Below are positions 1-64,000 of a DNA stretch of 64,000 nucleotides, piece after piece; the stretch's first letter is position 1; each line of letters starts with the position of its first letter. The notes under the pieces were generated by a model. The model searched no databases and was not told the DNA's origin. It saw only the letters and a program-made list of their open reading frames with translations. Source of the DNA: Henriciella sp. (GTDB lineage: Bacteria; Pseudomonadota; Alphaproteobacteria; Caulobacterales; Hyphomonadaceae). The stretch covers positions 3,563,516 through 3,627,515 of the forward strand of contig OZ245793.1 in assembly GCA_965228095.1 (NCBI GenBank), read 5' to 3'. The translations under genes and the position numbers were made by a program.

Positions 1-83
1 TGAAGGACGATGATCAGGCTGAGGATGCAACTCAGCGAATGATCGGCCTGGCTGGCGGCAACATTCCTCACATTCACGACTAA
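1..83 (+). CDS. 3' end of small phage protein upstream of tail tube (partial)
   Basis: Near-identical to the 3' end of ORF 48461..48673; TAA at 81-83 followed by GGAG RBS. Confidence 0.75.
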   Translation, partial: KDDDQAEDATQRMIGLAGGNIPHIHD

Positions 84-93
84 GGAGTAGCCT

Positions 94-1083
94 ATGTCCT
101 CTCGCAAGGGTCGCCTTTCACCGCTTACCGCGGCGATCGCGACAAACATTGAAACACTGCCCGTCGCGAACCCGCATCAGCTCTGCTACTACAGCGAGGG
201 GTTTGATTCACAGGATGGGTTCGTCAACGATCAGGTCATCTGCCACGGGGCAGCGAATGGCCGTGATAAGACTGACCCATCCCCGGCTCTGCGCCAATCC
301 TCTGGCACGCTCAATGTGCCGATGGATGTCGCGCAGCTCTCGTATTTTCTGCCGATGCTTTGCGGTCCAGCCGCCACAGAAGTGGAAGATAACGGCGTCA
401 CGCCGAGTAAATGGACGCGGACCTTCGTGTCAGGATTGGACACTCAGATTATTTCTGCGTTTTCAATCCCTGTTGTGGATGACCGCTTCAAGCTCGTTCA
501 CCCTTCCATGCTCAATTCGCTGAGTTTTAATGTCGGAAAACAAGACGGATTCCGAACCATGGATCTTGGGTTCTTGACCTCGGATGTAACCTTGGAAAGT
601 TCTGAGCCAACATTTGCTGGAGCCGCGAGTCCGCGGTCTTACACGCACAAGAAAGTAGCGGGGAATATCGGAACGATGTCGATTGGCGGTACAGTCGTCG
701 CTGATCTGATTGATGGCACATTCAATTTCTCAAACGGTGGCGAGCTGATCAATCTCGCAGATGGGACAAATCGTGCGCTCGGTCTTGAGACCGGGGATAC
801 ACAGATCCGTTCCGACATCACTGTGCGGTTGAAGAATGGCGTCGGCGCTAATGACATCTTGGATAATTTCCGAGGTGCTGAAGGCGCAGCGTTTGCGGCA
901 AAGTTCAGTTTCCCGATTGATGCGAATGCATCGCTCGAAATTGATATGCCGTTCTGTAAAGGTGAGCGGCGTTCGCCGGTGATCCAGGGTGCCGAGCGTC
1001 AGACGTTCTCTGCGCCTTTTGAGGCGTTCCAGGACGGGGGCAACCCGGCAGCCACCTTCACGCTCATCAATCAGGAAGCCTAG
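94..1083 (+). CDS. Major tail tube protein
   Basis: 329 aa; position before chaperone/frameshift genes and tape measure; paralog of 48685..49677. Confidence 0.75.
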   Translation: MSSRKGRLSPLTAAIATNIETLPVANPHQLCYYSEGFDSQDGFVNDQVICHGAANGRDKTDPSPALRQSSGTLNVPMDVAQLSYFLPMLCGPAATEVEDNGVTPSKWTRTFVSGLDTQIISAFSIPVVDDRFKLVHPSMLNSLSFNVGKQDGFRTMDLGFLTSDVTLESSEPTFAGAASPRSYTHKKVAGNIGTMSIGGTVVADLIDGTFNFSNGGELINLADGTNRALGLETGDTQIRSDITVRLKNGVGANDILDNFRGAEGAAFAAKFSFPIDANASLEIDMPFCKGERRSPVIQGAERQTFSAPFEAFQDGGNPAATFTLINQEA

Positions 1084-1089
1084 TGGCGC

Positions 1090-1126
1090 GAGCGAGGAAA
1101 GCCCCAAGATAGGGGCTGCCTCGCTC
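1090..1126 (+). other. Conserved intergenic RNA hairpin between tail tube and chaperone genes
   Basis: GAGCGAGG/CCTCGCTC outer stem and AGCCCC/GGGGCT inner stem; compensatory changes in copy at 49684-49720. Confidence 0.7.
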
Positions 1127-1142
1127 CGCATAGGAGGTAGAC

Positions 1143-1649
1143 ATGCTTCAAATTGGAAAACGCCAGGATTCGACCTGGCACAATCTCGATTCATTCACTG
1201 GAGAAATGCCACCCGAGGGGGTGGCTTGCGTTGCGTTCAAGATGCGGCAAGCAACTGGGCTGGACGAGTCAATCGCGGAAACCAATGCGCGAGCCAACAT
1301 CGCACGGATGGCTGAAGGTGCAGTAGATGCCGTCGACTATGGTCTGGATGCCGTCGAGTGGGCGCAGGCCATTGTTGATGGTGCTGCGCCGTTGCTCGCC
1401 GGTGTGGGTTATCAGGTTTACACCGTCGAGCTGGCAATGCTCTGCGCGTCTGAGATGCGGGGCGTCGAAGACGAGAACGGCGAACCGGCTGAATGGACGA
1501 AACGAAATGTCGCCCTAGTGCTTCAGTCGCGTCGCCCATCCGCCGAAGCATTTCAGGGGTTGCAGCGCTTGGGCACCACATATGCCGACACGTTTGCGAG
1601 CCTGGCATTGAAAACGGTGCGCGGAGCGCGTGCTGAGGGAAAGCCCTAA
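1143..1649 (+). CDS. Tail assembly chaperone (gpG-like)
   Basis: Between tube and tape measure; ends in G GGA AAG slippery site; GGAGG RBS. Confidence 0.75.
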   Translation: MLQIGKRQDSTWHNLDSFTGEMPPEGVACVAFKMRQATGLDESIAETNARANIARMAEGAVDAVDYGLDAVEWAQAIVDGAAPLLAGVGYQVYTVELAMLCASEMRGVEDENGEPAEWTKRNVALVLQSRRPSAEAFQGLQRLGTTYADTFASLALKTVRGARAEGKP

Positions 1650-1681
1650 GCCGTCGCGCCGAATGGCAATGGGGTGACGGC
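1637..1681 (+). promoter_or_regulatory. Programmed -1 frameshift signal (GGGAAAG plus hairpin)
   Basis: Lambda G/T-type heptamer in correct frame; GCCGTCGC/GTGACGGC stem downstream; -1 frame open to 2023. Confidence 0.85.
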
Positions 1682-2023
1682 CTAGTAGAATGCCGAGGTT
1701 GCCGAGAGGCCGGGGATCCATGTGCTGAAGGGTTGCCGCGCGAAAATGGATTTGTATGCCCGATGCGCGCAAATGCGCCGACGACGCGCGAGGGTGCCCT
1801 AGCCTGGGCGCTGGCCAATCAGCCGGATTTTTGGAGCCAGACTGCGATCGCTGGCATTTCGCAGTCCATGCTCGTGACGCAGGGATTGCGTATTGATGCG
1901 GCGTTGAGTTTCGCACTCTCGCAGCATCCAGACATCAACCAGCTTTATCTGATCATCTGCTTGCAGGCCATCGAGGTGTCCAGATTGGAAGTCGAGGCGC
2001 GGATGCGCGCCAATAAGTCGTAG
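1640..2023 (+). CDS. gpT-like extension of tail chaperone (read in -1 frame)
   Basis: -1 frame reads KALSRRAEWQWGDGLVECRGCREAGDPCAEG into ORF 1733..2023; conserved in prophage B. Confidence 0.8.
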   Translation, partial: KALSRRAEWQWGDGLVECRGCREAGDPCAEGLPRENGFVCPMRANAPTTREGALAWALANQPDFWSQTAIAGISQSMLVTQGLRIDAALSFALSQHPDINQLYLIICLQAIEVSRLEVEARMRANKS

Positions 2024-2032
2024 GAGGTTTGA

Positions 2033-4711
2033 GTGCCGAACCGAAACCAGGAAGTCAGCCTTCGGCTGAGCGTCAAGGAAAAGGAAGTCATTCAGCGCGC
2101 GCTGCGGGAAATCGGCGAAGATGGTGAGCGTATGGCCAATGCTATCGATCGCTCAACTAAGAAAGCCAATCGTGGACTTCAGGCCATGGATCGGGCCGTC
2201 GATTCTGCAAAAGACGGTGTTGACGATCTTGCTGACCGCACGGGACCGCTTGGCGGTGTATTGAAGGCGCTTGGCCCGGCCGGGCTTGCAGCGGGCGCAG
2301 CGCTCGGCGGATTGGTGGTGGCGCTTGGCGCAGCGGTGCGGGTGGGCAAAGAGGCGGTGAGCACTTTCGCCGAGATCGGCAAGCAGGCCGATATCATTGG
2401 CGTAACTGTTGAGACCTTTCAGGCGCTGCGTGCCGAGTCTGATGCCCAGGGCATTTCGTTCTCAATTCTCGAAACCGGAATGAAGGCGCTCGAGGAACGC
2501 CAATCTCAGATCATTCAGGGCCAGGGCGAGTTGTTCACCCGACTGAAGGACACAAACCCGGAGTTGCTAAAACAGCTCGAGGCTTTGGATAGCAACGAAG
2601 ATCGTTTGCGAGCGGTGGCCACGGCTCTGGCAAACGCGGAAACCCAAACTGATCGCAACCGTATTGCGTATGCTGCATTTGGTGAGGCTGGCGTTCAGGT
2701 GTCGAAAGTGTTGCTCGCCACAAATGGCGACATCGATGCGTTGACAACGAAAGGTCGCGAACTTGGTCTGGTGATGGACCAAGAACTCATTCGACGCAGC
2801 CAAGAGCTCCAGGTCGAAATGGACATTGCCAGCCAGGTAATGGACCTCCAGTTAAAGCAGGCTTTTGTTGATTTTGCGCCGATCGCTCTCGATACCGTTC
2901 GTTTCCTGGCCGACATCGCTGGCGGGCTGGCCGAAATCTCCAATCGCATGCGCGAAGTCGAAGATCGCTCATCCCGTTTCAATTTAGGCCGTTTAGAAGA
3001 CCTTCAGCAACGCTTGACTGAAGGCGGGTTCCCGCAATCGAGCTTTATTGGTGCCGGGGTTAATGGTGAACCAATCTCTGAGGCAGATCTGCCGCAGCGC
3101 TTCAACCATATTTCCAGAAGCGAGATGCGCCGGCTCATTCAAGAGTTCAATGATATTGCCGCAATTGAAACACAGCGCGCCGCGGCCGCGTTTATTCAAC
3201 AAACTCGGCGCGAGTTGGCTGGTCTTTCGTCGGAACAACTTGGTACCGAACTCGAGTCGACTCGTGAGGCGATCTCTGAGCGCGCTAACAACACCGCCAA
3301 TTTCGGCATTCGCGGGCTCAACCAGTCTGAGCAACGCGATTTAGAGCGGCGCGCAGACGTGATTGAGAGCTTGATAGCGGAGGCCAAAGCGCGTGAGGCC
3401 GGCGCAAAAGCCACGCGCGAGCAGTTAGCGGCCGAACAGCGTTTGAAGGATGAAACGGCTGAGGTAGAGCGTCAGCGACGCGAGCGCCTGACATTGATGC
3501 GTCAGGCGGCCACTCTTTTGAACGAGCTCGGCGATGCGACACTTGCCCTGCAAATCAAAGAACAAGAACTGGCGAAACTGCGAGATGCTGAGTTGATCAC
3601 GCAAGAGCAGTACGATCAGGCGCTGGCTAAGTATCGCGATCGTGTGACCGGCGTCACAGAGGCTACCGATCGCTGGCAGAAAGTCATCAAAGGCGCAGAG
3701 ACAGAAGTCGAAACTATCCAGGCGGCCATCTCTGATCTCAATGAAGATCTTGCAAGCGGCGCGCTAGGCGACAGCACTGAGGCAACTGAGCTTTATACAC
3801 AAGCGCTCGAGGCTTTGAGCGTCGCATTAGGCAAAGCCAAGGATGCCGAAGCTGAAGCAACCCCTGAGTTTAAGGAGGCCGCGGAAATCCGGGAACGTCT
3901 CTCGCAGGCGCGAAAGGCCTCCATGTCGGAACAGCAGCTCATCGAGGCTGAACAAAGCCGTCTGGATGCTCTTGTCGCGGCCGGCAATCTGACGCGCAGC
4001 GAAGCGACGGAATATCTGCGGCTGTACACGCAAGAGCTCCGCAATGCTCGGGGTCAGGTATCTTTGCTCGAGCGCGCTGAAGGCCTGCTCGATGGTGTCA
4101 TGAATGGTCGCATCCAAACGGTGCAGGATCTTGGCAAGGCGATCGCTGGATTGGTCGTGGACATGATCAGGCAGGCCGCGATCGCACAGGCGCAAGTCGG
4201 AAATGGTCAGGGCTTTGGCGGATTCCTGCAAGGGATTGTGGGAAGCGTTTTGGGTGGGTTCAGTGGTGGCGGCAGTGCGGTCAACCCATCGGGCGTGCCT
4301 CCCATCGTTCCGCAATCGCACAGTGGCAGTGTGGTTGGGTCTGGCTTCCCCGGCGTTCGCAGGTCTGGTCAGCGTCTGATGAGTGATGAGAGAATGGTCG
4401 TGACGCAAGTTGGCCAAGAGATTGTGACCGCAACTGACCGTGCTCAGATCATTGATTATATTCAGCGCGCGAGCAATGAGCGAAACGAACCAAACGAAGT
4501 CATGCGCGCCGGTCCAATTCCATTGGATATCAATCTCAAGATTCGACAAGACGGAGGTGGGCAACCTGCTGAAGTCGAGGCGCGGCAGGGCGGCGACAAT
4601 CAACTTGAAATTGACGTGTTCTTCCGAGACCAGGTGCGCAGCGTTGTATCTTCCGGCGCAGTCGATGAGCCGTTGCAGCAGCGCGGCTTTCGTAGAGACG
4701 CGGTGCGATAA
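2033..4711 (+). CDS. Tail tape measure protein
   Basis: 892 aa, Ala/Glu-rich helical, Gly-rich C-terminal segment; position after G/GT. Confidence 0.9.
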   Translation: MPNRNQEVSLRLSVKEKEVIQRALREIGEDGERMANAIDRSTKKANRGLQAMDRAVDSAKDGVDDLADRTGPLGGVLKALGPAGLAAGAALGGLVVALGAAVRVGKEAVSTFAEIGKQADIIGVTVETFQALRAESDAQGISFSILETGMKALEERQSQIIQGQGELFTRLKDTNPELLKQLEALDSNEDRLRAVATALANAETQTDRNRIAYAAFGEAGVQVSKVLLATNGDIDALTTKGRELGLVMDQELIRRSQELQVEMDIASQVMDLQLKQAFVDFAPIALDTVRFLADIAGGLAEISNRMREVEDRSSRFNLGRLEDLQQRLTEGGFPQSSFIGAGVNGEPISEADLPQRFNHISRSEMRRLIQEFNDIAAIETQRAAAAFIQQTRRELAGLSSEQLGTELESTREAISERANNTANFGIRGLNQSEQRDLERRADVIESLIAEAKAREAGAKATREQLAAEQRLKDETAEVERQRRERLTLMRQAATLLNELGDATLALQIKEQELAKLRDAELITQEQYDQALAKYRDRVTGVTEATDRWQKVIKGAETEVETIQAAISDLNEDLASGALGDSTEATELYTQALEALSVALGKAKDAEAEATPEFKEAAEIRERLSQARKASMSEQQLIEAEQSRLDALVAAGNLTRSEATEYLRLYTQELRNARGQVSLLERAEGLLDGVMNGRIQTVQDLGKAIAGLVVDMIRQAAIAQAQVGNGQGFGGFLQGIVGSVLGGFSGGGSAVNPSGVPPIVPQSHSGSVVGSGFPGVRRSGQRLMSDERMVVTQVGQEIVTATDRAQIIDYIQRASNERNEPNEVMRAGPIPLDINLKIRQDGGGQPAEVEARQGGDNQLEIDVFFRDQVRSVVSSGAVDEPLQQRGFRRDAVR

Positions 4712-5472
4712 TGGCTATTGCCTGGCCAAGTGGCATCCCGACCGCGTTCGTGAGCGAAACTTACGAACGATCGCCAGAAGACGTTGTAAAGCGATCCGAG
4801 GTCGCCGTTGGGCCACCGCTGCGTTTCCTGTGGGCTGCAAGCCGCGCGCAGAATGTCGTCGGCGAACTCAGTCTGTCTGAGGGTCAACTTGCAGTGTTCG
4901 AAGACTGGCGAGTGAACACGCTCGATTATGGCAATGAGGCGTTCGATTTGACCTTGTACGATCACGTATCGCCTAGAACTGTGACTGCACGTCTGCGTGG
5001 ATCACCGTCTGTTAGGGCAAAATCTGGATCTCGCCGCAGAATTCGACTGGAGATGCGAGTGGATCCACCAGAGCCGGCACCAGCTACTTTGTCAGCGCTC
5101 GCTGCGCTCCATAAAGCTGACGCGGCACCGTGGCCGGCAAGCGTGCCCGGGTGCCCGCGTGTGGCTGATTACGAAAAGACTGTGGCGAGCCAAGTCGCGC
5201 GACCGGATGATCGAAATTCACCGGGCGGCGTATTGGTGTCGCGGCTCGAGGGCGGTCAAGAGCGCGTTAGTCTCATACTCTCTGCGACCGAGCTCGAGGC
5301 CTTCGAGGCGTGGTTTGAAGGTGCCGCAGCGCTTGGTGTCCGAGATATCCTCTTCCCGGTACCGGGCGGAGTTCATACCGGCTGTTTCACGTCAGGCTAT
5401 GCCGTGAAGGGCGCTGGAGCGATCAATGGTTGGGGGGTTACGTTTGACCGCTATTTGGAGGCCCGCCCATGA
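4711..5472 (+). CDS. Distal tail / minor tail protein (two-repeat)
   Basis: Directly after tape measure; IAWPSGIP and APWPASVP internal duplication; paralog of 53310..54071. Confidence 0.55.
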   Translation: MAIAWPSGIPTAFVSETYERSPEDVVKRSEVAVGPPLRFLWAASRAQNVVGELSLSEGQLAVFEDWRVNTLDYGNEAFDLTLYDHVSPRTVTARLRGSPSVRAKSGSRRRIRLEMRVDPPEPAPATLSALAALHKADAAPWPASVPGCPRVADYEKTVASQVARPDDRNSPGGVLVSRLEGGQERVSLILSATELEAFEAWFEGAAALGVRDILFPVPGGVHTGCFTSGYAVKGAGAINGWGVTFDRYLEARP

Positions 5473-5942
5473 CCACGGCTCGAGGGGCGACCCGCATTGA
5501 CGTGTATCTCGCGACACTCGAGCACCCAGACCTTGCGCCGCTCACAGGGTTTGTGGATGGCGTCACGATCGATGGAAAGCTGCGCGTCGCCAATTGGAGG
5601 CACAATTTCATTTCTCGAACCTTCACGTTCGCGCCCGGTTTCTTCCAGGTCCAACAGCCCCGCGCCGGCGATCGCCGCGGCATCCTTCAGCTGACCATCG
5701 ATAACGTGGATCAGCGTCTCACCGATGTTGTGAACGCACTGACTGGGCCGGCGACGCTGAAGCTCGAGCGCGTCTATGCTCATTTGCCTGACACTGTCCG
5801 CAATCAGTGGACCCGCCTGGAGCTTAAACTGTTTACCGTGAACGATCGCGAATTAACCGGCAGTTTTGGGCCGCCCGCGACTGAGGGCCAGTTCATGGGG
5901 ATCCGGATCAACCCATCGGGTTATCCAGGAGCGTTTGAGTGA
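5469..5942 (+). CDS. Tail tip protein (DUF1833/gpL-like)
   Basis: LQLTIDNVDQ motif; position before NlpC/P60 gene. Confidence 0.5.
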   Translation: MTTARGATRIDVYLATLEHPDLAPLTGFVDGVTIDGKLRVANWRHNFISRTFTFAPGFFQVQQPRAGDRRGILQLTIDNVDQRLTDVVNALTGPATLKLERVYAHLPDTVRNQWTRLELKLFTVNDRELTGSFGPPATEGQFMGIRINPSGYPGAFE

Positions 5943-6343
5943 GCGAGCTGCGAGAGCGCCTATGGGCGTGGTGCAATGAAGTGCTCGGGCGCCCATACGA
6001 AAAGCAAACGTGGGATTGCTTTCAGTTGTTGCTTGAGGGTCAGAGTGTTGCGGGATGGCACCGCGCGTTTGAGCCAACTTATAGAGAGCAATCGGAGGAA
6101 GCGCCCGGCAAGACCATGCTCCGGAATTTCTCGCGAGGGTTTCGCCGTTTCAAGGAAATTGAAGAGCCACAGCTTGGCGCGGCAGTCTTGTTTCGAGATG
6201 AGCGGGTTCCAATCCATGTCGGGCTTTGGATGGCTCCCAACACTATGATTCACGTCAACACGACGACCGCTACCACCCTGGCAGAAATCGGCCCGGGAAC
6301 TGATTATCATTTCAATCTTGCAGGTTTCTATGTCCCAGCCTGA
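5939..6343 (+). CDS. NlpC/P60 tail assembly protein (gpK-like)
   Basis: GRPY, WDCFQL, HVGLW and IHV catalytic Cys/His motifs. Confidence 0.8.
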   Translation: MSELRERLWAWCNEVLGRPYEKQTWDCFQLLLEGQSVAGWHRAFEPTYREQSEEAPGKTMLRNFSRGFRRFKEIEEPQLGAAVLFRDERVPIHVGLWMAPNTMIHVNTTTATTLAEIGPGTDYHFNLAGFYVPA

Positions 6344-9300
6344 GATCATTGTCGTCGTCAAAGACGATCCATTCTCCGACCGCCCTCCCCGCCTTCTCAA
6401 GGCAAAGAGCGGCACACCAATTTCGGAACTGGTCGACATGGCTGGATTCGAACAGCTCGAGATCGATCACACGGAAGCCAGCATCAATGGTGAGGCGATC
6501 GACGCAGAGCTGTGGGCGGAAACTCCCGGGCAAGACCATGTGCAACTGGTCGTGCTCCCGCAGGGCGGCGGCGACGGCAACAAACTGTTACGCACGGTGT
6601 TGACGATCGCCGTTATTGTCGCTGCGTTTTACCTTGGACCAGAAGTGGCTGCATTCTTCGCTGCTGAAGGAACCAAGGCATTCGCGGCGATCTCCTATTT
6701 GACCACCGCTGTGATTACCACGGTCGGTCAACTTGCGATCAATTCAATCTTACCGCCGCCCACGTACGACTTTGGGGATCAGCCCGATCCTGTTTACTTC
6801 ATTGAGGGTCAGCGAAATCGACTGAACCCACTGCAACCAATCAATACGGTGCTCGGTCGCCACCGTATCGTCCCGAATTTGGGAGCTCGTCCCTACCCCG
6901 AGATCCGCGGCGACGACACCTATTACTACATGGTCGTCGAGCTCGGCCCGATCGACATCGAGGTTACCGATCGGCGCGTGGGCGACACACCGCTGGCTAA
7001 CATTGATGGCGTTGTTTATCAGAGCCGGTTGGTTCCAACCGACCCACACCCGACCATGGCGAGCCGTCAGGTGATCTCTGAAACGGTGGGCGCGACATTG
7101 TTGGTCTCGGATCCGGAGCTCCGCCGCACCGCATCTGACGTGATCGATTGCGATCTCATTTTTGCATTCCCGCAAGGCCTCGGGGGTACGAACAAGAAAG
7201 GCAATCCGACCAGTTTAACTGTCAACATTCAGGTGAGATATCGCGAAGTCATTAATCCTGGACCCGGTGAGACGTTCGGGGATTGGCGCTTCGCGTCTGC
7301 GCGCACCAATGCCTTGTATCCGGAGTTTCGCGGTTTCGAGAATATGTTGGCGCTTTCGGGTGGTGGCATCGGTGGGGATCCAAACTTCGGCACCTCCGCT
7401 TCATTCAGTTTTACCGAAGCGAAGCCGGCGCAGCCTTTTTTCCGGCAAGTTGGGTTCTCGTTCCCGAGCGAGGGCACCTATGAGGTTGAGGTGGAGCGCA
7501 TATCTGCGGATTCGACGGACGCGCGAGAATTCGATGATGTCACCTGGCAGACTATTCTTTCGAAACGCGATGAGCCGATCATCAATCGCGATGATGTGGC
7601 CTATGAAGTTTACCGCTTCAAAGGCACCGATGAAACAAGCGGCGCTATCGATGAGCTCAATATGGTTGTGGGGCGCTGGATGCCGGCATTCCCTGACGCT
7701 GTTTTGGATCAAGCAGACCTTAGCGGTGTCACTGCCGCCGATCTTAGCATCACGAAAGTCAGCTCAAATCCTTGGGAGCAATCTCTGTGGCTTAAGCGCA
7801 ATGGCTTCGGGGCCCGCCAACCGGTCACTGACGATGGATTCGATTGGCCGAGTTTTGCGGCCGCGGCGAAAGATGCTCGCGATCGCGGTCTGAAATTCGA
7901 CTACTACGTCAATCGCGATGTAAACGTTGATGACTTGGTCGACCTGGTCGCAAGATCTGGTGGTGAAGGGCGTGTTTATTCCTACAATAACATTCTGACA
8001 GCGGGCCTCGATCGCCCGATCGCTGCGCCAAGTCACGTCTTTCGTGATCAAACTGCCCGGAACGTCTCGACGGCCAAATCCTTTGCAGAGGAAGTTCACG
8101 CTTACATTGTGACGTTCAACGATGCGAACAATGGTTGGCGCACGCGCGAAGTGACGATTTATGTCGACGGATACGACAAGCAAACGGCGACAAAATTTGA
8201 GTCTATCCAAGTCCCGGGGAAAACAGACTGGGATGATCTGCACCGCGCTGTTGGTCAGCTTTATCGAAATTCTCGGCTTCAAAGTACGACCATGGATCTA
8301 GAGGTGCCGAAAGACAGCCTCGATAACTCATTGCGGCTGATGGGGCGTGTTTCGGTTGCGACTCGCGTGATCACTCAGGTTCAAGGCTCTGGCATCGTTC
8401 GTGGCATCACCGAAAGCGCCGGCGAAGTGACAGATGTGGAACTGGATCAGGAAATCGAGATGGGGCCCAGCTTCCCGGGCCTGGCAATCAAGTGGGTGAG
8501 TTTGGATGGTGATGGGCAGCAAGTCCTGTCTTCCCCTGCCCCACTAGATATTCCCGCCCAGGATGGGCGTGTGACATCGGTCACTTTGACAACGCCGGTG
8601 CCAACAGCATCCGGGCCGGCAGCCGGCAATGATTATATCATCGGGCCGATCGGAACCGATCTCTACGAAGGCTTGCTGCAGAATGCAGAGGATGCCGGCA
8701 GAGATTATGTTCGTCTCTTTTTGAAATCATATGCTGAAGCGCGGTTCGATGAGACTGGATATTCGATCCCGGCCTATGCCATTGAGCCTGTGCTCCCGTT
8801 TGGGTCCAGCCCGCCGTCTCCTGTTTTTGTCAGTGCTGAGGCCAGCAATTTCAAGATCACCGTGAATTTCACTGTGCCAGAGGGTTTCCCGCAACCGCTT
8901 CGCGAGATCCGAGTTTGGCGCGCCTATGCTGCGCCCGATGATGATCCGGATCCGAATGCGCTTTCCGTTTTTGAGCAGCTGCCATCACTTGGTCCTGAAA
9001 TTCGCCAATTGATTGACGCGCCTGGTCAAGTAGGTCAGCGGATCGTTTATCGATTCCAAACAGTATCGGTTCCCGGGCGTTCCAGTCCTATCATGCAGAC
9101 GCCGATTATTACGGTTGCAGACGCCTTGCCGTTCGCGAACAACTTCGCCGCGGTCGGCGCGACCGAAACCGGTTCCAATGGTGTCATCAATCCAGTGATC
9201 GAGGTCACCTGGGATCCAGATGATGATATCTCGATTCAAGAGGCAGTGATCGAGGCGCGCGTTGTCGCAAAAGATGCCGGCGACGTTCGACTTCCCGATG

Positions 9301-10259
9301 CGTCGCAGCCTGATTACACACCGGTTACAAATATCCCGGCGATAAAGGGGCGCTTTACGATCCGTGGTGTGCCGCCAGGCGTGGATATGGATGTTCAGAT
9401 GTTCTACCGCGGCCGCCGCGGTGAGATCGGCACCGCGTACGAAATCCGCGATGTGGCCGTCCCAGATGGTGCTGCCGGCACCACGGGAAGTGTCGATTGG
9501 GGAAACATCATCGGAACACCTTTAGAGCTTGTCGATGGGCGAGTCGGTGCCGGACTGAATGCGTCAGGTGATATTGCGCGCCCTATACCCGTCGCCACCG
9601 CGAATTCGTCAGGATTGCTTCGTTACACTGGCGGTGCGCTCTATACCGGTTCGCTTGATGCAGACAGAACGGCCGTAAACATCGCTGCTGGCTTTCTCAA
9701 TCAAGGTGATCTGGCGACAGAAGATGCGGCGTCCGATCGAGCCTATGCCAACTTCATTGTGGCGACGAGTGGCATCAGTTACTCCAATTCAGAGTTTAGC
9801 GTGGACGCGTCGGATCAGATATGCGGCGTCGATAATATCTATCGAGAAAAAGCGTTCGCTACGGTCAGCTGCGATGGTTCGCCTGTAGAGATTATGTTTA
9901 CCGCGTTCTTCGGCGAAGGCGCTCCCAATACATCTTCAGAAGCTCCAGAGTTGACCGTTTCCGCCCTCATTCGCCGCGTCGAGGGTGCGAAGATTGTATC
10001 GCAGGGCAGTCACGTGGCCGTACTGCGCGCAGACGGTGAATCTGGGACTAGTCGTTCATTCGGGGGCACATTCCGCGTTGTTGACGACGATCCGGGCGGA
10101 ACACCCGGGACCCCGGTTAATCGCACCTATCAGATTTTCCTCGCCACAACACGTACCAGCCCCAAACCGCCAGCGGATTTCGTTGCCATTCTCAATCCCA
10201 ATATTTGGTCCGGAATGAGACTGACCGTGCATCGGGAAAACGCTAACAACATCTCGTAA
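6330..10259 (+). CDS. Central tail tip / host-specificity protein (gpI-like N-terminus fused to gpJ-like)
   Basis: ~1309 aa; N-terminal ubiquitin-like segment ending VVLPQGGG, TM-like segment, PINTVLGRHRIVP motif, FN3-like C-terminal repeats. Confidence 0.85.
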   Translation: MSQPEIIVVVKDDPFSDRPPRLLKAKSGTPISELVDMAGFEQLEIDHTEASINGEAIDAELWAETPGQDHVQLVVLPQGGGDGNKLLRTVLTIAVIVAAFYLGPEVAAFFAAEGTKAFAAISYLTTAVITTVGQLAINSILPPPTYDFGDQPDPVYFIEGQRNRLNPLQPINTVLGRHRIVPNLGARPYPEIRGDDTYYYMVVELGPIDIEVTDRRVGDTPLANIDGVVYQSRLVPTDPHPTMASRQVISETVGATLLVSDPELRRTASDVIDCDLIFAFPQGLGGTNKKGNPTSLTVNIQVRYREVINPGPGETFGDWRFASARTNALYPEFRGFENMLALSGGGIGGDPNFGTSASFSFTEAKPAQPFFRQVGFSFPSEGTYEVEVERISADSTDAREFDDVTWQTILSKRDEPIINRDDVAYEVYRFKGTDETSGAIDELNMVVGRWMPAFPDAVLDQADLSGVTAADLSITKVSSNPWEQSLWLKRNGFGARQPVTDDGFDWPSFAAAAKDARDRGLKFDYYVNRDVNVDDLVDLVARSGGEGRVYSYNNILTAGLDRPIAAPSHVFRDQTARNVSTAKSFAEEVHAYIVTFNDANNGWRTREVTIYVDGYDKQTATKFESIQVPGKTDWDDLHRAVGQLYRNSRLQSTTMDLEVPKDSLDNSLRLMGRVSVATRVITQVQGSGIVRGITESAGEVTDVELDQEIEMGPSFPGLAIKWVSLDGDGQQVLSSPAPLDIPAQDGRVTSVTLTTPVPTASGPAAGNDYIIGPIGTDLYEGLLQNAEDAGRDYVRLFLKSYAEARFDETGYSIPAYAIEPVLPFGSSPPSPVFVSAEASNFKITVNFTVPEGFPQPLREIRVWRAYAAPDDDPDPNALSVFEQLPSLGPEIRQLIDAPGQVGQRIVYRFQTVSVPGRSSPIMQTPIITVADALPFANNFAAVGATETGSNGVINPVIEVTWDPDDDISIQEAVIEARVVAKDAGDVRLPDASQPDYTPVTNIPAIKGRFTIRGVPPGVDMDVQMFYRGRRGEIGTAYEIRDVAVPDGAAGTTGSVDWGNIIGTPLELVDGRVGAGLNASGDIARPIPVATANSSGLLRYTGGALYTGSLDADRTAVNIAAGFLNQGDLATEDAASDRAYANFIVATSGISYSNSEFSVDASDQICGVDNIYREKAFATVSCDGSPVEIMFTAFFGEGAPNTSSEAPELTVSALIRRVEGAKIVSQGSHVAVLRADGESGTSRSFGGTFRVVDDDPGGTPGTPVNRTYQIFLATTRTSPKPPADFVAILNPNIWSGMRLTVHRENANNIS

Positions 10260-10269
10260 CCACTGGAGA

Positions 10270-10512
10270 ATGAAGATGATTAGAGCTGCCCTCGCCGGGC
10301 TGGCATTGATGCTGCCTGGCTGTCAAACAATCAAAGTTCAGGGTGTCGAAATCGATCGGGAAACACAGTTCGTGGCTGCCGCGTTCGCTGTCGCCGGCGC
10401 TTTGGTAATTGCCCATCTGGCGGATGGCGATGATGAGCAGGAAAAGTGCACGCAATATGTGTCCGTCCCGCCAGGCAAAGATGCGCCATTCATGTGCGAA
10501 GATGAATGGTGA
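10270..10512 (+). CDS. Small lipoprotein
   Basis: Signal peptide with LALMLPGC lipobox; GGAG RBS; paralog 58863..59099. Confidence 0.65.
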   Translation: MKMIRAALAGLALMLPGCQTIKVQGVEIDRETQFVAAAFAVAGALVIAHLADGDDEQEKCTQYVSVPPGKDAPFMCEDEW

Positions 10513-10522
10513 GGCGAGTTCA

Positions 10523-10828
10523 ATGAAGCCCATGGAGATTGAAGAGCTCATGCCGATCCTCATAAAGGCGCGGCATACAGAGCTTTTAAATTCGCCGCCG
10601 CGCGCGATCGTGCTGACATATCGAAAACTGAAGTCGAAACAGACTCTCATGGCCGCTGAAAAGCGGCTTTTGTTTGAGTGCTGTTTGATGATCGAGATGT
10701 ACAATTTCAGCAACTCGGCCGGCGAAGCCAGCGAGGTTCGCACAGAGCTGCAGTCTCGCTTCAAGTCCTTCCAATTTCGTCTGAAACCAAAAGCGAAACC
10801 GAAGGCCAAACCGAAAGCAAAGAAATGA
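10523..10828 (+). CDS. Hypothetical protein with basic KPKA C-terminal repeats
   Basis: Conserved in both prophages (59110..59415); ATGA overlap with endolysin. Confidence 0.65.
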   Translation: MKPMEIEELMPILIKARHTELLNSPPRAIVLTYRKLKSKQTLMAAEKRLLFECCLMIEMYNFSNSAGEASEVRTELQSRFKSFQFRLKPKAKPKAKPKAKK

Positions 10829-11289
10829 CCAGTTATCGTATTGATCGCGCCGAGCGAGGTGCGCACAGCCAGTCCTGGGACATTCTAGGTGAAGGTGACA
10901 CGATCGGGCCTGAGCACCACACTCACGCATCCTGGGACCAATTGTGGCGTTGGCCGAACTTCAAGCCTGAAGAGCTGGCAAGCGAGTCCGATGGCATGTT
11001 GATGTTGTACGCGCCTGCGATCGATGCGCTTCAGGCGGTTCGAACGCATCTTGGCCAGCCACTGACCATCAATAGCGCTTACCGGTCGCCGGCGCATAAT
11101 CACAAGATCGGGGGTGCGAAGCGTTCTCGACATCTGGCTGGCGCTGCGTTTGACGTCAGCTGCCCGCCTGGATCGCAAGAGGTTCTGGCAAAGGTTGCGC
11201 GAAGCTTTGGTTTTAACGGCCTCATTTTCTATAACTCATTCGTTCACCTAGATTTCCGTGCTCGTAGATATGAACGGACACGCCGCTGA
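10825..11289 (+). CDS. Endolysin, peptidase M15A family
   Basis: INSAYRS..HN..IGGA..SRHL.G.AFD...FVHLD Zn-peptidase motifs. Confidence 0.85.
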   Translation: MTSYRIDRAERGAHSQSWDILGEGDTIGPEHHTHASWDQLWRWPNFKPEELASESDGMLMLYAPAIDALQAVRTHLGQPLTINSAYRSPAHNHKIGGAKRSRHLAGAAFDVSCPPGSQEVLAKVARSFGFNGLIFYNSFVHLDFRARRYERTRR

Positions 11290-11600
11290 TGGGTGAGCCT
11301 GTCGGGAAGTATCTCTATAAACTGGAGAATGAAGAGGAGGCCTACCTCCTTTTTTTATGCCCAGGTTGCAAGTGCACGCACCCATTCACCATTCGCCGAA
11401 CCGATCTCGCGCGCCCGTGTTGGACCTACAATGAGGATCCGGACGCCCCAACGTTCAGTCCGTCGCTCCTGGTCAATCAACACCATCCTCAATCACGCTG
11501 CCATCTCTTCGTGGAGCGCGGCCGAATTCGCTACCTGCAGGACTGTCATCATGACCTGCGGGGGCAAACGATAGACCTGCCGGCGTACCCGGCAGACTAA
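11289..11600 (+). CDS. DUF6527-like Cys/His protein
   Basis: FLCPGC..H, W..N.D...PTFSPSLLV, CH.FV..GRI.YL.DC.H pattern. Confidence 0.6.
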   Translation: MGEPVGKYLYKLENEEEAYLLFLCPGCKCTHPFTIRRTDLARPCWTYNEDPDAPTFSPSLLVNQHHPQSRCHLFVERGRIRYLQDCHHDLRGQTIDLPAYPAD

Positions 11601-11658
11601 ACAGGCGCGCCGGCTGCCTGCCCCAAACGCCGGTTCCCTCAAAACAAGGAAACTTACT

Positions 11659-11859
11659 ATGGAACCCATTATCCAAATGGTCGTGTCTGCTCTGACGCCT
11701 ATGGGCAAAGAGTTCGCGGAAAAGACCGGTCTCGATGCCGGCGAACATGTTCGAGATCTCGTAGCGGATTCAGAGAACACGCTCGATGACACCGCGGTCG
11801 AGGTGCTGGAAGTCTTTTTGAATTCCTTCATCCAGGGCTTGGGCGATCCCGCCGAGTAA
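11659..11859 (+). CDS. Small acidic hypothetical protein
   Basis: AAGGA RBS; paralog 60246..60446. Confidence 0.65.
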   Translation: MEPIIQMVVSALTPMGKEFAEKTGLDAGEHVRDLVADSENTLDDTAVEVLEVFLNSFIQGLGDPAE

Positions 11860-12090
11860 ATGGATAACGCCCTGATCTGGGGCGGTGTTCTGGTCGTCTT
11901 GTTGGGTGGCGCGCTCTACTTTGCGCGCAAATCCGGCAAGGCGTCTGAGCGGGCGTCCCGTCACGAGGCGAGAGCCAAAGACGAAAAGAAGAAATCCGAT
12001 GCGCTACAAGAAGCTAATGCCACTCCTGCTAATTCCGTTCGCGACCGGTTGCGTCGGTTGGCCCGGAAGCGAGGGGGTATGTCCGATTAG
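11860..12090 (+). CDS. Inner-membrane spanin (Rz-like)
   Basis: N-terminal TM helix then charged helical periplasmic part; overlaps lipoprotein gene. Confidence 0.7.
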   Translation: MDNALIWGGVLVVLLGGALYFARKSGKASERASRHEARAKDEKKKSDALQEANATPANSVRDRLRRLARKRGGMSD

Positions 12091-12202
12091 GCCCATCTAT
12101 AGTGAGGCTGACGTCGAGAACATGTCAGATGAGCTCGCCGAATACCTCCTGGCCGTGGAGCTTCAGGGCGAGAAAATGGGTTGCTGGGACCTGGAAGAAT
12201 AA
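11999..12202 (+). CDS. Outer-membrane spanin lipoprotein (Rz1-like), overlapping frame
   Basis: MRYKKLMPLLLIPFATGC lipobox in +1 frame starting inside the Rz-like gene; same in prophage B. Confidence 0.7.
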   Translation: MRYKKLMPLLLIPFATGCVGWPGSEGVCPIRPIYSEADVENMSDELAEYLLAVELQGEKMGCWDLEE

Positions 12203-12225
12203 ATCTAATCACACGGGGCTGGTGA

Positions 12226-12654
12226 ATGTTTCTATCGACCAAATTTATGCTGCACGGAACGCTGATCGTGTTGTCAGCGATCGCCGGAACCAGCGCGACA
12301 GTGGTGCCGGCAGCGACTTCGGTCGTTGGTCTGTCCGCGATGGTGATCGCCGCGGCCTGCGCCGGCTCGGCGTCCGCAATCCTGTTTCTGATTTTGGATC
12401 AGAAAGAACGTCCGCCCGAGCGAATTTTTCGCCGCGTCTTTTGGGTTGTGGCTGCCTTTGCGCTTGGCGCGGCCTTCGGACTGTTCGTAGGGCCTTCGAT
12501 TGCGAGTTCATCGCCGCTCGATCGAATTGCCGGCACCTATATCGGCGGCCTGGTGGGCTTCGGTGTCATCGGCGTTCTCGTAAGTCCGAAAACCATGAAG
12601 GCGCTTGGGGCCTGGCTCGTCGCGATATTGACCAAGCGCGGAGGTGGCTCATGA
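12226..12654 (+). CDS. Holin-like membrane protein
   Basis: 3-4 hydrophobic helices, basic C-terminus, lysis cluster. Confidence 0.55.
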   Translation: MFLSTKFMLHGTLIVLSAIAGTSATVVPAATSVVGLSAMVIAAACAGSASAILFLILDQKERPPERIFRRVFWVVAAFALGAAFGLFVGPSIASSSPLDRIAGTYIGGLVGFGVIGVLVSPKTMKALGAWLVAILTKRGGGS

Positions 12655-13007
12655 CCTATCTAATCGCGTTCCTGTGCCTGCTGCAGGCCGTTCTCGCCGT
12701 CATCATTATGTATTTCCTTACACAAGTGCCGTCACTGACGCCGCGATGGCCCTGGAAACATCCCTTCAGTCCGGTCTTGGAACGATTGATGAGCACCGGA
12801 ATCAACATGGCCTGGCTGGGCTATATGATCCTGATGATCTATATCGCATCGGCGTTAGCGCTCGGGGAGCTTGATGCTGAAACACTCCTGGAAATGTTGG
12901 CGATGGGTAATCCAGGACTTTTCCTGGCCTTCAGCTTTGGCTCGGTAATCCTAGGTCATTTTGCTTGGTTCGCCTGGCGCGCGGATCATCAGAGGTTCGG
13001 TCCTTAG
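12651..13007 (+). CDS. Membrane protein (holin/antiholin-like)
   Basis: 3 TM helices; ATGA overlap; paralog 61239..61595. Confidence 0.55.
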   Translation: MTYLIAFLCLLQAVLAVIIMYFLTQVPSLTPRWPWKHPFSPVLERLMSTGINMAWLGYMILMIYIASALALGELDAETLLEMLAMGNPGLFLAFSFGSVILGHFAWFAWRADHQRFGP

Positions 13008-13037
13008 AGTCGACTCCCTCCATCTTAGATTTTGTTC

Positions 13038-13066
13038 GCCCCGCCGTTTGGCGGGGCTTTTTCTTT
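13038..13066 (+). terminator. Intrinsic terminator ending late operon
   Basis: GCCCCGCC-gttt-GGCGGGGC followed by TTTTTCTTT; equivalent at 61624. Confidence 0.85.
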
Positions 13067-13148
13067 GCCTTCATTTCTGTTTCATTGGGACGGACTGTTT
13101 TTTTAACCCAACTGTTCAGGTGAAAACTGACGTGGAACTGCATCGAGA

Positions 13149-13916
13149 ATGAACCAAGGCGAACAGAACCAATTCGAAATCATGGCCGCATCTATCAAAG
13201 CGATAGCGGCCGCGACGGATCCCGCGCAGATTCTCGGCATCACCAAACATTTCCTGAGAGATTTCACATTTGGCGTAGAGCACACGGCCCACGATCGCGG
13301 CATGCTTGGCATTTTCATGTTGAAATCAGATGGGCTCGAGGAAGAGAAACGCATTTCGGTTTCGAACTGGACTCCGGCATTCGTCACGGAACGCGCGATG
13401 TTGAATGGCTACACCCACGATCCGTCTGTCATCATGGTCCAACAGGCTGCAAAGCCGTTCACCTGGGCCCAAGGTATGGAAGGCGCTGACAGGGCCTCTC
13501 TCGCGATCGCTGACCTGTGCCAGGAGCACACTGGACAGCGCGATGGCCTCACTTTCCCGATCGCGGATGTGAACATGCTGAAAGGGGCCGCCACGGTTGG
13601 ATTTGATCTGGCGCCCACGGACTTCAGTCCAATCCAGATCGGAATGATGCACCACGTCTTTATCGCCGCATATGCCCGCCTTTACCGCCTGCAGGGGCCG
13701 TTCCCAGAAGATATCTCGCCGAGCTATTCCCCGCGGCAAAGAGAAATCATTCGTCTACTGGCGCTGGGAAAGACGGTGGCGGACGCCGCGAGGATCATGG
13801 GATGCAGCGTGGCCACTGCCCAGGACCACCTGGCGCAGGCCAAACAGAAAGTCGGTGCGCGCACCAATCCGGAACTGATCGCAAAGTCGATCGATAAAAA
13901 TGTGGTGCTGCGCTGA
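13149..13916 (+). CDS. luxR: LuxR-family quorum-sensing regulator (autoinducer-binding domain plus HTH)
   Basis: 255 aa; HDP, PFTW and DGLTFP ligand-domain motifs; SPRQREIIRLLALGKT LuxR HTH. Confidence 0.9.
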   Translation: MNQGEQNQFEIMAASIKAIAAATDPAQILGITKHFLRDFTFGVEHTAHDRGMLGIFMLKSDGLEEEKRISVSNWTPAFVTERAMLNGYTHDPSVIMVQQAAKPFTWAQGMEGADRASLAIADLCQEHTGQRDGLTFPIADVNMLKGAATVGFDLAPTDFSPIQIGMMHHVFIAAYARLYRLQGPFPEDISPSYSPRQREIIRLLALGKTVADAARIMGCSVATAQDHLAQAKQKVGARTNPELIAKSIDKNVVLR

Positions 13917-13936
13917 TACCCTAAAAATTTAGGGTA
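13917..13936. promoter_or_regulatory. lux-box-like 20-bp inverted repeat upstream of luxI
   Basis: TACCCTAAA-AA-TTTAGGGTA with perfect 9-bp arms, centred ~55 bp before luxI ATG. Confidence 0.7.
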
Positions 13937-13980
13937 CCGCGGAAACTGGGAACCCGGACACTCCAATCAAAGGAGTGTTC

Positions 13981-14658
13981 ATGGCCGAGTTGATTTTACC
14001 CGAAAACCGTCACCTCTATCTGCATGTCCTCGATGCGATGCACGTCGCTCGTTTTGAGCTGTTTTTCGATGGCCTCGGATGGGATCCGGTCGAATGTGGC
14101 CTGGATCGGCCGCAAGACAAATATGACAAAGACCAGTTCGATAAAGACGATACGGTGTACATCATTGAGCGCATGCCTGAGACGGGTGAGGTGGTTGGTT
14201 TCTGCCGGATCAATCCGACCACGTCACCGCACATGATGGATCAGGTTTTCGCAGACTATTGCGAATACGATGGTGTTCCGATCGGGGCGAGCATTCATGA
14301 GGTGTCCCGGCTCGGTTATGATTATCGCGTTCTGAAGCGTAACCGCGACGACTGGAAAGAGGTCCGCTTTCGAATGACCAGCGCGATCTCAGAGTACTGT
14401 CTCTTGCGCGGCATCGACCAGGTCACCTATTGCGTTCATGATCATATCTTCAATGCCATCCAACAAGATACGTGGGGTGCCATCCCCCTTGGAAATCAGA
14501 GATATGATAAACGCCTGGATCAGTTCTATCAGGCGGGAATCTCAGATATTACACGAGAGGGCTTGGAGAGATGCCGCGCCGAACTACGTCGACCTGAAGA
14601 TGACGTTTTGACTTATTTCGGCCCGGTCGCGGCCGCACAGTTGAAGGAGGCGGCGTGA
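13981..14658 (+). CDS. luxI: Acyl-homoserine-lactone synthase (LuxI family)
   Basis: RFELF, LGW, DKDQFD, CRINPT, HEVSR match conserved LuxI residues; AAGGAG RBS. Confidence 0.9.
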   Translation: MAELILPENRHLYLHVLDAMHVARFELFFDGLGWDPVECGLDRPQDKYDKDQFDKDDTVYIIERMPETGEVVGFCRINPTTSPHMMDQVFADYCEYDGVPIGASIHEVSRLGYDYRVLKRNRDDWKEVRFRMTSAISEYCLLRGIDQVTYCVHDHIFNAIQQDTWGAIPLGNQRYDKRLDQFYQAGISDITREGLERCRAELRRPEDDVLTYFGPVAAAQLKEAA

Positions 14659-14837
14659 TGGGAAAAGCAGCGCGAAAAGTCGATCCCCTTGAAAATATTG
14701 CTGAGTTGATTGATTGGTTGACCGATCGCGCAACGGACGAAACAGGTGCGAGTGATGCGCTTCGCAAAAAGCTGGCAGAGGCAAAAGAGCAGGCCAAACG
14801 CGACCTGGACACACATCGGTCAGCGAGAGGTTCCTAG
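14658..14837 (+). CDS. Small protein (59 aa) coupled to luxI; smORF-A
   Basis: TGATG overlap with luxI stop; homologous to 61857..62054 (PL..I.EL, AT...GASD.LR, QA..DL). Confidence 0.75.
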   Translation: MGKAARKVDPLENIAELIDWLTDRATDETGASDALRKKLAEAKEQAKRDLDTHRSARGS

Positions 14838-15182
14838 ATCCAATACGGTTAGAACTGCATCCAGGGTTTCGATATCTGCGTTGCGCAGCATCTCTTTCAC
14901 TCGATCCACTCGCAGCTGCCTCGAGGCTGCGTCTCCGACGCTGTCACTCCCGAACGTTTCGGCTTCAGGAAAAAAGTAGCCGGCTTTGACCTCGAGCACA
15001 TCACAGATTTGATCGAGCACGTTGGCGGGAACCGGTCGATCTCCGCGCTCATAGTTGCTAAGGGTCGCGCGTTGGATATCAAGCTTTGCCGCGAGGCGCT
15101 GCTGGCTCAACCGTCTTTCATCGCGCGCTGCGCGTATCGCCTGCCCAATTCGGCGGTCAATTTTTTTCCGTTTAGTCGGCAT
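14820..15182 (-). CDS. XRE-family HTH repressor
   Basis: IRAARDERRLSQQRLAAKLDIQRATLSNYERG HTH_3 motif; paralog 61998..62366. Confidence 0.9.
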   Translation of the reverse strand: MPTKRKKIDRRIGQAIRAARDERRLSQQRLAAKLDIQRATLSNYERGDRPVPANVLDQICDVLEVKAGYFFPEAETFGSDSVGDAASRQLRVDRVKEMLRNADIETLDAVLTVLDLGTSR

Positions 15183-15218
15183 GGTTGATATTATAGGTAT
15201 CTCGCGCGCTGGTGGAAA
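15183..15218 (-). promoter_or_regulatory. Sigma70-type promoter giving a probable leaderless XRE mRNA
   Basis: Minus strand TTTCCA-N17-TATAAT-N7-ATG; same geometry in prophage B. Confidence 0.6.
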
Positions 15219-15447
15219 GTTTACAGAATCGAACATTTTACTACCCCTGCAACGGTGCGTTTCAGGAAACGTGTTTACTGCCCTTAAAACGACCTAATCG
15301 TATGTTGACTCACGCAACACCGATGACAAGTTTGTTTCAAAAATATAACAGCAGTCATCTGCAACTGAACTAAGCCGACAATACACGAAGGCACTTATTG
15401 CGGTGCTTTCTTATAGTACAGAATGTATAATATGGTGGGGTCTCAAA

Positions 15448-15669
15448 TTGACCAATACAGTTAATGATCAAACCGTCGCATCGTTGTTCTCCGGAAAGCT
15501 GATGCGCGCGCAAGACGTGCTCCATGCTGCCGGCACGCTGGCGCGGGTGGTTGAACAAAAGCAAGTCGTATCGGCCGGCGATCGCGATCTCGCCGCCCTG
15601 ATTGGGATCGTCACTTTGGTCCAGGAAGAATTTGACGGATTGCTCGACGAGGTTGCGCGGACTGCCTGA
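15448..15669 (+). CDS. Small protein (73 aa), smORF-B
   Basis: TTG start; homologous and equal in length to 62632..62853 (S.GDRDL.ALI, V..EF..L). Confidence 0.7.
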   Translation: MTNTVNDQTVASLFSGKLMRAQDVLHAAGTLARVVEQKQVVSAGDRDLAALIGIVTLVQEEFDGLLDEVARTA

Positions 15670-15821
15670 CCAGCGCGGTGGAAGAACAAACCAAGTTGTT
15701 CTTCCCCCATATTTCCCCCACATACCACGTTTGTTCCGGTCATTTGGCGACAATTCGCGACAATTGCCGACAAAACCCTCTTGCCTATGATTCCCATGTT
15801 TATTAGGGGTTTCCGCTCTGC

Positions 15822-15862
15822 GGAGAGGTGGCCGAGTGGCTGAAGGCGCTCCCCTGCTAAGG
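15822..15862 (+). pseudogene. 5' fragment of tRNA-Ser(GCT); putative att junction between the prophages
   Basis: GGAGAGGTGGCCGAGTGGCTGAAGGCGCTCCCCTGCTAAGG covers acceptor 5' strand, D arm and GCT anticodon loop; no variable or T arm follows. Confidence 0.85.
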
Positions 15863-15903
15863 TCCAAAGCATTTCAGTTAGACCCCTGATTCTTCTCATT
15901 TAA

Positions 15904-15919
15904 AACCGAACGCCGTTCG
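15904..15919 (-). repeat. 16-bp motif CGAACGGCGTTCGGTT, copy 1
   Basis: Identical copies at 24689, 32782 and 38124. Confidence 0.85.
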
Positions 15920-15927
15920 GCTCTTCC

Positions 15928-16542
15928 CTAGTTCTTCCGCAGCTCTTCATTCGGTGTCTCGGCCTGGGCTGCGAATTTCTCAATGATTTCAGCGCATCGC
16001 AGGCCGCCACCTGAGGCAGACAGCTGGTCGGCAATCTCGCGTCGGCGTTCCGGATCCGTTCGCTTGTTCGGATCAAAGGCAATCGCATCTGCGTCCTGGA
16101 CATCGAGCGCGCGAAGCTCCGGATGTGTGCGCAGCAGCTCGGCCGCCTTGCGACTGATATAAAGCCGGGGAGGATTGAAGCGCGTTTGCTCGTCGCGCAG
16201 TACATCTGTCATCATGATTTCGCTATCCCGCAATCCGGAGAAAGCGAGCGCGATATTGATCAGCGTTGCGTCATAGAGTTTGCGGTTTCTCGGATTGCCC
16301 ATCCGGCCTTCAGGGGTATGAAGCCCGCGCCTGGCGAGCGCCGCTTTCAAGTCTATGAGTGACTTCTTGCCGAAATTTGGCTGCGACAACCACCAGGCTT
16401 CAGTTTGCGCCGCAGCCTCTTCCCATGTCCAAACGCCGGCTATCCGAAGTGCATTTATTGTTCTGGCCTGCAGCTCATCTCCAAATTTGTCGCGATATCT
16501 CTCAATCTCGGCATTGTATTCGGATAGTGATTGATAGGTCAT
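15928..16542 (-). CDS. Protein with RNA polymerase alpha-CTD-like domain
   Basis: ELQARTINALRIAGV...WLSQPNFGKKSLIDLKAALARRGL resembles RpoA CTD (R..N.L, PNFGKKSL). Confidence 0.7.
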   Translation of the reverse strand: MTYQSLSEYNAEIERYRDKFGDELQARTINALRIAGVWTWEEAAAQTEAWWLSQPNFGKKSLIDLKAALARRGLHTPEGRMGNPRNRKLYDATLINIALAFSGLRDSEIMMTDVLRDEQTRFNPPRLYISRKAAELLRTHPELRALDVQDADAIAFDPNKRTDPERRREIADQLSASGGGLRCAEIIEKFAAQAETPNEELRKN

Positions 16543-16997
16543 ATGGATGTTCCAGCCTTCTCTGCATCTGTACGGGCCATGAAATCCGGATAGTAGTTCC
16601 GAAACATGGTCTCGATATCGTCTGCCATAGGCTCGTAACCCGATCTGGAGCGATATACGTTCAACACATTTTCGGTTCCCCTAATAAACAATTCCATCTC
16701 CAGAGAGGGCACTCTGTCTTGAAGTGCGTTTAAGTAATTCGGATCCTCAGGGTACGGATCTGGCACCGATGATATGCTTAAAATCTTAGTTTCATGAGAC
16801 GGCTCGTCTTCGTCCGCGAACTTGCGGCTGAAATGGTCCAGATCCTCGACAATGATGGTCGCATCAAGAACGTCAAAACGCGTACACAATAACTCGGTTT
16901 GGCGATTGCCGTCAGAATAAGTGCGCTCAACCTGGATGAACAAAATAGCGGGAGAAAGTGCGGTCATCCTAACGGTTCCTGGTTCTTCGGATTCCAT
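16539..16997 (-). CDS. Hypothetical protein
   Basis: 152-aa ORF overlapping its neighbours in the int operon. Confidence 0.55.
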   Translation of the reverse strand: MESEEPGTVRMTALSPAILFIQVERTYSDGNRQTELLCTRFDVLDATIIVEDLDHFSRKFADEDEPSHETKILSISSVPDPYPEDPNYLNALQDRVPSLEMELFIRGTENVLNVYRSRSGYEPMADDIETMFRNYYPDFMARTDAEKAGTSI

Positions 16998-17518
16998 CTC
17001 GCGCGCGCAATACGTTTTGCCTGCTCCAGGGTTGTCACACCAATCACCTGAGACGTCGTACCAACCAATTCCGTAACAGGTCGACTGCTGCCCTCATTGT
17101 AGGCGTCGATCGCCGCGTGAATGTCGTCGACGATCTCTTCGTGCGTTTGGCCCTGCTCAATGAACGACCGTGCAAATCCGGGTATGGCCTCCAGATCGCC
17201 CGGCCCGAGCATTGGGTCAGCAACCACGACATCACCGTCTCGGGTAAAATCGCCGGCGCGAGGTTTGTATAATGGGCTGCTGCTGGAGATGTTTTGCGGG
17301 TCAAAATCGCCTGGCAGGAACCCGATCAATTCCCCCGCTTGTTCAACCGGCAACATCCAGGAACTGTCTAGTTCGTCCGGAAATCCAAGGTTTGCGAGCG
17401 CCTGGCGCAAGCCAAGCTGCGAGATCATTTCGACCGGGACTCGGATGTGTTCTCCGCCCGAGAGTTTGAAGGATCTGCGATCGTTCATGCGATCTTCGAA
17501 ATTGGTAATCTCTTTCAT
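16964..17518 (-). CDS. Hypothetical protein
   Basis: Start MKEITNF overlaps integrase stop. Confidence 0.55.
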   Translation of the reverse strand: MKEITNFEDRMNDRRSFKLSGGEHIRVPVEMISQLGLRQALANLGFPDELDSSWMLPVEQAGELIGFLPGDFDPQNISSSSPLYKPRAGDFTRDGDVVVADPMLGPGDLEAIPGFARSFIEQGQTHEEIVDDIHAAIDAYNEGSSRPVTELVGTTSQVIGVTTLEQAKRIARARWNPKNQEPLG

Positions 17519-18612
17519 TTTACGGCTCTGAGATTCGGTTGTTGAGTTGGGGCTTGTTTTTGGAGCGCTGGATTTACAAAGCTCCAACCGTGATCGCGAA
17601 CGCGCTGCGCGAGGTCGGCCGGCGCGAGCTTGGTGTAGCGCAGCGCCATATCGGGTTTGCGCCAGCCGCCATGTTCCATCAACCAGGTCAGATTGTGACC
17701 GGTGGCGGCATAATACCAGGTCGCCCAGGTGTGGCGCAGAACGTGCGGGGTGACGGCATTCTCGCCTTCACTGTCAAAGCCGGCCAGTTCGCGCGCCTTG
17801 TTGAAGATGCCGGCAAACTGCCCGCCGCCATGTTCGCGGATCTTGTATTCAATGCCCCGCGGTGTGCGAAACAATCCGCCGGCGTCCGGGCAATTGCTGG
17901 TGAGCGCCGGAAAGGCGCGGGAGGCCTCCACGGGGATCCATCGTGCATCGCCATTTTTCGACGGCCCAATATAGAGCTGACGTGTCGGTGAGTTGATATT
18001 GTCGACCTGGGCTTTGATCAGCTCGCGGGTGCGGCAGCCAGTCCCGAGCAAGGTCAGAACCAGGCGCTCACAGCCATAGCCGATCGCGCGCTTGTCGCTG
18101 TCGCGATCAACCATTTGGGCGCATTCGATCAGGCGTTCAGCTTCTTCAGGCGTCAGCCACCGGATCCGCTGATTGTCGACAAGCTTTTTGCGCGGGCCGC
18201 CGCGGCGCTCATAGTTCAACACGGCGTTCGTCGGCGTCACTACCTGGCGATGTTGAGTTTGAGGTTTGGCATTCGGGTAAAGTGCCCAGGCCATGGCCTC
18301 GATAACCTGTGGGGTGACCTCTTCGCACAGCGCGTCCGGGCCCAAATGCAGAAGGATCGGTTTCAGATATCGACCGCCCCGCGGAATGGCTTTCATGTAC
18401 TTAATCGCGGCTTCAGCGAAGGTAGTTTGCGGGCCGTACATGGCCTCGTGATCGAGCTTTTCGATCAGCTCAATTAATTTCCGGTACGCGAGTGCTCTGT
18501 TGCACGTTCCAGTGCTTGTTTCCACACGTCTTCCCGTGGCTTCGTGTGTCCCTCGGATGTAATAGTTTGCGTACTTCGCGCGGTCACCCGGCGGTTTGAG
18601 TTCAAGCGGCAT
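17515..18612 (-). CDS. int: Tyrosine integrase
   Basis: TGCRTRE, HVLRHTWATW and GGW..PDMALRY catalytic motifs. Confidence 0.93.
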   Translation of the reverse strand: MPLELKPPGDRAKYANYYIRGTHEATGRRVETSTGTCNRALAYRKLIELIEKLDHEAMYGPQTTFAEAAIKYMKAIPRGGRYLKPILLHLGPDALCEEVTPQVIEAMAWALYPNAKPQTQHRQVVTPTNAVLNYERRGGPRKKLVDNQRIRWLTPEEAERLIECAQMVDRDSDKRAIGYGCERLVLTLLGTGCRTRELIKAQVDNINSPTRQLYIGPSKNGDARWIPVEASRAFPALTSNCPDAGGLFRTPRGIEYKIREHGGGQFAGIFNKARELAGFDSEGENAVTPHVLRHTWATWYYAATGHNLTWLMEHGGWRKPDMALRYTKLAPADLAQRVRDHGWSFVNPALQKQAPTQQPNLRAVK

Positions 18613-18797
18613 GGTTCTTCCTCCAGGACCTCGAGCAGCTTGTTTATGTGGTGTGGCTGCAGGTATCGAGATCGGCCTTTTCTTAAGCATGACCGGGGAG
18701 TCCGGTCTAGGATGTCACGAATGTAACGCAGACCGAACCCCTGGAATTCCGGAAGGGCCAGAAGTTCGGTGTCGTGGATGGATGCGCCGCGGGTCAT
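18474..18797 (-). CDS. Probable excisionase-like protein overlapping int start
   Basis: ATGA-coupled to upstream gene, overlaps int 5' end, basic HTH-like core. Confidence 0.45.
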   Translation of the reverse strand: MTRGASIHDTELLALPEFQGFGLRYIRDILDRTPRSCLRKGRSRYLQPHHINKLLEVLEEEPCRLNSNRRVTARSTQTITSEGHTKPREDVWKQALERATEHSRTGN

Positions 18798-18982
18798 CTG
18801 AAGCCATCTCCCATGAATTCGCCTTGGCCGTCGCACGCCGGACATTCTCCCCAACCATCGCAGAGATCACAGTGCGGCTCGCCGAGTTCACCGCCGTCGC
18901 ATTCTGGGCAAACACCCTGCCCGGCGCACATTTCGCAAGTCTCTGCGTCTGCTGAATCGAGATCGTCCAGGAGTTCGGTCAT
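18794..18982 (-). CDS. Stand-alone DnaJ-type zinc finger protein
   Basis: Four CxxCxGxG-like repeats: CEMCAGQG, CPECDGG, CDLCDGWG, CPACDGQG. Confidence 0.7.
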   Translation of the reverse strand: MTELLDDLDSADAETCEMCAGQGVCPECDGGELGEPHCDLCDGWGECPACDGQGEFMGDGFR

Positions 18983-19179
18983 TGTGCTTTTCGCTCCGCC
19001 ATGTGCTGGGCGAGGTTTCGCAACTCTTCCAAAGAGCGATTGCAGAACCTGCAACGTCCTTCACCCCATTTGCCGGACCCTCTCCAGCCAGTATCTGGCC
19101 AGCTGTGACGAGATCCAACGCGCTTGCCGGTCTTTGGGCTGATGCCGAAGCAAGGTGGAAGTGAGGGTCGTTCGGTCAT
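18979..19179 (-). CDS. Small early protein
   Basis: Overlap-coupled in leftward operon. Confidence 0.5.
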   Translation of the reverse strand: MTERPSLPPCFGISPKTGKRVGSRHSWPDTGWRGSGKWGEGRCRFCNRSLEELRNLAQHMAERKAQ

Positions 19180-19433
19180 AAGGCAGCTTTCAGCGCTTTG
19201 ATGGCGCGTTTCGCGGTGGACTTTTTTGTGATGAGAACGGGTGTTCGGCCTTTAAGGCTGTAGGCGTTCCAACGATTTTTCGCCGACCTAGAAACAAATC
19301 CCTCGACGAATGCAGGTTGCTCGTCCCGGGGGTGTCGGCGCGCGTTCATCCCGACGACTTTCCAGAATGGGTATCCACGACGGTTTGTTCGGCGATCAAG
19401 ATAATAGACGTTGAAGAAGACGATCTTGGTCAT
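19176..19433 (-). CDS. Small basic early protein
   Basis: Overlap-coupled in leftward operon. Confidence 0.5.
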   Translation of the reverse strand: MTKIVFFNVYYLDRRTNRRGYPFWKVVGMNARRHPRDEQPAFVEGFVSRSAKNRWNAYSLKGRTPVLITKKSTAKRAIKALKAAL

Positions 19434-19699
19434 TCTGCCGCGACCTCCTGTTCTGACGCGTCATCCATTGTAAACTTCACTTCCTGCTGCAGGGCGATGC
19501 AGATCAGGGAGATTTGTTCCATGTTGAGATTGGATGGGTAGGTCAGTGCTTCATCGAGCTTTTGCGCAGACCAATCGATTGTCGCTGCGATATCGGCGAG
19601 GGTCAGGCCCTGCTGAAGGCGCGCTTCAGTCACGGCCATGTTAAGCGCGATGACGAAATTCTTGCGGGTTAGGTCGCAGTGTTCCACCGGCGTGATCAT
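19430..19699 (-). CDS. XRE-like HTH protein
   Basis: ARLQQGLTLADIAATIDWS HTH pattern. Confidence 0.6.
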   Translation of the reverse strand: MITPVEHCDLTRKNFVIALNMAVTEARLQQGLTLADIAATIDWSAQKLDEALTYPSNLNMEQISLICIALQQEVKFTMDDASEQEVAAE

Positions 19700-19992
19700 G
19701 ATGCGCCTCGCTCGGACCGCCCGCTCTTTTGATAGAGATCCCATGCGCAGTCATATTCTTCAGGCGATGCCTCCGACTCGAGACCGTAGCTGTAGCCGGC
19801 GTTGAAAACTTCCTTGGCCAAATCTTGGTTGAACAGGCTTTCAAGGCCTTCAGCGATCTTGAGTGCTGATCGTCTGGCCGCTTCAACGGTCCAGGGCGAG
19901 GCGGCACGGTGCGCCGTCATCTTGTCTTCAGAGAAGAGACCCGGGTGAAGGTGCTCGGCGATTCGGAGCCGCATCGGTTTGGTCTTATTCAT
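19696..19992 (-). CDS. Hypothetical early protein
   Basis: Overlap-coupled ORF. Confidence 0.5.
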   Translation of the reverse strand: MNKTKPMRLRIAEHLHPGLFSEDKMTAHRAASPWTVEAARRSALKIAEGLESLFNQDLAKEVFNAGYSYGLESEASPEEYDCAWDLYQKSGRSERGAS

Positions 19993-20173
19993 TTTTGATC
20001 ACCCAATCTGACATTCTCTTCGCGCGCAGCATCAACTCGTCAGTAGTTATGAGCCGATCAGCGTTACCGAAGCTGCGTGCTGCGGCTTCAACGCAGCGCA
20101 TCCGGTATTCCCGCTCTTGGGTCGGGTTGCGATGAGCGCTTGCGGGGGAGATTGAGGCCTTAGATTCAGACAT
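19985..20173 (-). CDS. Small early protein
   Basis: Overlap-coupled ORF. Confidence 0.45.
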   Translation of the reverse strand: MSESKASISPASAHRNPTQEREYRMRCVEAAARSFGNADRLITTDELMLRAKRMSDWVIKNE

Positions 20174-20366
20174 TCTCTGCCTCCAATCCCCACTCAATCA
20201 GCAAACGGATTTGTTGGGCGACGCTCGTGTTCTCGCGGATCGCTCGCTCGCGGATTTCGTTGAACGTTTCATCATCTAGTCGAACGACTAGCTGCTTCCA
20301 TCCATCCCGACCTGGGCACGTGGATCCATTGGCTGGGCCTGATGAGAGTTGTTGCCCTTCTCTCAT
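20166..20366 (-). CDS. Ribbon-helix-helix (Arc/CopG-like) DNA-binding protein
   Basis: KQLVVRLDDETFNEIRERAIRENTSVAQQIRLLIE pattern. Confidence 0.7.
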   Translation of the reverse strand: MREGQQLSSGPANGSTCPGRDGWKQLVVRLDDETFNEIRERAIRENTSVAQQIRLLIEWGLEAENV

Positions 20367-20539
20367 TCGACGCTCCTGGATTTCGTGGATCGTTCAACCG
20401 GGATCTGTTTCCGCGACCAGCCGATTTTGCGAAGGTAAGCATCACCTTCCCGCATGTCTTTTGCCAACGCTGAGCATGCCAAAGTGTGCCCCCCATTTAA
20501 GGATCCGCAGTAACTGCATTTCGTGTCGCGATTTGTCAT
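20363..20539 (-). CDS. Small CxxC protein
   Basis: CSYC...H..AC; overlap-coupled. Confidence 0.45.
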   Translation of the reverse strand: MTNRDTKCSYCGSLNGGHTLACSALAKDMREGDAYLRKIGWSRKQIPVERSTKSRSVE

Positions 20540-20850
20540 GATGCTTCCTTCTTTCTTCGCCAATCCACGCCGTTTTCCTCGAGCACGCTGATGGTGATTT
20601 TTTTGACCTCTTCGCTGCAGTGCTCCATCGCATCCTCCCACGTTGGCGATCGGCCGTGATCTGCGTGAAATGCGGTTTGGTAGTAGAGTGACTGTTGGTT
20701 GTGCGGCGCGCGCTCGTCATGGCTCGCTCCGCAAACCTGGCAGCAATCAGCAGGTGGCGGCAGTAGGTCCATCGTGATGGCGTGGACGGTTTCTTCTCCG
20801 GTCTCGAGATCCACTTCGATCATAGTGGTGGGCAGTTTTTTGACGGTCAT
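20536..20850 (-). CDS. Hypothetical early protein
   Basis: CQVCG..H...PH and PTWEDAMEHC motifs; overlap-coupled. Confidence 0.55.
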   Translation of the reverse strand: MTVKKLPTTMIEVDLETGEETVHAITMDLLPPPADCCQVCGASHDERAPHNQQSLYYQTAFHADHGRSPTWEDAMEHCSEEVKKITISVLEENGVDWRRKKEAS

Positions 20851-21203
20851 GACGCGTCCTTCCGCGGTTGGTGGAAGATGTTTTGAATTGGCATGGTAGA
20901 CTCGAGGTCGTCGCGCTGGAGCAAGCGAGTGAGGCATTCGCGATAGTACCGCTCGTTGGCGTCATCAGCTCCGGTTCGGATGCTTGCCGAAACATTGGAT
21001 AACAGTCCGGCGACGCCTAATATGATCACCTCTGTTGAGGCGCCTCTATGATACAGCAGATGTCCGGAATACCCGAGACTGAGCTGCGATGTGAGCCGCC
21101 ATTCATCGGTCGATGATGGATTATCTTCGTGCAAAATCTGACTGATCTCAGCAGAGAGTTCCATCAACCTATCTTGCATTTCCTTTTCGGTTCGCTCGCT
21201 CAT
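20847..21203 (-). CDS. Hypothetical early protein
   Basis: Overlap-coupled ORF. Confidence 0.5.
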   Translation of the reverse strand: MSERTEKEMQDRLMELSAEISQILHEDNPSSTDEWRLTSQLSLGYSGHLLYHRGASTEVIILGVAGLLSNVSASIRTGADDANERYYRECLTRLLQRDDLESTMPIQNIFHQPRKDAS

Positions 21204-21655
21204 TCTTCGTCCTCGTCGATAATCAGCAGCATCGCGCCCGGCACCGTTTGCACGATCGCTGGCGGGGATAGCCATTCCGGTGTGATGTTTTCCATGAACT
21301 CGACCGCGGCGGCTTCGGCGCGTGTGGCAGTCGCTTTCTTTCCGCCTTCGCGGGGGACTATGAAGCTGCCCACCCAAAACGAGCGCCGACCGGGGTATTG
21401 GCATTCGGCTACCCAATTTTCCTCGAGCAGCTCGGCTTTCTCGCAGCGATACTTGATCGGGATCAGGTCAGATTTCTTTCCCGACCATCCGCATGGGCAT
21501 TCGATTTGCAGCGTTTCAATCGGTTCCTTCGGCACCCGCCAAGCGCCTTGACGGTATTCAGTCGCGAATACCGCCCTGCCCGCGAGTCCGGTTGATTTCT
21601 TGCACTTTGGGCATGCCGGGCGCGTTAGTTTGCGAGTGGGTTTAGTCGTACTCAT
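21200..21655 (-). CDS. Zn-ribbon-containing early protein
   Basis: CPKC and CPCG motifs. Confidence 0.55.
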   Translation of the reverse strand: MSTTKPTRKLTRPACPKCKKSTGLAGRAVFATEYRQGAWRVPKEPIETLQIECPCGWSGKKSDLIPIKYRCEKAELLEENWVAECQYPGRRSFWVGSFIVPREGGKKATATRAEAAAVEFMENITPEWLSPPAIVQTVPGAMLLIIDEDEE

Positions 21656-22035
21656 TCGTCGATCCACCTTGCGATAATGGCTTCGTCCGCAGTCAGGCCG
21701 CTCTCGTACTGGCCTCTCCACACATCAGTTCCGGTCTCGTCAGTGATGGGGCGTCTCGAGCCATTTGGTCGGCGCTTGGCGTAGGCCTCGTTCAGCTGAT
21801 GCAGCCAGAGGTCAAACGTCAGCGTCGCACGGGTGCCGGCTCTCGCGCGCCAATGCGGCGTCGCATCGTATTCCCAACCCCAGTCAATTGGATGGATGCA
21901 GGTCCCGCACGCAGAGCAGCGCCAGGATCTGGAGCTGTGGGTGCGCCCGCATTCATAGCAAGTGCACGTGCTCGGACCGGCCCAGGTCTCTTTGATACGC
22001 GACAGAAGCGCACGAAGAAACACGATCGGTTTCAT
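21652..22035 (-). CDS. Zn-ribbon-containing early protein
   Basis: CTCYEC and CSAC motifs. Confidence 0.5.
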   Translation of the reverse strand: MKPIVFLRALLSRIKETWAGPSTCTCYECGRTHSSRSWRCSACGTCIHPIDWGWEYDATPHWRARAGTRATLTFDLWLHQLNEAYAKRRPNGSRRPITDETGTDVWRGQYESGLTADEAIIARWIDE

Positions 22036-22142
22036 CGATTGGCGCTTCCGTGGGTGGCGAAGCAGAAGATGGACGTTGCCGCGAGCGCCACCCAAAGGAC
22101 TGAGCTTAAAGCGGCGCGCCAGAAGGCTGGATCCTCGAGCAT
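22032..22142 (-). CDS. 36-aa membrane peptide (not in ORF track)
   Basis: MLEDPAFWRAALSSVLWVALAATSIFCFATHGSANR; TAATG overlap with mucR stop and ATGA overlap downstream. Confidence 0.5.
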   Translation of the reverse strand: MLEDPAFWRAALSSVLWVALAATSIFCFATHGSANR

Positions 22143-22531
22143 TATGATTTCTTTCCAAGGCCGATCTTCTTTGCGAAATCTGAGCGTCGTTGGGCGTATT
22201 CGGGAGCGACCATTGGATAGTCTGCCGGCAGGCCCCAGCGAGCGCGGTACTCATCCGGCGACATGTTGTAGTGCGTGCGCAAATAGCGCTTCAGCATCTT
22301 CAGTTTCGCGCCGTCTTCCAGGCAGATAATATGATGGTCGGTCACCGATTTTTTGATTGGGACCGCCGGTTCTGGTTGCGGGTCGACCGTGTCACCCAGT
22401 GCGCACAAGCTATTGTGCGTTTCTGCAATCAGCCCCTGAAGGTCATTCCTGTGGATCTGATTGTTGGACGCATAGGCGCACACAATTTTCGTCGTATGCT
22501 CAATCAGCAATTCTGCGGAATTGTCGCTCAT
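22142..22531 (-). CDS. mucR: MucR/Ros-family transcriptional regulator
   Basis: T.KIV.AY..NN, PAVPIKKSVT...IICLEDG..KMLKRYL, WGLPADYPMVAP.YA..RS..AK..GLG. Confidence 0.92.
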   Translation of the reverse strand: MSDNSAELLIEHTTKIVCAYASNNQIHRNDLQGLIAETHNSLCALGDTVDPQPEPAVPIKKSVTDHHIICLEDGAKLKMLKRYLRTHYNMSPDEYRARWGLPADYPMVAPEYAQRRSDFAKKIGLGKKS

Positions 22532-24570
22532 ACTTTTCCTCCGTTGAGTAGTTTTTGTTCGAGCTTGCGAGCTTTGTTTTCGTCGACAAATCGCGCTTCG
22601 ATTGGATGGTGATCTGACGTGATGGCCTCGGCGACCTGGCCGTCGGCGTCCTTCTTCTTCAGGCGAGAGATTTCGTCTGTGTCGAGAAACAGACCATAGG
22701 CGTCGATCAGGCGCGCCTGCTGAGCTTTCGTATATTTCTTCGCCCAGTCGGCATCTACGATTTCGCCATCCGGATTGTGAACGTAACCTGCGTCACACAT
22801 AGCGATGGCTTCGCCCATCGCGCCGGGCCCGGCCGTCCAATGGCAATCGATTGTCAGATCTGCGACCATGGACGTGAATATTCGGTCGACAAGCTCTGGA
22901 TCTTCGATCAGCGCCAACAGCGCCTTGCGCCGATCGGAGACTTCTCCATTTTTGTTGAAGCCTTCCAAGTGGCTCGCCAGAATGATGGACTCGTGTGCAT
23001 TGCCGCGCCCTATCTCAAGAGCATCTCCTGAAGGGTTATCCCGGCACACGCGAACCAGAGTCGCGTCCCAGCTCGATTGAGGAGCGAGCGCCAAAATCAT
23101 CAGCGCCTTGGCAATATTGACGTCGTCGGTGATCGCCTCGCGCAGCGCATTCGTGCGCGCGATTGCGCCGGCTTTCCAAAGCCCGCGTGTCAGCGCTTTG
23201 ACTGGCTCGCCGCCATCAGCAGGTGTCACTTGTGTTTTCTGCTTTTTCAGCCAGGCGTCGTACGACTCGCGCTTTACAACGGGGTGGTAGTGCTTGACCT
23301 TCAGAGAATGGCGATCGATCACGCATAAGACCTGGTGCAAGCTTTCCGGTGGATTCGGCTTCAGGTCTTTCGCCGCGGGATATGACCAGTCGGAGTAATA
23401 GGACTCCTGGGAGTGCTCTCGCTGATATTTCTTGTCCGCGGTGATTTTCTCAGCTTCGGTCTCCGCGGCCTTGACGGCGAGCGTGCGGGCAAGTCCAGAA
23501 TTGACCAGCTGCACGTTGCCCTCGTCGTCGGGCTCACTGAGGGCCCCGCCCGCCTCAACATAGGCGTCGACTTCGAAGGGCAACTCGCCGACCGGAACGG
23601 CGTCCCCCGCCAACCAATTCTTCAACTCGGTTTCGGTTGTGATCCGATCCCATCGAGAGTTCATTTGCTCGACGGCCTGTTCCTGCATTTCATGCGGCCA
23701 TCGCCCGAGTTCGTCGGCCCACTTCACGCTTGTGAAAACGCCGTCCATCATTGCCTGCTGAACCTTTGGCGAAAGCCGGCGCACCATGTTGACGCGGATC
23801 TGTGCCCAGCGCTCTGTCAGTCCAAGTTTTTCGCCGATTTCGCGACAGACGGCGCGAGCGTCTGAAACGTTTCCAGCTTTTACCCTTGCGTCCTGCAGGG
23901 CCGCGATCGCCCTCGCCTCTTCCATCGGGTGCACGTCTTCGCGCTGACGGTTCTCCATAACCGCAATTTCGAGCACTTCGATATCGTCGAGATCTTTACG
24001 GTGGATCCGGATCGGATGGTTCTTCGGCAGCTTGCCGGCATCGATGAGGTCTCGGAACGCCCGCCATCTTCGCTCGCCGGCGACAACCTCCCACCGAAAT
24101 TGATCGTCTGATGTGGGCACCACGCGGCGTACGACGATCTCTTGCAATTGACCTTCCTTCAATAGGCTGGCCGCAAGTTCGTCGATTGAGTCCTGGTTGA
24201 ACGTCTTGCGATAGTTCAGTCCGCTTGGCCGGATCTGATCCCAGGGCGCCATTGTCAGGGGCGCAGATGTGTCGCTGCCATTTGCGGTAACAGAGCTCGG
24301 GGTATTCTCTGTTTCGCGTTCGGCCGGTCCTGGGGGCGGCAGCGACACACCTGCAAGCCGAGCGCCCTCTGGCGTGAGCGTGAGCGTCTCGGCTTTAACG
24401 AGTTCAGACTTGCGATGATTTGCAAGGCTGCGAGCGATATTCGACCTTGATAGCCCGGCTGCGTCGGCGAGCGCGCCGGGTTGGATATCTGGACCATGTT
24501 TATGGATGGCCGTCAGAAGATCCTTATCAAAAGTAATGGTTGCCATATTGGTCAGTTCGGGGCCGTTCAT
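22528..24570 (-). CDS. Large ParB/Spo0J-family protein with extra N-terminal HTH
   Basis: LQEIVVR, VVAGERRWRA, MENRQREDVHPMEEA and HTH, plus long C-terminal region. Confidence 0.85.
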   Translation of the reverse strand: MNGPELTNMATITFDKDLLTAIHKHGPDIQPGALADAAGLSRSNIARSLANHRKSELVKAETLTLTPEGARLAGVSLPPPGPAERETENTPSSVTANGSDTSAPLTMAPWDQIRPSGLNYRKTFNQDSIDELAASLLKEGQLQEIVVRRVVPTSDDQFRWEVVAGERRWRAFRDLIDAGKLPKNHPIRIHRKDLDDIEVLEIAVMENRQREDVHPMEEARAIAALQDARVKAGNVSDARAVCREIGEKLGLTERWAQIRVNMVRRLSPKVQQAMMDGVFTSVKWADELGRWPHEMQEQAVEQMNSRWDRITTETELKNWLAGDAVPVGELPFEVDAYVEAGGALSEPDDEGNVQLVNSGLARTLAVKAAETEAEKITADKKYQREHSQESYYSDWSYPAAKDLKPNPPESLHQVLCVIDRHSLKVKHYHPVVKRESYDAWLKKQKTQVTPADGGEPVKALTRGLWKAGAIARTNALREAITDDVNIAKALMILALAPQSSWDATLVRVCRDNPSGDALEIGRGNAHESIILASHLEGFNKNGEVSDRRKALLALIEDPELVDRIFTSMVADLTIDCHWTAGPGAMGEAIAMCDAGYVHNPDGEIVDADWAKKYTKAQQARLIDAYGLFLDTDEISRLKKKDADGQVAEAITSDHHPIEARFVDENKARKLEQKLLNGGKV

Positions 24571-24603
24571 TCTTATCGACGGAATGCCCGGCCCCGCCTC
24601 TGC

Positions 24604-24726
24604 TTAAGCGGCCCTTGCGGGCAGACGTGCGGATCCCGATCGGTCACCACGGCGAATTGGAAAATTCGGCAGCTCAGCCTGCGCAAAGCGAACGGCGTTC
24701 GGTTTATCTGGCGATGAGTGAGACAT
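24604..24726 (-). CDS. 40-aa ORF, first gene of leftward early operon (not in ORF track)
   Basis: CAGGAG RBS then ATG; MSHSSPDKPNAVRFAQAELPNFPIRRGDRSGSARLPARAA. Confidence 0.4.
   Translation of the reverse strand: MSHSSPDKPNAVRFAQAELPNFPIRRGDRSGSARLPARAA
24689..24704 (+). repeat. 16-bp motif CGAACGGCGTTCGGTT, copy 2
   Basis: Identical to the other three copies. Confidence 0.85.
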
Positions 24727-24762
24727 GCAGTTTCTCCTGTGAGGAGACCTATTGTCATCTCT

Positions 24763-24802
24763 CACCAACAATTTCAAGAAAAAAATGTTGATTACAGCAA
24801 CA
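24763..24802. promoter_or_regulatory. OL-like operator region
   Basis: 17-bp TGTTGATT-A-CAGCAACA (24786-24802) plus CACCAACA half-site; matches operator at 25538. Confidence 0.6.
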
Positions 24803-24870
24803 ATTGATTTTGCCTATCCGGCAAAATTGTTACTTCACAGACTACAAATCGTAGGAGATTCGGTGTTGTC

Positions 24871-25194
24871 TTACCGCTTACCAATTGCGGTCACGACGCA
24901 TCCCGCAGCAGTAAATATTGCACCTGAGATGATTATGATTGGTGCAAGAAATAAAGCCCAGCTCGCGAATAACATTTCACGCTCAAACCCATAGCTTTCC
25001 AATCCATCAGTAAACGCCGGATCGACATTTTTGTACGCGATCACTTCCGGTGAAGTGAAGAAATGCCAGCCCAATATGCAAGTCCCGATAATCATCAGGA
25101 CAACGCCCAACACTCCGAGGCTGGACACGTCAGTTTCTTCGCTTTGTTCCGCCTCACTTTTCAGTTTCGATTGCGGCTCCGGCATATTGCTCAC
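24871..25194 (-). CDS. Two-TM membrane protein downstream of repressor (possible immunity/exclusion)
   Basis: Two hydrophobic helices; co-oriented with cI. Confidence 0.55.
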   Translation of the reverse strand: MSNMPEPQSKLKSEAEQSEETDVSSLGVLGVVLMIIGTCILGWHFFTSPEVIAYKNVDPAFTDGLESYGFEREMLFASWALFLAPIIIISGAIFTAAGCVVTAIGKR

Positions 25195-25504
25195 TAAGTC
25201 CCTTGGCTACGTTTACGACAGCATCGCGTTGTTCGGGTTGCTCGATCTGCAAGAAGTATTGTTGCAGTTTGGCCAATGTTGGATTGAAGGCGTCGGGCTT
25301 TGAGAATAGCGCAGGCACGCTCGGAGCTGACACCCCTTCTGCGTATGCGGTCAGAAACTGAAGAGTCACGTTGGTCGTTTGAACTTCAGAGTTAGCGATG
25401 TGGCCACGCGAGTATCCAATCTTGTGAGCAAGTTGCTCTTGGGTGAGGCCCGCATTTTTGCGCCAGGCCGCCAGGTGCAACTCCGGAGGTTCGAACTTAT
25501 TCAT
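25154..25504 (-). CDS. CI-like XRE repressor
   Basis: LAAWRKNAGLTQEQLAHKIGYSRGHIAN HTH; divergent from cro-like gene. Confidence 0.8.
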   Translation of the reverse strand: MNKFEPPELHLAAWRKNAGLTQEQLAHKIGYSRGHIANSEVQTTNVTLQFLTAYAEGVSAPSVPALFSKPDAFNPTLAKLQQYFLQIEQPEQRDAVVNVAKGLSEQYAGAAIETEK

Positions 25505-25537
25505 GTGAACACATTGCCACAGCGCGAAATCACGCGC

Positions 25538-25588
25538 TGTTGGTGACACCAACAATTTTCTTGTCGGAAAATGTTGGTGTGATATTAC
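25538..25588. promoter_or_regulatory. OR-like operators between cI and cro
   Basis: Perfect 17-bp palindrome TGTTGGTG-A-CACCAACA (25538-25554) and second TGTTGGTG half-site at 25572. Confidence 0.7.
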
Positions 25589-25595
25589 AAACGAC

Positions 25596-25877
25596 ATGAC
25601 GATTCTCGATGATTGGAAATCAGCCAAAGGCGTGAACGATACGCAAGCTTCTGAAATGCTTGGTATTTCTCGTGGCTTTTTTGTCGCCCTCAGACGCGAG
25701 AATGCACTGCCATCCGTGCCAGTACTGATTCGGATGCGGCGCGTTACCGGACTGAGCTTCGATGATCTGTTGAAGAAGTGGGTAGAAGAAGATGCACGAG
25801 AGCATGCCGAGAAAAATGCCCCGGGCACACAGCTTTCTCTACCCCAATTGCCAAATCAAAGTGGGGTAGCTGCATGA
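25596..25877 (+). CDS. Cro-like HTH protein
   Basis: LDDWKSAKGVNDTQASEMLGISRGF HTH; divergent from cI. Confidence 0.75.
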   Translation: MTILDDWKSAKGVNDTQASEMLGISRGFFVALRRENALPSVPVLIRMRRVTGLSFDDLLKKWVEEDAREHAEKNAPGTQLSLPQLPNQSGVAA

Positions 25878-26197
25878 ATCTATTCAATTTTCTCACCGCC
25901 TATTGGCGTGTGTACGCTGATAGCGGGTTTTACTGGTGGCAGGTTGGACTGTTCTGCTTGCTCATCACCGCCATCATTATGATTATCCGTCCACCCGTCA
26001 CGAAGACGAAGTATCTGCATTGGGTGCTTGGTGCGTGGTTGCTGATTGCAGCATTGGTTTGGACCGTGACGATGATTGTGGCTCTGGGCGGCCCACCAGT
26101 CATGCTGGTCTGTGCTTGGGGTTTCATCGCGTATTGCAAGCCACCCCTCACTGCATCGTTTTTTCGACGAAGTGGGGTGGCCAATGACGACGCGTAA
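25874..26197 (+). CDS. Membrane protein (3-4 TM)
   Basis: Hydrophobic helices; ATGA overlap with cro. Confidence 0.55.
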   Translation: MNLFNFLTAYWRVYADSGFYWWQVGLFCLLITAIIMIIRPPVTKTKYLHWVLGAWLLIAALVWTVTMIVALGGPPVMLVCAWGFIAYCKPPLTASFFRRSGVANDDA

Positions 26198-26621
26198 AGC
26201 TCCCAACTCTTTGAAGGCGGCGATAGAGCGAGCGGCCCGGCCGTTGGGCGGGCTCTCCAACGCTTCACTTGCGATCGGTCGAGATCGATACACGATCCCG
26301 CACGCGGCCAATCCAAACCGCTCTGAAATGTTGCGCCTGGATGATGCGATCAAGTTGGATCAGGCCTGCTTCGATGCCGGCGGCGGTACGCCGATCCTGG
26401 ATCACTATGAGGGGGCCATTGAACATTTCGAGGGTCCGCGACTGAGCTGGTTCGATCATGCGGCCAACACTGTTCGCGAGAGCGCTGAACTGGCGGCAGA
26501 AATCATGGATGCGCTGAAGGATGGGAAAATCTCCAAGTCCGAAAAGCGCGAGATCCAAAAGGCCATCCATGACTCCCAACAGGTTCTCAGCGCTCTAGCC
26601 GCCGATCTGGAGGCGCAGTGA
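26184..26621 (+). CDS. CII-like phage regulatory protein
   Basis: Position after cro; ANPN, ESAELAAEIMDALKDGKISKSE pattern. Confidence 0.6.
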   Translation: MTTRKAPNSLKAAIERAARPLGGLSNASLAIGRDRYTIPHAANPNRSEMLRLDDAIKLDQACFDAGGGTPILDHYEGAIEHFEGPRLSWFDHAANTVRESAELAAEIMDALKDGKISKSEKREIQKAIHDSQQVLSALAADLEAQ

Positions 26622-26872
26622 TGTCGGGATCTGGGACATTCTGCAGCGATTGCGCGTGGCCTTACGAATGCGCCCGCGAAAATGGTTGCCGGCGTCGGGA
26701 TCAGGGCAAGATCCGCGCTCGTCAGTATCGCGAGCGGCCCTTCAAGCAGATTGAGTTCTCGATGAGAGGCGCAACGGCGCCTTCCGTCGACGAGGCAATC
26801 AACGAAATGCCCGCGTCAGCATTCGATGCCGTACGCCAGAGCGCCGAAGCCATGTCGCGAGGTAAGGCATGA
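26618..26872 (+). CDS. Small Cys-rich protein
   Basis: CSDC.W...C....C; overlap-coupled. Confidence 0.5.
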   Translation: MMSGSGTFCSDCAWPYECARENGCRRRDQGKIRARQYRERPFKQIEFSMRGATAPSVDEAINEMPASAFDAVRQSAEAMSRGKA

Positions 26873-27561
26873 CCAAGATCATCCACCTCGGGGCGAACAA
26901 TTACGGCGACGATGACGCCCAACTCTATGAGACGCCGCGTGAAGCCGTTCACGCCTTAATCGCTGCAGATCCGTGGCTTCGTTCCGGAAGCCGGCTCATT
27001 TTGGAGCCAGCCTGTGGGCCAGGCGCGATCACTGCTTCTCTGCAATCAGCAGGGCACGTGGTCATTTCCAGCGACCTCAATCAGTACGAGCTTCGTTGGA
27101 AAGGCAAACCAGGTAAGGGCCTGCAAGCTCCAACCTGGAATGTGAACTTCTTCGACTACAGCCCGTCGGTGTTGTCTGAAACGATCGGCAGTCGCGAATT
27201 CGCAGTGGTCACTAATCCGCCCTATGGCGGAGAGAGAGACTTGGGCAGCAAAGCAGCTCGATTTGTCGCCCATGCGTTAGAACTCGCGCCCCGCGTTTAC
27301 ATGCTGCTCGAGCTTGGTTTTCAGCAGGGCGGCAATCGCTGTGAGTATCGCGACCAGCTGATGGATGGCCCGAACTTCACGGGCTATTTTCCGTTTCGCG
27401 AACGCCTTCGAATGCATCGCGATGAGTATGAAGGCCCCACGAACAATCAGACCCGTCTGCACGCTTGGTATCGTTGGGAGCGTGAGCCGAGTGGGCCCTT
27501 CGTGCATCGCCGACTGACCTGTGATCCCCCCGGCCCCTGCAAATTGCGGAGGGTCGGATGA
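26869..27561 (+). CDS. DNA N6-adenine/N4-cytosine methyltransferase
   Basis: YETP, ILEPACGPG (motif I), VTNPPY (motif IV). Confidence 0.85.
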   Translation: MTKIIHLGANNYGDDDAQLYETPREAVHALIAADPWLRSGSRLILEPACGPGAITASLQSAGHVVISSDLNQYELRWKGKPGKGLQAPTWNVNFFDYSPSVLSETIGSREFAVVTNPPYGGERDLGSKAARFVAHALELAPRVYMLLELGFQQGGNRCEYRDQLMDGPNFTGYFPFRERLRMHRDEYEGPTNNQTRLHAWYRWEREPSGPFVHRRLTCDPPGPCKLRRVG

Positions 27562-28196
27562 AGCAACAGCAATTTCAGTACATGGGCACTGGGCAACCGC
27601 GGGATCCGCGATGGCATCGCCATTCTTCGCCTGAGGATGGCAAATGGTGCATCACGCGGCGGTCCCCTGTCATGCAATTGCTTGCCGCTGGAAAAACGTG
27701 GGGGTTCACCACGTCATATGGTCCGCCTCCCGAAATGATCGGACACAAGCTTGGTTTACATGTCGGCGCCAGTAAGGAGCCGCTCAAGACATTCTCTGAC
27801 TCAGCGAAGGCTGCGATCTCGATGTTGCATGGGTTGCCATTCGAAGAGTGGCGCGAGGCCTTTCGCAATTGGGAAGACAACGACGCTGGAAAGTTCGTTG
27901 GATCCGCAACGCTCGTTGCAGCGTTTCGAACCGGCGGTCTGATGCAGGATTGTGTTCGGCCTTACCGACAGGATTCACTCGGCCACACCTATCTCGGCGA
28001 TTGGTCACGGTTCTCAGGCAGGCTCATCCGTCCGGTAGGGAACTGGGATCCAGGTCGTTGGGTCTGGTGCTTCGATAGCCCTGCCCCCACGCCCTCGAGC
28101 AAAACAAATCCACGCATCAACGGATGGGGTTGGGTTTGGAACGCCAGCAAGGGCCTCAAAATCAGACAAAACGAACAAAAAGGCCTGCTCGTATGA
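27558..28196 (+). CDS. ASCH/PUA-like domain protein (degenerate)
   Basis: GK.W....G..LGLH, VGSATLV, GRWVWCF, GWGWVW resemble ASCH motifs. Confidence 0.45.
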   Translation: MKQQQFQYMGTGQPRDPRWHRHSSPEDGKWCITRRSPVMQLLAAGKTWGFTTSYGPPPEMIGHKLGLHVGASKEPLKTFSDSAKAAISMLHGLPFEEWREAFRNWEDNDAGKFVGSATLVAAFRTGGLMQDCVRPYRQDSLGHTYLGDWSRFSGRLIRPVGNWDPGRWVWCFDSPAPTPSSKTNPRINGWGWVWNASKGLKIRQNEQKGLLV

Positions 28197-28226
28197 GGCG
28201 GGTATCAATCCAAAGGAGGATAAGTC

Positions 28227-29078
28227 ATGGCGGATACGGAACGCGAACCATCTGGTGACGAAAGCTCTCTACGGCCGATCCTAGCGATAGAGGCGAAGGG
28301 GCTGAGGCCAGCGAACTTGTCTCAAATGGAAATGCCTGACCTTCGGTGGCTGTCGCTGGATGTCCTCGTCATCAACGACCAATATCAGCGATCGCTGTCG
28401 AGCAGCTCTCTCAGATCAATCCGGCGCATCGTTCAGAACTTCGATTGGGCTCGCCTTAAGGCGCTGAACGTCACTCCGACCCAGGACGGTTTTTACGAGG
28501 TGGTCGATGGTCAGCATACGGCGATTGCGGCCGCCACTCATGGCTACATCGATGAGTTACCCTGCCTGATATCTGCAACTCGCGATCTCGCGGAGCGTGC
28601 CGGTGACTTTGTGGGCCTGAACAAAGACCGCGTCGCCATTCACCCGCTTCAGCTGTATCGCGCGGAACTAGCGGCTGGGGACGAATTGGCACTCGAGGTT
28701 GAGCAAGGAGTGAAATCGGCTGGTGGGCGCATCATCCCGAGCACAACTGGAATAAGACTTCGGCCTGGCGACTCCTGCGCCATTCAGGCGCTCAAGAAAC
28801 TGGCCAATACAGGCGGGCCAGCTTACGTCAAACGAATTGTCGGCCTCGCTGTCAGCGCTGATCTCGCGCCGCTGACAGCTAACATGATCGCGGCACTGGC
28901 TGAGCTTGCTTGGGAAGATGAGTTCTCGCAGGTGTCCGACGAAGTGATCGTCGATACGCTGCGGGTCTATGGCGCTAATAAACTCGTTTCCCGAGCTAAA
29001 GAGCTGAAGTCGGACACTCCGGGACTGCCGCTGAAGCGCGCCATAGCGGTTGTGATTGCGAGGCTCGCCCGTGTCTGA
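28227..29078 (+). CDS. ParB/Srx-like N-terminal domain protein (DUF6551-like)
   Basis: LVINDQYQR, FDW, YEVVDGQHTAIAA. Confidence 0.7.
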   Translation: MADTEREPSGDESSLRPILAIEAKGLRPANLSQMEMPDLRWLSLDVLVINDQYQRSLSSSSLRSIRRIVQNFDWARLKALNVTPTQDGFYEVVDGQHTAIAAATHGYIDELPCLISATRDLAERAGDFVGLNKDRVAIHPLQLYRAELAAGDELALEVEQGVKSAGGRIIPSTTGIRLRPGDSCAIQALKKLANTGGPAYVKRIVGLAVSADLAPLTANMIAALAELAWEDEFSQVSDEVIVDTLRVYGANKLVSRAKELKSDTPGLPLKRAIAVVIARLARV

Positions 29079-29406
29079 TCTGTTTTCCGCCGGCAGGCCT
29101 TCAGCCGTTCCTCACGCCCGGGACAAGCTCAAATCCGCGCTCAAGTTTGGTGAAGTTGCGAGCGACCTTGGGTTGGCAGGATCGTCGCGTCGCGGTTGGG
29201 ACTGCCCGAGTTGTGGTGCGGAGTTCGCCGTTCGGGAAACTGAAAACCACCGTGGCGGACGCTGCAAATCATGCGGCGAAGGGTTCGATATCATCAACCT
29301 CGTTCGCGAAACTGAGGATCTCGGATTTGAGGCAGCGCTGAAGCGGTTGTCTTCAATTCTCGATGAAAAGTCCAACCCCAAAAAAGGCATGCGGAGACTG
29401 TTTTGA
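29071..29406 (+). CDS. CHC2-like zinc finger protein (primase Zn domain-like)
   Basis: CPSC...CKSCGEGFDIINLV....LGFEAALK.L. Confidence 0.65.
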   Translation: MSDLFSAGRPSAVPHARDKLKSALKFGEVASDLGLAGSSRRGWDCPSCGAEFAVRETENHRGGRCKSCGEGFDIINLVRETEDLGFEAALKRLSSILDEKSNPKKGMRRLF

Positions 29407-30575
29407 CCAAGCATGGAACTGGAATCGAATGGACGCATATCCCGGGTTTCAAAGGTGAGACCTGGAACCCAATAGTTGGGTGCAGCGTGATCAGTCCTGG
29501 CTGCACGAACTGCTACGCGATGAGCATGGCTGCGCGGCTCGAGAAAATGAAGCTGCAACAGTACATGGGCACCACGGTCCCCTCCAAGGCCGGACCGGTT
29601 TGGACGGGGCGATTGAACATCGCATCCGAACAAGTGCTGACCAAACCGCTGCGGTGGTCAAAGCCCCGAGCCATATTCGTGAACTCTATGGGCGATTTGT
29701 TCCACGAAGACGTTCTCGAAGATTGGGTCGCGCGAATATTCGCCATTATGGCACTTTGTCCGCAGCACATCTTCATCGTGCTTACCAAGCGATCAGAGCG
29801 GATGCGTTCCCTGCTGAGCGAAAAAAGCGATGGATGGTTGTTGGGAGACTCCTCACGGCCCGGAACATTGTGTCATGAGATTTACTCAACTGGTTTTAAG
29901 ATCCAGCGCGAGCTTTTTCCCGACCGGGCGCCCGCGGAAAAGGGGCGTGAGCTGGATAGGAAATGGCCGCTACCCAATGTGTGGTTAGGGGTTTCGGTTG
30001 AGGATCAGGTTCGAGCAAATGAGCGCATCCCTGATCTCCTGACCACGCCAGCGAGCAGGCGTTTCTTGAGCTGTGAGCCTCTGCTTGCTCCGGTCGATTT
30101 GAGAGACATCGATGATGGCAGCTATGGCATCGACGCTTTGTCGGGCGAGGTCCATGATATGTTTCGCCCCTGTCGGCCGGTGCCTCCGATCGATTGGGTG
30201 ATCGCAGGGGGCGAGTCTGGGCACAAGGCGCGCCCCGTTCACCCTTATTGGATTTCATCCCTGCGTGATCAGTGTGCAGCAGCTGACGTACCGTTCTTCT
30301 TCAAACAGTGGGGTGAGTGGATGCCTGTCTGCGAGATGACTGACGAATTCTCACAGACGTTACACTATCCCGCGCCCAAGCAAGATCCGCTGCGTACTAC
30401 GCGGAGCAAATACGACCACTGCGTAATCGATGCCGCAGGTACCGTCCGAAAGATCAGCGATGGTATGGCATTCACCGGTGAGCTGCCGATGGGCGTCTAC
30501 AAAGTCGGCAAGGGTAAGGCCGGAAGCAATCTCGCAGGTGAGACGCTCCACAATTGGCCCGAGGTGTCGTCGTGA
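29403..30575 (+). CDS. Phage Gp37/Gp68 (DUF5131) radical-SAM-like protein
   Basis: IEWT, TWNPIVGCSVISPGCTNCYA, IFVNSMGDLFH, FLSCEPLL, WVIAGGESG, FFFKQWG. Confidence 0.9.
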   Translation: MTKHGTGIEWTHIPGFKGETWNPIVGCSVISPGCTNCYAMSMAARLEKMKLQQYMGTTVPSKAGPVWTGRLNIASEQVLTKPLRWSKPRAIFVNSMGDLFHEDVLEDWVARIFAIMALCPQHIFIVLTKRSERMRSLLSEKSDGWLLGDSSRPGTLCHEIYSTGFKIQRELFPDRAPAEKGRELDRKWPLPNVWLGVSVEDQVRANERIPDLLTTPASRRFLSCEPLLAPVDLRDIDDGSYGIDALSGEVHDMFRPCRPVPPIDWVIAGGESGHKARPVHPYWISSLRDQCAAADVPFFFKQWGEWMPVCEMTDEFSQTLHYPAPKQDPLRTTRSKYDHCVIDAAGTVRKISDGMAFTGELPMGVYKVGKGKAGSNLAGETLHNWPEVSS

Positions 30576-30853
30576 GCGTTTACGTCGACGATATGCACAC
30601 CACCCCAATGGGGAAGCTCGGGCGCATGAAAATGTGCCACATGATCGCTGACACCACCGATGAATTGCTCGCCATGGCTGATCGCATCGGCGTTCAGCGC
30701 AAGTGGCTTCAAAAGGCCGGCACACCTCACGAACATTTCGACATTTCGATGTCTAAGCGAGCGCTCGCGGTCGCGGCCGGTGCCGTCGAAATAACCATGC
30801 GGGATCTCGCTCGTAAAACCCGCGCTAAGCGAAAGGCCATCGCCGATGACTGA
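30572..30853 (+). CDS. DUF4031 family protein
   Basis: VYVDD, MCHMIAD..DEL.AMA..IG..RKW.Q, HFDI. Confidence 0.8.
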   Translation: MSVYVDDMHTTPMGKLGRMKMCHMIADTTDELLAMADRIGVQRKWLQKAGTPHEHFDISMSKRALAVAAGAVEITMRDLARKTRAKRKAIADD

Positions 30854-31463
30854 AGATCCAAATCGCCCCTTTTTTGATCGTGAGAAAATCTCGCATGTGA
30901 CCAATCCGGGTCACGGATATGCGCTCGTGAACGGTTGTCAGGGGATATTCGTCGATAGCGTATGTTGGGACTATGAGCAGGCGCTGAAGCAGTGGGTTGA
31001 AAACGGTGGATTCAAAAATGGGGACGATGAACAAATTGTCCGTGTGGCCGTATCGATAATTCATGACTTTGGGCGACCTGAAGATGCGGAACACATTGAT
31101 GATCCGACACTAGGGACGGATCCTCATTTCACGACTGAACGGTTTTCCAAACCGTGCGGTTGTCGTGAAGCGTCGTGTCTCTGCAACGTCGGCGCGGAAC
31201 AGCGAGCCGCATTCGCAATGATCGATGCATTTGCCTTTAAAATGAAAGACAAGTTCGTTCGTTCCAAAGCACTAAAAGGCAAAACAGGTTGGGACGAAGA
31301 GAACTGGTCTTGGTCGTGCTGGCGTCAAATGCGCTCCCATTGCGCTAAAGGTGATCCGGTGGATGTCGCTCTGTTCTCGGCTTTCGCGTGGAATATGAGC
31401 CCAGATGCGGAGGCCTCCGCGGACGGTGCCGTGTTTATGCAAAATACAGGGCGCACGCGATGA
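30846..31463 (+). CDS. Hypothetical phage protein
   Basis: C-terminal KM..K...KG..GW...H..KGDPVDVA pattern seen in phage early genes. Confidence 0.6.
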   Translation: MTEDPNRPFFDREKISHVTNPGHGYALVNGCQGIFVDSVCWDYEQALKQWVENGGFKNGDDEQIVRVAVSIIHDFGRPEDAEHIDDPTLGTDPHFTTERFSKPCGCREASCLCNVGAEQRAAFAMIDAFAFKMKDKFVRSKALKGKTGWDEENWSWSCWRQMRSHCAKGDPVDVALFSAFAWNMSPDAEASADGAVFMQNTGRTR

Positions 31464-31777
31464 CCCACCAACAGCTGTTTCGATGCTTGTACGTGCTGTC
31501 CGTTCTGAAAGATCATGGGCGCATCAACCGCTCCGATCTCGTTGAGTGTTTCGGAATTGGTACCTGTCAGGCCTCGCTGGATTTGACGCGCGTCACAGAG
31601 CTGTGGCCCGAAGCGATGCATTACGACCCAAGCGAGAAAGCTTACCTCGTCGGCACACTGCCATTTGGCGTCCATTGGAAGGGTGTGCACGAAGCAATTC
31701 GATTGGCGGCCGAGCACACAGGTCAGTTGCTAGAGTTGCTGGATCCCTGGTTGCCCGAGAGCGGGGCTTCAGCATGA
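31460..31777 (+). CDS. Stand-alone winged HTH resembling CapW/BrxR N-terminal domain
   Basis: GRINRSDLVECFGI...QASLDL......P....YDPSEKAY; no WYL domain follows. Confidence 0.6.
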   Translation: MTHQQLFRCLYVLSVLKDHGRINRSDLVECFGIGTCQASLDLTRVTELWPEAMHYDPSEKAYLVGTLPFGVHWKGVHEAIRLAAEHTGQLLELLDPWLPESGASA

Positions 31778-32460
31778 CCGACCGTCCCGTAATTTTCTCC
31801 GGTGCGATGGTATTGGCGATGCTGTCTGACGCAAAGACGCAGACGCGTCGTCTCGCCTCATCACCGCTCGCAAAGTGTGTTCCAGGCGATCGACTCTATG
31901 TTCGCGAAGCATTCGGCGATGTGAACCTTTATGGCGCTCCAGGAATTCTCTATCGGGCGGACAAGCACCGATGGGCATTGATGGATGACCCGACTTATCT
32001 CTGCGACGATGGGTCGATGAATTACGATCACCCGCACGGTGACAAGTATCTTTGGGCACAATGGGTAGATGACCTGGAGAGCGGCGCCGAGGGGAATTGG
32101 CGTCCGAGCATTCACATGCCGCGATGGGTGTCTCGCCTATGGCTTTCCGTGACGGATGTCACATTTGAAGCTCTGCAGGATCTGACAGACGACGCGGCCG
32201 AGGCTGAGGGAATGATCTCGGGTTCATTCGGCTGGGACGGTACAACCAAATGGGCCCATGCTGGTGCATGGCGCCTCGATGAGGATCGTAGGCCGCATGC
32301 CGAAACGGCGATGCTGGCGAACTCACCGAAGCATGCCTTCGCGAAGCTGTGGGATACGTTGCACGGATCCAAACAAGGTGAGGCCTGGTCAGACAATCCG
32401 GACGTCGTGGCGCTGACCTATACCGTGCACCGCGGAAACATCGATGGGGGTGATCGTTAA
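31774..32460 (+). CDS. Phage ASCH/PUA-like protein (KTQTRR family)
   Basis: RPVIFSGAMV.A....KTQTRR, GDRLYVRE, WRPSIHMPRW.SR, W..NP.V. Confidence 0.7.
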   Translation: MTDRPVIFSGAMVLAMLSDAKTQTRRLASSPLAKCVPGDRLYVREAFGDVNLYGAPGILYRADKHRWALMDDPTYLCDDGSMNYDHPHGDKYLWAQWVDDLESGAEGNWRPSIHMPRWVSRLWLSVTDVTFEALQDLTDDAAEAEGMISGSFGWDGTTKWAHAGAWRLDEDRRPHAETAMLANSPKHAFAKLWDTLHGSKQGEAWSDNPDVVALTYTVHRGNIDGGDR

Positions 32461-32668
32461 GATGCGCATCATCGATTCTGAGCTTGGGCAATCCGTCATT
32501 CGCCATGCCAAGACCATCGGCTGGATCATCAAGCAAATCTGCCTGGTTTGGGTGATTGTGACCCTCATGATCGTGTTCACAATCGGCTCGCTCTTCGGCG
32601 CGATACCCGGCCTGTATGGCGCGATCCATCGCCAGACTGCCGCCAGCAAGGTTTTGAAGCCTCCATAG
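32444..32668 (+). CDS. Small membrane protein
   Basis: One long hydrophobic segment. Confidence 0.45.
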   Translation: MGVIVKMRIIDSELGQSVIRHAKTIGWIIKQICLVWVIVTLMIVFTIGSLFGAIPGLYGAIHRQTAASKVLKPP

Positions 32669-32699
32669 GTTCAAACCCCGCATCCTCGACGCGGGCAAT

Positions 32700-33884
32700 A
32701 TGGGGCACCGCGTCCACAATTCTTCGGCCAATTTTTTTAACATGGGGGTTTCCGTGAGCGGGAAACGTATATCCGAAAAAACGAACGGCGTTCGGTTGTT
32801 GCTGAACGCTCAAAACGCCGTCTTGGAGCCATCCGGGCGCGCTGGCTGGCTTGGGGCGCTGGCAATGTTCACCGATGCGCAGACGGGGTATTCTGCGTGC
32901 TCTCTCGCCGGCCTTCGCATCGTCGCACGTCAAGACGGCAGATCCTTTCGACGGGCTCTAGAGGCCTGGTCTGGCGATGACTTGCAGCATTTGGTGCTCG
33001 ACCTCGATGCTCGCCGCGGCGGGCCTTTTGACGCGCGTTTGTTTCGTGTCCACTGGGAGCGCCTGCAATGGCTTGCTCGCGGGCTCATGATCACGCGTCG
33101 GCGCATTGGGGCCGGCGCCGCACGTGCGCTCGAGCGCCGAAACCTGATCGGCGCCCCAGCAACTGCTGAGAATTGTGCGGCCGTCATCGCAGCGCTTCAG
33201 GGGGCGCTTTTGGCTGAACAAGAGTTCCAGGCGGCGCGTGAGATAGAGGCCTGCCAGAGCGGGCTTGTTGCCGCCTTCGATGGTTGGCCATCTCGGATCC
33301 TCGATCATGCGAGCGAACTCACCGCGCTCCAGTTTGAAGACCGGGTCGAAATGCTCGCCCCTTCGGCTGTGGAAAAAGACGGACCGCAAAATGGTTTTCT
33401 GGACGCTAACTCGGACATTTTGTCCGCTTACTCGGACATTTTGTCCACGGACCATTATAAGGATGATTCACCCCAAGGGATTCAAAAGCGCGCACGCGAC
33501 GCCAGTCTGTGGACAAAATCGCAACCGTCACTTCCAGGCGGAAACTCTGGCATGGCGGTTCAGGGGGATCGTGCTCAGGCGGACCTGCCATTCTTCAGAT
33601 CGATCAGCGCTCAGTACCTCGCCGCCCGTCTAGGCGGGAGTGGCAAATGGCGGGCTCATATCGGCGAGGCCTTGCTCGGGTGCAGGGTTTGGCAAATCGA
33701 ACAATGCCTGGTGATCGCAGCCACCGATGGTGAGCACGTTGGCAGGCTGCACGAAATCATTGGCTCAAAGCTGGTCGATAATCTTCAGGACCTCGGATTT
33801 GACGGATATCAGATCACTGTTCGACGGGACGATGTCGCCGAAGACGAGGCCCAGACATCGGAGGGTGGTCATGTCGAAACGTAA
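32700..33884 (+). CDS. Probable replication initiator (lambda O position), C-terminal DnaA_N-like domain
   Basis: Position before late activator; internal tandem repeats; start codon uncertain (32700 or 32742). Confidence 0.5.
   Translation: MGHRVHNSSANFFNMGVSVSGKRISEKTNGVRLLLNAQNAVLEPSGRAGWLGALAMFTDAQTGYSACSLAGLRIVARQDGRSFRRALEAWSGDDLQHLVLDLDARRGGPFDARLFRVHWERLQWLARGLMITRRRIGAGAARALERRNLIGAPATAENCAAVIAALQGALLAEQEFQAAREIEACQSGLVAAFDGWPSRILDHASELTALQFEDRVEMLAPSAVEKDGPQNGFLDANSDILSAYSDILSTDHYKDDSPQGIQKRARDASLWTKSQPSLPGGNSGMAVQGDRAQADLPFFRSISAQYLAARLGGSGKWRAHIGEALLGCRVWQIEQCLVIAATDGEHVGRLHEIIGSKLVDNLQDLGFDGYQITVRRDDVAEDEAQTSEGGHVET
32782..32797 (+). repeat. 16-bp motif CGAACGGCGTTCGGTT, copy 3
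   Basis: Identical to the other three copies. Confidence 0.85.
33405..33446 (+). repeat. Two tandem 21-bp repeats (iteron-like)
   Basis: GCT(A/T)ACTCGGACATTTTGTCC x2, each with GGACA-TTT-TGTCC dyad. Confidence 0.75.
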
Positions 33885-34725
33885 GAAAATCAAAGCGGCG
33901 GATCTCTACCCTGACCATGACATCACCATCGAGCCGGAAGCTGATTCGCAGGGAAATCAACCGGCGCCGCCCAAGCAACCGCGTGCGCCTGAGCCGGAAG
34001 CAGAGCCAAATCCTCGAGCAACATTCGTGAGCTTGGGCGAGCTGTACAATCAGCGTGATGATGCCGAGAAACGAGGTTGGAACGACAAAGCCCGAGACAT
34101 CGAAGGGGCGATTGCCGATCGGTTGAAGGATCAACACCGCAAGGATGTCACCATCAATGAGATCCTGGCTGAGGCGCGATCTCAGCGCCGAGCGGTTCAC
34201 CCTTTCATCGTGACTGTCGGCGCTTGCGAAGAACTGACGTTGGTTCACCTAGACATTGGATTGCGGCTCAATGGCCTGCTCGATGGGGTGCCGATGGTTG
34301 GTAGCAATTGGCGCGATCCCGGTGCGGCTATCGTTGCCTCGCATTCGAAGGTTGCGAACCGTGCGGTCTATTCCAAGCACAAGCACAAGCGCAAACAGGA
34401 TCCGGTCAAGACGTTCGAGCCAAAGGTTTCCAAGTCTATCCGGCGTGGCGGCGATGGGGGGATGGCTGCCCGGGTTGATCGACTGCGAGAAACGGAAGGC
34501 ATCTGGCCAACGTTCCTCGCCATCACCGAATCGGAAGGCGAGCGCCTAACGGGCAAGGCGGGCTTTTCGCAGGTCTGCGCGGCGGTGATTCGCGGTGATT
34601 CGGGTATTGAAACCGCCATCAAAGGTAGGGTTCGCGGAAAAATTTCAGTGCTTCGTGAGGCAGCGAGATCTTCGATGGTTGCAGGGCTCGACGCGGTTGC
34701 ACCCATGTTTGCACGCAAGCGGTGA
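33871..34725 (+). CDS. Hypothetical protein at late-activator (Q-like) position
   Basis: GGAGGG RBS; last gene before terminase. Confidence 0.55.
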   Translation: MSKRKKIKAADLYPDHDITIEPEADSQGNQPAPPKQPRAPEPEAEPNPRATFVSLGELYNQRDDAEKRGWNDKARDIEGAIADRLKDQHRKDVTINEILAEARSQRRAVHPFIVTVGACEELTLVHLDIGLRLNGLLDGVPMVGSNWRDPGAAIVASHSKVANRAVYSKHKHKRKQDPVKTFEPKVSKSIRRGGDGGMAARVDRLRETEGIWPTFLAITESEGERLTGKAGFSQVCAAVIRGDSGIETAIKGRVRGKISVLREAARSSMVAGLDAVAPMFARKR

Positions 34726-34824
34726 GCGCAAGTATCGGTTGACGGGGACGCGATATGGCATCAGGAAAACTACATTCCAAAATCTATGTCAGACGGCCAG
34801 ATTGCCCGTGTTTATTGCGGTTTC

Positions 34825-34876
34825 GGGTCCTTCCAGCGTTCAAATACGTTACGGGGGCGCGAAGCGCGTTTTTTTT
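34825..34876 (+). other. Possible packaging/cos-region sequence with short hairpin and T-run
   Basis: GGGTCCTTCC...ACGGGGGCGCGAAGCGCG-T8 just upstream of small terminase; assignment by position only. Confidence 0.3.
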
Positions 34877-34961
34877 CACCAGAGCCAGATCGCCGAAACA
34901 CCTGCAAGTATTTGGAACCTAGTACCACCCATGCAAACTTTAGCCATCGGAGATCTTCGTC

Positions 34962-35714
34962 ATGTCAGGCGCTCCCGACGGCTGGCGCTCCGGGAAGGAC
35001 ACCGAAAAGTATTTCGCCGACCAAGGCATCGAAGTTCACCTCTCAACCATCACGCGCCAGCGCAAAAAATATCCTGAGCTATTCCAGAAAATCGGCCGCA
35101 CGCTGTTCATTGATGCAGAAGCGCTGATCAAAAAGTACCGTGATGACTATCGCGGCGCGATTCACGCTGGTGAGACCAGCAATAAGCGGCCTTCGCGACT
35201 GACTGCGAAGCCCGCGGTACCGGATTCCGTTCGAGCAGCGGCGCCAAAACCGAAGGCGAAGCCTGACACGCCTGACGATGCAGCGGCCGCCCAGCCCGAG
35301 CCGGAAGCGGATCGAACAGTTGTCCCGTTGGATCCAACCCGCCGCAAAGCCCACTACGAGGCGATGCGGCTCGAACGCAACGAGTATGAGGCTCAGGGCT
35401 TGCTGATCCCGGCCACCAGCGCCCATGCCGCGATTGCATACGCCATTGCGGAGGGACAAGGGCAGCATTTGCGCGCCATCGGACCCGCGGCTGAGCGCAT
35501 TGCCGCCATGTTCGCGTCTGAAGAACGCTCGGCAGAGGTCAAAGCGATCTTGGATGACGTTTTTCGGGGCGGATGGAACGGTTTTGCCGCCGCTGCCAGC
35601 CGCGAGATAACGGATTCCAACCCTGAAGCTCTCGATCGCTTTAAGCAGCTGGAGGAATTCGCACATCAGCTGATGTCAGGAGACGATCATGCTCCTGAGG
35701 CCCAGGCTGGATGA
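34962..35714 (+). CDS. Terminase small subunit (Nu1-like)
   Basis: N-terminal HTH-like region, coiled-coil RLERNEYE..GLLIP; directly before large subunit. Confidence 0.7.
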   Translation: MSGAPDGWRSGKDTEKYFADQGIEVHLSTITRQRKKYPELFQKIGRTLFIDAEALIKKYRDDYRGAIHAGETSNKRPSRLTAKPAVPDSVRAAAPKPKAKPDTPDDAAAAQPEPEADRTVVPLDPTRRKAHYEAMRLERNEYEAQGLLIPATSAHAAIAYAIAEGQGQHLRAIGPAAERIAAMFASEERSAEVKAILDDVFRGGWNGFAAAASREITDSNPEALDRFKQLEEFAHQLMSGDDHAPEAQAG

Positions 35715-37888
35715 CGCCGGAGGAGCTACGGAAAACCTTCACTGGCCTCGCATCAGCGTTCGCAGTCGTTGGCGGCGCGATTGCGGAGGAAGCGCCGGTA
35801 GAAGAACCACTCCTGGTTCACGAATGGGCGGCGAAGTATCGCTTCGTTAGCGCTGAATCTGGATCCCCGAAGCCCGGGCAATGGTCGAATGACCTTTTGC
35901 CCTATCTGAAGGTGCCGATGGATCGCATGGGCCCGGAAGATCCTGTGCAAACGGTGACAATCCGAGGATCCGCTCAAACCGGAAAGTCAGAATGCGCTCT
36001 GAATGCAGGCCTATCGCGTGTCGATCAGTCGCCGTGTTCAATGTTGTATTTGCTTCCGTCGACTGACGAGGCGAAAAAATACAACAAGGTCAAATTTGAC
36101 GCGACCGTGCAGGCCTCGCCGCAAATCACGCGGAAGATCGCGAGCCAGACCGGGCGAACTTCCGAAAAGTCGACTGGATCCTTCAAGCGGTTCCCTGGTG
36201 GTTTCGCGATTATCGACTCCGCCGGCACCTCGAAGCCGCTGCAAATGGTCTCGATTGGCTTCATTGTGGCCGAAGAAGCGACTGAGTACGATGACGACGT
36301 CGACAATCGCGGTCACCCGATTGACCAGGCCCGTAAGCGCGGCACGTTTTTTGGACCTGAATTCAAACTGGTCATTCCGTCCACGCCTGGAAAGAAGGCG
36401 CTGAAGGGAGAGGCCGGCGGCTGCCGCGTTACCGCTGAATTTGAAGCAGGCGATCAGGCTCAATATGTGGTGCCATGTCCACATTGCGGCGATTTCAGCG
36501 CGCTAAAGTTTGAAAATATGGTCGGTCCGACCCCTGAAGATCCGGACCAAACTGTTGGGTTCTACTGCAAGGCATCCGGGCCCGAACAGGAGAACCAGGG
36601 CTGCGGCGCGCTCGCTGAGAGTTACCAGCGCCATGACATGATCCAACAGGGCCGATGGGTTCCGTATTTCCCGAGCGATCGGGAAGACAATCCGCAGCCA
36701 CCCGAGATCATTCCAGCCGATGAGATCGATCGATGGGCGTTCCGTCGTGAGGGGCGCCGATGGGTGAGCCCAAGAAACTGCGAGGGCCGGCCGGCGAGTT
36801 TCCAGATCTGGCAGGCCATGAACCCGCAAATTGCCTGGAACGTGATCTGGCGCGAATGGCGAGAGGTTGTTGAGGGGCGTTTTGAAGCCAAGGTGTTCTT
36901 TCAGCAAACGCTTGGCTTGCCTTTCGACGGAATTGTTGACCGTCCCGAGGTAGCAGCGTTGCTCGAGGCCTCTGGTCGTGTATGGGAAGAAGGTACAGTG
37001 CCGCCATTCTGCGCGGTGCTGACCATGGCCGTCGACGTCCAGGTGAACCGCCTAGAATGGGCGGTTTACGCCTGGGGCCGCGGGGGAGTCGGGTTCAGGG
37101 TGGCCAAAGGCATCCTGCCCGGCGACCCAACCAAGCTGCAGGTCTGGAAAGACCTGGATGCTCAACGGAAACAAACCTGGGCTGGGCCGGCTTTCAAAGC
37201 AGCTGCGCCGTCTCGTTGTTTCGTCGACTCCGGTAATTGGACGCAGGAAGTCTACGCGTACTGCCGTGGTCGCATGGCCGAAGGCGTGTTTGCGATTTTC
37301 GGGGCAAAAGGGCGAAATGCTCACGAAGCGCCCGCGGTCACGCAGTCGACGCCGAAGAAGGTCAAGATCAATAAGCGGACCGTGTCTAAAATCGTTCCTC
37401 TCCAAGTCGGTGGTCACACTTTGAAAGGCAGGTTTTACGGCGGAATGGGCGATGGGCTGCTGGCCGAAAAAGGCAAGCCCCTGCCTTCGCGAGCCATCCT
37501 GTTTCCGGCCGATTTGACTGAGGAAGAGGCGAAGCAACTCACCGCTGAGAAACTCAGCTTTAGCGATCCGAAAAAATCGTACGGCGAGTGGGTGAAGATC
37601 AGCGGGCAGCCGAACGAAGCGCTGGACCTTGGCGTCTACAATTTGGCGGCCGCGTGCTCGCTTCAAATCGACACCTGGGATGAAAAGCGCTGGGATGATG
37701 TTTACGCATCTGTGTTGCCAGACGAAGATCCGACACTGGCTGATGCCGGCGGCCTTGAGAGGCTTTGGAACGAAATCGCGGCACCCGCTGCCGCAGAAGA
37801 TGACGCCAAGCCTGAAGGGTTGAGCGATGAAGACAAACGCCGGCTCGAGGAACTCGGTCGCAAACATGGACATGGAGGGACGAGCTGA
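35711..37888 (+). CDS. Terminase large subunit (lambda GpA family)
   Basis: Walker A GSAQTGKSE, AEEATEY, STPG, YVVPCPHCG, VDVQ.NRLE, VDSG, NEALDL. Confidence 0.95.
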   Translation: MTPEELRKTFTGLASAFAVVGGAIAEEAPVEEPLLVHEWAAKYRFVSAESGSPKPGQWSNDLLPYLKVPMDRMGPEDPVQTVTIRGSAQTGKSECALNAGLSRVDQSPCSMLYLLPSTDEAKKYNKVKFDATVQASPQITRKIASQTGRTSEKSTGSFKRFPGGFAIIDSAGTSKPLQMVSIGFIVAEEATEYDDDVDNRGHPIDQARKRGTFFGPEFKLVIPSTPGKKALKGEAGGCRVTAEFEAGDQAQYVVPCPHCGDFSALKFENMVGPTPEDPDQTVGFYCKASGPEQENQGCGALAESYQRHDMIQQGRWVPYFPSDREDNPQPPEIIPADEIDRWAFRREGRRWVSPRNCEGRPASFQIWQAMNPQIAWNVIWREWREVVEGRFEAKVFFQQTLGLPFDGIVDRPEVAALLEASGRVWEEGTVPPFCAVLTMAVDVQVNRLEWAVYAWGRGGVGFRVAKGILPGDPTKLQVWKDLDAQRKQTWAGPAFKAAAPSRCFVDSGNWTQEVYAYCRGRMAEGVFAIFGAKGRNAHEAPAVTQSTPKKVKINKRTVSKIVPLQVGGHTLKGRFYGGMGDGLLAEKGKPLPSRAILFPADLTEEEAKQLTAEKLSFSDPKKSYGEWVKISGQPNEALDLGVYNLAAACSLQIDTWDEKRWDDVYASVLPDEDPTLADAGGLERLWNEIAAPAAAEDDAKPEGLSDEDKRRLEELGRKHGHGGTS

Positions 37889-38121
37889 TGGCTAGATCTT
37901 GCACCGAAATCGAGGCTGACATCTCTGCTCTGAAAGCGCGATTGACCGCTATGTCGACTGGAAAGGTGCTGGAAGAGACGGGATATGCCGGTAGCAAGGC
38001 TCGCTTCCATATCGCATCGCCTGACGAAATTCGGCGTCAGATCCTCGAACTGGAACAAGAGGCGCGCGATTGCGGTTGCCCCAATGCTCCGCGGGGCGGA
38101 GGGATCCGCGTCGGATTATAA
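37888..38121 (+). CDS. Head-tail joining protein gpW-like
   Basis: 77 aa directly after terminase; LKARL.AM.TGK...E..Y.G....F...S..EIRR.I.ELE. Confidence 0.75.
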   Translation: MARSCTEIEADISALKARLTAMSTGKVLEETGYAGSKARFHIASPDEIRRQILELEQEARDCGCPNAPRGGGIRVGL

Positions 38122-38123
38122 GC

Positions 38124-38139
38124 CGAACGGCGTTCGGTT
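38124..38139 (+). repeat. 16-bp motif CGAACGGCGTTCGGTT, copy 4
   Basis: Identical to the other copies; 22-bp identity with 15901-15922 in reverse orientation. Confidence 0.85.
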
Positions 38140-38144
38140 TTAGA

Positions 38145-39100
38145 GATCGCATGTGAATCGCTTGTAGGGGACTGCAGGCCATCCGGTGACGACTGAGGGA
38201 ATTACCAACATGCGAATTGAGTGGCGGCGTGGAAAGTAGACACGCTGCAATCCCAAAAAGTCTGTGACCATGCCTCGGCTGACTTGCGGGATAAGAAAGA
38301 GACGCCGAGGCTGGCGAGCCACCCGTGTGCCAGGAGGTGGAAATTGGTCCCTAAAATAGGGACTTGACCAGGGAAGAGACCATCGCCGGAGTAACGCCCG
38401 GCCCACTCAACATTTTCAGTTTGCCAGCGCTTACTCTACTCGCACTGGCCGGGGCTGGTTCGTACATGCAGGCGGGCCAGCCCCATTCAAAATACCCGAG
38501 AGGGGGTCAGAGTTAGCTCGCAAGGCGCTCTGCACTTGATCCGCGAGATAGCCCGGTTGGGACGGCGCCAGATCAAGTTGAGGAGACCGGGTGACCGGGA
38601 AACCAAAACGAACGTGAGGCCGATCCGGCAACTGTCTCTTGCGCTGAGGCAGGTCGGTCACGCCGTGCTGTTGCCCCCGTTAAAAACGGGGCTCGCCCGC
38701 CAAGCAGATGCTGGCAGCGCAGGGTGAGCCCCAACTTTTTCAAATCTGCCATAGGGCCATAATAGCCTGAAAGCGGAGGTGATGGCGTCCCGGACGGGGT
38801 TTTCTAAGTAATTTTCCCTCGTCTCCCCCAGTCTTTGACTTGCGTGTGACCGTCATCGCCGCGCCCAAGCCCGGTTTCTCGCTGACCTTATCGGGTCAGG
38901 CATTACGTCTCGGCTTGGGCGTACTTTTTTCAATCGATCTGCCTCGCGCGCCATCGCCAGTTTGGCGACGCGATGAGCGATCGCGGACAGGCGGGTCGCC
39001 TGAACTTCCGGCCTGTCCGTCGAATTTCGGATCGCTCGAGTTCCTCCCGAGCGTCCCTGCGTCCCGGCTCCCGATTTCGCGAGCCGGGACGGCTTTTTCT
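38145..39100 (+). ncRNA. Candidate large structured noncoding RNA(s) between gpW and portal
   Basis: ~1 kb with no credible ORF; more than 12 helices of 6-11 bp, GNRA tetraloops, tRNA-like domain; boundaries approximate. Confidence 0.65.
38862..38930 (+). terminator. Terminator-like stem with U-tract inside the gpW-portal insert
   Basis: GCGCCCAAGCC/GGCTTGGGCGT stem then ACTTTTTT. Confidence 0.45.
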
Positions 39101-39101
39101 T
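39061..39101 (+). terminator. Terminator-like hairpin just upstream of portal RBS
   Basis: Perfect 10-bp GTCCCGGCTC/GAGCCGGGAC then GGCTTTTTCTT. Confidence 0.55.
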
Positions 39102-39115
39102 GTCTTGGAGCCCCC

Positions 39116-40729
39116 ATGAACCCGTCTCGTCAAAACGCGCTCAAACGCGTTCACCGTCGCAATGCGAACAGCTTACCGGTACCGACACGCTCTGCGTCAG
39201 TCTCTGAGGCGGCGACGCGTGGTGGCCCAAGTCTGATTGGCTGGACGCCGCCGCTGACGCCGCCGGATCAGGAGAATCGAACATTAGGGCGCGACCTCGC
39301 GGTATCGCGTGCTCGCGATTTGACGGCGAATGAGCCCCTGGCGCAGGCCGCTAATGATCGCCGCATCGATATGGCGTTCGGCATGCGCGGGCTTCGTTTT
39401 TCGGCGCTGCCGGACGGTGCGGCCTTGGGCTTGGACCCCGATCAAACTGCCGAGCTCGCTGATGAGATCGAGCGGGTTTTCAACGACTGGTGTGAGGATG
39501 CACTCTGGCGGTGCGATTGGGAGCAAGACGAAAATTGGGGTGGCCTGTGCAACCTGATCGCCCGACATTATTTCCGCGACAATGAAGCTTTCGTCGTTCT
39601 GCGTTGGGACGAAGTGCCGGCATATGGTTTTCCGTTTCGTACAAGTTTGCACGTGATCGACCCGGATCGCGTCAGCAATCCAGATAACGCGCCCGATACG
39701 CCAACGCTCCGCTCGGGCGTTGAGTCGAATGGCCGACATGTTGTTCGCTACCACATCCGGAACGCCCACCCTCAAGACTGGACGTCCGGTGGCACCGGCG
39801 ACGCGATGAAATGGACGGCTGTTCCCAAACAAAATGAATATGGCCGACCCGTCGTCCTGCACTTGCGTCGAAAAGAGCGAGCGGACCAGCGGCGCGGTTG
39901 GGGCAGCCTGATGGCCACGCTGAAAAAGTTCAAAGATCTGTCTCGATACAGCGATGCTGAGATTCAGTCGGCTGTCGTGCGAGCTGTGATGGCTATGGTG
40001 ATCTATACGGATCGCTCCACGACCGGCATCGAGGATGCATTGAGCGTTGACGATATCGTCAAGTTTCAAAACGCGTCAGATGCCTATTACGGCGCCAAGG
40101 GCCCGCGGCTCGCCGACGGCACGCGGATCCAAAAGCTGTTTCCGACTGAGAAAGTCGAAATGCTCACGTCCAACGCTGAGGGTGGCGACTTCGAGGCTTT
40201 TGCGGGTGTGTTCTCGCGGCACATCGCGAGTGCGTTGGGTCTCTCGTACGAACAACTGACTATGGACTGGACGAAAACCAACTATTCGAGCGCGCGCGCC
40301 GCGCTCGTCGAGGTTTGGCGATCGGTTGAAAGTTTCATCGATTTGTTTGTTTCGAAAGTGGCGCGGCCCGTTCTGCTTTGCGTCATTGATGACGCAGAGG
40401 ATTCTGGCGAGCTGAAGGTTCCGCCGGCACTACCAGACCTGTTTGCGAAACCGCGCGCCTGGCTTGATGGTATTTGGCTTGGTTCTGCTCGCGGTTGGGT
40501 TGACCCAACCAAAGAACCGATGGGTGCCGGCATCGAGATGGAAATCGGCGCCTCCAGCTTGCAAGACGTCACGGCCAAGCAGGGTCGCGATTGGCAAAAA
40601 GTCACGATGCAGCGCGCCCGTGAAGCCAAGTTCTTCGAGAAACTCAACGTCACCCCGCCTAAGCCGATGGCTGAGGTCGCCGCGCTTATCGAGAATAAGC
40701 CAGAGCCCGTTCAAGAGGAAAATGCCTGA
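39116..40729 (+). CDS. Portal protein (lambda family)
   Basis: ARDL..N, DGE-like NEAFVVL, IDPDRVSNP, RG...L, DW...NYSSARA, WVDP.KE; GGAG RBS before ATG 39116. Confidence 0.95.
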   Translation: MNPSRQNALKRVHRRNANSLPVPTRSASVSEAATRGGPSLIGWTPPLTPPDQENRTLGRDLAVSRARDLTANEPLAQAANDRRIDMAFGMRGLRFSALPDGAALGLDPDQTAELADEIERVFNDWCEDALWRCDWEQDENWGGLCNLIARHYFRDNEAFVVLRWDEVPAYGFPFRTSLHVIDPDRVSNPDNAPDTPTLRSGVESNGRHVVRYHIRNAHPQDWTSGGTGDAMKWTAVPKQNEYGRPVVLHLRRKERADQRRGWGSLMATLKKFKDLSRYSDAEIQSAVVRAVMAMVIYTDRSTTGIEDALSVDDIVKFQNASDAYYGAKGPRLADGTRIQKLFPTEKVEMLTSNAEGGDFEAFAGVFSRHIASALGLSYEQLTMDWTKTNYSSARAALVEVWRSVESFIDLFVSKVARPVLLCVIDDAEDSGELKVPPALPDLFAKPRAWLDGIWLGSARGWVDPTKEPMGAGIEMEIGASSLQDVTAKQGRDWQKVTMQRAREAKFFEKLNVTPPKPMAEVAALIENKPEPVQEENA

Positions 40730-42435
40730 TGCCTACATACGCCGCGCTTCAGGCGCGTTTTTCGTCCATGATTGGTCGCCCGCTGCTGATGATGCCTCAA
40801 GGCGCAGAACAGATCGCTCAATTGATCATGCAGGCTGAGCCAACGGCCTTCAATTCTCCAATGCGGTTCGAGGCCTGGCGGCGCGCTCGTGGCACCCGGC
40901 CCGCGCCAGCCGCTTTCGACGATGACGACGTAATCGCTCAATCACCCCCGCCGCTGCCTCCAGGAGGTCTTGCCTACGCTCCCATGTGGATGGGTGAGCC
41001 CGATGACGAACTCGACTGGGGCATGTCTCTCAAGGATGGCGTCGCCTGCTTGTGCGTTGATACTGCCATCGATGCCAAGGGTGAGGATTGGTGCGGGACC
41101 TGGTATCATGGATATGACAGTCTGCACGCGGCTGTTTCAACGGCTATGGAAGATCCTCGTGTCGAAGGTCTGTTCATTCACATGGATAGCCCGGGCGGCG
41201 TCGTCGAAGACGGTATTTTCAAACTCACAGAATTGATGCGCGAGGCTCGCGCAGCAAATGGCGGTAAACCCATTCACGTTCACGGCGAGCTGATTGCCAG
41301 TGCGGCCTATTGGATCGGATCACAGGCGGATCGAATAACCGCGAGCCGCACCGCTGCGGTCGGGTCAATTGGTGCGGTGATGATCCACCAGGATGTCAGC
41401 GGCGCAATGGCGAAACACGGCATTCGGGTCACGCCCATCCAGGGTGGTCGCCGAAAAACCGAATTCGCGAGTTTTCAAGGTCTCGACGAAGAGGCCATTA
41501 TAAATCTGCAGGCGATGATCGATCAGGTGTATCGCGATTTCGTCGGTGAAGTCGTCGCCGGTCGCCCTGCCCTGAACGAAGATTTGCTCTACGAAACCGA
41601 AGCTCGGCTGTTCGATGCGCGCAATGATCTCGCAGATCATTCAGGCCTTGATCACGGGCTCATTGATGCAATCGAGTCTGAGGAAGCCGCGTTCGACAAT
41701 CTTCGCGCCCTCATTTCCAAAAATACCCCGGCGGCGGGGTCAACGCCGACCATCGACTCGCAATCCCGCGAGCGCAACAAGGAGAACGCTATGTCGTCAA
41801 CACGAAAAGCCCTTGCCGCCCTGTCTGGCGACGGCAAGGCCACCGACCGGATCGCTGCCGCTATTGAATTGCTGCCAAAAGGAAGTGCGGCTCGCGGCAT
41901 TCTTTTGGGCTCCGGTGCGACCGAAACTCGAATTTCGCGCGCCAAAGTAAAGTTGGCTGAGCAGTTGGACGATGAAAACGCCAACCAGGATCCAGATCCG
42001 GATGCGAATGATGATCCGGATAACTCAACGAATGGCGAGGGCGATGATCCAGATCCGGACGCTGAAGACGATCCGGATCCTGATGCTGAGGATGATCCGG
42101 ACCCTGACGCTGAAGATGAGCCGGATCCAGATGCGGACGACGATCCAGACCCTGATGCCGAAGATGAGCCCGACGATGAGATGGCTCGCGCTCAGGCGAT
42201 CCTGGATCTGCCTGAAGCGACAGGCCGCGAGGCGCTCGCGAAAAAGCTTGCCTTCCAGAAGGGCATGACCGTCGCGAATGCGAAAGATCTGCTTGCGACC
42301 GCACCGAAAGGCGGTCGGCGCAAGGTTGAGGATCCAAACATCTCAGGCAATGCGGGAGGCGGCGGCAATTCCGCCTCTCCGGATGACCGCCTCATTCAGT
42401 CATCGCTGAAGCTGCGCGAACAACGCGGCCGCTAA
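40729..42435 (+). CDS. Head maturation protease (S49) with C-terminal scaffold
   Basis: MDSPGGVVED, IASAAYWIGSQAD, VGSIG. Confidence 0.92.
   Translation: MPTYAALQARFSSMIGRPLLMMPQGAEQIAQLIMQAEPTAFNSPMRFEAWRRARGTRPAPAAFDDDDVIAQSPPPLPPGGLAYAPMWMGEPDDELDWGMSLKDGVACLCVDTAIDAKGEDWCGTWYHGYDSLHAAVSTAMEDPRVEGLFIHMDSPGGVVEDGIFKLTELMREARAANGGKPIHVHGELIASAAYWIGSQADRITASRTAAVGSIGAVMIHQDVSGAMAKHGIRVTPIQGGRRKTEFASFQGLDEEAIINLQAMIDQVYRDFVGEVVAGRPALNEDLLYETEARLFDARNDLADHSGLDHGLIDAIESEEAAFDNLRALISKNTPAAGSTPTIDSQSRERNKENAMSSTRKALAALSGDGKATDRIAAAIELLPKGSAARGILLGSGATETRISRAKVKLAEQLDDENANQDPDPDANDDPDNSTNGEGDDPDPDAEDDPDPDAEDDPDPDAEDEPDPDADDDPDPDAEDEPDDEMARAQAILDLPEATGREALAKKLAFQKGMTVANAKDLLATAPKGGRRKVEDPNISGNAGGGGNSASPDDRLIQSSLKLREQRGR
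41791..42435 (+). CDS. Nested in-frame scaffolding protein (Nu3-like)
   Basis: Internal AAGGAG RBS 6 nt before in-frame ATG; acidic and helical C-terminal region. Confidence 0.6.
   Translation: MSSTRKALAALSGDGKATDRIAAAIELLPKGSAARGILLGSGATETRISRAKVKLAEQLDDENANQDPDPDANDDPDNSTNGEGDDPDPDAEDDPDPDAEDDPDPDAEDEPDPDADDDPDPDAEDEPDDEMARAQAILDLPEATGREALAKKLAFQKGMTVANAKDLLATAPKGGRRKVEDPNISGNAGGGGNSASPDDRLIQSSLKLREQRGR
41989..42180 (+). repeat. Coding tandem repeat, 24-bp unit (DPDPDAED)
   Basis: About six copies of gatcc.ga.cc.ga.gc.ga.ga. with synonymous variation. Confidence 0.9.
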
Positions 42436-42457
42436 CCCGTTCCGACTCCGGAAAAAC

Positions 42458-42492
42458 AGGCCTGCCGGGTTCGCCGGGCAGGCCTTTCTTTT
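42458..42492 (+). terminator. Intrinsic terminator-like hairpin before head decoration gene
   Basis: AGGCCTGCC/GGCAGGCCT stem then TTCTTTT. Confidence 0.6.
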
Positions 42493-42518
42493 AACCCCTA
42501 ATCTCAGGGAGGCCTCTT

Positions 42519-42908
42519 ATGGTCGAGAAATTCAATCAACCCCGGGCGGAAACACTCGTCCTGAAGCACTTCGTAACTCGCGAACTTTGCTTCGAAGAAG
42601 TCGAAATCAAAGGCACCGGTACCGCGCGCACGCTCGAGGTCGGGCAGGTTTTGGCGAAGTACACCGGCGGCGCAGACGTTGGCACCTATGTCGAAGCCAC
42701 GGTTGGTGGTGCGAACGGTGCCGATACGGCGAAAGCCGTGCTCACCGCCAATATTGACGTTCCCGCTTCGGGCAGCGTCAAGGTCGCCGCGATCGAACGC
42801 CTCGGGATCCTCGATACGTCCGAATTGATCTTCGCGGGCTCCCCGAACGCTGCCGAGCAACAAGCGTTCATTGACCAGTTGGCCACGGCTCATCTGATCG
42901 CGCGCTAA
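42519..42908 (+). CDS. Head decoration protein (gpD-like)
   Basis: 129 aa between protease and capsid; L..GQVLAK...G.Y, AKAVL pattern. Confidence 0.8.
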   Translation: MVEKFNQPRAETLVLKHFVTRELCFEEVEIKGTGTARTLEVGQVLAKYTGGADVGTYVEATVGGANGADTAKAVLTANIDVPASGSVKVAAIERLGILDTSELIFAGSPNAAEQQAFIDQLATAHLIAR

Positions 42909-42990
42909 GCGCTCTTCCTTGATTGGCAGGTCGACCTCGCCCTGCCCGTCAAACCCTTCCCTTTTCACTCTAGAAAAAAGGAGGCCAATC

Positions 42991-44022
42991 GTGGCTTTCA
43001 ATTTCCTTTATACCGCTGTTGGCCTCACACAGGCCGTAAACAACATTCCGAATGTCTACGGCCTGCTCGGCGACATGAATGTCTCTCCAGGTCGCGGCAT
43101 TGCCGAAACCCATGTGCGCATCGATGTCCAGGGCAGTGTCGTAAAAGTCCTGCCAGCGGTGCCGCGCGGTGGTCCGTCCAAGCTGCATGAGCGCGTCAGC
43201 GACAAAGCGGTGCTGATCGATGTTCCCCACTTTCCGAGCATGGACCTGATCACGCCCGCTGACATTCAAAATCTCGAGCGCGTGCAAAACGGTCAACTTC
43301 AAACGGTGACGGTTGAGGATGAACTCAATCGCCGCCTGGAAGAGACACGGCAACCGCATGACCAGACACTCGAATATATGCGTGTCGGCGCGCTCAAAGG
43401 TCTGATCACCGACGGCGCAGGCAACACGCTCCTGAATCTCTACGATGCGTTTGATCTGTCCGAACAGGTGTTTGACCTGGATCTGGACAATGCCAGCGCA
43501 GATCTCATTGGGATCTGCAGCGCGATCTATAACCACGTCACGACGAATCTGCTCGGTGAGAGTTTCACCGAAATTCAGATCCCGTGTAGCTCCTCTGCGT
43601 TCAATCGCCTGGTCGCGCACCCGAAGGTTGAGCAGTACTGGCTGAACCAGGAAGCTGCGACTTCGATGGCGAATATGATCCGCGAGGATAAGAGTGGTGG
43701 TCAGGCCGGAACGCGTGGGCGTCGGTTCACGTTCCAGAACCTGACCTTTGTTGAGTACCATGGCAGCGTTGTGCTGGACGATGGTACCGCTTCGCCGCTG
43801 ATCGCTGCCAATACTGGTCATGCGTTCCCGGCGGGCATGCGCTCTGGTTGGGAAACCTTCTTCGCACCAGCTCATGACATTCGCCAGGTCAACACCATGG
43901 GCACGCATATCTATGTGTCGCCGAAAGAGCTGGATCACGGCGAAGGCATTGAGCTGAAGACTCAATCCAACCCGATCTCTGTTCTCAAGAAAATCGGAGC
44001 GACCGCCCGCATCATCATGTAG
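42991..44022 (+). CDS. Major capsid protein (lambda gpE family)
   Basis: LTQAVNNIP, VPHFP..D.I.P.DIQ, EY.R.GALKG, FAPA, IELKTQSNP; AGGAGG RBS. Confidence 0.92.
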   Translation: MAFNFLYTAVGLTQAVNNIPNVYGLLGDMNVSPGRGIAETHVRIDVQGSVVKVLPAVPRGGPSKLHERVSDKAVLIDVPHFPSMDLITPADIQNLERVQNGQLQTVTVEDELNRRLEETRQPHDQTLEYMRVGALKGLITDGAGNTLLNLYDAFDLSEQVFDLDLDNASADLIGICSAIYNHVTTNLLGESFTEIQIPCSSSAFNRLVAHPKVEQYWLNQEAATSMANMIREDKSGGQAGTRGRRFTFQNLTFVEYHGSVVLDDGTASPLIAANTGHAFPAGMRSGWETFFAPAHDIRQVNTMGTHIYVSPKELDHGEGIELKTQSNPISVLKKIGATARIIM

Positions 44023-44113
44023 GCGCTCGCCGATCAACTAATTGGGGGCGGCGCACTTATCGCCGCCCCTGCTTCCAATCCAAAATTCAAACCAACTCCT
44101 GCAGGAGGAAATC

Positions 44114-44509
44114 ATGTCTACACGCAAGCCCAAGACGCCGAACAAATCGAACCTGGCGCATTTTGTAACCCTCGCCGGCATCACCATCGCCGATGCCGAA
44201 CAAGACGGCGGTCTTCGCCACGTCGCGACCGGGGTGGATTGTAAAACGGGCGGCTTCACCGTCGAGCAAGCCAAAAAATACCTCGAGATGGGCCTTGTCG
44301 GTGAGCGTGCCGCATTGGTGAAAAGCGACGCGGGTGGCGACAAGTCTTCCGAGGCAACGATCGCTGACCTTCGGACGCAGCTGGCGGCTGAAAAAACGCG
44401 CGCTGATGAGGCTGAGACCAAGGCCGAAGAGAATGAAAAGCTCGCCGCAAAAGCCGGCGCAGATCTCAAGAAAGCCAACGACGAATTGGCAAAGCTGAAG
44501 GCGAAGTAA
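44114..44509 (+). CDS. Hypothetical virion/packaging protein (gpFI position)
   Basis: GGAGG RBS; C-terminal coiled coil. Confidence 0.55.
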   Translation: MSTRKPKTPNKSNLAHFVTLAGITIADAEQDGGLRHVATGVDCKTGGFTVEQAKKYLEMGLVGERAALVKSDAGGDKSSEATIADLRTQLAAEKTRADEAETKAEENEKLAAKAGADLKKANDELAKLKAK

Positions 44510-44517
44510 ACTAAGCA

Positions 44518-44853
44518 ATGAGCACATTCGCTCAAGAACACCTGGATGCGATTTACGATTCCGTGATCGCCGACGATGCGCGCGTCACGCCAAAGTCCGG
44601 CGCCGATGCATTCCAGGTCCGGGTGTTCCCGCTGCAGCCCGATCAAACACTCGGGATCGGGCTGCAATCTCAGCCAATCTTGGGGACCTCGGTACTCGAG
44701 GTGCGCAAGACGGACTGGGCAAAGCCAGAACGTCAAGATGTGGTCGAGATACTGTCGGACGGATCCGTCACTCGTACGCTTCGTGTTGTGGATGAGCCGA
44801 TGTCCATCGATGACAAGCGGCTGGTCTGGACGGTCAACTGCGCTGAGGCTTGA
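44518..44853 (+). CDS. Head-tail joining protein (gpFII-like)
   Basis: Size, position and beta-rich pattern. Confidence 0.6.
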   Translation: MSTFAQEHLDAIYDSVIADDARVTPKSGADAFQVRVFPLQPDQTLGIGLQSQPILGTSVLEVRKTDWAKPERQDVVEILSDGSVTRTLRVVDEPMSIDDKRLVWTVNCAEA

Positions 44854-44858
44854 TCGCA

Positions 44859-45551
44859 ATGAAGATGCGATTGGATGCGTCGGACTTCACATTGGCGCTC
44901 AACGGTCAACTTTCGAAATGGCGCGCAGGTGTCGGTGAGGCTGTCGTGCGCGCCAATCGTGGTGCGCTCGAGGCCACGTCTGATTTTGCGAAGCGTACCT
45001 TGAGGGCGGATCTGCGCGAAGCCGGTCTCGGCGCGCTCGAAAAGACTTGGCAGACGGACATCTATCCTCGCAAGGGGCTCGCATACGAGCCGGCGTTGCG
45101 GATCTATTCCAAGGCTGAAGTCATCGTCAGCGCGTTTGATGAAGGTCCGACTATCAAACCAACCGGCGATGGTATGCTCGCCATTCCCATTCCTGGTGGG
45201 TTTGCCGAAGATTTTCCAAATCCGAAGGGACCGGACGACAAAGTCGACTATGCGCGCCGAAAGTTTGGTGATCGGTTGTTCGTGATCCCTGCCAACGGCA
45301 ACAGACCAGCCATTCTCGCAGCCGAATTGGTCGGCGTTTCCAAGGGCGGCCGCCTCGGGCCAAGAAAGAAAACGAAGACCGGAAAATTCACCAAAGGCAC
45401 GCAAACCGCGATGCTGTTTTATTTGGTTCCGCAGGCGAGATTGCCGAAGCTCCTGGATATTCGGCGAGACTTCCGGCGCATCGAAAAATTTCTAATCGAA
45501 GAATACCCGCGCGCCCTCAAACGAGAGCTTCGTGAGGTTGGGATCCTGTAG
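44859..45551 (+). CDS. Neck/tail completion protein (gpZ position, DUF6441-like)
   Basis: Basic; FDEG.TIKP..G.MLAIP, FYLVPQARLPK.LD. Confidence 0.6.
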   Translation: MKMRLDASDFTLALNGQLSKWRAGVGEAVVRANRGALEATSDFAKRTLRADLREAGLGALEKTWQTDIYPRKGLAYEPALRIYSKAEVIVSAFDEGPTIKPTGDGMLAIPIPGGFAEDFPNPKGPDDKVDYARRKFGDRLFVIPANGNRPAILAAELVGVSKGGRLGPRKKTKTGKFTKGTQTAMLFYLVPQARLPKLLDIRRDFRRIEKFLIEEYPRALKRELREVGIL

Positions 45552-45552
45552 C

Positions 45553-47904
45553 ATGGCAACCGATATCGAGTCCGCCTTCCGGGCGTTACAGCAAATTTTG
45601 ACGACGGCGGCGCTGGGGTCCGATGCATTGCCGGACCAAGTCCGTCGAAATGCAAGTCTGCGTGATGTCTTTGGCCAAATTACCGGCTCAAGTCTCGCCT
45701 ATTTGAACCTGATCGATGATGACCCCGTTTTGTACGATACGATCATCGGTCCTGCAGGCGTTTATCAGGACGAATTTGGTCAACGCGGCGTTGTCGAACT
45801 GATAATCGCTGAAATCGATGACGATATCCGCGATGCGACGTTTGCTGAGGCCCTCGCGGTCGTAACGGCTGCCCTCAGAGGCGCTAGGTCTCTGCCAATG
45901 CTCGCGGCGATGAACATCTTGGCTCCGGAAAAGGCAAATCTGGCCGCCGGCCCCCTGCCAGGCATCAAAGCGGCGCGAATTACCTTCGAGTTTCCGGTCA
46001 CAGCGCCGGACATGCTCGGAAACATCCTCGCCGATCGCGTCACGGCGACGATCGAACCAATTGCCATGTCGAGCGAGCTGGAGATTAACCGCGGATCAAT
46101 GTTGGTCGGTCTGCTTGACCCAATTGTGGCGGCTTCGCAGCTGAAATCACTGATTGATGCGCAGCTAGCCACTGGAATTGAGCCAATTCTAAACGGCAGC
46201 TCGGCCGCGGTACGATTGGCGGCATCTTCCGCGATAGGCGTTGCTGACATCTTGGGAGCTGGCGACGGGGATCTAATCGTCGGCATAACCGGCGCCGGCA
46301 TTGTCGGCGACATTTTAGGGAGTGGTGACGCGAGCGTGCCCCAACCAGGTGGCAGCGGTTTCTTTTCACTCGAACCTATACTCGGCGCCGGCGACGCTGC
46401 CGTTGAGATCGCGGGAGCGATGGGTGGTGTAATCGGTGCCATCGTTGGATCGGGTGCTGTTTTCACCAATCCTGGAGCAAATGCAAATGCCTGGCTCGAT
46501 CCGGTTCTCGCCAGCGGGGATACAGCTCTCCTAGTCACCGCTCAGAGCGGCGGCGTGTTGGACGATATCGTTGGCTCCGGAGGCGTTGCTGTTCTGGCCG
46601 AGGCGAGCGGCGGTGGAGAAGTTGAGGCCATCCTTTCATCCGGACAGGCCGGCCAGCCGCAATTAGTCTTGAGTGGCAACGGGATTGTGGAGCCGATTAT
46701 CGCTACGAGTGGCGCGCAGTTACTGGCGTCCCTGCAATCAGCGCCACAAATTGAGCCCATCCTTGGAACCGGAGATGCCAGGCTCCTGGTGGACGGGACG
46801 ATAGGCGGCCAAATCGATCCTATCGTGTCATCGATCACCGGGACTCTTTCGATCACGGCAAATGCTGGGGCGTTGGTGGATCCAATTGTGAGCGCGTCTG
46901 TGGCTAGCGTCGCGCTGCAGGCGTCGAGTTCTGGACAGGTCGACCCGATACTTGGCTCTGGTGATGCTTCTAGCGCAGTCGTGGCAGATGGTGGCGGGAA
47001 CGTGGAGCAAATCATCTCCGCTGCAGATGCGGATGTTCAGATTGCTGCCGCCAGTGGAGGCATTCTAGACGCCATTCTCGGAACCGGCGACGCAGCGGCG
47101 CTTGTTCAAGCCAGCTCAGGTGGCGTCATCGACTCTATTTTGGGTTCAGGCGACGCCGCTGTCGCCGGTGCTTCCAATGAACCTGAAACAGATGCCTTCA
47201 TTGCTCGCATGAACACCGCGCCGACCGCAAGCGTGGAAACGGCGCTGAACACTTTGATTGCTCAGCTGAAAACAGACGGCATTTGGAGCAAGCTCGACGC
47301 TTTGTTCCTGTACGGCCTGCCAGATGTAAACGATGCCGTTCTAAATGTGGTCTCGGCAAGCTTCCCGATGGTGCTCGGAGACCAGGGGCATGTTCCGTCG
47401 ACTGGATTGGTCAATCAGACGTCTGGCAGCAATGCGATGACGAATGCGTTCTCTCCGTCTCAAGGTGTCAACTGGACCAGTGATGAAGCGCACTGGGGCA
47501 TCAAAATGAAGCAGGACGATAGTGCAAACCACTCTTCGTTCTATGAGACTACCGATTCTGCGCATTTTGACCTGTATATCGAAAGCGACGGTTCGTTTTT
47601 CTATGCGATCGGTGGTGCCTTCACTTCATATTCGGGTGCTGGAACTTTTAGCGGCACTGCGCACGATCACCTTGTGTTGTCTGTCAACCGCAACACCAAC
47701 GACTTAGAGCTGGCAATGAACGGCGCGATTATCGCCACCGACACATTCACTCCCAGTGATATGAACGGGACTGGCACGATGCTGATTATGCAGGACGACC
47801 AGTCGCTCCAGGAGCATTCCGTAATGCACTGGGGCGGATATCTGACGCCAGCGGAAATCGCAAACTTGAACACGGCTCTGAACGCCTGGTTTGCGGCCAT
47901 TTAG
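45553..47904 (+). CDS. Tail terminator-like domain fused to ~22-aa repeats and a C-terminal lectin-like domain
   Basis: N-terminal ~150 aa at gpU position; ~16-18 [IVL][ED]PI[LV]G[ST]GDA repeats; C-terminal LKTDGIWSKLDALFL and beta-rich domain. Confidence 0.6.
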   Translation: MATDIESAFRALQQILTTAALGSDALPDQVRRNASLRDVFGQITGSSLAYLNLIDDDPVLYDTIIGPAGVYQDEFGQRGVVELIIAEIDDDIRDATFAEALAVVTAALRGARSLPMLAAMNILAPEKANLAAGPLPGIKAARITFEFPVTAPDMLGNILADRVTATIEPIAMSSELEINRGSMLVGLLDPIVAASQLKSLIDAQLATGIEPILNGSSAAVRLAASSAIGVADILGAGDGDLIVGITGAGIVGDILGSGDASVPQPGGSGFFSLEPILGAGDAAVEIAGAMGGVIGAIVGSGAVFTNPGANANAWLDPVLASGDTALLVTAQSGGVLDDIVGSGGVAVLAEASGGGEVEAILSSGQAGQPQLVLSGNGIVEPIIATSGAQLLASLQSAPQIEPILGTGDARLLVDGTIGGQIDPIVSSITGTLSITANAGALVDPIVSASVASVALQASSSGQVDPILGSGDASSAVVADGGGNVEQIISAADADVQIAAASGGILDAILGTGDAAALVQASSGGVIDSILGSGDAAVAGASNEPETDAFIARMNTAPTASVETALNTLIAQLKTDGIWSKLDALFLYGLPDVNDAVLNVVSASFPMVLGDQGHVPSTGLVNQTSGSNAMTNAFSPSQGVNWTSDEAHWGIKMKQDDSANHSSFYETTDSAHFDLYIESDGSFFYAIGGAFTSYSGAGTFSGTAHDHLVLSVNRNTNDLELAMNGAIIATDTFTPSDMNGTGTMLIMQDDQSLQEHSVMHWGGYLTPAEIANLNTALNAWFAAI

Positions 47905-48047
47905 GCCCGCTTCTTTCTTGAGCGCTTTAGGCGCTTTCCTGTGATCTTGCCGGGTCACTCTCTCAAAATCTGACCGCTTCAACGCGGCCTGATCGCAGGC
48001 TCGGCGCACCGGGCCATTTTCTCAAAATTCAACCGAAGGAGGCCAGA

Positions 48048-48455
48048 ATGGCCCTCAAATTCTCTGTCGCGATGCGGAATGATCTGTTGTCGGCGATTAC
48101 GGCCCGCATCAGCGCAACGGCGCAACTCAAAATGTTTGAAGGCGCAGCGCCTGCAAACATCACCGATCCGGACTCGGGGACGGTCATCGCTGTCGTTGAG
48201 ATTCCGGACACCCCGTTCGCGGCTCCTGTGAATGGCGTGATGGCGAAGTCGGGCACTTGGGAAGATCCCGCTGCCGATAATGCCGGCACGCTGGGGCACT
48301 TCCGCATCTATGAAGACGGCGGCACGACTGTCTTGATGCAGGGCACAATCACGGCGACCAGCGGTGGTGGTGATATGGAAGTCGACAATACGATTGTCGC
48401 TGCTGGCCAGACCATCACGATCAATACGCTGTCTCTGACTGCCCAGAACACGTAA
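48048..48455 (+). CDS. Small beta-rich virion protein
   Basis: AAGGAGG RBS; G.W....A...GT.GHFRI, GGGDM.V pattern. Confidence 0.6.
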   Translation: MALKFSVAMRNDLLSAITARISATAQLKMFEGAAPANITDPDSGTVIAVVEIPDTPFAAPVNGVMAKSGTWEDPAADNAGTLGHFRIYEDGGTTVLMQGTITATSGGGDMEVDNTIVAAGQTITINTLSLTAQNT

Positions 48456-48460
48456 TCGCC

Positions 48461-48673
48461 ATGCCGGCGAAGAAGAAGCCTAAAGGGGAGGCTAGACCCC
48501 AAGAGCTCGTGTTCGTGCGACTTAAGGTGCCTACCAACGGCATCGTCGCCGGACGCGTCGTTACCGCCAGCTCCAAGAAAGCTAAGCAGCTCAAGGATGA
48601 CGATCACGCTGAGGATGCAACTCAGCGAATGATCGGCCTGGCTGGCGGCAGCATTCCTCACATTCAAGACTAA
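48461..48673 (+). CDS. Small phage protein upstream of tail tube
   Basis: 3' end near-identical to window positions 1-83. Confidence 0.65.
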   Translation: MPAKKKPKGEARPQELVFVRLKVPTNGIVAGRVVTASSKKAKQLKDDDHAEDATQRMIGLAGGSIPHIQD

Positions 48674-48684
48674 GGAGATCGCCG

Positions 48685-49677
48685 ATGGCATCCTCTCGCA
48701 AAGGTCGCCTGTCGCCAATTACAGGCGCGGTCGCGACCGATATCACCACTCTGCCGACCGATAACCCGCATCAGCTTTGCTACTACAGCGAGGGGTTCGA
48801 CTCTCAAGATGGCTTCATCAATGATCAGGTGATCTGCCATGGAGCGGCGAACGGCCGGGATAAAACCGACCCGTCGCCTGGTCTGCGGCAATCGTCCGGC
48901 TCAATGAACGTGCCGATGGACGTCGCGATGCTCAGCTATTTCATGCCCATGTTGTGCGGAGCGGCGACATCGGAAGTTGAAGACGCCGGTGTGTCACCAA
49001 GCAAATGGACCCGAACATTTGTGTCTGGTCTGGACACTCAGGTGCTGTCGGCATTTTCGCTGCCTGTGACTGATGACAAGTGGAAGCTGATCCACCCATC
49101 TTACCTGAACACGCTCAGCTTCAACGTTGGTAAGCAAGACGGTTTCCGAACGATGGATCTCGGGTTCCTGACGTCAGACGTCGAAACCGTGACGTCAGAA
49201 CCGACATTTGCCGGCGCGGCGAGCCCCCGATCGTACACGCACCGAAAAGTGCCCGGTGAGGTCGGAACCATGTCGATCGATGGCACCGTTGTCGCTCAGC
49301 TGATTGATGGGACGTTCAATTTCTCTAATCAGGCCGAACTGATCAATCTCGCGGACGGTACCAACCGTGCACTTGGCCTCGAACCTGGCGATACGCAGAT
49401 CCGCACGGATATGACGATGCGTGTCGTGAGCGGTGTTGGTGTCAACGATATTCTGGATCTCTTCAAAGGGGCGCAGGGTCCGAGCTTTGCGGCGACGCTT
49501 AACTTCCCAATCGATGCCAATGCATCGCTGGAGGTCAGCATGCCATTCTGCAAAGGCGAACGACGATCTCCAATCATTGGTGGCTCAGAACGCCAGACGT
49601 TCTCGGCTCCGTTCGAAGCGTTCCAGGATGGCGGAAACCCCGCTGCGACGTTCACTCTGATCAACCAGGAAGCCTAA
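48685..49677 (+). CDS. Major tail tube protein
   Basis: Paralog of 94..1083. Confidence 0.75.
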   Translation: MASSRKGRLSPITGAVATDITTLPTDNPHQLCYYSEGFDSQDGFINDQVICHGAANGRDKTDPSPGLRQSSGSMNVPMDVAMLSYFMPMLCGAATSEVEDAGVSPSKWTRTFVSGLDTQVLSAFSLPVTDDKWKLIHPSYLNTLSFNVGKQDGFRTMDLGFLTSDVETVTSEPTFAGAASPRSYTHRKVPGEVGTMSIDGTVVAQLIDGTFNFSNQAELINLADGTNRALGLEPGDTQIRTDMTMRVVSGVGVNDILDLFKGAQGPSFAATLNFPIDANASLEVSMPFCKGERRSPIIGGSERQTFSAPFEAFQDGGNPAATFTLINQEA

Positions 49678-49683
49678 GTTCGC

Positions 49684-49720
49684 GAGCGGGGACGGCCTTA
49701 ACATAAAGGCTGCCCCGCTC
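49684..49720 (+). other. Conserved intergenic RNA hairpin (second copy)
   Basis: GAGCGGGG/CCCCGCTC and GGCCTT/AAGGCT stems; covaries with 1090-1126. Confidence 0.7.
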
Positions 49721-49736
49721 CGATTTGGAGGAATAC

Positions 49737-50246
49737 ATGCTGCAAATTGGCAAAAGCCAGGAGATGACCTGGCACAATCTCGAGTCGTACACTGGAGAGA
49801 TGCCGCCCGACGATGCGCCGCCGTGCGTCGCGTTCAAAATGCGCCAGGCGACGGGATTGGATGAGGCTATGGCCGAAACGAGCGCACGCGCCGCGATTAC
49901 GAATATGTCGACATCCGCGGTCGATGCAAAAGACTATGGATACGACAATGTCGATTGGGCAGAGGCAATCGTTGAGGGCAACGTGCCGCTTTTCTCGGGC
50001 GTTGGATTTCAAGTCTACGCGGTCGAATTGGCGTGGCTGTGCGGTAGTGAGATGCGCGGCGTGGAGGGCGTGGACGGCGAAAAACCGGAATGGTCGCGCA
50101 GAAATATCGCCCTCGTATTGCAATCACGTCGGCCCGGCGCGCAGCCGTTCGCCACCATGGCAAGCGCCGGATCGACTTTCGCGGACACGTTCATGGCCTT
50201 AGCGCTGAAATCCGTGCGCGAGGCTCGCATTGAGGGAAAGCCTTAA
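49737..50246 (+). CDS. Tail assembly chaperone (gpG-like)
   Basis: Paralog of 1143..1649; ends in G GGA AAG. Confidence 0.75.
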   Translation: MLQIGKSQEMTWHNLESYTGEMPPDDAPPCVAFKMRQATGLDEAMAETSARAAITNMSTSAVDAKDYGYDNVDWAEAIVEGNVPLFSGVGFQVYAVELAWLCGSEMRGVEGVDGEKPEWSRRNIALVLQSRRPGAQPFATMASAGSTFADTFMALALKSVREARIEGKP

Positions 50247-50278
50247 GCCGTCGCGCCGAGTGGCAATGGGGCGACGGC
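50234..50278 (+). promoter_or_regulatory. Programmed -1 frameshift signal
   Basis: GGGAAAG plus GCCGTCGC/GCGACGGC stem; -1 frame open to 50632. Confidence 0.85.
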
Positions 50279-50632
50279 CTAATTGAGTGTCGCGCCTGCC
50301 GCGAGGTGGGCGATCCGTGCGCAGAAGGATTTCCGCGCGATAACGGGTTTGTGTGCCCGATGCGCGCTAACTCACCAACAACTCGCGAAGGTGCCTTGGC
50401 TTGGACGCTGGCCAATCAGCCGGCGCTTTGGACGCAGATGGCGGTGGCTGGGATCTCTCAGTCCCTGCTCATCACACAAGGGTTGCGCATCGATGAGGCT
50501 CTGAACCTCGCACTCTCGCAGCATCCAGACATCAACCAACAATATTTGATCATCTGCCTGCAGGCTATCGAGGCTGCGCGGTTGGAGGTCGAAGCGCGCA
50601 TGCGTGCCCAAAAATCGCAGGAGGGTTCATAG
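50237..50632 (+). CDS. gpT-like extension (read in -1 frame)
   Basis: KALSRRAEWQWGDGLIECRACREVGDPCAEG continues into ORF 50306..50632. Confidence 0.8.
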   Translation, partial: KALSRRAEWQWGDGLIECRACREVGDPCAEGFPRDNGFVCPMRANSPTTREGALAWTLANQPALWTQMAVAGISQSLLITQGLRIDEALNLALSQHPDINQQYLIICLQAIEAARLEVEARMRAQKSQEGS

Positions 50633-53310
50633 TGCCACGTCGAGACCAGGAAGTTAGCCTTCGGCTGAGTGTCAAAGAGCGCGAAGTCATTCGAAAAGCG
50701 CTCCAAAATATCGGTGAAGATGGCGAGCGCATGGCCAAGATCCTCGACCGGCAAACAAAAAAGGCCAATCGTGCACTCCAGGCGCTCGACCAAACGACAA
50801 GTAAAGCTCGAGATGGCATGGAAGATTTGGCTGATAGTGCCGGACCTCTCGGCGGGATCTTGAAGTCATTGGGACCTGCAGGGATCGCCGCGGGCGCGGC
50901 CATTGGTGGACTGGTGCTTGGCTTAGGTGCCGCAGTTCGAGTTGGTACTGAAGCGGTCAACACATTCGCTGAGATCGGCAAACAAGCAGATGTGTTGGGC
51001 ATTACCGTGGAGACATTCCAGGCGCTTCGGGCAGAGTCCGACGCTCAGGGCATCTCATTTTCTGTCCTTGAAACCGGGATGCGGGCGCTCGAAGAGCGAC
51101 AATCTCAAATCGTACAGGGGCAAGGTGAACTGTTCACTCGGCTGAAGGACACCAATCCAGAACTGCTCAAACAATTGGAGGCGCTCGACAATAATGAAGA
51201 CCGCCTTCGTGCTGTCTCGCAAGCGCTCGCAGACGCTGAAACGCAAACCGATCGAAACCGAATTGCGTATGCCGCATTTGGTGAGGCTGGTGTGCAGGTT
51301 TCAAAAGTGCTGCTCTCTACAGGGGGTAGTATTGATGAATTGGTCGCCAAGGGCCGAGACCTGGGTCTGGTCTTAGATGAAGAGCTAATTCGTCGAAGCC
51401 AGGCGCTGCAGGTCGAAATGGATGTCACGAGCCAGGTTATCGACCTACAGCTAAAGCAGGCGTTTATCGACCTGGCGCCATTGGGAAACGAAGCGGCAAA
51501 AATGTTCGCGAGGGTTGCTCGCGAGGTTGCTAACGTCGCCGAAGCGATGCGGGAGGTCGAAGATCGTTCGTCACGTTTTAATCTCGAGCGTATTTCCAAC
51601 ATCCAATCCCGACTCATCGAGGGTGGGTTTAGCCAGTCAGCGTTCATAGGTGCGGGGATAGGCGGAAATCAGATTTCGGAGTCTGATCTGCCGAACAGGT
51701 TTAACCACGTTAGCCGCCGTGAGATGCAGCGCCTCATTCGCGAATTCAATGAAATCGCTGCGACTGAAACACAGCGAGCTGCTAGCGCGTTCATTCAGGA
51801 AACCCGGCGTGAACTTGCGGGGCTGTCGGCAGAGCAACTGGGGACTGAACTCGAACGAACCAGGCAGGAAATCGCAGCCGTTGAAGATGGGGCAGTGTTG
51901 TTTCAAGGCGAACCATTGCTGGGCACAGACAATGATGAACGACAGCGCCGTGCCGACATCATCGAGTCGCTGATCGAAGAAGCAAAAGCACGCGAAGCCG
52001 GAGCGGCAGCCACTCGGGAAATGCTCGAGGCCGAACAGCGTCTTAAGGACGAACAAACCCAGGCTGATAAGGATCGGCGTGAGCGGCTAACTTTGGTGCG
52101 TCAAGCTGCAACTCTTTTGCAGGAGCTTGGCGATGCTACGCTCGCCTTGCAGCTCAAAGAGAGCGAGCTGACCAAGCTCCGGGAAAAGGGCCACATAACA
52201 CAAGAGCAGTTCGATCAGGCGCTGCAATCTTATCGCGACAAACTCACAGGCGTCACAGCGGCGACGGAACGATGGACCAAAGTCGTCGATGGTGCCGACA
52301 CTGAAGTCGAAACGCTTCAAAAGACCATTGCCGAGTTGAACGATGACCTGGCGAGCGGAGCGCTTGGCGAAGGGACTGAAGCGACAAAGCTCTACACCGA
52401 TGCCCTCAAGGCCTTGTCCGACGCCTTGGGGCTCGCCAAACAGGCTGAAGCCGAAGCGACCGATGAATTCAAAGCGGCCGCTGAGATTCGAAAGAAACTC
52501 GCGACGGCGCGGCAAGCGGCGGCATCGGAACAGGATTTGGTTGCTGCTGAGCAGAAGCGGTTGGATGCGCTCGTCGCGGCTGGCAATCTAACCCGTGATG
52601 AGGCGACCGAGTTTCTGAAGCTCTACACGCGGCAACTGCGCGAGGCCCGGGGGCAAGTCTCCCTTCTGGAGCGGGCGGAGACCGTCCTGGATGGTGTGAT
52701 GACCGGCCGGATCAAAACTGTTGGCGATCTTAAGCGGGCGATCGGCGCGCTTGTCGTCGATATGATCAGGCAGGCGGCGATCGCGCAGGCGCAAATCGGA
52801 AACGGTCAAGGTTTCGGGGGCTTTTTGCAGGGGCTCGTTGGAAACGTGTTGGGTGGCTTTGGCGGATCCGGAAACGGGGGCCTCAATCCCTCGGGAACAC
52901 CTCCAATCGTGCCCCAATCTCACAGTGGCAGTCGGGCCCCTAACTTCCCCACCCTGCGTAGCATGCGACAACCCATGATGAGCAACGAAAGAATGGTCGT
53001 TGTTGAGGATGGGCAGGAAATCATCAATGACAACCATCGCGCCCAGATCATCGATTATGTGCGCGCAGCGAGTAATATGCGCAATCAACCGAATGCTCTT
53101 ATGCGAGCTGGCCCTATTCCTCTGGCCATCAATCTGAACATTCGGCAGGAGGGCGGCGATCGCGACGCCGAAGTTTCGGCAAGCCAGTCTGGTGATAATC
53201 AGCTGGATATTGATGTGTTCATGAGAGATGGCGTCCGCGGAGTTGCCTCGAGTGGCGGCCTGGATGATCTCTTGGAGCGGCGCGGGTTTGTCCGCCAGTC
53301 GGTCGGGTAA
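50632..53310 (+). CDS. Tail tape measure protein
   Basis: 892 aa; paralog of 2033..4711. Confidence 0.9.
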   Translation: MPRRDQEVSLRLSVKEREVIRKALQNIGEDGERMAKILDRQTKKANRALQALDQTTSKARDGMEDLADSAGPLGGILKSLGPAGIAAGAAIGGLVLGLGAAVRVGTEAVNTFAEIGKQADVLGITVETFQALRAESDAQGISFSVLETGMRALEERQSQIVQGQGELFTRLKDTNPELLKQLEALDNNEDRLRAVSQALADAETQTDRNRIAYAAFGEAGVQVSKVLLSTGGSIDELVAKGRDLGLVLDEELIRRSQALQVEMDVTSQVIDLQLKQAFIDLAPLGNEAAKMFARVAREVANVAEAMREVEDRSSRFNLERISNIQSRLIEGGFSQSAFIGAGIGGNQISESDLPNRFNHVSRREMQRLIREFNEIAATETQRAASAFIQETRRELAGLSAEQLGTELERTRQEIAAVEDGAVLFQGEPLLGTDNDERQRRADIIESLIEEAKAREAGAAATREMLEAEQRLKDEQTQADKDRRERLTLVRQAATLLQELGDATLALQLKESELTKLREKGHITQEQFDQALQSYRDKLTGVTAATERWTKVVDGADTEVETLQKTIAELNDDLASGALGEGTEATKLYTDALKALSDALGLAKQAEAEATDEFKAAAEIRKKLATARQAAASEQDLVAAEQKRLDALVAAGNLTRDEATEFLKLYTRQLREARGQVSLLERAETVLDGVMTGRIKTVGDLKRAIGALVVDMIRQAAIAQAQIGNGQGFGGFLQGLVGNVLGGFGGSGNGGLNPSGTPPIVPQSHSGSRAPNFPTLRSMRQPMMSNERMVVVEDGQEIINDNHRAQIIDYVRAASNMRNQPNALMRAGPIPLAINLNIRQEGGDRDAEVSASQSGDNQLDIDVFMRDGVRGVASSGGLDDLLERRGFVRQSVG

Positions 53311-54071
53311 TGGCCATTGCGTGGCCGGCGGGCGTACCCAACGCATTCGTAAAAGACACCTATCAGCGCGCTCCGGAAGACGTCATTCGGCGCTCCGAAG
53401 TAGCGGTTGGCCCGCCCCTCAGAAATCTCTGGGCGGCGAGCCGTGCCCAAAACATCGTCGGCGAACTGATTTTAACAGAAACCGCTTACGCTGCGTTTGA
53501 GGCCTGGCGACAAGATGACCTCAATCTTGGCCGCGATGCTTTCGATCTCACATTGTTTGATCACCCTGTCGCTCGCGTTGTCTCCGCACGATTTCGCGGA
53601 GCTCCAGTTGTTCGTGCGTCGTCTGGAACCGGACGACGCGTGCGGCTTGAATTGCGTTCCGACCCACCGGCGCCAAGTGCCGGTACGCTTTCGGCGTTGG
53701 CGGCGTTGCACAAAGCGCAACCTGCAACCTGGCCAGTGGGCGTGCCTGGTTGTCCGAGAACGGCTGATTATGAGCGGTCGGCAGTCAGCCAGGTTGCGCG
53801 TCCGGATGACCGAAATTCACCGGGCGGCGTTTTGGTGTCGAGGCTGGAAGGCGGGAGAGAGCGGGTCAGTCTCACATTGAGTCCGGTAGAACTCGAAACG
53901 TTCGAGACGTGGTTTGAGGATACGGCGGCACTGGGCGTTCGTGATATTCTGTTTCCAGTCCCGGGCGGCACGCACACAGGCTGCTTCACGTCCAGTTACA
54001 CCGTTGGAGGATCCGGAGCTGGCGAAAACTGGCGTGTCGGGTTTGAGCGTTATCTGGAGGCGCGCCCATGA
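53310..54071 (+). CDS. Distal tail / minor tail protein
   Basis: Paralog of 4711..5472. Confidence 0.55.
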   Translation: MAIAWPAGVPNAFVKDTYQRAPEDVIRRSEVAVGPPLRNLWAASRAQNIVGELILTETAYAAFEAWRQDDLNLGRDAFDLTLFDHPVARVVSARFRGAPVVRASSGTGRRVRLELRSDPPAPSAGTLSALAALHKAQPATWPVGVPGCPRTADYERSAVSQVARPDDRNSPGGVLVSRLEGGRERVSLTLSPVELETFETWFEDTAALGVRDILFPVPGGTHTGCFTSSYTVGGSGAGENWRVGFERYLEARP

Positions 54072-54541
54072 CCACCGCTCGCGGAGCTACTCATATCGAT
54101 GTGTTTCTCGCCACGCTCGAACATCCGGACATTGCCGCGCTCACCGGTTTCGTGGACGGCGTGACGCTTGACGGAAAGCTGCGTGTTGCGAACTGGCGGC
54201 ATAATTTCACTTCGCGCGGTGATGTGTTTGCGCCTGGTTTCCTGCGAGTAAAACCGCCGCGTGCCGGAGATCGCCGCGGGATCCTTCAGCTGGCTATCGA
54301 CAACGTAGATGAGCGCGTGAAAGACGTGGTCAAAGCGCTCACAGGAAAGGCGACTTTGGTACTGGAGCAGGTTTATGCTCACGATCCGGATACAGTTCGA
54401 AATCAGTGGACGCGCCTCGAGTTAAAACTGTTCGAAACTGATGCTCGATTTCTCACCGGAAGTTTTGGTCCACCGCCTACCGAAGGGCGGTTCATGGGCA
54501 TCACAATCAATGCCGCTGATTTTCCGGGTGCGTTCGGTTGA
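54068..54541 (+). CDS. Tail tip protein (DUF1833/gpL-like)
   Basis: Paralog of 5469..5942. Confidence 0.5.
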   Translation: MTTARGATHIDVFLATLEHPDIAALTGFVDGVTLDGKLRVANWRHNFTSRGDVFAPGFLRVKPPRAGDRRGILQLAIDNVDERVKDVVKALTGKATLVLEQVYAHDPDTVRNQWTRLELKLFETDARFLTGSFGPPPTEGRFMGITINAADFPGAFG

Positions 54542-54942
54542 CCGAAATCAAAGACGCGCTTTGGGCGTGGTGCAACGGCGTTCTGGGTCGGCCTTACGAG
54601 AAACAAGACTGGGACTGCTTTCAACTTCTCCTGGATGGTCAAGGCGTTGCCGGCTGGCATCGAGCGTTCGAACCAACCTATCGCAGTCACACTGCCGAGC
54701 AGCCGGGCATGACCATGCTCCGGAATTTCTCGCGGGGGTTTAGGAAGTTCAAAGAAATCGAAGTGCCGCAGCTTGGTGCTGCCGTGTTGTTCCGAGTGGA
54801 CCAAGTTCCGGTTCATGTCGGGCTCTGGATGGCGCCAAACCTCATGGTGCACGTGAACACCACGACCGCAACGACGCTCGCCGAGTTCGGTCCCGGAACA
54901 GACTATCACTTCAATCTCGCAGGTTTCTATGTCCCACGATGA
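54538..54942 (+). CDS. NlpC/P60 tail assembly protein
   Basis: WDCFQL and HVGLW motifs. Confidence 0.8.
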   Translation: MTEIKDALWAWCNGVLGRPYEKQDWDCFQLLLDGQGVAGWHRAFEPTYRSHTAEQPGMTMLRNFSRGFRKFKEIEVPQLGAAVLFRVDQVPVHVGLWMAPNLMVHVNTTTATTLAEFGPGTDYHFNLAGFYVPR

Positions 54943-57900
54943 GTTAATCGTCGTCGTCAAAGACGATCCATTTTCCGACCGGCCCCCGCGATTGATCAAA
55001 GCAGAGGCCGGCACGCCAATCTCTGAGCTGGTAGATATGGCCGGCTTTGAGCAGATCGCGCTTGATCATGCAGAAGCCAGTATCAATGGCGAAGCAATCG
55101 ACGCTGAGCTATGGGCGGAGACGCCAGGGCGCGATCATGTTCAGATCGTTGTGCTGCCGCGTGGTGGTGATGATGGTAATAAGCTTCTGCGAACCGTCCT
55201 GACGATCGCGGTCATTGTAGCTGCGTTCTATCTGGGCCCCGAGGTGGCCGCGATTTTTGCAGCAGAAGGAACGAAAGCGTTTGCGGCCATTTCTTACCTG
55301 ACAACTGCTGTCGTGACGACGGTCGGGCAGTTGGCGATCAACTCAATTGTGCCGCCGCCCAGCTTCGAGTTCGGAGAGCAGCCTGATCCGGTCTACTTTA
55401 TAGAGGGCATCCGCAACCAACTTTTCCCTCTACAGCCGGTGCAAACCGTGCTGGGGCGCCACCGTATCGTGCCTCGCTTGGGGGCGCGGGCATACCCGGA
55501 AATCCGCGGTGACGACACCTACTATTACATCGTCGTAGAACTCGGACCCATCGATGTTGAGGTGACAGATCGCAAAGTCGGAGACACGCCGCTCGCGAAT
55601 ATTGATGGCGTCGTTTATCAAAGCCGGCTGGTTCCAACGGATCCTCATCCGACAATGGCGAGCCGGCAAACCTTCTCAGAGAGCGTCGGCGCCACTCTGC
55701 TCGAGTCAGATCCGGAGGTTCGTCGAACCGCTTCGGACGTCATTGATTGCGATCTGATTTTCGCATTCCCGCAGGGCTTGGGCGGCACGAACAAGAAAGG
55801 CAATCCCACCAGTCAGTCGGTAAACGTGCAGGTCCGCTATCGCGAAGTCATTAATCCCGGGCCGAGTGAGACATTCGGAGATTGGCGATTTGCGTCAGCT
55901 CGAACGAACGCGATTTACCCGGAGTTTCGAGGGTTCGAAAACCTGCTGGCACTGAGTGGTGGCGGCATTGGCGGAGATCCAAACTTTGGCACATCGGCGT
56001 CGTTTCGCTTTGTTGAGGCGAAGCCGGCGCAGCCATTCTTCCGCCAGGTCGGATTTTCCTTTCCGAGTGAGGGCACGTACGAAGTCGAGGTTCTGCGCAT
56101 CAGTCCAGATTCAAACGATGCGCGTGAATTCGATGATATTGTCTGGCAAACAATTCTCTCCAAGCGCGATGAGCCGGTCATAAACCGCGACGATGTCGCC
56201 TATGAGGTTTATCGTTTCAAAGGTACGGACGAAACGAGCGGCGCAATCGATGAGCTGAACATGGTTGTCGGTCGCTGGATCCCCGCGTTTCCGGATTCTG
56301 TTCTCGATCAGGCGGATTTAAGCGGCGTCACCGCCGCTGATTTGAGTGTCACCAAAGTCAGCTCTAATCCGTGGGAGCAATCGCTGTGGATCATGCGCAA
56401 CGGCTTCAATGCCCGCGAAGCGGTAACCGACGATGGTTTCGATTGGCCCAGCTTTGCGGCCGCCGCCAAGGATGCGCGCGATCGCGGCCTGAAGTTCGAT
56501 TATGTCGTCAGACAAAATGTGACAGTTGGTGATTTGGGCAACCTGGTCGCCAGCTCGGGTGGCGAGGGCCGGATTTATTCGTACAACAACATTTGGACCG
56601 CGGGCGTTGACCGCCCCATCCCAGCCCCATCGCACGTATTCCGTGATGGAACAGCGCGAAACATTTCTTCCACCAAGTCATTTCCGGAAGAAGTGCATGC
56701 CTTCATCGTCACCTTCAACGATGCCAATAATGGTTGGCGCACGCGCGAGGTCACGATCTACGTCGACGGGTTCACTAAAGCTACCGCGACAAAGTTCGAG
56801 CGCATTTCGATTCCCGGGAAAACAGACTGGGACGACCTGCATCGCGCCATCCTGCAGCTCTACCGAAACTCGCGGCTGCAGAGCGAAACCACGAATTTAG
56901 AGGTTCCAAAAGACAGTCTCGACAATACGCTTCGTCCCATGGGCCGCATTTCCGTGGCGAGCCGTGTGATCACACAGGTTCAGGGATCTGGCATTCTTCG
57001 GGGCATAACCACAAGTTCGGGTCAGGTGACTGAGGTAGAACTTGATCAGGAACTCAATCAGGGGCCCAGCTATCCGGGACTGGCTCTCAAATGGGTCAAC
57101 AGCGATGGAACGCTATCAGATCCTGCGCCGCTCGTAATTCCTGGATCCGATGGGTTGAGTGCGACGGCAACGCTCGACACACCGGTCGCGGAAGCTGGTG
57201 GCCCTGTCGCCGGCGCAGACTATATCATCGGCCCGATTGGCACCGACCTGTTTGAGGGTTTGCTCGAGACCGCAGAAGATGCCGGCGACGAATGGATCCG
57301 TCTCAGCCTCAAGTCCTATGCACCTGCCCGATTTGACGAGACCGGATCCGTCATTCCGCCTTATGCGATTGAGCCGGTCTTACCGTTGGGGTCGAGCCCT
57401 CCGACGCCGGTGTTTGTCAGCGCCGAGGCGAGCAACTTCAAGATTACGGTCACCTTCACTGTGCCGGAGGGGTATCCGCAGCCTTTGCGCGAAATTCGCG
57501 TGTGGCGAGCTTATGCTGCGCCAGACGACGATACGGATCCCGACGCGCTGTCGGTCTTCGAGCAGCTGCCATCGCTCGGGCCGGAGGTTCGCCAATTGAT
57601 CGATGCTCCAGGTCAAGTAGGTCAGCGCATCGTCTATCGGTTCCAGACAGTGGCTGTGACGGGTCGAACAAGCCCGGTGATGGAAACGCCATACATCACG
57701 GTCGCTGACGTCCTGCCATTCGCGAATAACTTCGCCGCGGTCGGCGGAACCGAAACTGGCTCGAATGGCGTGATCAATCCCGTGATTGAAGTCACGTGGG
57801 ATCCGGATGACGATATCGCCATCCAGGAAGCGGTGATTGAGGCGCGGGTTGTTGCGAAGGATGTCAGCGACGTTCGATTGCCTGATGCGTCACAGCCTGA

Positions 57901-58846
57901 CTACACGCCGGTGACCAATATACCCGCCATCAAAGGGCGATTCACCATTCGTGGGGTGCCTCCTGGCGTCGACATGGACGTTCAGATGTTCTATCGCGGC
58001 CGCCGCGGCGAGATCGGAACGGCCTACGAAGTCCGCGACGTTGCTGTGCCAGATGGTGCGGCCGGCACCACGGGGAGCGTCGATTGGGGCAACATCATTG
58101 GTACGCCTCTCGAGCTAGTTGATGGGCGAGTCGGAGCTGGGCTCGACGCATCTGGAGATCTGGCCCGACCGATACCGGTCGCGACTGCAAATTCGTCTGG
58201 GCTGCTCCGCTACACGGGCGGCGCGCTCTATACTGGTTCGCTCGATGCTGATCGAACCCTTGTGAACATCGCAGCCGGCTTTCAGGGTCAAGGCGATCTC
58301 GCGAGTGAAGACGCCGCGTCTGATCGCGCTTATGCAAATTTCATCGTCGCCACGAGCGGAATTGGATACACCAATTCAGAGTTCAACGTGAATGGATCTG
58401 ATCAGATCTGCGGCGTCGACAATATCTATCGAGAAAAGGCCTTCGCGACCGTTAGCTGCGATGGCTCGCCCGTGGAGATTATGTTTACCGCTTACTTTGG
58501 TGAGGGCGCGCCAAACACATCGTCCGAAGCCCCCGAGCTGACGGTGTCTGCGCTCATTCGGCGCGTGGAAGGAACGAAGATCATCTCGCAGGGCAGTCAT
58601 GTTGCTGTGCTGCGGGCCGATGCCGAAACAGGGACAAGTCGTTCATTCGGCGGCACGTTCCGTGTTGTTGATGATGATCCTGGCGGCACGCCGGCTAACC
58701 CCGTCAATCGCACCTATCAGATCTTCTTCGCGACAACTCGCACAAGCCCCAAACCGCCGGCAGATTTCGTCGCAATCCTCAATCCCAATATTTGGTCTGG
58801 AATGAGACTGACCGTGCATCGGGAAAACGCTAACAACATCACATAA
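54929..58846 (+). CDS. Central tail tip / host-specificity protein (gpI-gpJ-like fusion)
   Basis: 1305 aa; paralog of 6330..10259. Confidence 0.85.
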   Translation: MSHDELIVVVKDDPFSDRPPRLIKAEAGTPISELVDMAGFEQIALDHAEASINGEAIDAELWAETPGRDHVQIVVLPRGGDDGNKLLRTVLTIAVIVAAFYLGPEVAAIFAAEGTKAFAAISYLTTAVVTTVGQLAINSIVPPPSFEFGEQPDPVYFIEGIRNQLFPLQPVQTVLGRHRIVPRLGARAYPEIRGDDTYYYIVVELGPIDVEVTDRKVGDTPLANIDGVVYQSRLVPTDPHPTMASRQTFSESVGATLLESDPEVRRTASDVIDCDLIFAFPQGLGGTNKKGNPTSQSVNVQVRYREVINPGPSETFGDWRFASARTNAIYPEFRGFENLLALSGGGIGGDPNFGTSASFRFVEAKPAQPFFRQVGFSFPSEGTYEVEVLRISPDSNDAREFDDIVWQTILSKRDEPVINRDDVAYEVYRFKGTDETSGAIDELNMVVGRWIPAFPDSVLDQADLSGVTAADLSVTKVSSNPWEQSLWIMRNGFNAREAVTDDGFDWPSFAAAAKDARDRGLKFDYVVRQNVTVGDLGNLVASSGGEGRIYSYNNIWTAGVDRPIPAPSHVFRDGTARNISSTKSFPEEVHAFIVTFNDANNGWRTREVTIYVDGFTKATATKFERISIPGKTDWDDLHRAILQLYRNSRLQSETTNLEVPKDSLDNTLRPMGRISVASRVITQVQGSGILRGITTSSGQVTEVELDQELNQGPSYPGLALKWVNSDGTLSDPAPLVIPGSDGLSATATLDTPVAEAGGPVAGADYIIGPIGTDLFEGLLETAEDAGDEWIRLSLKSYAPARFDETGSVIPPYAIEPVLPLGSSPPTPVFVSAEASNFKITVTFTVPEGYPQPLREIRVWRAYAAPDDDTDPDALSVFEQLPSLGPEVRQLIDAPGQVGQRIVYRFQTVAVTGRTSPVMETPYITVADVLPFANNFAAVGGTETGSNGVINPVIEVTWDPDDDIAIQEAVIEARVVAKDVSDVRLPDASQPDYTPVTNIPAIKGRFTIRGVPPGVDMDVQMFYRGRRGEIGTAYEVRDVAVPDGAAGTTGSVDWGNIIGTPLELVDGRVGAGLDASGDLARPIPVATANSSGLLRYTGGALYTGSLDADRTLVNIAAGFQGQGDLASEDAASDRAYANFIVATSGIGYTNSEFNVNGSDQICGVDNIYREKAFATVSCDGSPVEIMFTAYFGEGAPNTSSEAPELTVSALIRRVEGTKIISQGSHVAVLRADAETGTSRSFGGTFRVVDDDPGGTPANPVNRTYQIFFATTRTSPKPPADFVAILNPNIWSGMRLTVHRENANNIT

Positions 58847-58862
58847 TCACTGGAGAAATAGG

Positions 58863-59099
58863 ATGATTAGAGCTGCCCTCGCCGGGCTGGCATTGATGCT
58901 GCCTGGCTGTCAAACAATCAAAGTTCAAGGCGTGGAAATTGACCGCGAAACTCAATTTGTGGCCGCTGCGTTTGCCGTCGCCGGCGCCTTGGTGATCGCC
59001 CATCTCGCAGACAGCGATGATGAGCAGGAAAAGTGCACGCAATATGTGGCCGTCCCGCCCGGCAAAGATGCGCCTTTCATGTGCGAAGAAGAGTGGTGA
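58863..59099 (+). CDS. Small lipoprotein
   Basis: LALMLPGC lipobox. Confidence 0.65.
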   Translation: MIRAALAGLALMLPGCQTIKVQGVEIDRETQFVAAAFAVAGALVIAHLADSDDEQEKCTQYVAVPPGKDAPFMCEEEW

Positions 59100-59109
59100 G
59101 GTGAAGCGC

Positions 59110-59415
59110 ATGAAACCGATGGCGCTAGACAAGCTGATACCGCTTCTCAAGGAAGCCCGGCATACAGAACTTCTAAACTCGCCGGCGCGGGCCGTGATGG
59201 GGACGTATCGAAAACTGAAGTCAAAAGACACACTCCGGGCCGCTGAAAAGCGGCTTTTGTTTGAGTGCTGTTTGATGATCGAGACCTACAATTTCAGCAA
59301 TTCTGCAGGGGAAGCGAACGCCGTTCGGATTGACCTGCAGTCTCGCTTTAAGACCTTCCGGTTCCGTCCAAAACCGAAGGCGAAGCCGAAGGCCAAATCA
59401 AAGGCGAAGAAATGA
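59110..59415 (+). CDS. Hypothetical protein with KPKA repeats
   Basis: Paralog of 10523..10828. Confidence 0.65.
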   Translation: MKPMALDKLIPLLKEARHTELLNSPARAVMGTYRKLKSKDTLRAAEKRLLFECCLMIETYNFSNSAGEANAVRIDLQSRFKTFRFRPKPKAKPKAKSKAKK

Positions 59416-59876
59416 CCAGCTATCGCATTGATCGCGTCGAGCGTGGCGCGCATGGCCAATCCTGGGATATCCTTGGCGAAGGTGACACGATCGGGCCTGA
59501 GCATCACACCCACGCGTCGTGGGATCAGTTGTGGCGTTGGCCGAACTTTAAACCTGAAGAGCTAGCGAGCGAGTCCGATGGCGTATTGATGCTGTACGCG
59601 CCGGCGATCGATGCGCTTCAGGAAGTTCGATCCCACCTTGGCCAACCGCTGACAATCAACAGCGCTTACCGGTCGCCGGCGCATAATCACAAGATTGGCG
59701 GCGCGAAACGATCGCGCCATCTCGCCGGCGCAGCGTTTGATGTGGCCTGTCCCGAAGGGTTTCAGGCGCCACTCGCGAATGTTGCGCGCAGGTTTGGCTT
59801 TAACGGCATCATTTTTTACCACACATTCGTGCATCTGGACTTCCGGGCGCGAAGGTATGAGCGGACGCGCCGCTGA
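59412..59876 (+). CDS. Endolysin, peptidase M15A family
   Basis: INSAYRS, SRHL.G.AFD and FVHLD motifs. Confidence 0.85.
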   Translation: MTSYRIDRVERGAHGQSWDILGEGDTIGPEHHTHASWDQLWRWPNFKPEELASESDGVLMLYAPAIDALQEVRSHLGQPLTINSAYRSPAHNHKIGGAKRSRHLAGAAFDVACPEGFQAPLANVARRFGFNGIIFYHTFVHLDFRARRYERTRR

Positions 59877-60187
59877 TGGGTGAGCCTGTCGGGAAGTATC
59901 TCTACAAATTGGAAAATGAGGAGGAGACTTACCTCCTTTTTTTGTGCCCTGGATGCGGTCTGACGCACCCGTACATCATCCGGGCGACGGATCCATCGCG
60001 GCCCAAATGGTCGTACAATGGCGATGAGGCGGCACCGACATTCAGCCCCTCGCTCCTGGTCAATAAGGACCACCCCCAATCCCGCTGCCATCTCTTCGTG
60101 GAGGGCGGCCGAATTCGCTACCTGCAGGACTGTCACCATGACCTGCGGGGGCAAACGATAGATCTGCCGGCATACCCGTCAGACTAA
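59876..60187 (+). CDS. DUF6527-like Cys/His protein
   Basis: Paralog of 11289..11600. Confidence 0.6.
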   Translation: MGEPVGKYLYKLENEEETYLLFLCPGCGLTHPYIIRATDPSRPKWSYNGDEAAPTFSPSLLVNKDHPQSRCHLFVEGGRIRYLQDCHHDLRGQTIDLPAYPSD

Positions 60188-60245
60188 ACAGGCGCGCCGG
60201 CTGCCTGTCCCAAACGCTGGTTTTCTCAAAACAAGGAAACTTACT

Positions 60246-60446
60246 ATGGAAACCATCATTCCAATGGTTGTTGCTGCCCTCACACCTATGGGCAAAGACT
60301 ATGCTGCAAAGACCGGCTTTGATGCCGGCGAAAAGCTCCGCGATCTGATCGCCGAGAGCGAAAACGAACTCGACGATACCGCCGTCGAGATCGCGGAAGT
60401 GTTCGTCACGAACCTTCTCGAAGGTCTGAACACCCCAGCCGAGTAA
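60246..60446 (+). CDS. Small acidic hypothetical protein
   Basis: Paralog of 11659..11859. Confidence 0.65.
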   Translation: METIIPMVVAALTPMGKDYAAKTGFDAGEKLRDLIAESENELDDTAVEIAEVFVTNLLEGLNTPAE

Positions 60447-60662
60447 ATGGACAATGCCCTGATCTGGGGCGCAGTTCTGGTCGTCTTGCTGGCCGGCGCG
60501 CTGTTCTTTGCGCGCAGATCTGGCAAGGCGACTGAGCGGGCGTCCCGTCATGAGGCGAGAGCCAAAGACGAAAGAGGAAAATCCGATGCGCTTCAGGAAG
60601 CTAATGCCACTCCTACTCGTTCCATTCGCGACCGGCTGCGTCGGAATGCTCGGAAGCGATAG
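60447..60662 (+). CDS. Inner-membrane spanin (Rz-like)
   Basis: N-terminal TM; paralog of 11860..12090. Confidence 0.7.
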   Translation: MDNALIWGAVLVVLLAGALFFARRSGKATERASRHEARAKDERGKSDALQEANATPTRSIRDRLRRNARKR

Positions 60663-60789
60663 GATCTGTCCAATCAAGCCGGTCTATACCGAAGAAGAGA
60701 TCGAATTTTGGTCCGACGAGCACGTTGAGTACGTGTTTGCTGTTGAGCTTCAGGGCGAACAGATGGGTTGTTGGGACCTGGAAGAATAA
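60586..60789 (+). CDS. Outer-membrane spanin lipoprotein (Rz1-like)
   Basis: MRFRKLMPLLLVPFATGC lipobox in overlapping frame. Confidence 0.7.
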   Translation: MRFRKLMPLLLVPFATGCVGMLGSDRICPIKPVYTEEEIEFWSDEHVEYVFAVELQGEQMGCWDLEE

Positions 60790-60813
60790 ACCTTAATCAC
60801 ACGGGGCTGGTGA

Positions 60814-61242
60814 ATGTTTCTATCGACCAAATTTATGTTGCACGGAACGTTGATCGTGCTGTCGGCGATCGCCGGCACCAGTGCGACAGTGGTGCCGGCA
60901 GCGAACTCGGTCGTTGGCTTGTCGGCTATGGCGATCGCGGCAGCATGCGCAGGCTCGGCGTCGGCGATCTTGTTTTTGATCCTGGATCAGAAAGAACGAC
61001 CGCCCGAGCGAATATTTCGCCGTGTCTTTTGGGTCATGGCAGCCTTTGCGCTTGGCGCGGCCTTTGGCTTATTTGTTGGGCCATCGATCGCGAGTTCATC
61101 GCCGCTCGATCGAATAGCCGGCATCTATATCGGTGGCTTGGTTGGCTTTGGGGTCATCGGCGTTCTCGTCAGTCCTAAAACCATGAAAGCGCTTGGGGCC
61201 TGGCTTGTCGCGATGTTGACCAAGCGCGGAGGTGGCTCATGA
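60814..61242 (+). CDS. Holin-like membrane protein
   Basis: Paralog of 12226..12654. Confidence 0.55.
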   Translation: MFLSTKFMLHGTLIVLSAIAGTSATVVPAANSVVGLSAMAIAAACAGSASAILFLILDQKERPPERIFRRVFWVMAAFALGAAFGLFVGPSIASSSPLDRIAGIYIGGLVGFGVIGVLVSPKTMKALGAWLVAMLTKRGGGS

Positions 61243-61595
61243 CCTACGTAATCGCGTTCCTGTGCCTGCTGCAGGCCGTTCTCGCCGTCATTATCATGTA
61301 CTTCCTGACACAGGTCCCGTCGCTAACGCCGCGATGGCCCTGGAAGCACCCTTTCAGCCCTGTCCTGGAGCGATTGATGAGTACGGGGATCAACATGGCC
61401 TGGATGGGCTATATGATCTTGATGATCTATATCGCTTCAGCATTGGCGTTGGGCGAACTCGACGCTGAGACACTGCTGGAAATGCTCGCCATGGGTAACA
61501 CTGGGCTGTTTCTTGCCTTCACCTTTGGCGCCGTGATCCTCAGCCATTTCGCGTGGTTCGCCTGGCGCGCGGATCATCAGAGGTTCATGCCATAG
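61239..61595 (+). CDS. Membrane protein (holin/antiholin-like)
   Basis: Paralog of 12651..13007. Confidence 0.55.
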   Translation: MTYVIAFLCLLQAVLAVIIMYFLTQVPSLTPRWPWKHPFSPVLERLMSTGINMAWMGYMILMIYIASALALGELDAETLLEMLAMGNTGLFLAFTFGAVILSHFAWFAWRADHQRFMP

Positions 61596-61623
61596 TCGAG
61601 CACTCAGAATTCGGTTCGATTTT

Positions 61624-61653
61624 GCCCCGCCCCTGTGGCGGGGTTTTTTCTTT
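61624..61653 (+). terminator. Intrinsic terminator ending late operon
   Basis: GCCCCGCC-cctgt-GGCGGGGT then TTTTTCTTT. Confidence 0.85.
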
Positions 61654-61856
61654 GGGTTCTTTCCAGGCGAAGCGTGTGCTAAAATGAACCTGTGGTGGAA
61701 TTCCCGCCTTTTTCAATCTTCTTTCAGTTTCGTGGACGTCAATTCAGTAGAGAAAAATTAAATATCGATGCGGATAAATTTCTGGGCGCTCATGACTTTC
61801 GGTATATTTTACGTGGCAGGCCTACGCCGCTTGGTTTTTCCGGAGAGAATAGACTG

Positions 61857-62054
61857 ATGCATCCGCTTGTGCAGATCCAGGAACTGCTAGTCCATATAGA
61901 AGAACTGGCGACGGCCGATATCGGGGCAAGTGATGAATTGCGTGAGCGGATCGCCGCTGCGACAAGACAGGCAGAACTCGACCTATATGCGGCTGAACTA
62001 CTTGGATCGGCTGGAGAGATCGAGAATGTGGAGGATCATATCGAGGGTGACTAG
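61857..62054 (+). CDS. Small protein (65 aa), smORF-A homolog
   Basis: GGAGA RBS; aligns to 14658..14837. Confidence 0.75.
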   Translation: MHPLVQIQELLVHIEELATADIGASDELRERIAAATRQAELDLYAAELLGSAGEIENVEDHIEGD

Positions 62055-62366
62055 GGCTGTGTCCGGTCCCATTTTTCGATTGATCTCTTCAATGCGTTGT
62101 TTGCGGGCAGCTGCATCACCGTTTGCATCACTGCCAGTCGCTTCAGCTTCACGAAAGAAATGTCCTGGCTTGATGTCCAACGCGATTGCAATTCGATTGA
62201 GCGTGCGTGCAGGAATGGGTCGAGCGCCACGTTCATAGTATCCGAGCGTCGCGCGCAAAATCGACACTCTCGCCGCCAGGCGCTCCTGGCTCCAACCTTT
62301 CGCGCGTCTCGCCGATCGAATTGCTGTGCCCAGCTGTTGATCAAAAATTTGGGGCGTCTCGACCAT
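61998..62366 (-). CDS. XRE-family HTH repressor
   Basis: IRSARRAKGWSQERLAARVSILRATLGYYERG; paralog of 14820..15182. Confidence 0.9.
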   Translation of the reverse strand: MVETPQIFDQQLGTAIRSARRAKGWSQERLAARVSILRATLGYYERGARPIPARTLNRIAIALDIKPGHFFREAEATGSDANGDAAARKQRIEEINRKMGPDTALVTLDMILHILDLSSRSK

Positions 62367-62402
62367 GGTAGAGAATATAGAGATCTCGCTCACTGGTGGA
62401 AA
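62367..62402 (-). promoter_or_regulatory. Promoter giving a probable leaderless XRE mRNA
   Basis: Minus strand TTTCCA-N17-TATATT-N7-ATG. Confidence 0.6.
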
Positions 62403-62631
62403 GTTTACAGACTCAGCCATAATCGCCATCCTGCAACACAGCGTTTCAGAAATCATTCCGATCTCTTAAAAAAGACAAATTGTCTATGTTGACTCGTGCA
62501 ATACGCGTGCTCAGTTTGTTTCAAAAATATAGCAACAATCTTCTGCAACTGAACTAAGCCGAAAATACAAATGCGTACTCTCGACGGTCCGCATTAATAA
62601 TACAGAACGTATAGTATGGTGGGTAATAGCA

Positions 62632-62853
62632 TTGTCGAAAGCAAGTATTGATAGGGACGTCACACCCTTAATGTCCGTTCGGTTAATCCGGACTCGAGCG
62701 ATGATACATTCGGTAAAAACGATGGCCGATGCGGTCGACGGAAAGGCCAACATTCAATCAGGAGACCGCGATCTCGAGGCTCTGATCGCAATGGCGTCGG
62801 TGGTTCACGATGAGTTTGAGAGTTTGATGGCGGATTTCGACCAGCAGACCTGA
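62632..62853 (+). CDS. Small protein (73 aa), smORF-B homolog
   Basis: TTG start; aligns to 15448..15669. Confidence 0.7.
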   Translation: MSKASIDRDVTPLMSVRLIRTRAMIHSVKTMADAVDGKANIQSGDRDLEALIAMASVVHDEFESLMADFDQQT

Positions 62854-63234
62854 TCAGCTCGCCTTTGCGTCGCTCTCGTCAAGTTGCAGCGCTTCTCGCA
62901 AGATCGCATTCATCCGGGTCTGCCAGCCAGTCCCATCTGCCTGTAACGCTTTAATCACGTCGTCGTCCAGGCGAACGGTTTTTTGAGTTTTCCTGGATCC
63001 AACCGGCCGGCCACGTTTGCGAACCATGACTAGCTTGCCGGACTCGATGTCTTCGGGCGTTATCGGCATGTTGTCTGGATCGTACGGATTGTCGGACGGC
63101 TTGGTTGCCGGCTTCTTCGCACGTAATCCGGATTGGCGCATTGTCGATGCGCGCACAATTCTGCCGTCCTTTGCGAACGATCGAGCAAACTTAGCAGGGC
63201 TGGTTTTTGGTTTTCGTTTCGGTGGTTTAGTCAT
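62854..63234 (-). CDS. brnA: BrnA-family antitoxin
   Basis: RGRP...KTQKTVRLDDDVI..L...G.GWQTRMNAILR. Confidence 0.88.
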   Translation of the reverse strand: MTKPPKRKPKTSPAKFARSFAKDGRIVRASTMRQSGLRAKKPATKPSDNPYDPDNMPITPEDIESGKLVMVRKRGRPVGSRKTQKTVRLDDDVIKALQADGTGWQTRMNAILREALQLDESDAKAS

Positions 63235-63502
63235 GGTACATTCTCCTTTCTTGAGGAGTTGAGCGGCGAAGGGAAATGATGCGAATGCGCTCGCCGCGAT
63301 ATGTGAAGCTCATGGTGTGCAACCGGCCTTGGATCAGTCCGATGGCTGTTGAGCGAACCTCGTCATAATTGAATCGGTCGTCTTCAAACTCCGTGCACGT
63401 ATCCCAATCAAAATTGGACGCCGCTTCGAACGAGACACCGTGCGTATCGATATTGGAGACATTTTTTGCTTCATCCCATTCGTATTCCGGCGTCTCGCTC
63501 AT
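63227..63502 (-). CDS. brnT: BrnT-family toxin (RNase)
   Basis: EWDEAKN..N...HGVSFE.A, E.R...IG, IRIISLR. Confidence 0.9.
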   Translation of the reverse strand: MSETPEYEWDEAKNVSNIDTHGVSFEAASNFDWDTCTEFEDDRFNYDEVRSTAIGLIQGRLHTMSFTYRGERIRIISLRRSTPQERRMYHD

Positions 63503-63551
63503 GGATTTAATGTAGTTACATTAAATAAGTTTTCAAGAGATGAAGCAGCGA

Positions 63552-63965
63552 TCAATTTGAATGTGCTGGATGCTGAACGATTTCGATGATTTCGCCGTCA
63601 TACATGATCCAAGCCTGACCTGCCTTCACTTCTGTGTGAACCTGGATGCGGGTGCCGTTGATATTATCGACCACGGCCGATTGGGCGCCGCCATGCTTGC
63701 CGATCAGGTTGAACGGTGGGACCTGGCCGCCTTCCTTTTGATACTCCTGAAGGTCGCTCAAGGCGAAATGAACCTCAAAGAGTGTGGCATCGTAGCCGGC
63801 GCGCGAGCGCTGCTCGATGCGGTGATCCGTCAGGCGTGTCATCGCGACCTTGATCAGGCCGTGAAGGAAAAGCGGGTTTGGTTCAGTTGAGGGTGCGGTC
63901 ATGCAGATCTCCAGGTTGCCGGTCTTATAATTCCGCGGCGTGAATTCTCCAGTCCGTTCGTTCAC
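63552..63965 (-). CDS. Hypothetical protein
   Basis: 137-aa ORF upstream of brnT; start uncertain near window edge. Confidence 0.45.
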   Translation of the reverse strand: MNERTGEFTPRNYKTGNLEICMTAPSTEPNPLFLHGLIKVAMTRLTDHRIEQRSRAGYDATLFEVHFALSDLQEYQKEGGQVPPFNLIGKHGGAQSAVVDNINGTRIQVHTEVKAGQAWIMYDGEIIEIVQHPAHSN

Positions 63966-64000
63966 TGCGAAGCGTTTCGGAATAGAAGCGATCGACGGAA

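What the first reader, a model, noticed from the sequence alone, without database searches (positions are those of the whole stretch)
38145..39100. ~1-kb helix-dense noncoding insert between gpW and portal: candidate large ornate RNA
Seen: 994 bp separate the gpW stop (38121) from the portal ATG (39116), with no credible ORF. It has many stems: TTGAGTGG/CCACTCAA, GCCTCGGC/GCCGAGGC, GTCCCT/AGGGAC, GGGGCTGG/CCAGCCCC, CAGAG/CTCTG, ACTTGATC/GATCAAGT, GTGACCG/CGGTCAC, CCCCGT/ACGGGG, GCTCGCCC/GGGTGAGC, GCGCCCAAGCC/GGCTTGGGCGT, GGACAGGC/GCCTGTCC and GTCCCGGCTC/GAGCCGGGAC. Several are nested multi-way junctions, with GNRA loops (GAGA 38498, GAAA 38599) and A-rich linkers. Established: in lambda-like phages A-W-B are contiguous, and large phage ncRNAs such as GOLLD and ROOL exist. 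Inference: a large structured RNA co-expressed with packaging genes, either a known ornate class or a new one, possibly acting in head assembly, packaging or defence decoying.
Basis: partly seen in the sequence, partly recalled or inferred. Interest (0 to 1): 0.85.

Follow-up and report, generated by a model that had tools for sequence, protein, structure and literature searches.

The report
New folded RNA before phage portal
The 1-kb gap between the gpW-position gene and the portal gene of this marine Hyphomonadaceae prophage encodes no protein; it holds a chain of folded RNA modules whose conserved core is a roughly 250-nt RNA family absent from Rfam, with function still unknown.

Summary
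There are 994 nt between the gpW-position ORF (stop 38121) and the portal ATG (39116), with no conserved ORF. The + strand folds far better than shuffles (z -8.25; - strand -3.3).

The reading as one 1-kb ornate RNA is only partly supported. The gap is a mosaic of modules with separate histories. The core, which I call R1 (38490-38744), has a 12-nt conserved tail, a multi-helix junction (P1-P5) and a long 3' hairpin/terminator. In nine members, 96% of pair cells are canonical and 37 of 51 core pairs show compensatory changes; slid controls give 32-46% paired.

Rfam 15 gives no hit, so it is not GOLLD, ROOL, an intron or a known riboswitch. R1 also lies in an early-region gap and behind tail genes of two other prophages. 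It is missing from the sister prophage in the same genome. It was found only in Hyphomonadaceae.

My best reading is a self-contained non-coding cassette (an RNA moron) that acts as a folded RNA. A cis-acting switch on read-through into the portal gene is the main rival.

This scan had already flagged the same family in another genome (e1-3283253).

The parts
37888..38121 (+). 77-aa ORF at the gpW position; upstream border of the gap
   Evidence: ORF list. No Pfam hit and only a marginal PHROG hit of unknown function (E 0.004). Homologs at 46-50% identity sit at the same position in relatives.
38122..38141 (+). T_W: intrinsic-terminator hairpin plus U-run directly after the gpW-position ORF
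   Evidence: Read from sequence. The same hairpin, with the near-invariant sequence CCGAACGSCGTTCGG, is in most relatives with this end on the contig, with small variants in L042 and G005.
38148..38214 (+). D0: closed domain (CGCAUGUG/AACAUGCG) with an inner hairpin capped by GGGA
   Evidence: MFE fold. L037 keeps the inner hairpin through several paired changes. This rests on two lineages only, read by eye.
38217..38410 (+). D1: large closed domain (UUGAGUGG/CCACUCAA) with a variable interior
   Evidence: MFE fold. The 5' and 3' flanks and the closing stem are shared with G005, where the stem extension changes compensatorily (UU/AA to GAU/AUC), but the interior is unrelated. L037 has another variant. 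ARAGORN calls no tRNA or tmRNA here.
38423..38449 (+). Ha: hairpin with conserved loop UACUCUACU
   Evidence: RNAalifold on three lineages gives one compensatory pair and an invariant loop.
38451..38484 (+). Hb: 12-bp hairpin with conserved loop CAUGCAGG
   Evidence: RNAalifold finds three compensatory pairs plus G-U changes. Hb is also present in L041 and L043.
38490..38501 (+). R1 5' tail, AAAUACCCGAGA; conserved and unpaired in the consensus
   Evidence: At least 8 of 9 members keep AAUACCC..GA. Homology with L040, L041, L042 and L046 starts at 38488-38490, and with G075 at 38484.
38502..38678 (+). R1 core, a multi-helix junction. P1 is 38502-06 with 38674-78. P2 is 38508-32 (loop CGCAA). 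P3 is 38534-78. P4 is 38582-604 (loop GUGA). P5 is 38611-72.
   Evidence: RNAalifold on 5 sequences: 69 pairs, 31 compensatory. CM alignments of 9 members: 95.9-96.3% of cells paired, 37/51 and 47/69 pairs changed on both sides, slid controls 32-46%. The single-sequence MFE reproduces the same helices.
38688..38741 (+). P6: long 3' hairpin of R1 with conserved internal loop (GCAGCGCAG) and, in this phage, a U-run, so it reads as an intrinsic terminator
   Evidence: 8 of 11 outer pairs and 4 of 6 inner pairs are compensatory. The U-run is absent in L041 and weak in L040.
38749..38774 (+). Motif C: CCAUAGG-N-CUGAAAGC, a conserved motif after R1
   Evidence: Present in win, L037, L040, L041, L042, G005, G000b and L043.
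38778..38860 (+). M4a: domain closed by a long-range helix (GGUGAUGGCG/CGUCAUCGCC)
   Evidence: MFE fold. An equivalent closing helix with a different sequence occurs in L040, G005, G000b and L043.
38861..38931 (+). T_M4a: long hairpin plus U-run; third intrinsic terminator
   Evidence: Terminator scan and MFE. L041 has the equivalent hairpin.
38952..39018 (+). Two further hairpins (38952-75 and 38985-39018)
   Evidence: MFE fold. They are partly alignable with L041.
39034..39052 (+). Hairpin that displays the anti-Shine-Dalgarno-like loop AGUUCCUCC
   Evidence: RNAfold on 14 relatives: 10 keep a hairpin with a (U)UCCUCC-type loop (ACCCUCC in L043) while the stems differ, for example GCUCG/CGAGC, GCCUCC/GGAGGC, CCCG/CGGG.
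39061..39101 (+). T_final: intrinsic terminator immediately before the portal RBS
   Evidence: RNAalifold on 9 relatives: 11 pairs, 7 compensatory. It is present even in the relatives with short 137-182-nt gaps (L044, L045).
39107..40729 (+). Portal RBS (GGAG) and portal gene; downstream border of the gap
   Evidence: Pfam PF05136 lambda-family portal, E 4.6e-80. Start position from the alignment with relatives.

Best explanation
The gap is a sense-strand, non-coding chain of structured RNA modules, not one indivisible 1-kb RNA.

Its conserved heart, R1 (38490-38744), consists of:
- a 12-nt conserved tail;
- a multi-helix junction of about 177 nt (P1-P5) with a CGCAA and a GUGA loop and conserved junction and internal-loop bases;
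- a long 3' hairpin that in this phage is also an intrinsic terminator.

R1 is a new RNA family, seen so far only in prophages of marine Hyphomonadaceae. It behaves as a self-contained cassette. It sits in the gpW-portal gap of a set of related phages, in an early-region gap of a second prophage type, and behind tail genes of a third. It is absent from the sister prophage in the same chromosome.

I read it as a non-coding moron. It would be transcribed in sense with the phage operon (or from a promoter I cannot recognise) and ended or 3'-protected by its own hairpin. It would act through its compact fold by binding a partner, protein or small molecule, rather than through a coding frame or simple antisense pairing.

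The surrounding modules belong to the portal leader: the Ha/Hb hairpins, motif C with its domain, three more terminators, and a UUCCUCC-loop hairpin before the portal RBS. They most likely insulate and tune read-through and translation of the portal gene.

Shown: the RNA structure, its novelty relative to Rfam, its modularity and its distribution. Inferred: transcription, release as a discrete RNA, and the binding mode.
For: Structure:
- RNAalifold on 5 sequences gives 69 pairs, 31 compensatory.
- In 9 members, 96% of cells are paired; 47/69 (whole unit) and 37/51 (core) pairs change on both sides. 0 of 500 shuffles reach this, and slid controls give 32-46% paired.
- G-U pairs fit the + strand only (the conserved U-G pairs), and the + strand z-score far exceeds that of the - strand.

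Non-coding: no codon-position bias, and similarity appears in all six frames.

Novel: no Rfam 15 match, and no blastn match among 50,697 phage records.

Cassette behaviour:
- Homology to L040, L041, L042 and L046 starts at 38488-38490 (G075 at 38484). With L040 it ends at 38738, while both flanks are unalignable and the portal proteins are 86% identical.
- Copies occur in the G105 early region (63 bits), in G111 after a P2-gpD-like tail gene (36 bits) and in G075 before a methyltransferase (148 bits).
- The sister prophage and G005 carry only a short variant, and L044 and L045 have none.
- R1 is single-copy in the genome.
- Other relatives hold protein morons (a D12 methyltransferase) at the same site, so the site accepts cargo.

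No reverse transcriptase or transposase-type partner: the only RT lies 1.3 Mb away, and no protein family is specific to R1-positive phages.
Against:
- No sigma-70-like promoter was found anywhere in 37800-39300, so an independent transcription unit is unproven.
- R1 alone is not thermodynamically exceptional (z -1.45).
- Module order (Hb, then R1 or its short variant, then motif C, then the closed domain, then the UUCCUCC hairpin, then the terminator) is kept across lineages. This would also fit one long functional leader.
- R1 is always co-oriented with, and upstream of, a gene. In G111 it ends 12 nt before an RBS, as a cis-regulator would.
- The family has only about nine distinct members, and the CM alignments are fitted to the model.
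Confidence: 0.45

Rival explanations
1. R1 is a cis-acting switch or attenuator, riboswitch-like or protein-binding. Folding of the junction (P1) decides whether the adjacent hairpin terminates transcription or, in G111, whether the RBS is free. It would thereby set read-through from the terminase genes into the portal and head genes.
For: - The core has riboswitch-like architecture: a multi-helix junction closed by P1, with conserved junction bases.
- P6 follows P1 after a 9-nt A-rich linker.
- The 3' strand of P1 (CCCC) can instead pair with the first Gs of P6 in win, L040 and L042. The 5' tail CCC can pair with the P1 G-run (CCC-GAGA-GGG) in most members.
- R1 is always sense and upstream of a gene. 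In G111 its 3' end lies 12 nt from an RBS.
- No promoter of its own was detected.
Against: - Downstream genes are unrelated (portal, methyltransferase, small unknown ORFs), which is unlike metabolite riboswitches.
- The alternative pairing is not kept in L041 or L046. L041 lacks a U-run after P6 and L040 has a weak one.
- In the window the next gene lies 370 nt and two more terminators away.
- Relatives without R1 keep T_W and T_final and evidently still express the portal gene.
Confidence: 0.3
2. The whole stretch of about 950 nt (38142-39101) is one large ornate RNA that works as a single particle, in the manner of GOLLD or ROOL, perhaps in head assembly or packaging.
For: - The whole gap folds with z -8.25, and the G005 gap with z -4.5.
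- The 3' flank is helix-dense in L040 as well, at z -5.45.
- Module order is conserved across lineages.
- Several domains beyond R1 show compensatory changes.
Against: - There are four intrinsic terminators inside the stretch.
- Modules are exchanged or lost independently. Phages with 97%-identical portals differ completely in 38236-38405; L040 shares only R1; L046 has a 460-nt gap; others have 137-206 nt.
- R1 occurs alone elsewhere.
- There is no Rfam match to GOLLD or ROOL.
Confidence: 0.1
3. The gap is a structured spacer and terminator array. The hairpins only terminate stray transcription in the lysogen, block Rho loading on a long untranslated stretch, or stabilise mRNA ends. They would have no specific RNA function beyond that.
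For: - There are four terminator-like hairpins.
- T_W and T_final are conserved even in minimal gaps.
- Flanking modules change sequence freely while staying helix-dense.
Against: - This does not explain the conserved unpaired bases, the multi-helix junction, the sharp module borders, or the 85% nucleotide identity of R1 where the flanks are unalignable.
- It does not explain R1 copies in unrelated phage positions.
Confidence: 0.1
4. The gap is a hidden or decayed protein gene, or a DNA-level element such as a packaging site, an origin or a repeat element.
For: A stop-free + frame of 110 codons crosses R1. The portal frame is open upstream to 38840.
Against: - That frame has no start codon in its first 47 codons.
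- Substitutions show no codon-position bias.
- Neighbouring morons have left no remnants in the gap (tblastn).
- G-U pairs and the strand asymmetry point to RNA rather than DNA.
- R1 is single-copy in the genome.
- The open portal frame coincides with a pyrimidine-rich + strand.
Confidence: 0.03

Closest known systems
GOLLD and ROOL RNAs (large ornate RNAs often carried by prophages)
   Same: They are non-coding, highly structured, multi-domain and prophage-borne, with function unknown. This gap also has a total structured length near 1 kb.
   Different: There is no sequence or structure match (Rfam). The conserved unit here is only about 190-250 nt. The gap is interrupted by four terminators and is modular. 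The host clade is Alphaproteobacteria (Hyphomonadaceae), and the site lies between the gpW-position gene and the portal gene rather than next to tRNA genes.
Phage morons (promoter-gene-terminator cassettes between late genes, as in HK97/HK022) and prophage-encoded small RNAs
   Same: It is accessory cargo between two conserved late genes, present or absent among close relatives. It has its own 3' terminator, and the same site holds protein morons (a methyltransferase) in relatives.
   Different: The cargo is an RNA with a complex junction fold, not a protein gene or a short Hfq-type sRNA. No promoter was recognised.
Riboswitches and other structured 5' leaders with terminator expression platforms
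   Same: A multi-helix junction is closed by P1 and followed closely by a terminator hairpin. Alternative pairings are possible. The element is sense-oriented and upstream of genes.
   Different: There is no match to any known class. Downstream genes are heterogeneous. The switch pairings are not conserved in all members, and the U-run is missing in one member.
Processive antitermination RNAs (HK022 put, Bacillus EAR)
   Same: These are cis-encoded phage or operon-internal structured RNAs placed upstream of terminators. Ha and Hb are two adjacent hairpins separated by one nucleotide, as in put.
   Different: No homology was tested or shown. R1 is much larger than put. Relatives lacking R1 still carry the flanking terminators. 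This is a resemblance from memory only.
phi29 pRNA (packaging RNA bound to the portal)
   Same: It is a phage-encoded structured RNA of comparable size, and here it is encoded next to the terminase and portal genes.
   Different: There is no Rfam match. R1 also occurs away from packaging genes and is dispensable in sister phages. Nothing links it to the packaging motor.

Membership tests
GOLLD (Rfam) / ROOL (Rfam) | Match to the family covariance model (sequence plus secondary structure) | tested here: not met
   cmscan of the whole window at gathering thresholds gave 0 hits. The gap at E<=10 gave only unrelated sub-threshold hits. Four other members at E<=1 gave none.
Group I / group II introns, known ribozymes | Match to Rfam intron or ribozyme models; for group II, an adjacent reverse transcriptase | tested here: not met
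   No Rfam hit. The only RVT_1 gene in the genome lies at 2.29 Mb, far from the window.
Known riboswitch classes | Match to an Rfam aptamer model | tested here: not met
   No Rfam hit at any threshold used.
Riboswitch-like cis switch (generic) | Conserved mutually exclusive pairing between the aptamer P1 and the terminator or RBS | tested here: inconclusive
   An alternative CCCC(G)/(C)GGGG pairing is possible in win, L040 and L042 but not in L041 or L046. The U-run is absent in L041.
tRNA / tmRNA-like element (D1, 38217-38410) | Cloverleaf with canonical T-loop and acceptor end, as detected by ARAGORN | tested here: not met
   ARAGORN found 0 genes in the window. With relaxed scores and introns allowed, it gave only inconsistent calls that do not coincide with D1.
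Phage moron | Accessory cassette between conserved late genes, variably present among relatives | tested here: met
   Gap length ranges from 137 to about 2100 nt among relatives. R1 is present, absent or replaced, and methyltransferase cargo sits at the same site.
Phage moron | Own promoter and own terminator | tested here: inconclusive
   A terminator is present at 38688-38741. No sigma-70-like promoter was found. There are no transcript data.
Retron / DGR / bridge-RNA / omega-RNA type guide RNAs | Adjacent reverse transcriptase, recombinase or TnpB/IscB gene | tested here: not met
   The flanking genes are the terminase, the gpW-position ORF, the portal and the S49 protease. There is no RT in the window. 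No protein family is specific to R1-positive phages.
phi29-type pRNA | Match to the Rfam pRNA model; essential association with the packaging genes | tested here: not met
   No Rfam hit. R1 copies lie in an early region and behind tail genes in other prophages, and R1 is absent from sister phages.

The most novel reading that the evidence does not exclude
R1, possibly together with its flanking domains, is a new class of phage RNA device. Either it is a sensor that couples an intracellular signal or a phage or host protein to read-through from the terminase genes into the head-gene block, or it is a folded RNA particle that counters a host defence or takes part in virion assembly. In either case it would be an RNA-only accessory function that moves between phages as a cassette.
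Probability: 0.15. Interest if true: 0.85.

Novelty: new variant of a known kind. Interest (0 to 1): 0.6.

Why it matters
Structured non-coding RNAs carried by phages are few and mostly unexplained; GOLLD and ROOL are the usual examples. This is a compact RNA family, well supported by covariation, that no catalogue holds. It sits in temperate phages of marine Alphaproteobacteria and behaves as mobile RNA-only cargo.

One chromosome carries two sister prophages, one with the RNA and one with only a short variant. That gives a built-in comparison for genetics.

If R1 proves to be a sensor or an anti-defence RNA, it would add a new type of phage accessory function. If it is a cis attenuator, it would show how the terminase-to-head-gene expression ratio is set in this phage group.

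Tried and rejected
- Known RNA families: rejected. Rfam was searched at gathering and E-value thresholds on the window and on four other members.
- Similar DNA in 50,697 phage records: none.
- Coding potential: rejected.
- Remnants of the neighbouring morons (methyltransferase, ORF133, ORF71) in the gap: none.
- tRNA or tmRNA reading of 38217-38410: not supported.
- Retron, DGR or group II reading: no RT nearby.
- Protein partner specific to R1-positive phages: none. The test was all-against-all ORF BLAST over six phage regions.
- Wider distribution:
  - R1/R2 covariance-model searches covered 150 family genomes (twice), 150 order genomes and 150 class genomes. All confident hits were in the family Hyphomonadaceae.
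  - Hits at 15-19 bits lacked the hallmark motifs and were set aside.
  - Four pattern scans of IMG/VR gave one true locus, L026, a relative (97%-identical portal) of this phage.
  - 27 of 29 metagenome pattern hits were not members.
  - The genome-contig scan with the portal gave only one distant locus.
- Repeats of the 5' tail motif, or a complement to it, in the window: none beyond chance.
MAFFT misaligned the two most divergent members.
- Literature: two full-text searches found no description of this RNA.
Full report
**1. What is there**

The window lies in a complete 3.7-Mb genome (G000:C1:3563516-3627515). The genus is probably Henriciella, family Hyphomonadaceae.

The local gene order is as follows:
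- gpA-type large terminase, 35711-37888;
- a 77-aa ORF at the gpW position, 37888-38121;
- the gap;
- lambda-family portal (PF05136), ATG at 39116;
- S49 protease.

The 77-aa ORF has no Pfam hit and only a marginal PHROG hit of unknown function, so 'gpW' is a positional label.

**2. Is it more than chance, and is it non-coding?**

- Folding. The + strand folds to -447 kcal/mol against -388 +/- 7 for dinucleotide shuffles (z -8.25). The - strand gives z -3.3. By parts, 38142-38489 and 38745-39115 each give z -4.4, and 38490-38744 gives z -1.45.
- ORFs. ORFs in the gap are short. A 110-codon stop-free + frame crosses the middle but has no start codon in its first 47 codons.
- Substitutions. Changes against four homologs are evenly spread over codon positions. 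Translated identity (74%) is below nucleotide identity (85%).
- Decayed genes. tblastn with the morons found in relatives detects nothing in the gap.
- Conclusion. The gap is non-coding.

**3. Relatives**

Few relatives were found among the species-representative genomes:
- a second, tandem sister prophage in the same chromosome (L003);
- G005;
- G075.

Portal homologs from the large protein collection led to more loci:
- L037/L038/L039 (97% portal identity);
- L040 (86%);
- L041 (82%);
- L042 (74%);
- L043 (70%);
- L046 (64%);
- L044, L045, L047 and L048.

The gpW-portal gap varies widely:
- 137-206 nt in L044, L045 and L048;
- 455-660 nt in the sister prophage and G005;
- 754-907 nt in L041, L040 and L037;
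- 994 nt here;
- 1.4-2.1 kb where a D12 DNA methyltransferase and small ORFs are inserted (L043, G075).

The site is therefore a cargo hot spot.

**4. The gap is a mosaic**

blastn of the window gap against the others breaks at sharp borders:
- L037 is 97.7% identical from 38406 onward, only 74% identical in 38123-38235, and unalignable in between.
- L040 shares only 38488-38738 (85%).
- L041 shares 38490-39110 (72%).
- L042 shares 38489-38790.
- L046 shares 38488-38627.
- G075 shares 38484-38534.
- G005 and the sister prophage share 38385/38427-38486.

From this and the folds I distinguish the following modules (coordinates):
- T_W (38122-38141);
- D0 (38148-38214);
- D1 (38217-38410);
- hairpins Ha and Hb (38423-38484);
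- R1 (38490-38744);
- motif C (38749-38774);
- M4a, a domain closed by a long-range helix (38778-38860);
- terminator T_M4a (38861-38931);
- two further hairpins;
- a hairpin with the loop AGUUCCUCC (39034-39052);
- T_final (39061-39101);
- the portal RBS.

**5. R1 is a real and new structured RNA**

*Structure from five sequences.* A five-sequence alignment (A2) gives an RNAalifold structure of 69 pairs, 31 of them with compensatory changes:
- P1 closes a junction that holds P2, P3, P4 and P5.
- P2 is 6 bp, a UA bulge, 3 bp and a CGCAA loop.
- P4 carries a GUGA loop.
- P5 is composite, with a conserved GUGAR/CGUGCAG internal loop.
- After an A-rich linker comes a long hairpin, P6, with a conserved internal loop.

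The single-sequence MFE reproduces these helices.

*Members found with covariance models.* Models R1 (256 positions) and R2 (core, 192 positions) recover all the relatives above. They also recover G075 (148 bits with R2), G105 (63 bits), G111 (36 bits) and a mini-version in L048 (25 bits).

*Pair counts on nine members*:

| Measure | Value |
|---|---|
| Cells paired | 95.9-96.3% |
| Pairs changed on both sides, whole unit | 47 of 69 |
| Pairs changed on both sides, core | 37 of 51 |
| Shuffles reaching these values | 0 of 500 |
| Cells paired with partners slid by 1-3 columns | 32-46% |

Two caveats apply. The alignment is fitted to the model, and the sequences are related.

*Strand.* Conserved U-G pairs, which would be A-C on the other strand, assign the structure to the + strand.

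*Conserved unpaired bases*: AAUACCC..GA in the tail, the CGCAA loop, GUGA, and GC.GUG.A on the 3' side of P5.

*Novelty.* Rfam 15 holds nothing like it. The phage record collection has no similar DNA. Two literature searches found nothing.

**6. Distribution and context**

- Copy number. R1 is single-copy in the genome.
- Taxonomic range. Confident matches occurred only within the family: G075, G105 and G111 among 150 genomes sampled. None was found in 150 order-level genomes outside the family or in 150 class-level genomes. These are samples, so the RNA was not found rather than shown absent. IMG/VR holds one locus, a relative (97%-identical portal) of this phage.
- G105. The RNA lies in a phage early region, between homologs of window ORFs 26573-26869 and 29056-29403.
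- G111. It lies after a P2-gpD-like tail gene and a 215-aa ORF, and ends 12 nt before the RBS of a 102-aa ORF.
- G075. It precedes the methyltransferase leader.
- Orientation. It is always in sense with the operon.
- Partners. No protein family is shared by R1-positive phages and absent from R1-negative ones. The only reverse transcriptase is far away.

**7. The other modules**

- Ha and Hb are adjacent hairpins, one nucleotide apart, with invariant loops (UACUCUACU and CAUGCAGG) and compensatory stems. Hb precedes R1, or its short variant, in five lineages.
- The sister prophage, G005 and L043 carry a short variant in place of R1, followed by the same motif C and a closed domain.
- T_final is conserved with 7 of 11 compensatory pairs in nine relatives, including the minimal gaps.
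- Ten relatives keep a hairpin with a UUCCUCC-type loop, anti-Shine-Dalgarno-like, just before T_final, with differing stems.
- T_W is almost invariant in sequence.
- The 3' flank is helix-dense in L040 too (z -5.45), and the whole G005 gap gives z -4.5. The 5' flank of L040 is not helix-dense (z -1.28).
- D1 was read by another note of this scan as tRNA-shaped. Its closing stem and flanks are shared with G005, but ARAGORN does not support a tRNA or tmRNA.

**8. How it most likely works**

*Shown.* A compact, conserved RNA fold exists on the sense strand and is inherited as a unit with sharp borders. It is optional among sister phages and portable between phage sites. It has its own 3' hairpin, which in this phage is a terminator.

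*Inferred.* It is made as part of the operon transcript, or from a promoter I cannot see (the scan found none). It acts as a folded RNA that binds something.

*The main rival.* This is a cis switch. P1, the tail (CCC-GAGA-GGG) and the base of P6 offer competing pairings in several members. However, these are not conserved in L041 or L046, L041 lacks the U-run, and the downstream genes are unrelated.

*Weaker readings.*
- The single 1-kb ornate RNA is weakened by four internal terminators and by independent module turnover.
- A pure spacer and terminator array does not explain the conserved junction bases or the portability of R1.

**9. Relation to earlier notes of this scan**

- e1-3283253 flagged the 907-nt gap of another genome, evidently an L037-type phage that shares 102 of 119 words with R1. 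Its follow-up called it a new structured RNA.
- My tests agree with that note. They add the modular anatomy, the definition of the core, the copies at other phage positions, the limits of distribution and the negative partner search.
- This is an AI note, not independent evidence.

**10. Verdict**

- Novelty: a new RNA family within the known category of prophage-borne structured non-coding RNAs.
- Interest is moderate to high for RNA biologists. It is limited by the narrow distribution and the unknown function.

Noticed in passing
window 1-~15900 and G000:C1:3552120-3555181 (L003): The chromosome carries two related prophages in tandem. The sister prophage has the same terminase/gpW-position/portal order but a 455-nt gap with only a short variant in place of R1. 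This is a natural with/without pair in one cell.
   Followed up: partly
L043:2344-3174; L036:339-1310 (- strand): Relatives carry a D12-class N6-adenine DNA methyltransferase, with a shared structured leader, inserted in the same gpW-portal gap. G075 additionally has 133-aa and 71-aa ORFs of unknown function there.
   Followed up: partly
window 38122-38141 and equivalents in relatives: The terminator hairpin after the gpW-position ORF keeps nearly the same sequence (CCGAACGSCGTTCGG) across phages whose gpW-position proteins are only 46-50% identical. This suggests a constraint beyond hairpin formation.
   Followed up: no
window 39034-39052 and equivalents: A hairpin presenting an anti-Shine-Dalgarno-like loop (UUCCUCC) sits about 10 nt before the last terminator and about 55 nt before the portal RBS in ten relatives, with covarying stems. 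It may act as a translational brake on the portal gene.
   Followed up: partly
window 37888-38121: The ORF called gpW has no Pfam match and only a marginal PHROG match of unknown function, so its identity rests on position and size only.
   Followed up: yes
window 38650-39250: The + strand is strongly pyrimidine-rich here (AT skew down to -0.38). The portal reading frame stays open upstream to a TTG at 38840, and similar upstream-open frames occur in L003 and L042. This is probably a composition effect, but an N-terminally extended portal was not excluded.
   Followed up: no
L037:2594-2800 (its variant of D1): The loop motif CAUGCAGGCG of hairpin Hb recurs inside the L037 variant of domain D1, so this short motif may be a recurring functional element.
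   Followed up: no
L102 (G071:C1:1772982-1773132, - strand): A weak R2 hit (16.6 bits) in another genome of the same genus has a P2-like hairpin with a CGCAA loop and a CGUGA motif. It could be a remote relative or chance.
   Followed up: no
L045:142-278, L044:1307-1488: In the shortest gaps, the R1 tail motif (AGAAUACCCG / AAGAUGCCCC) forms the 5' strand of the UUCCUCC-loop hairpin. This looks as if the R1-to-M4 block had been inserted into, or deleted from, that hairpin.
   Followed up: no
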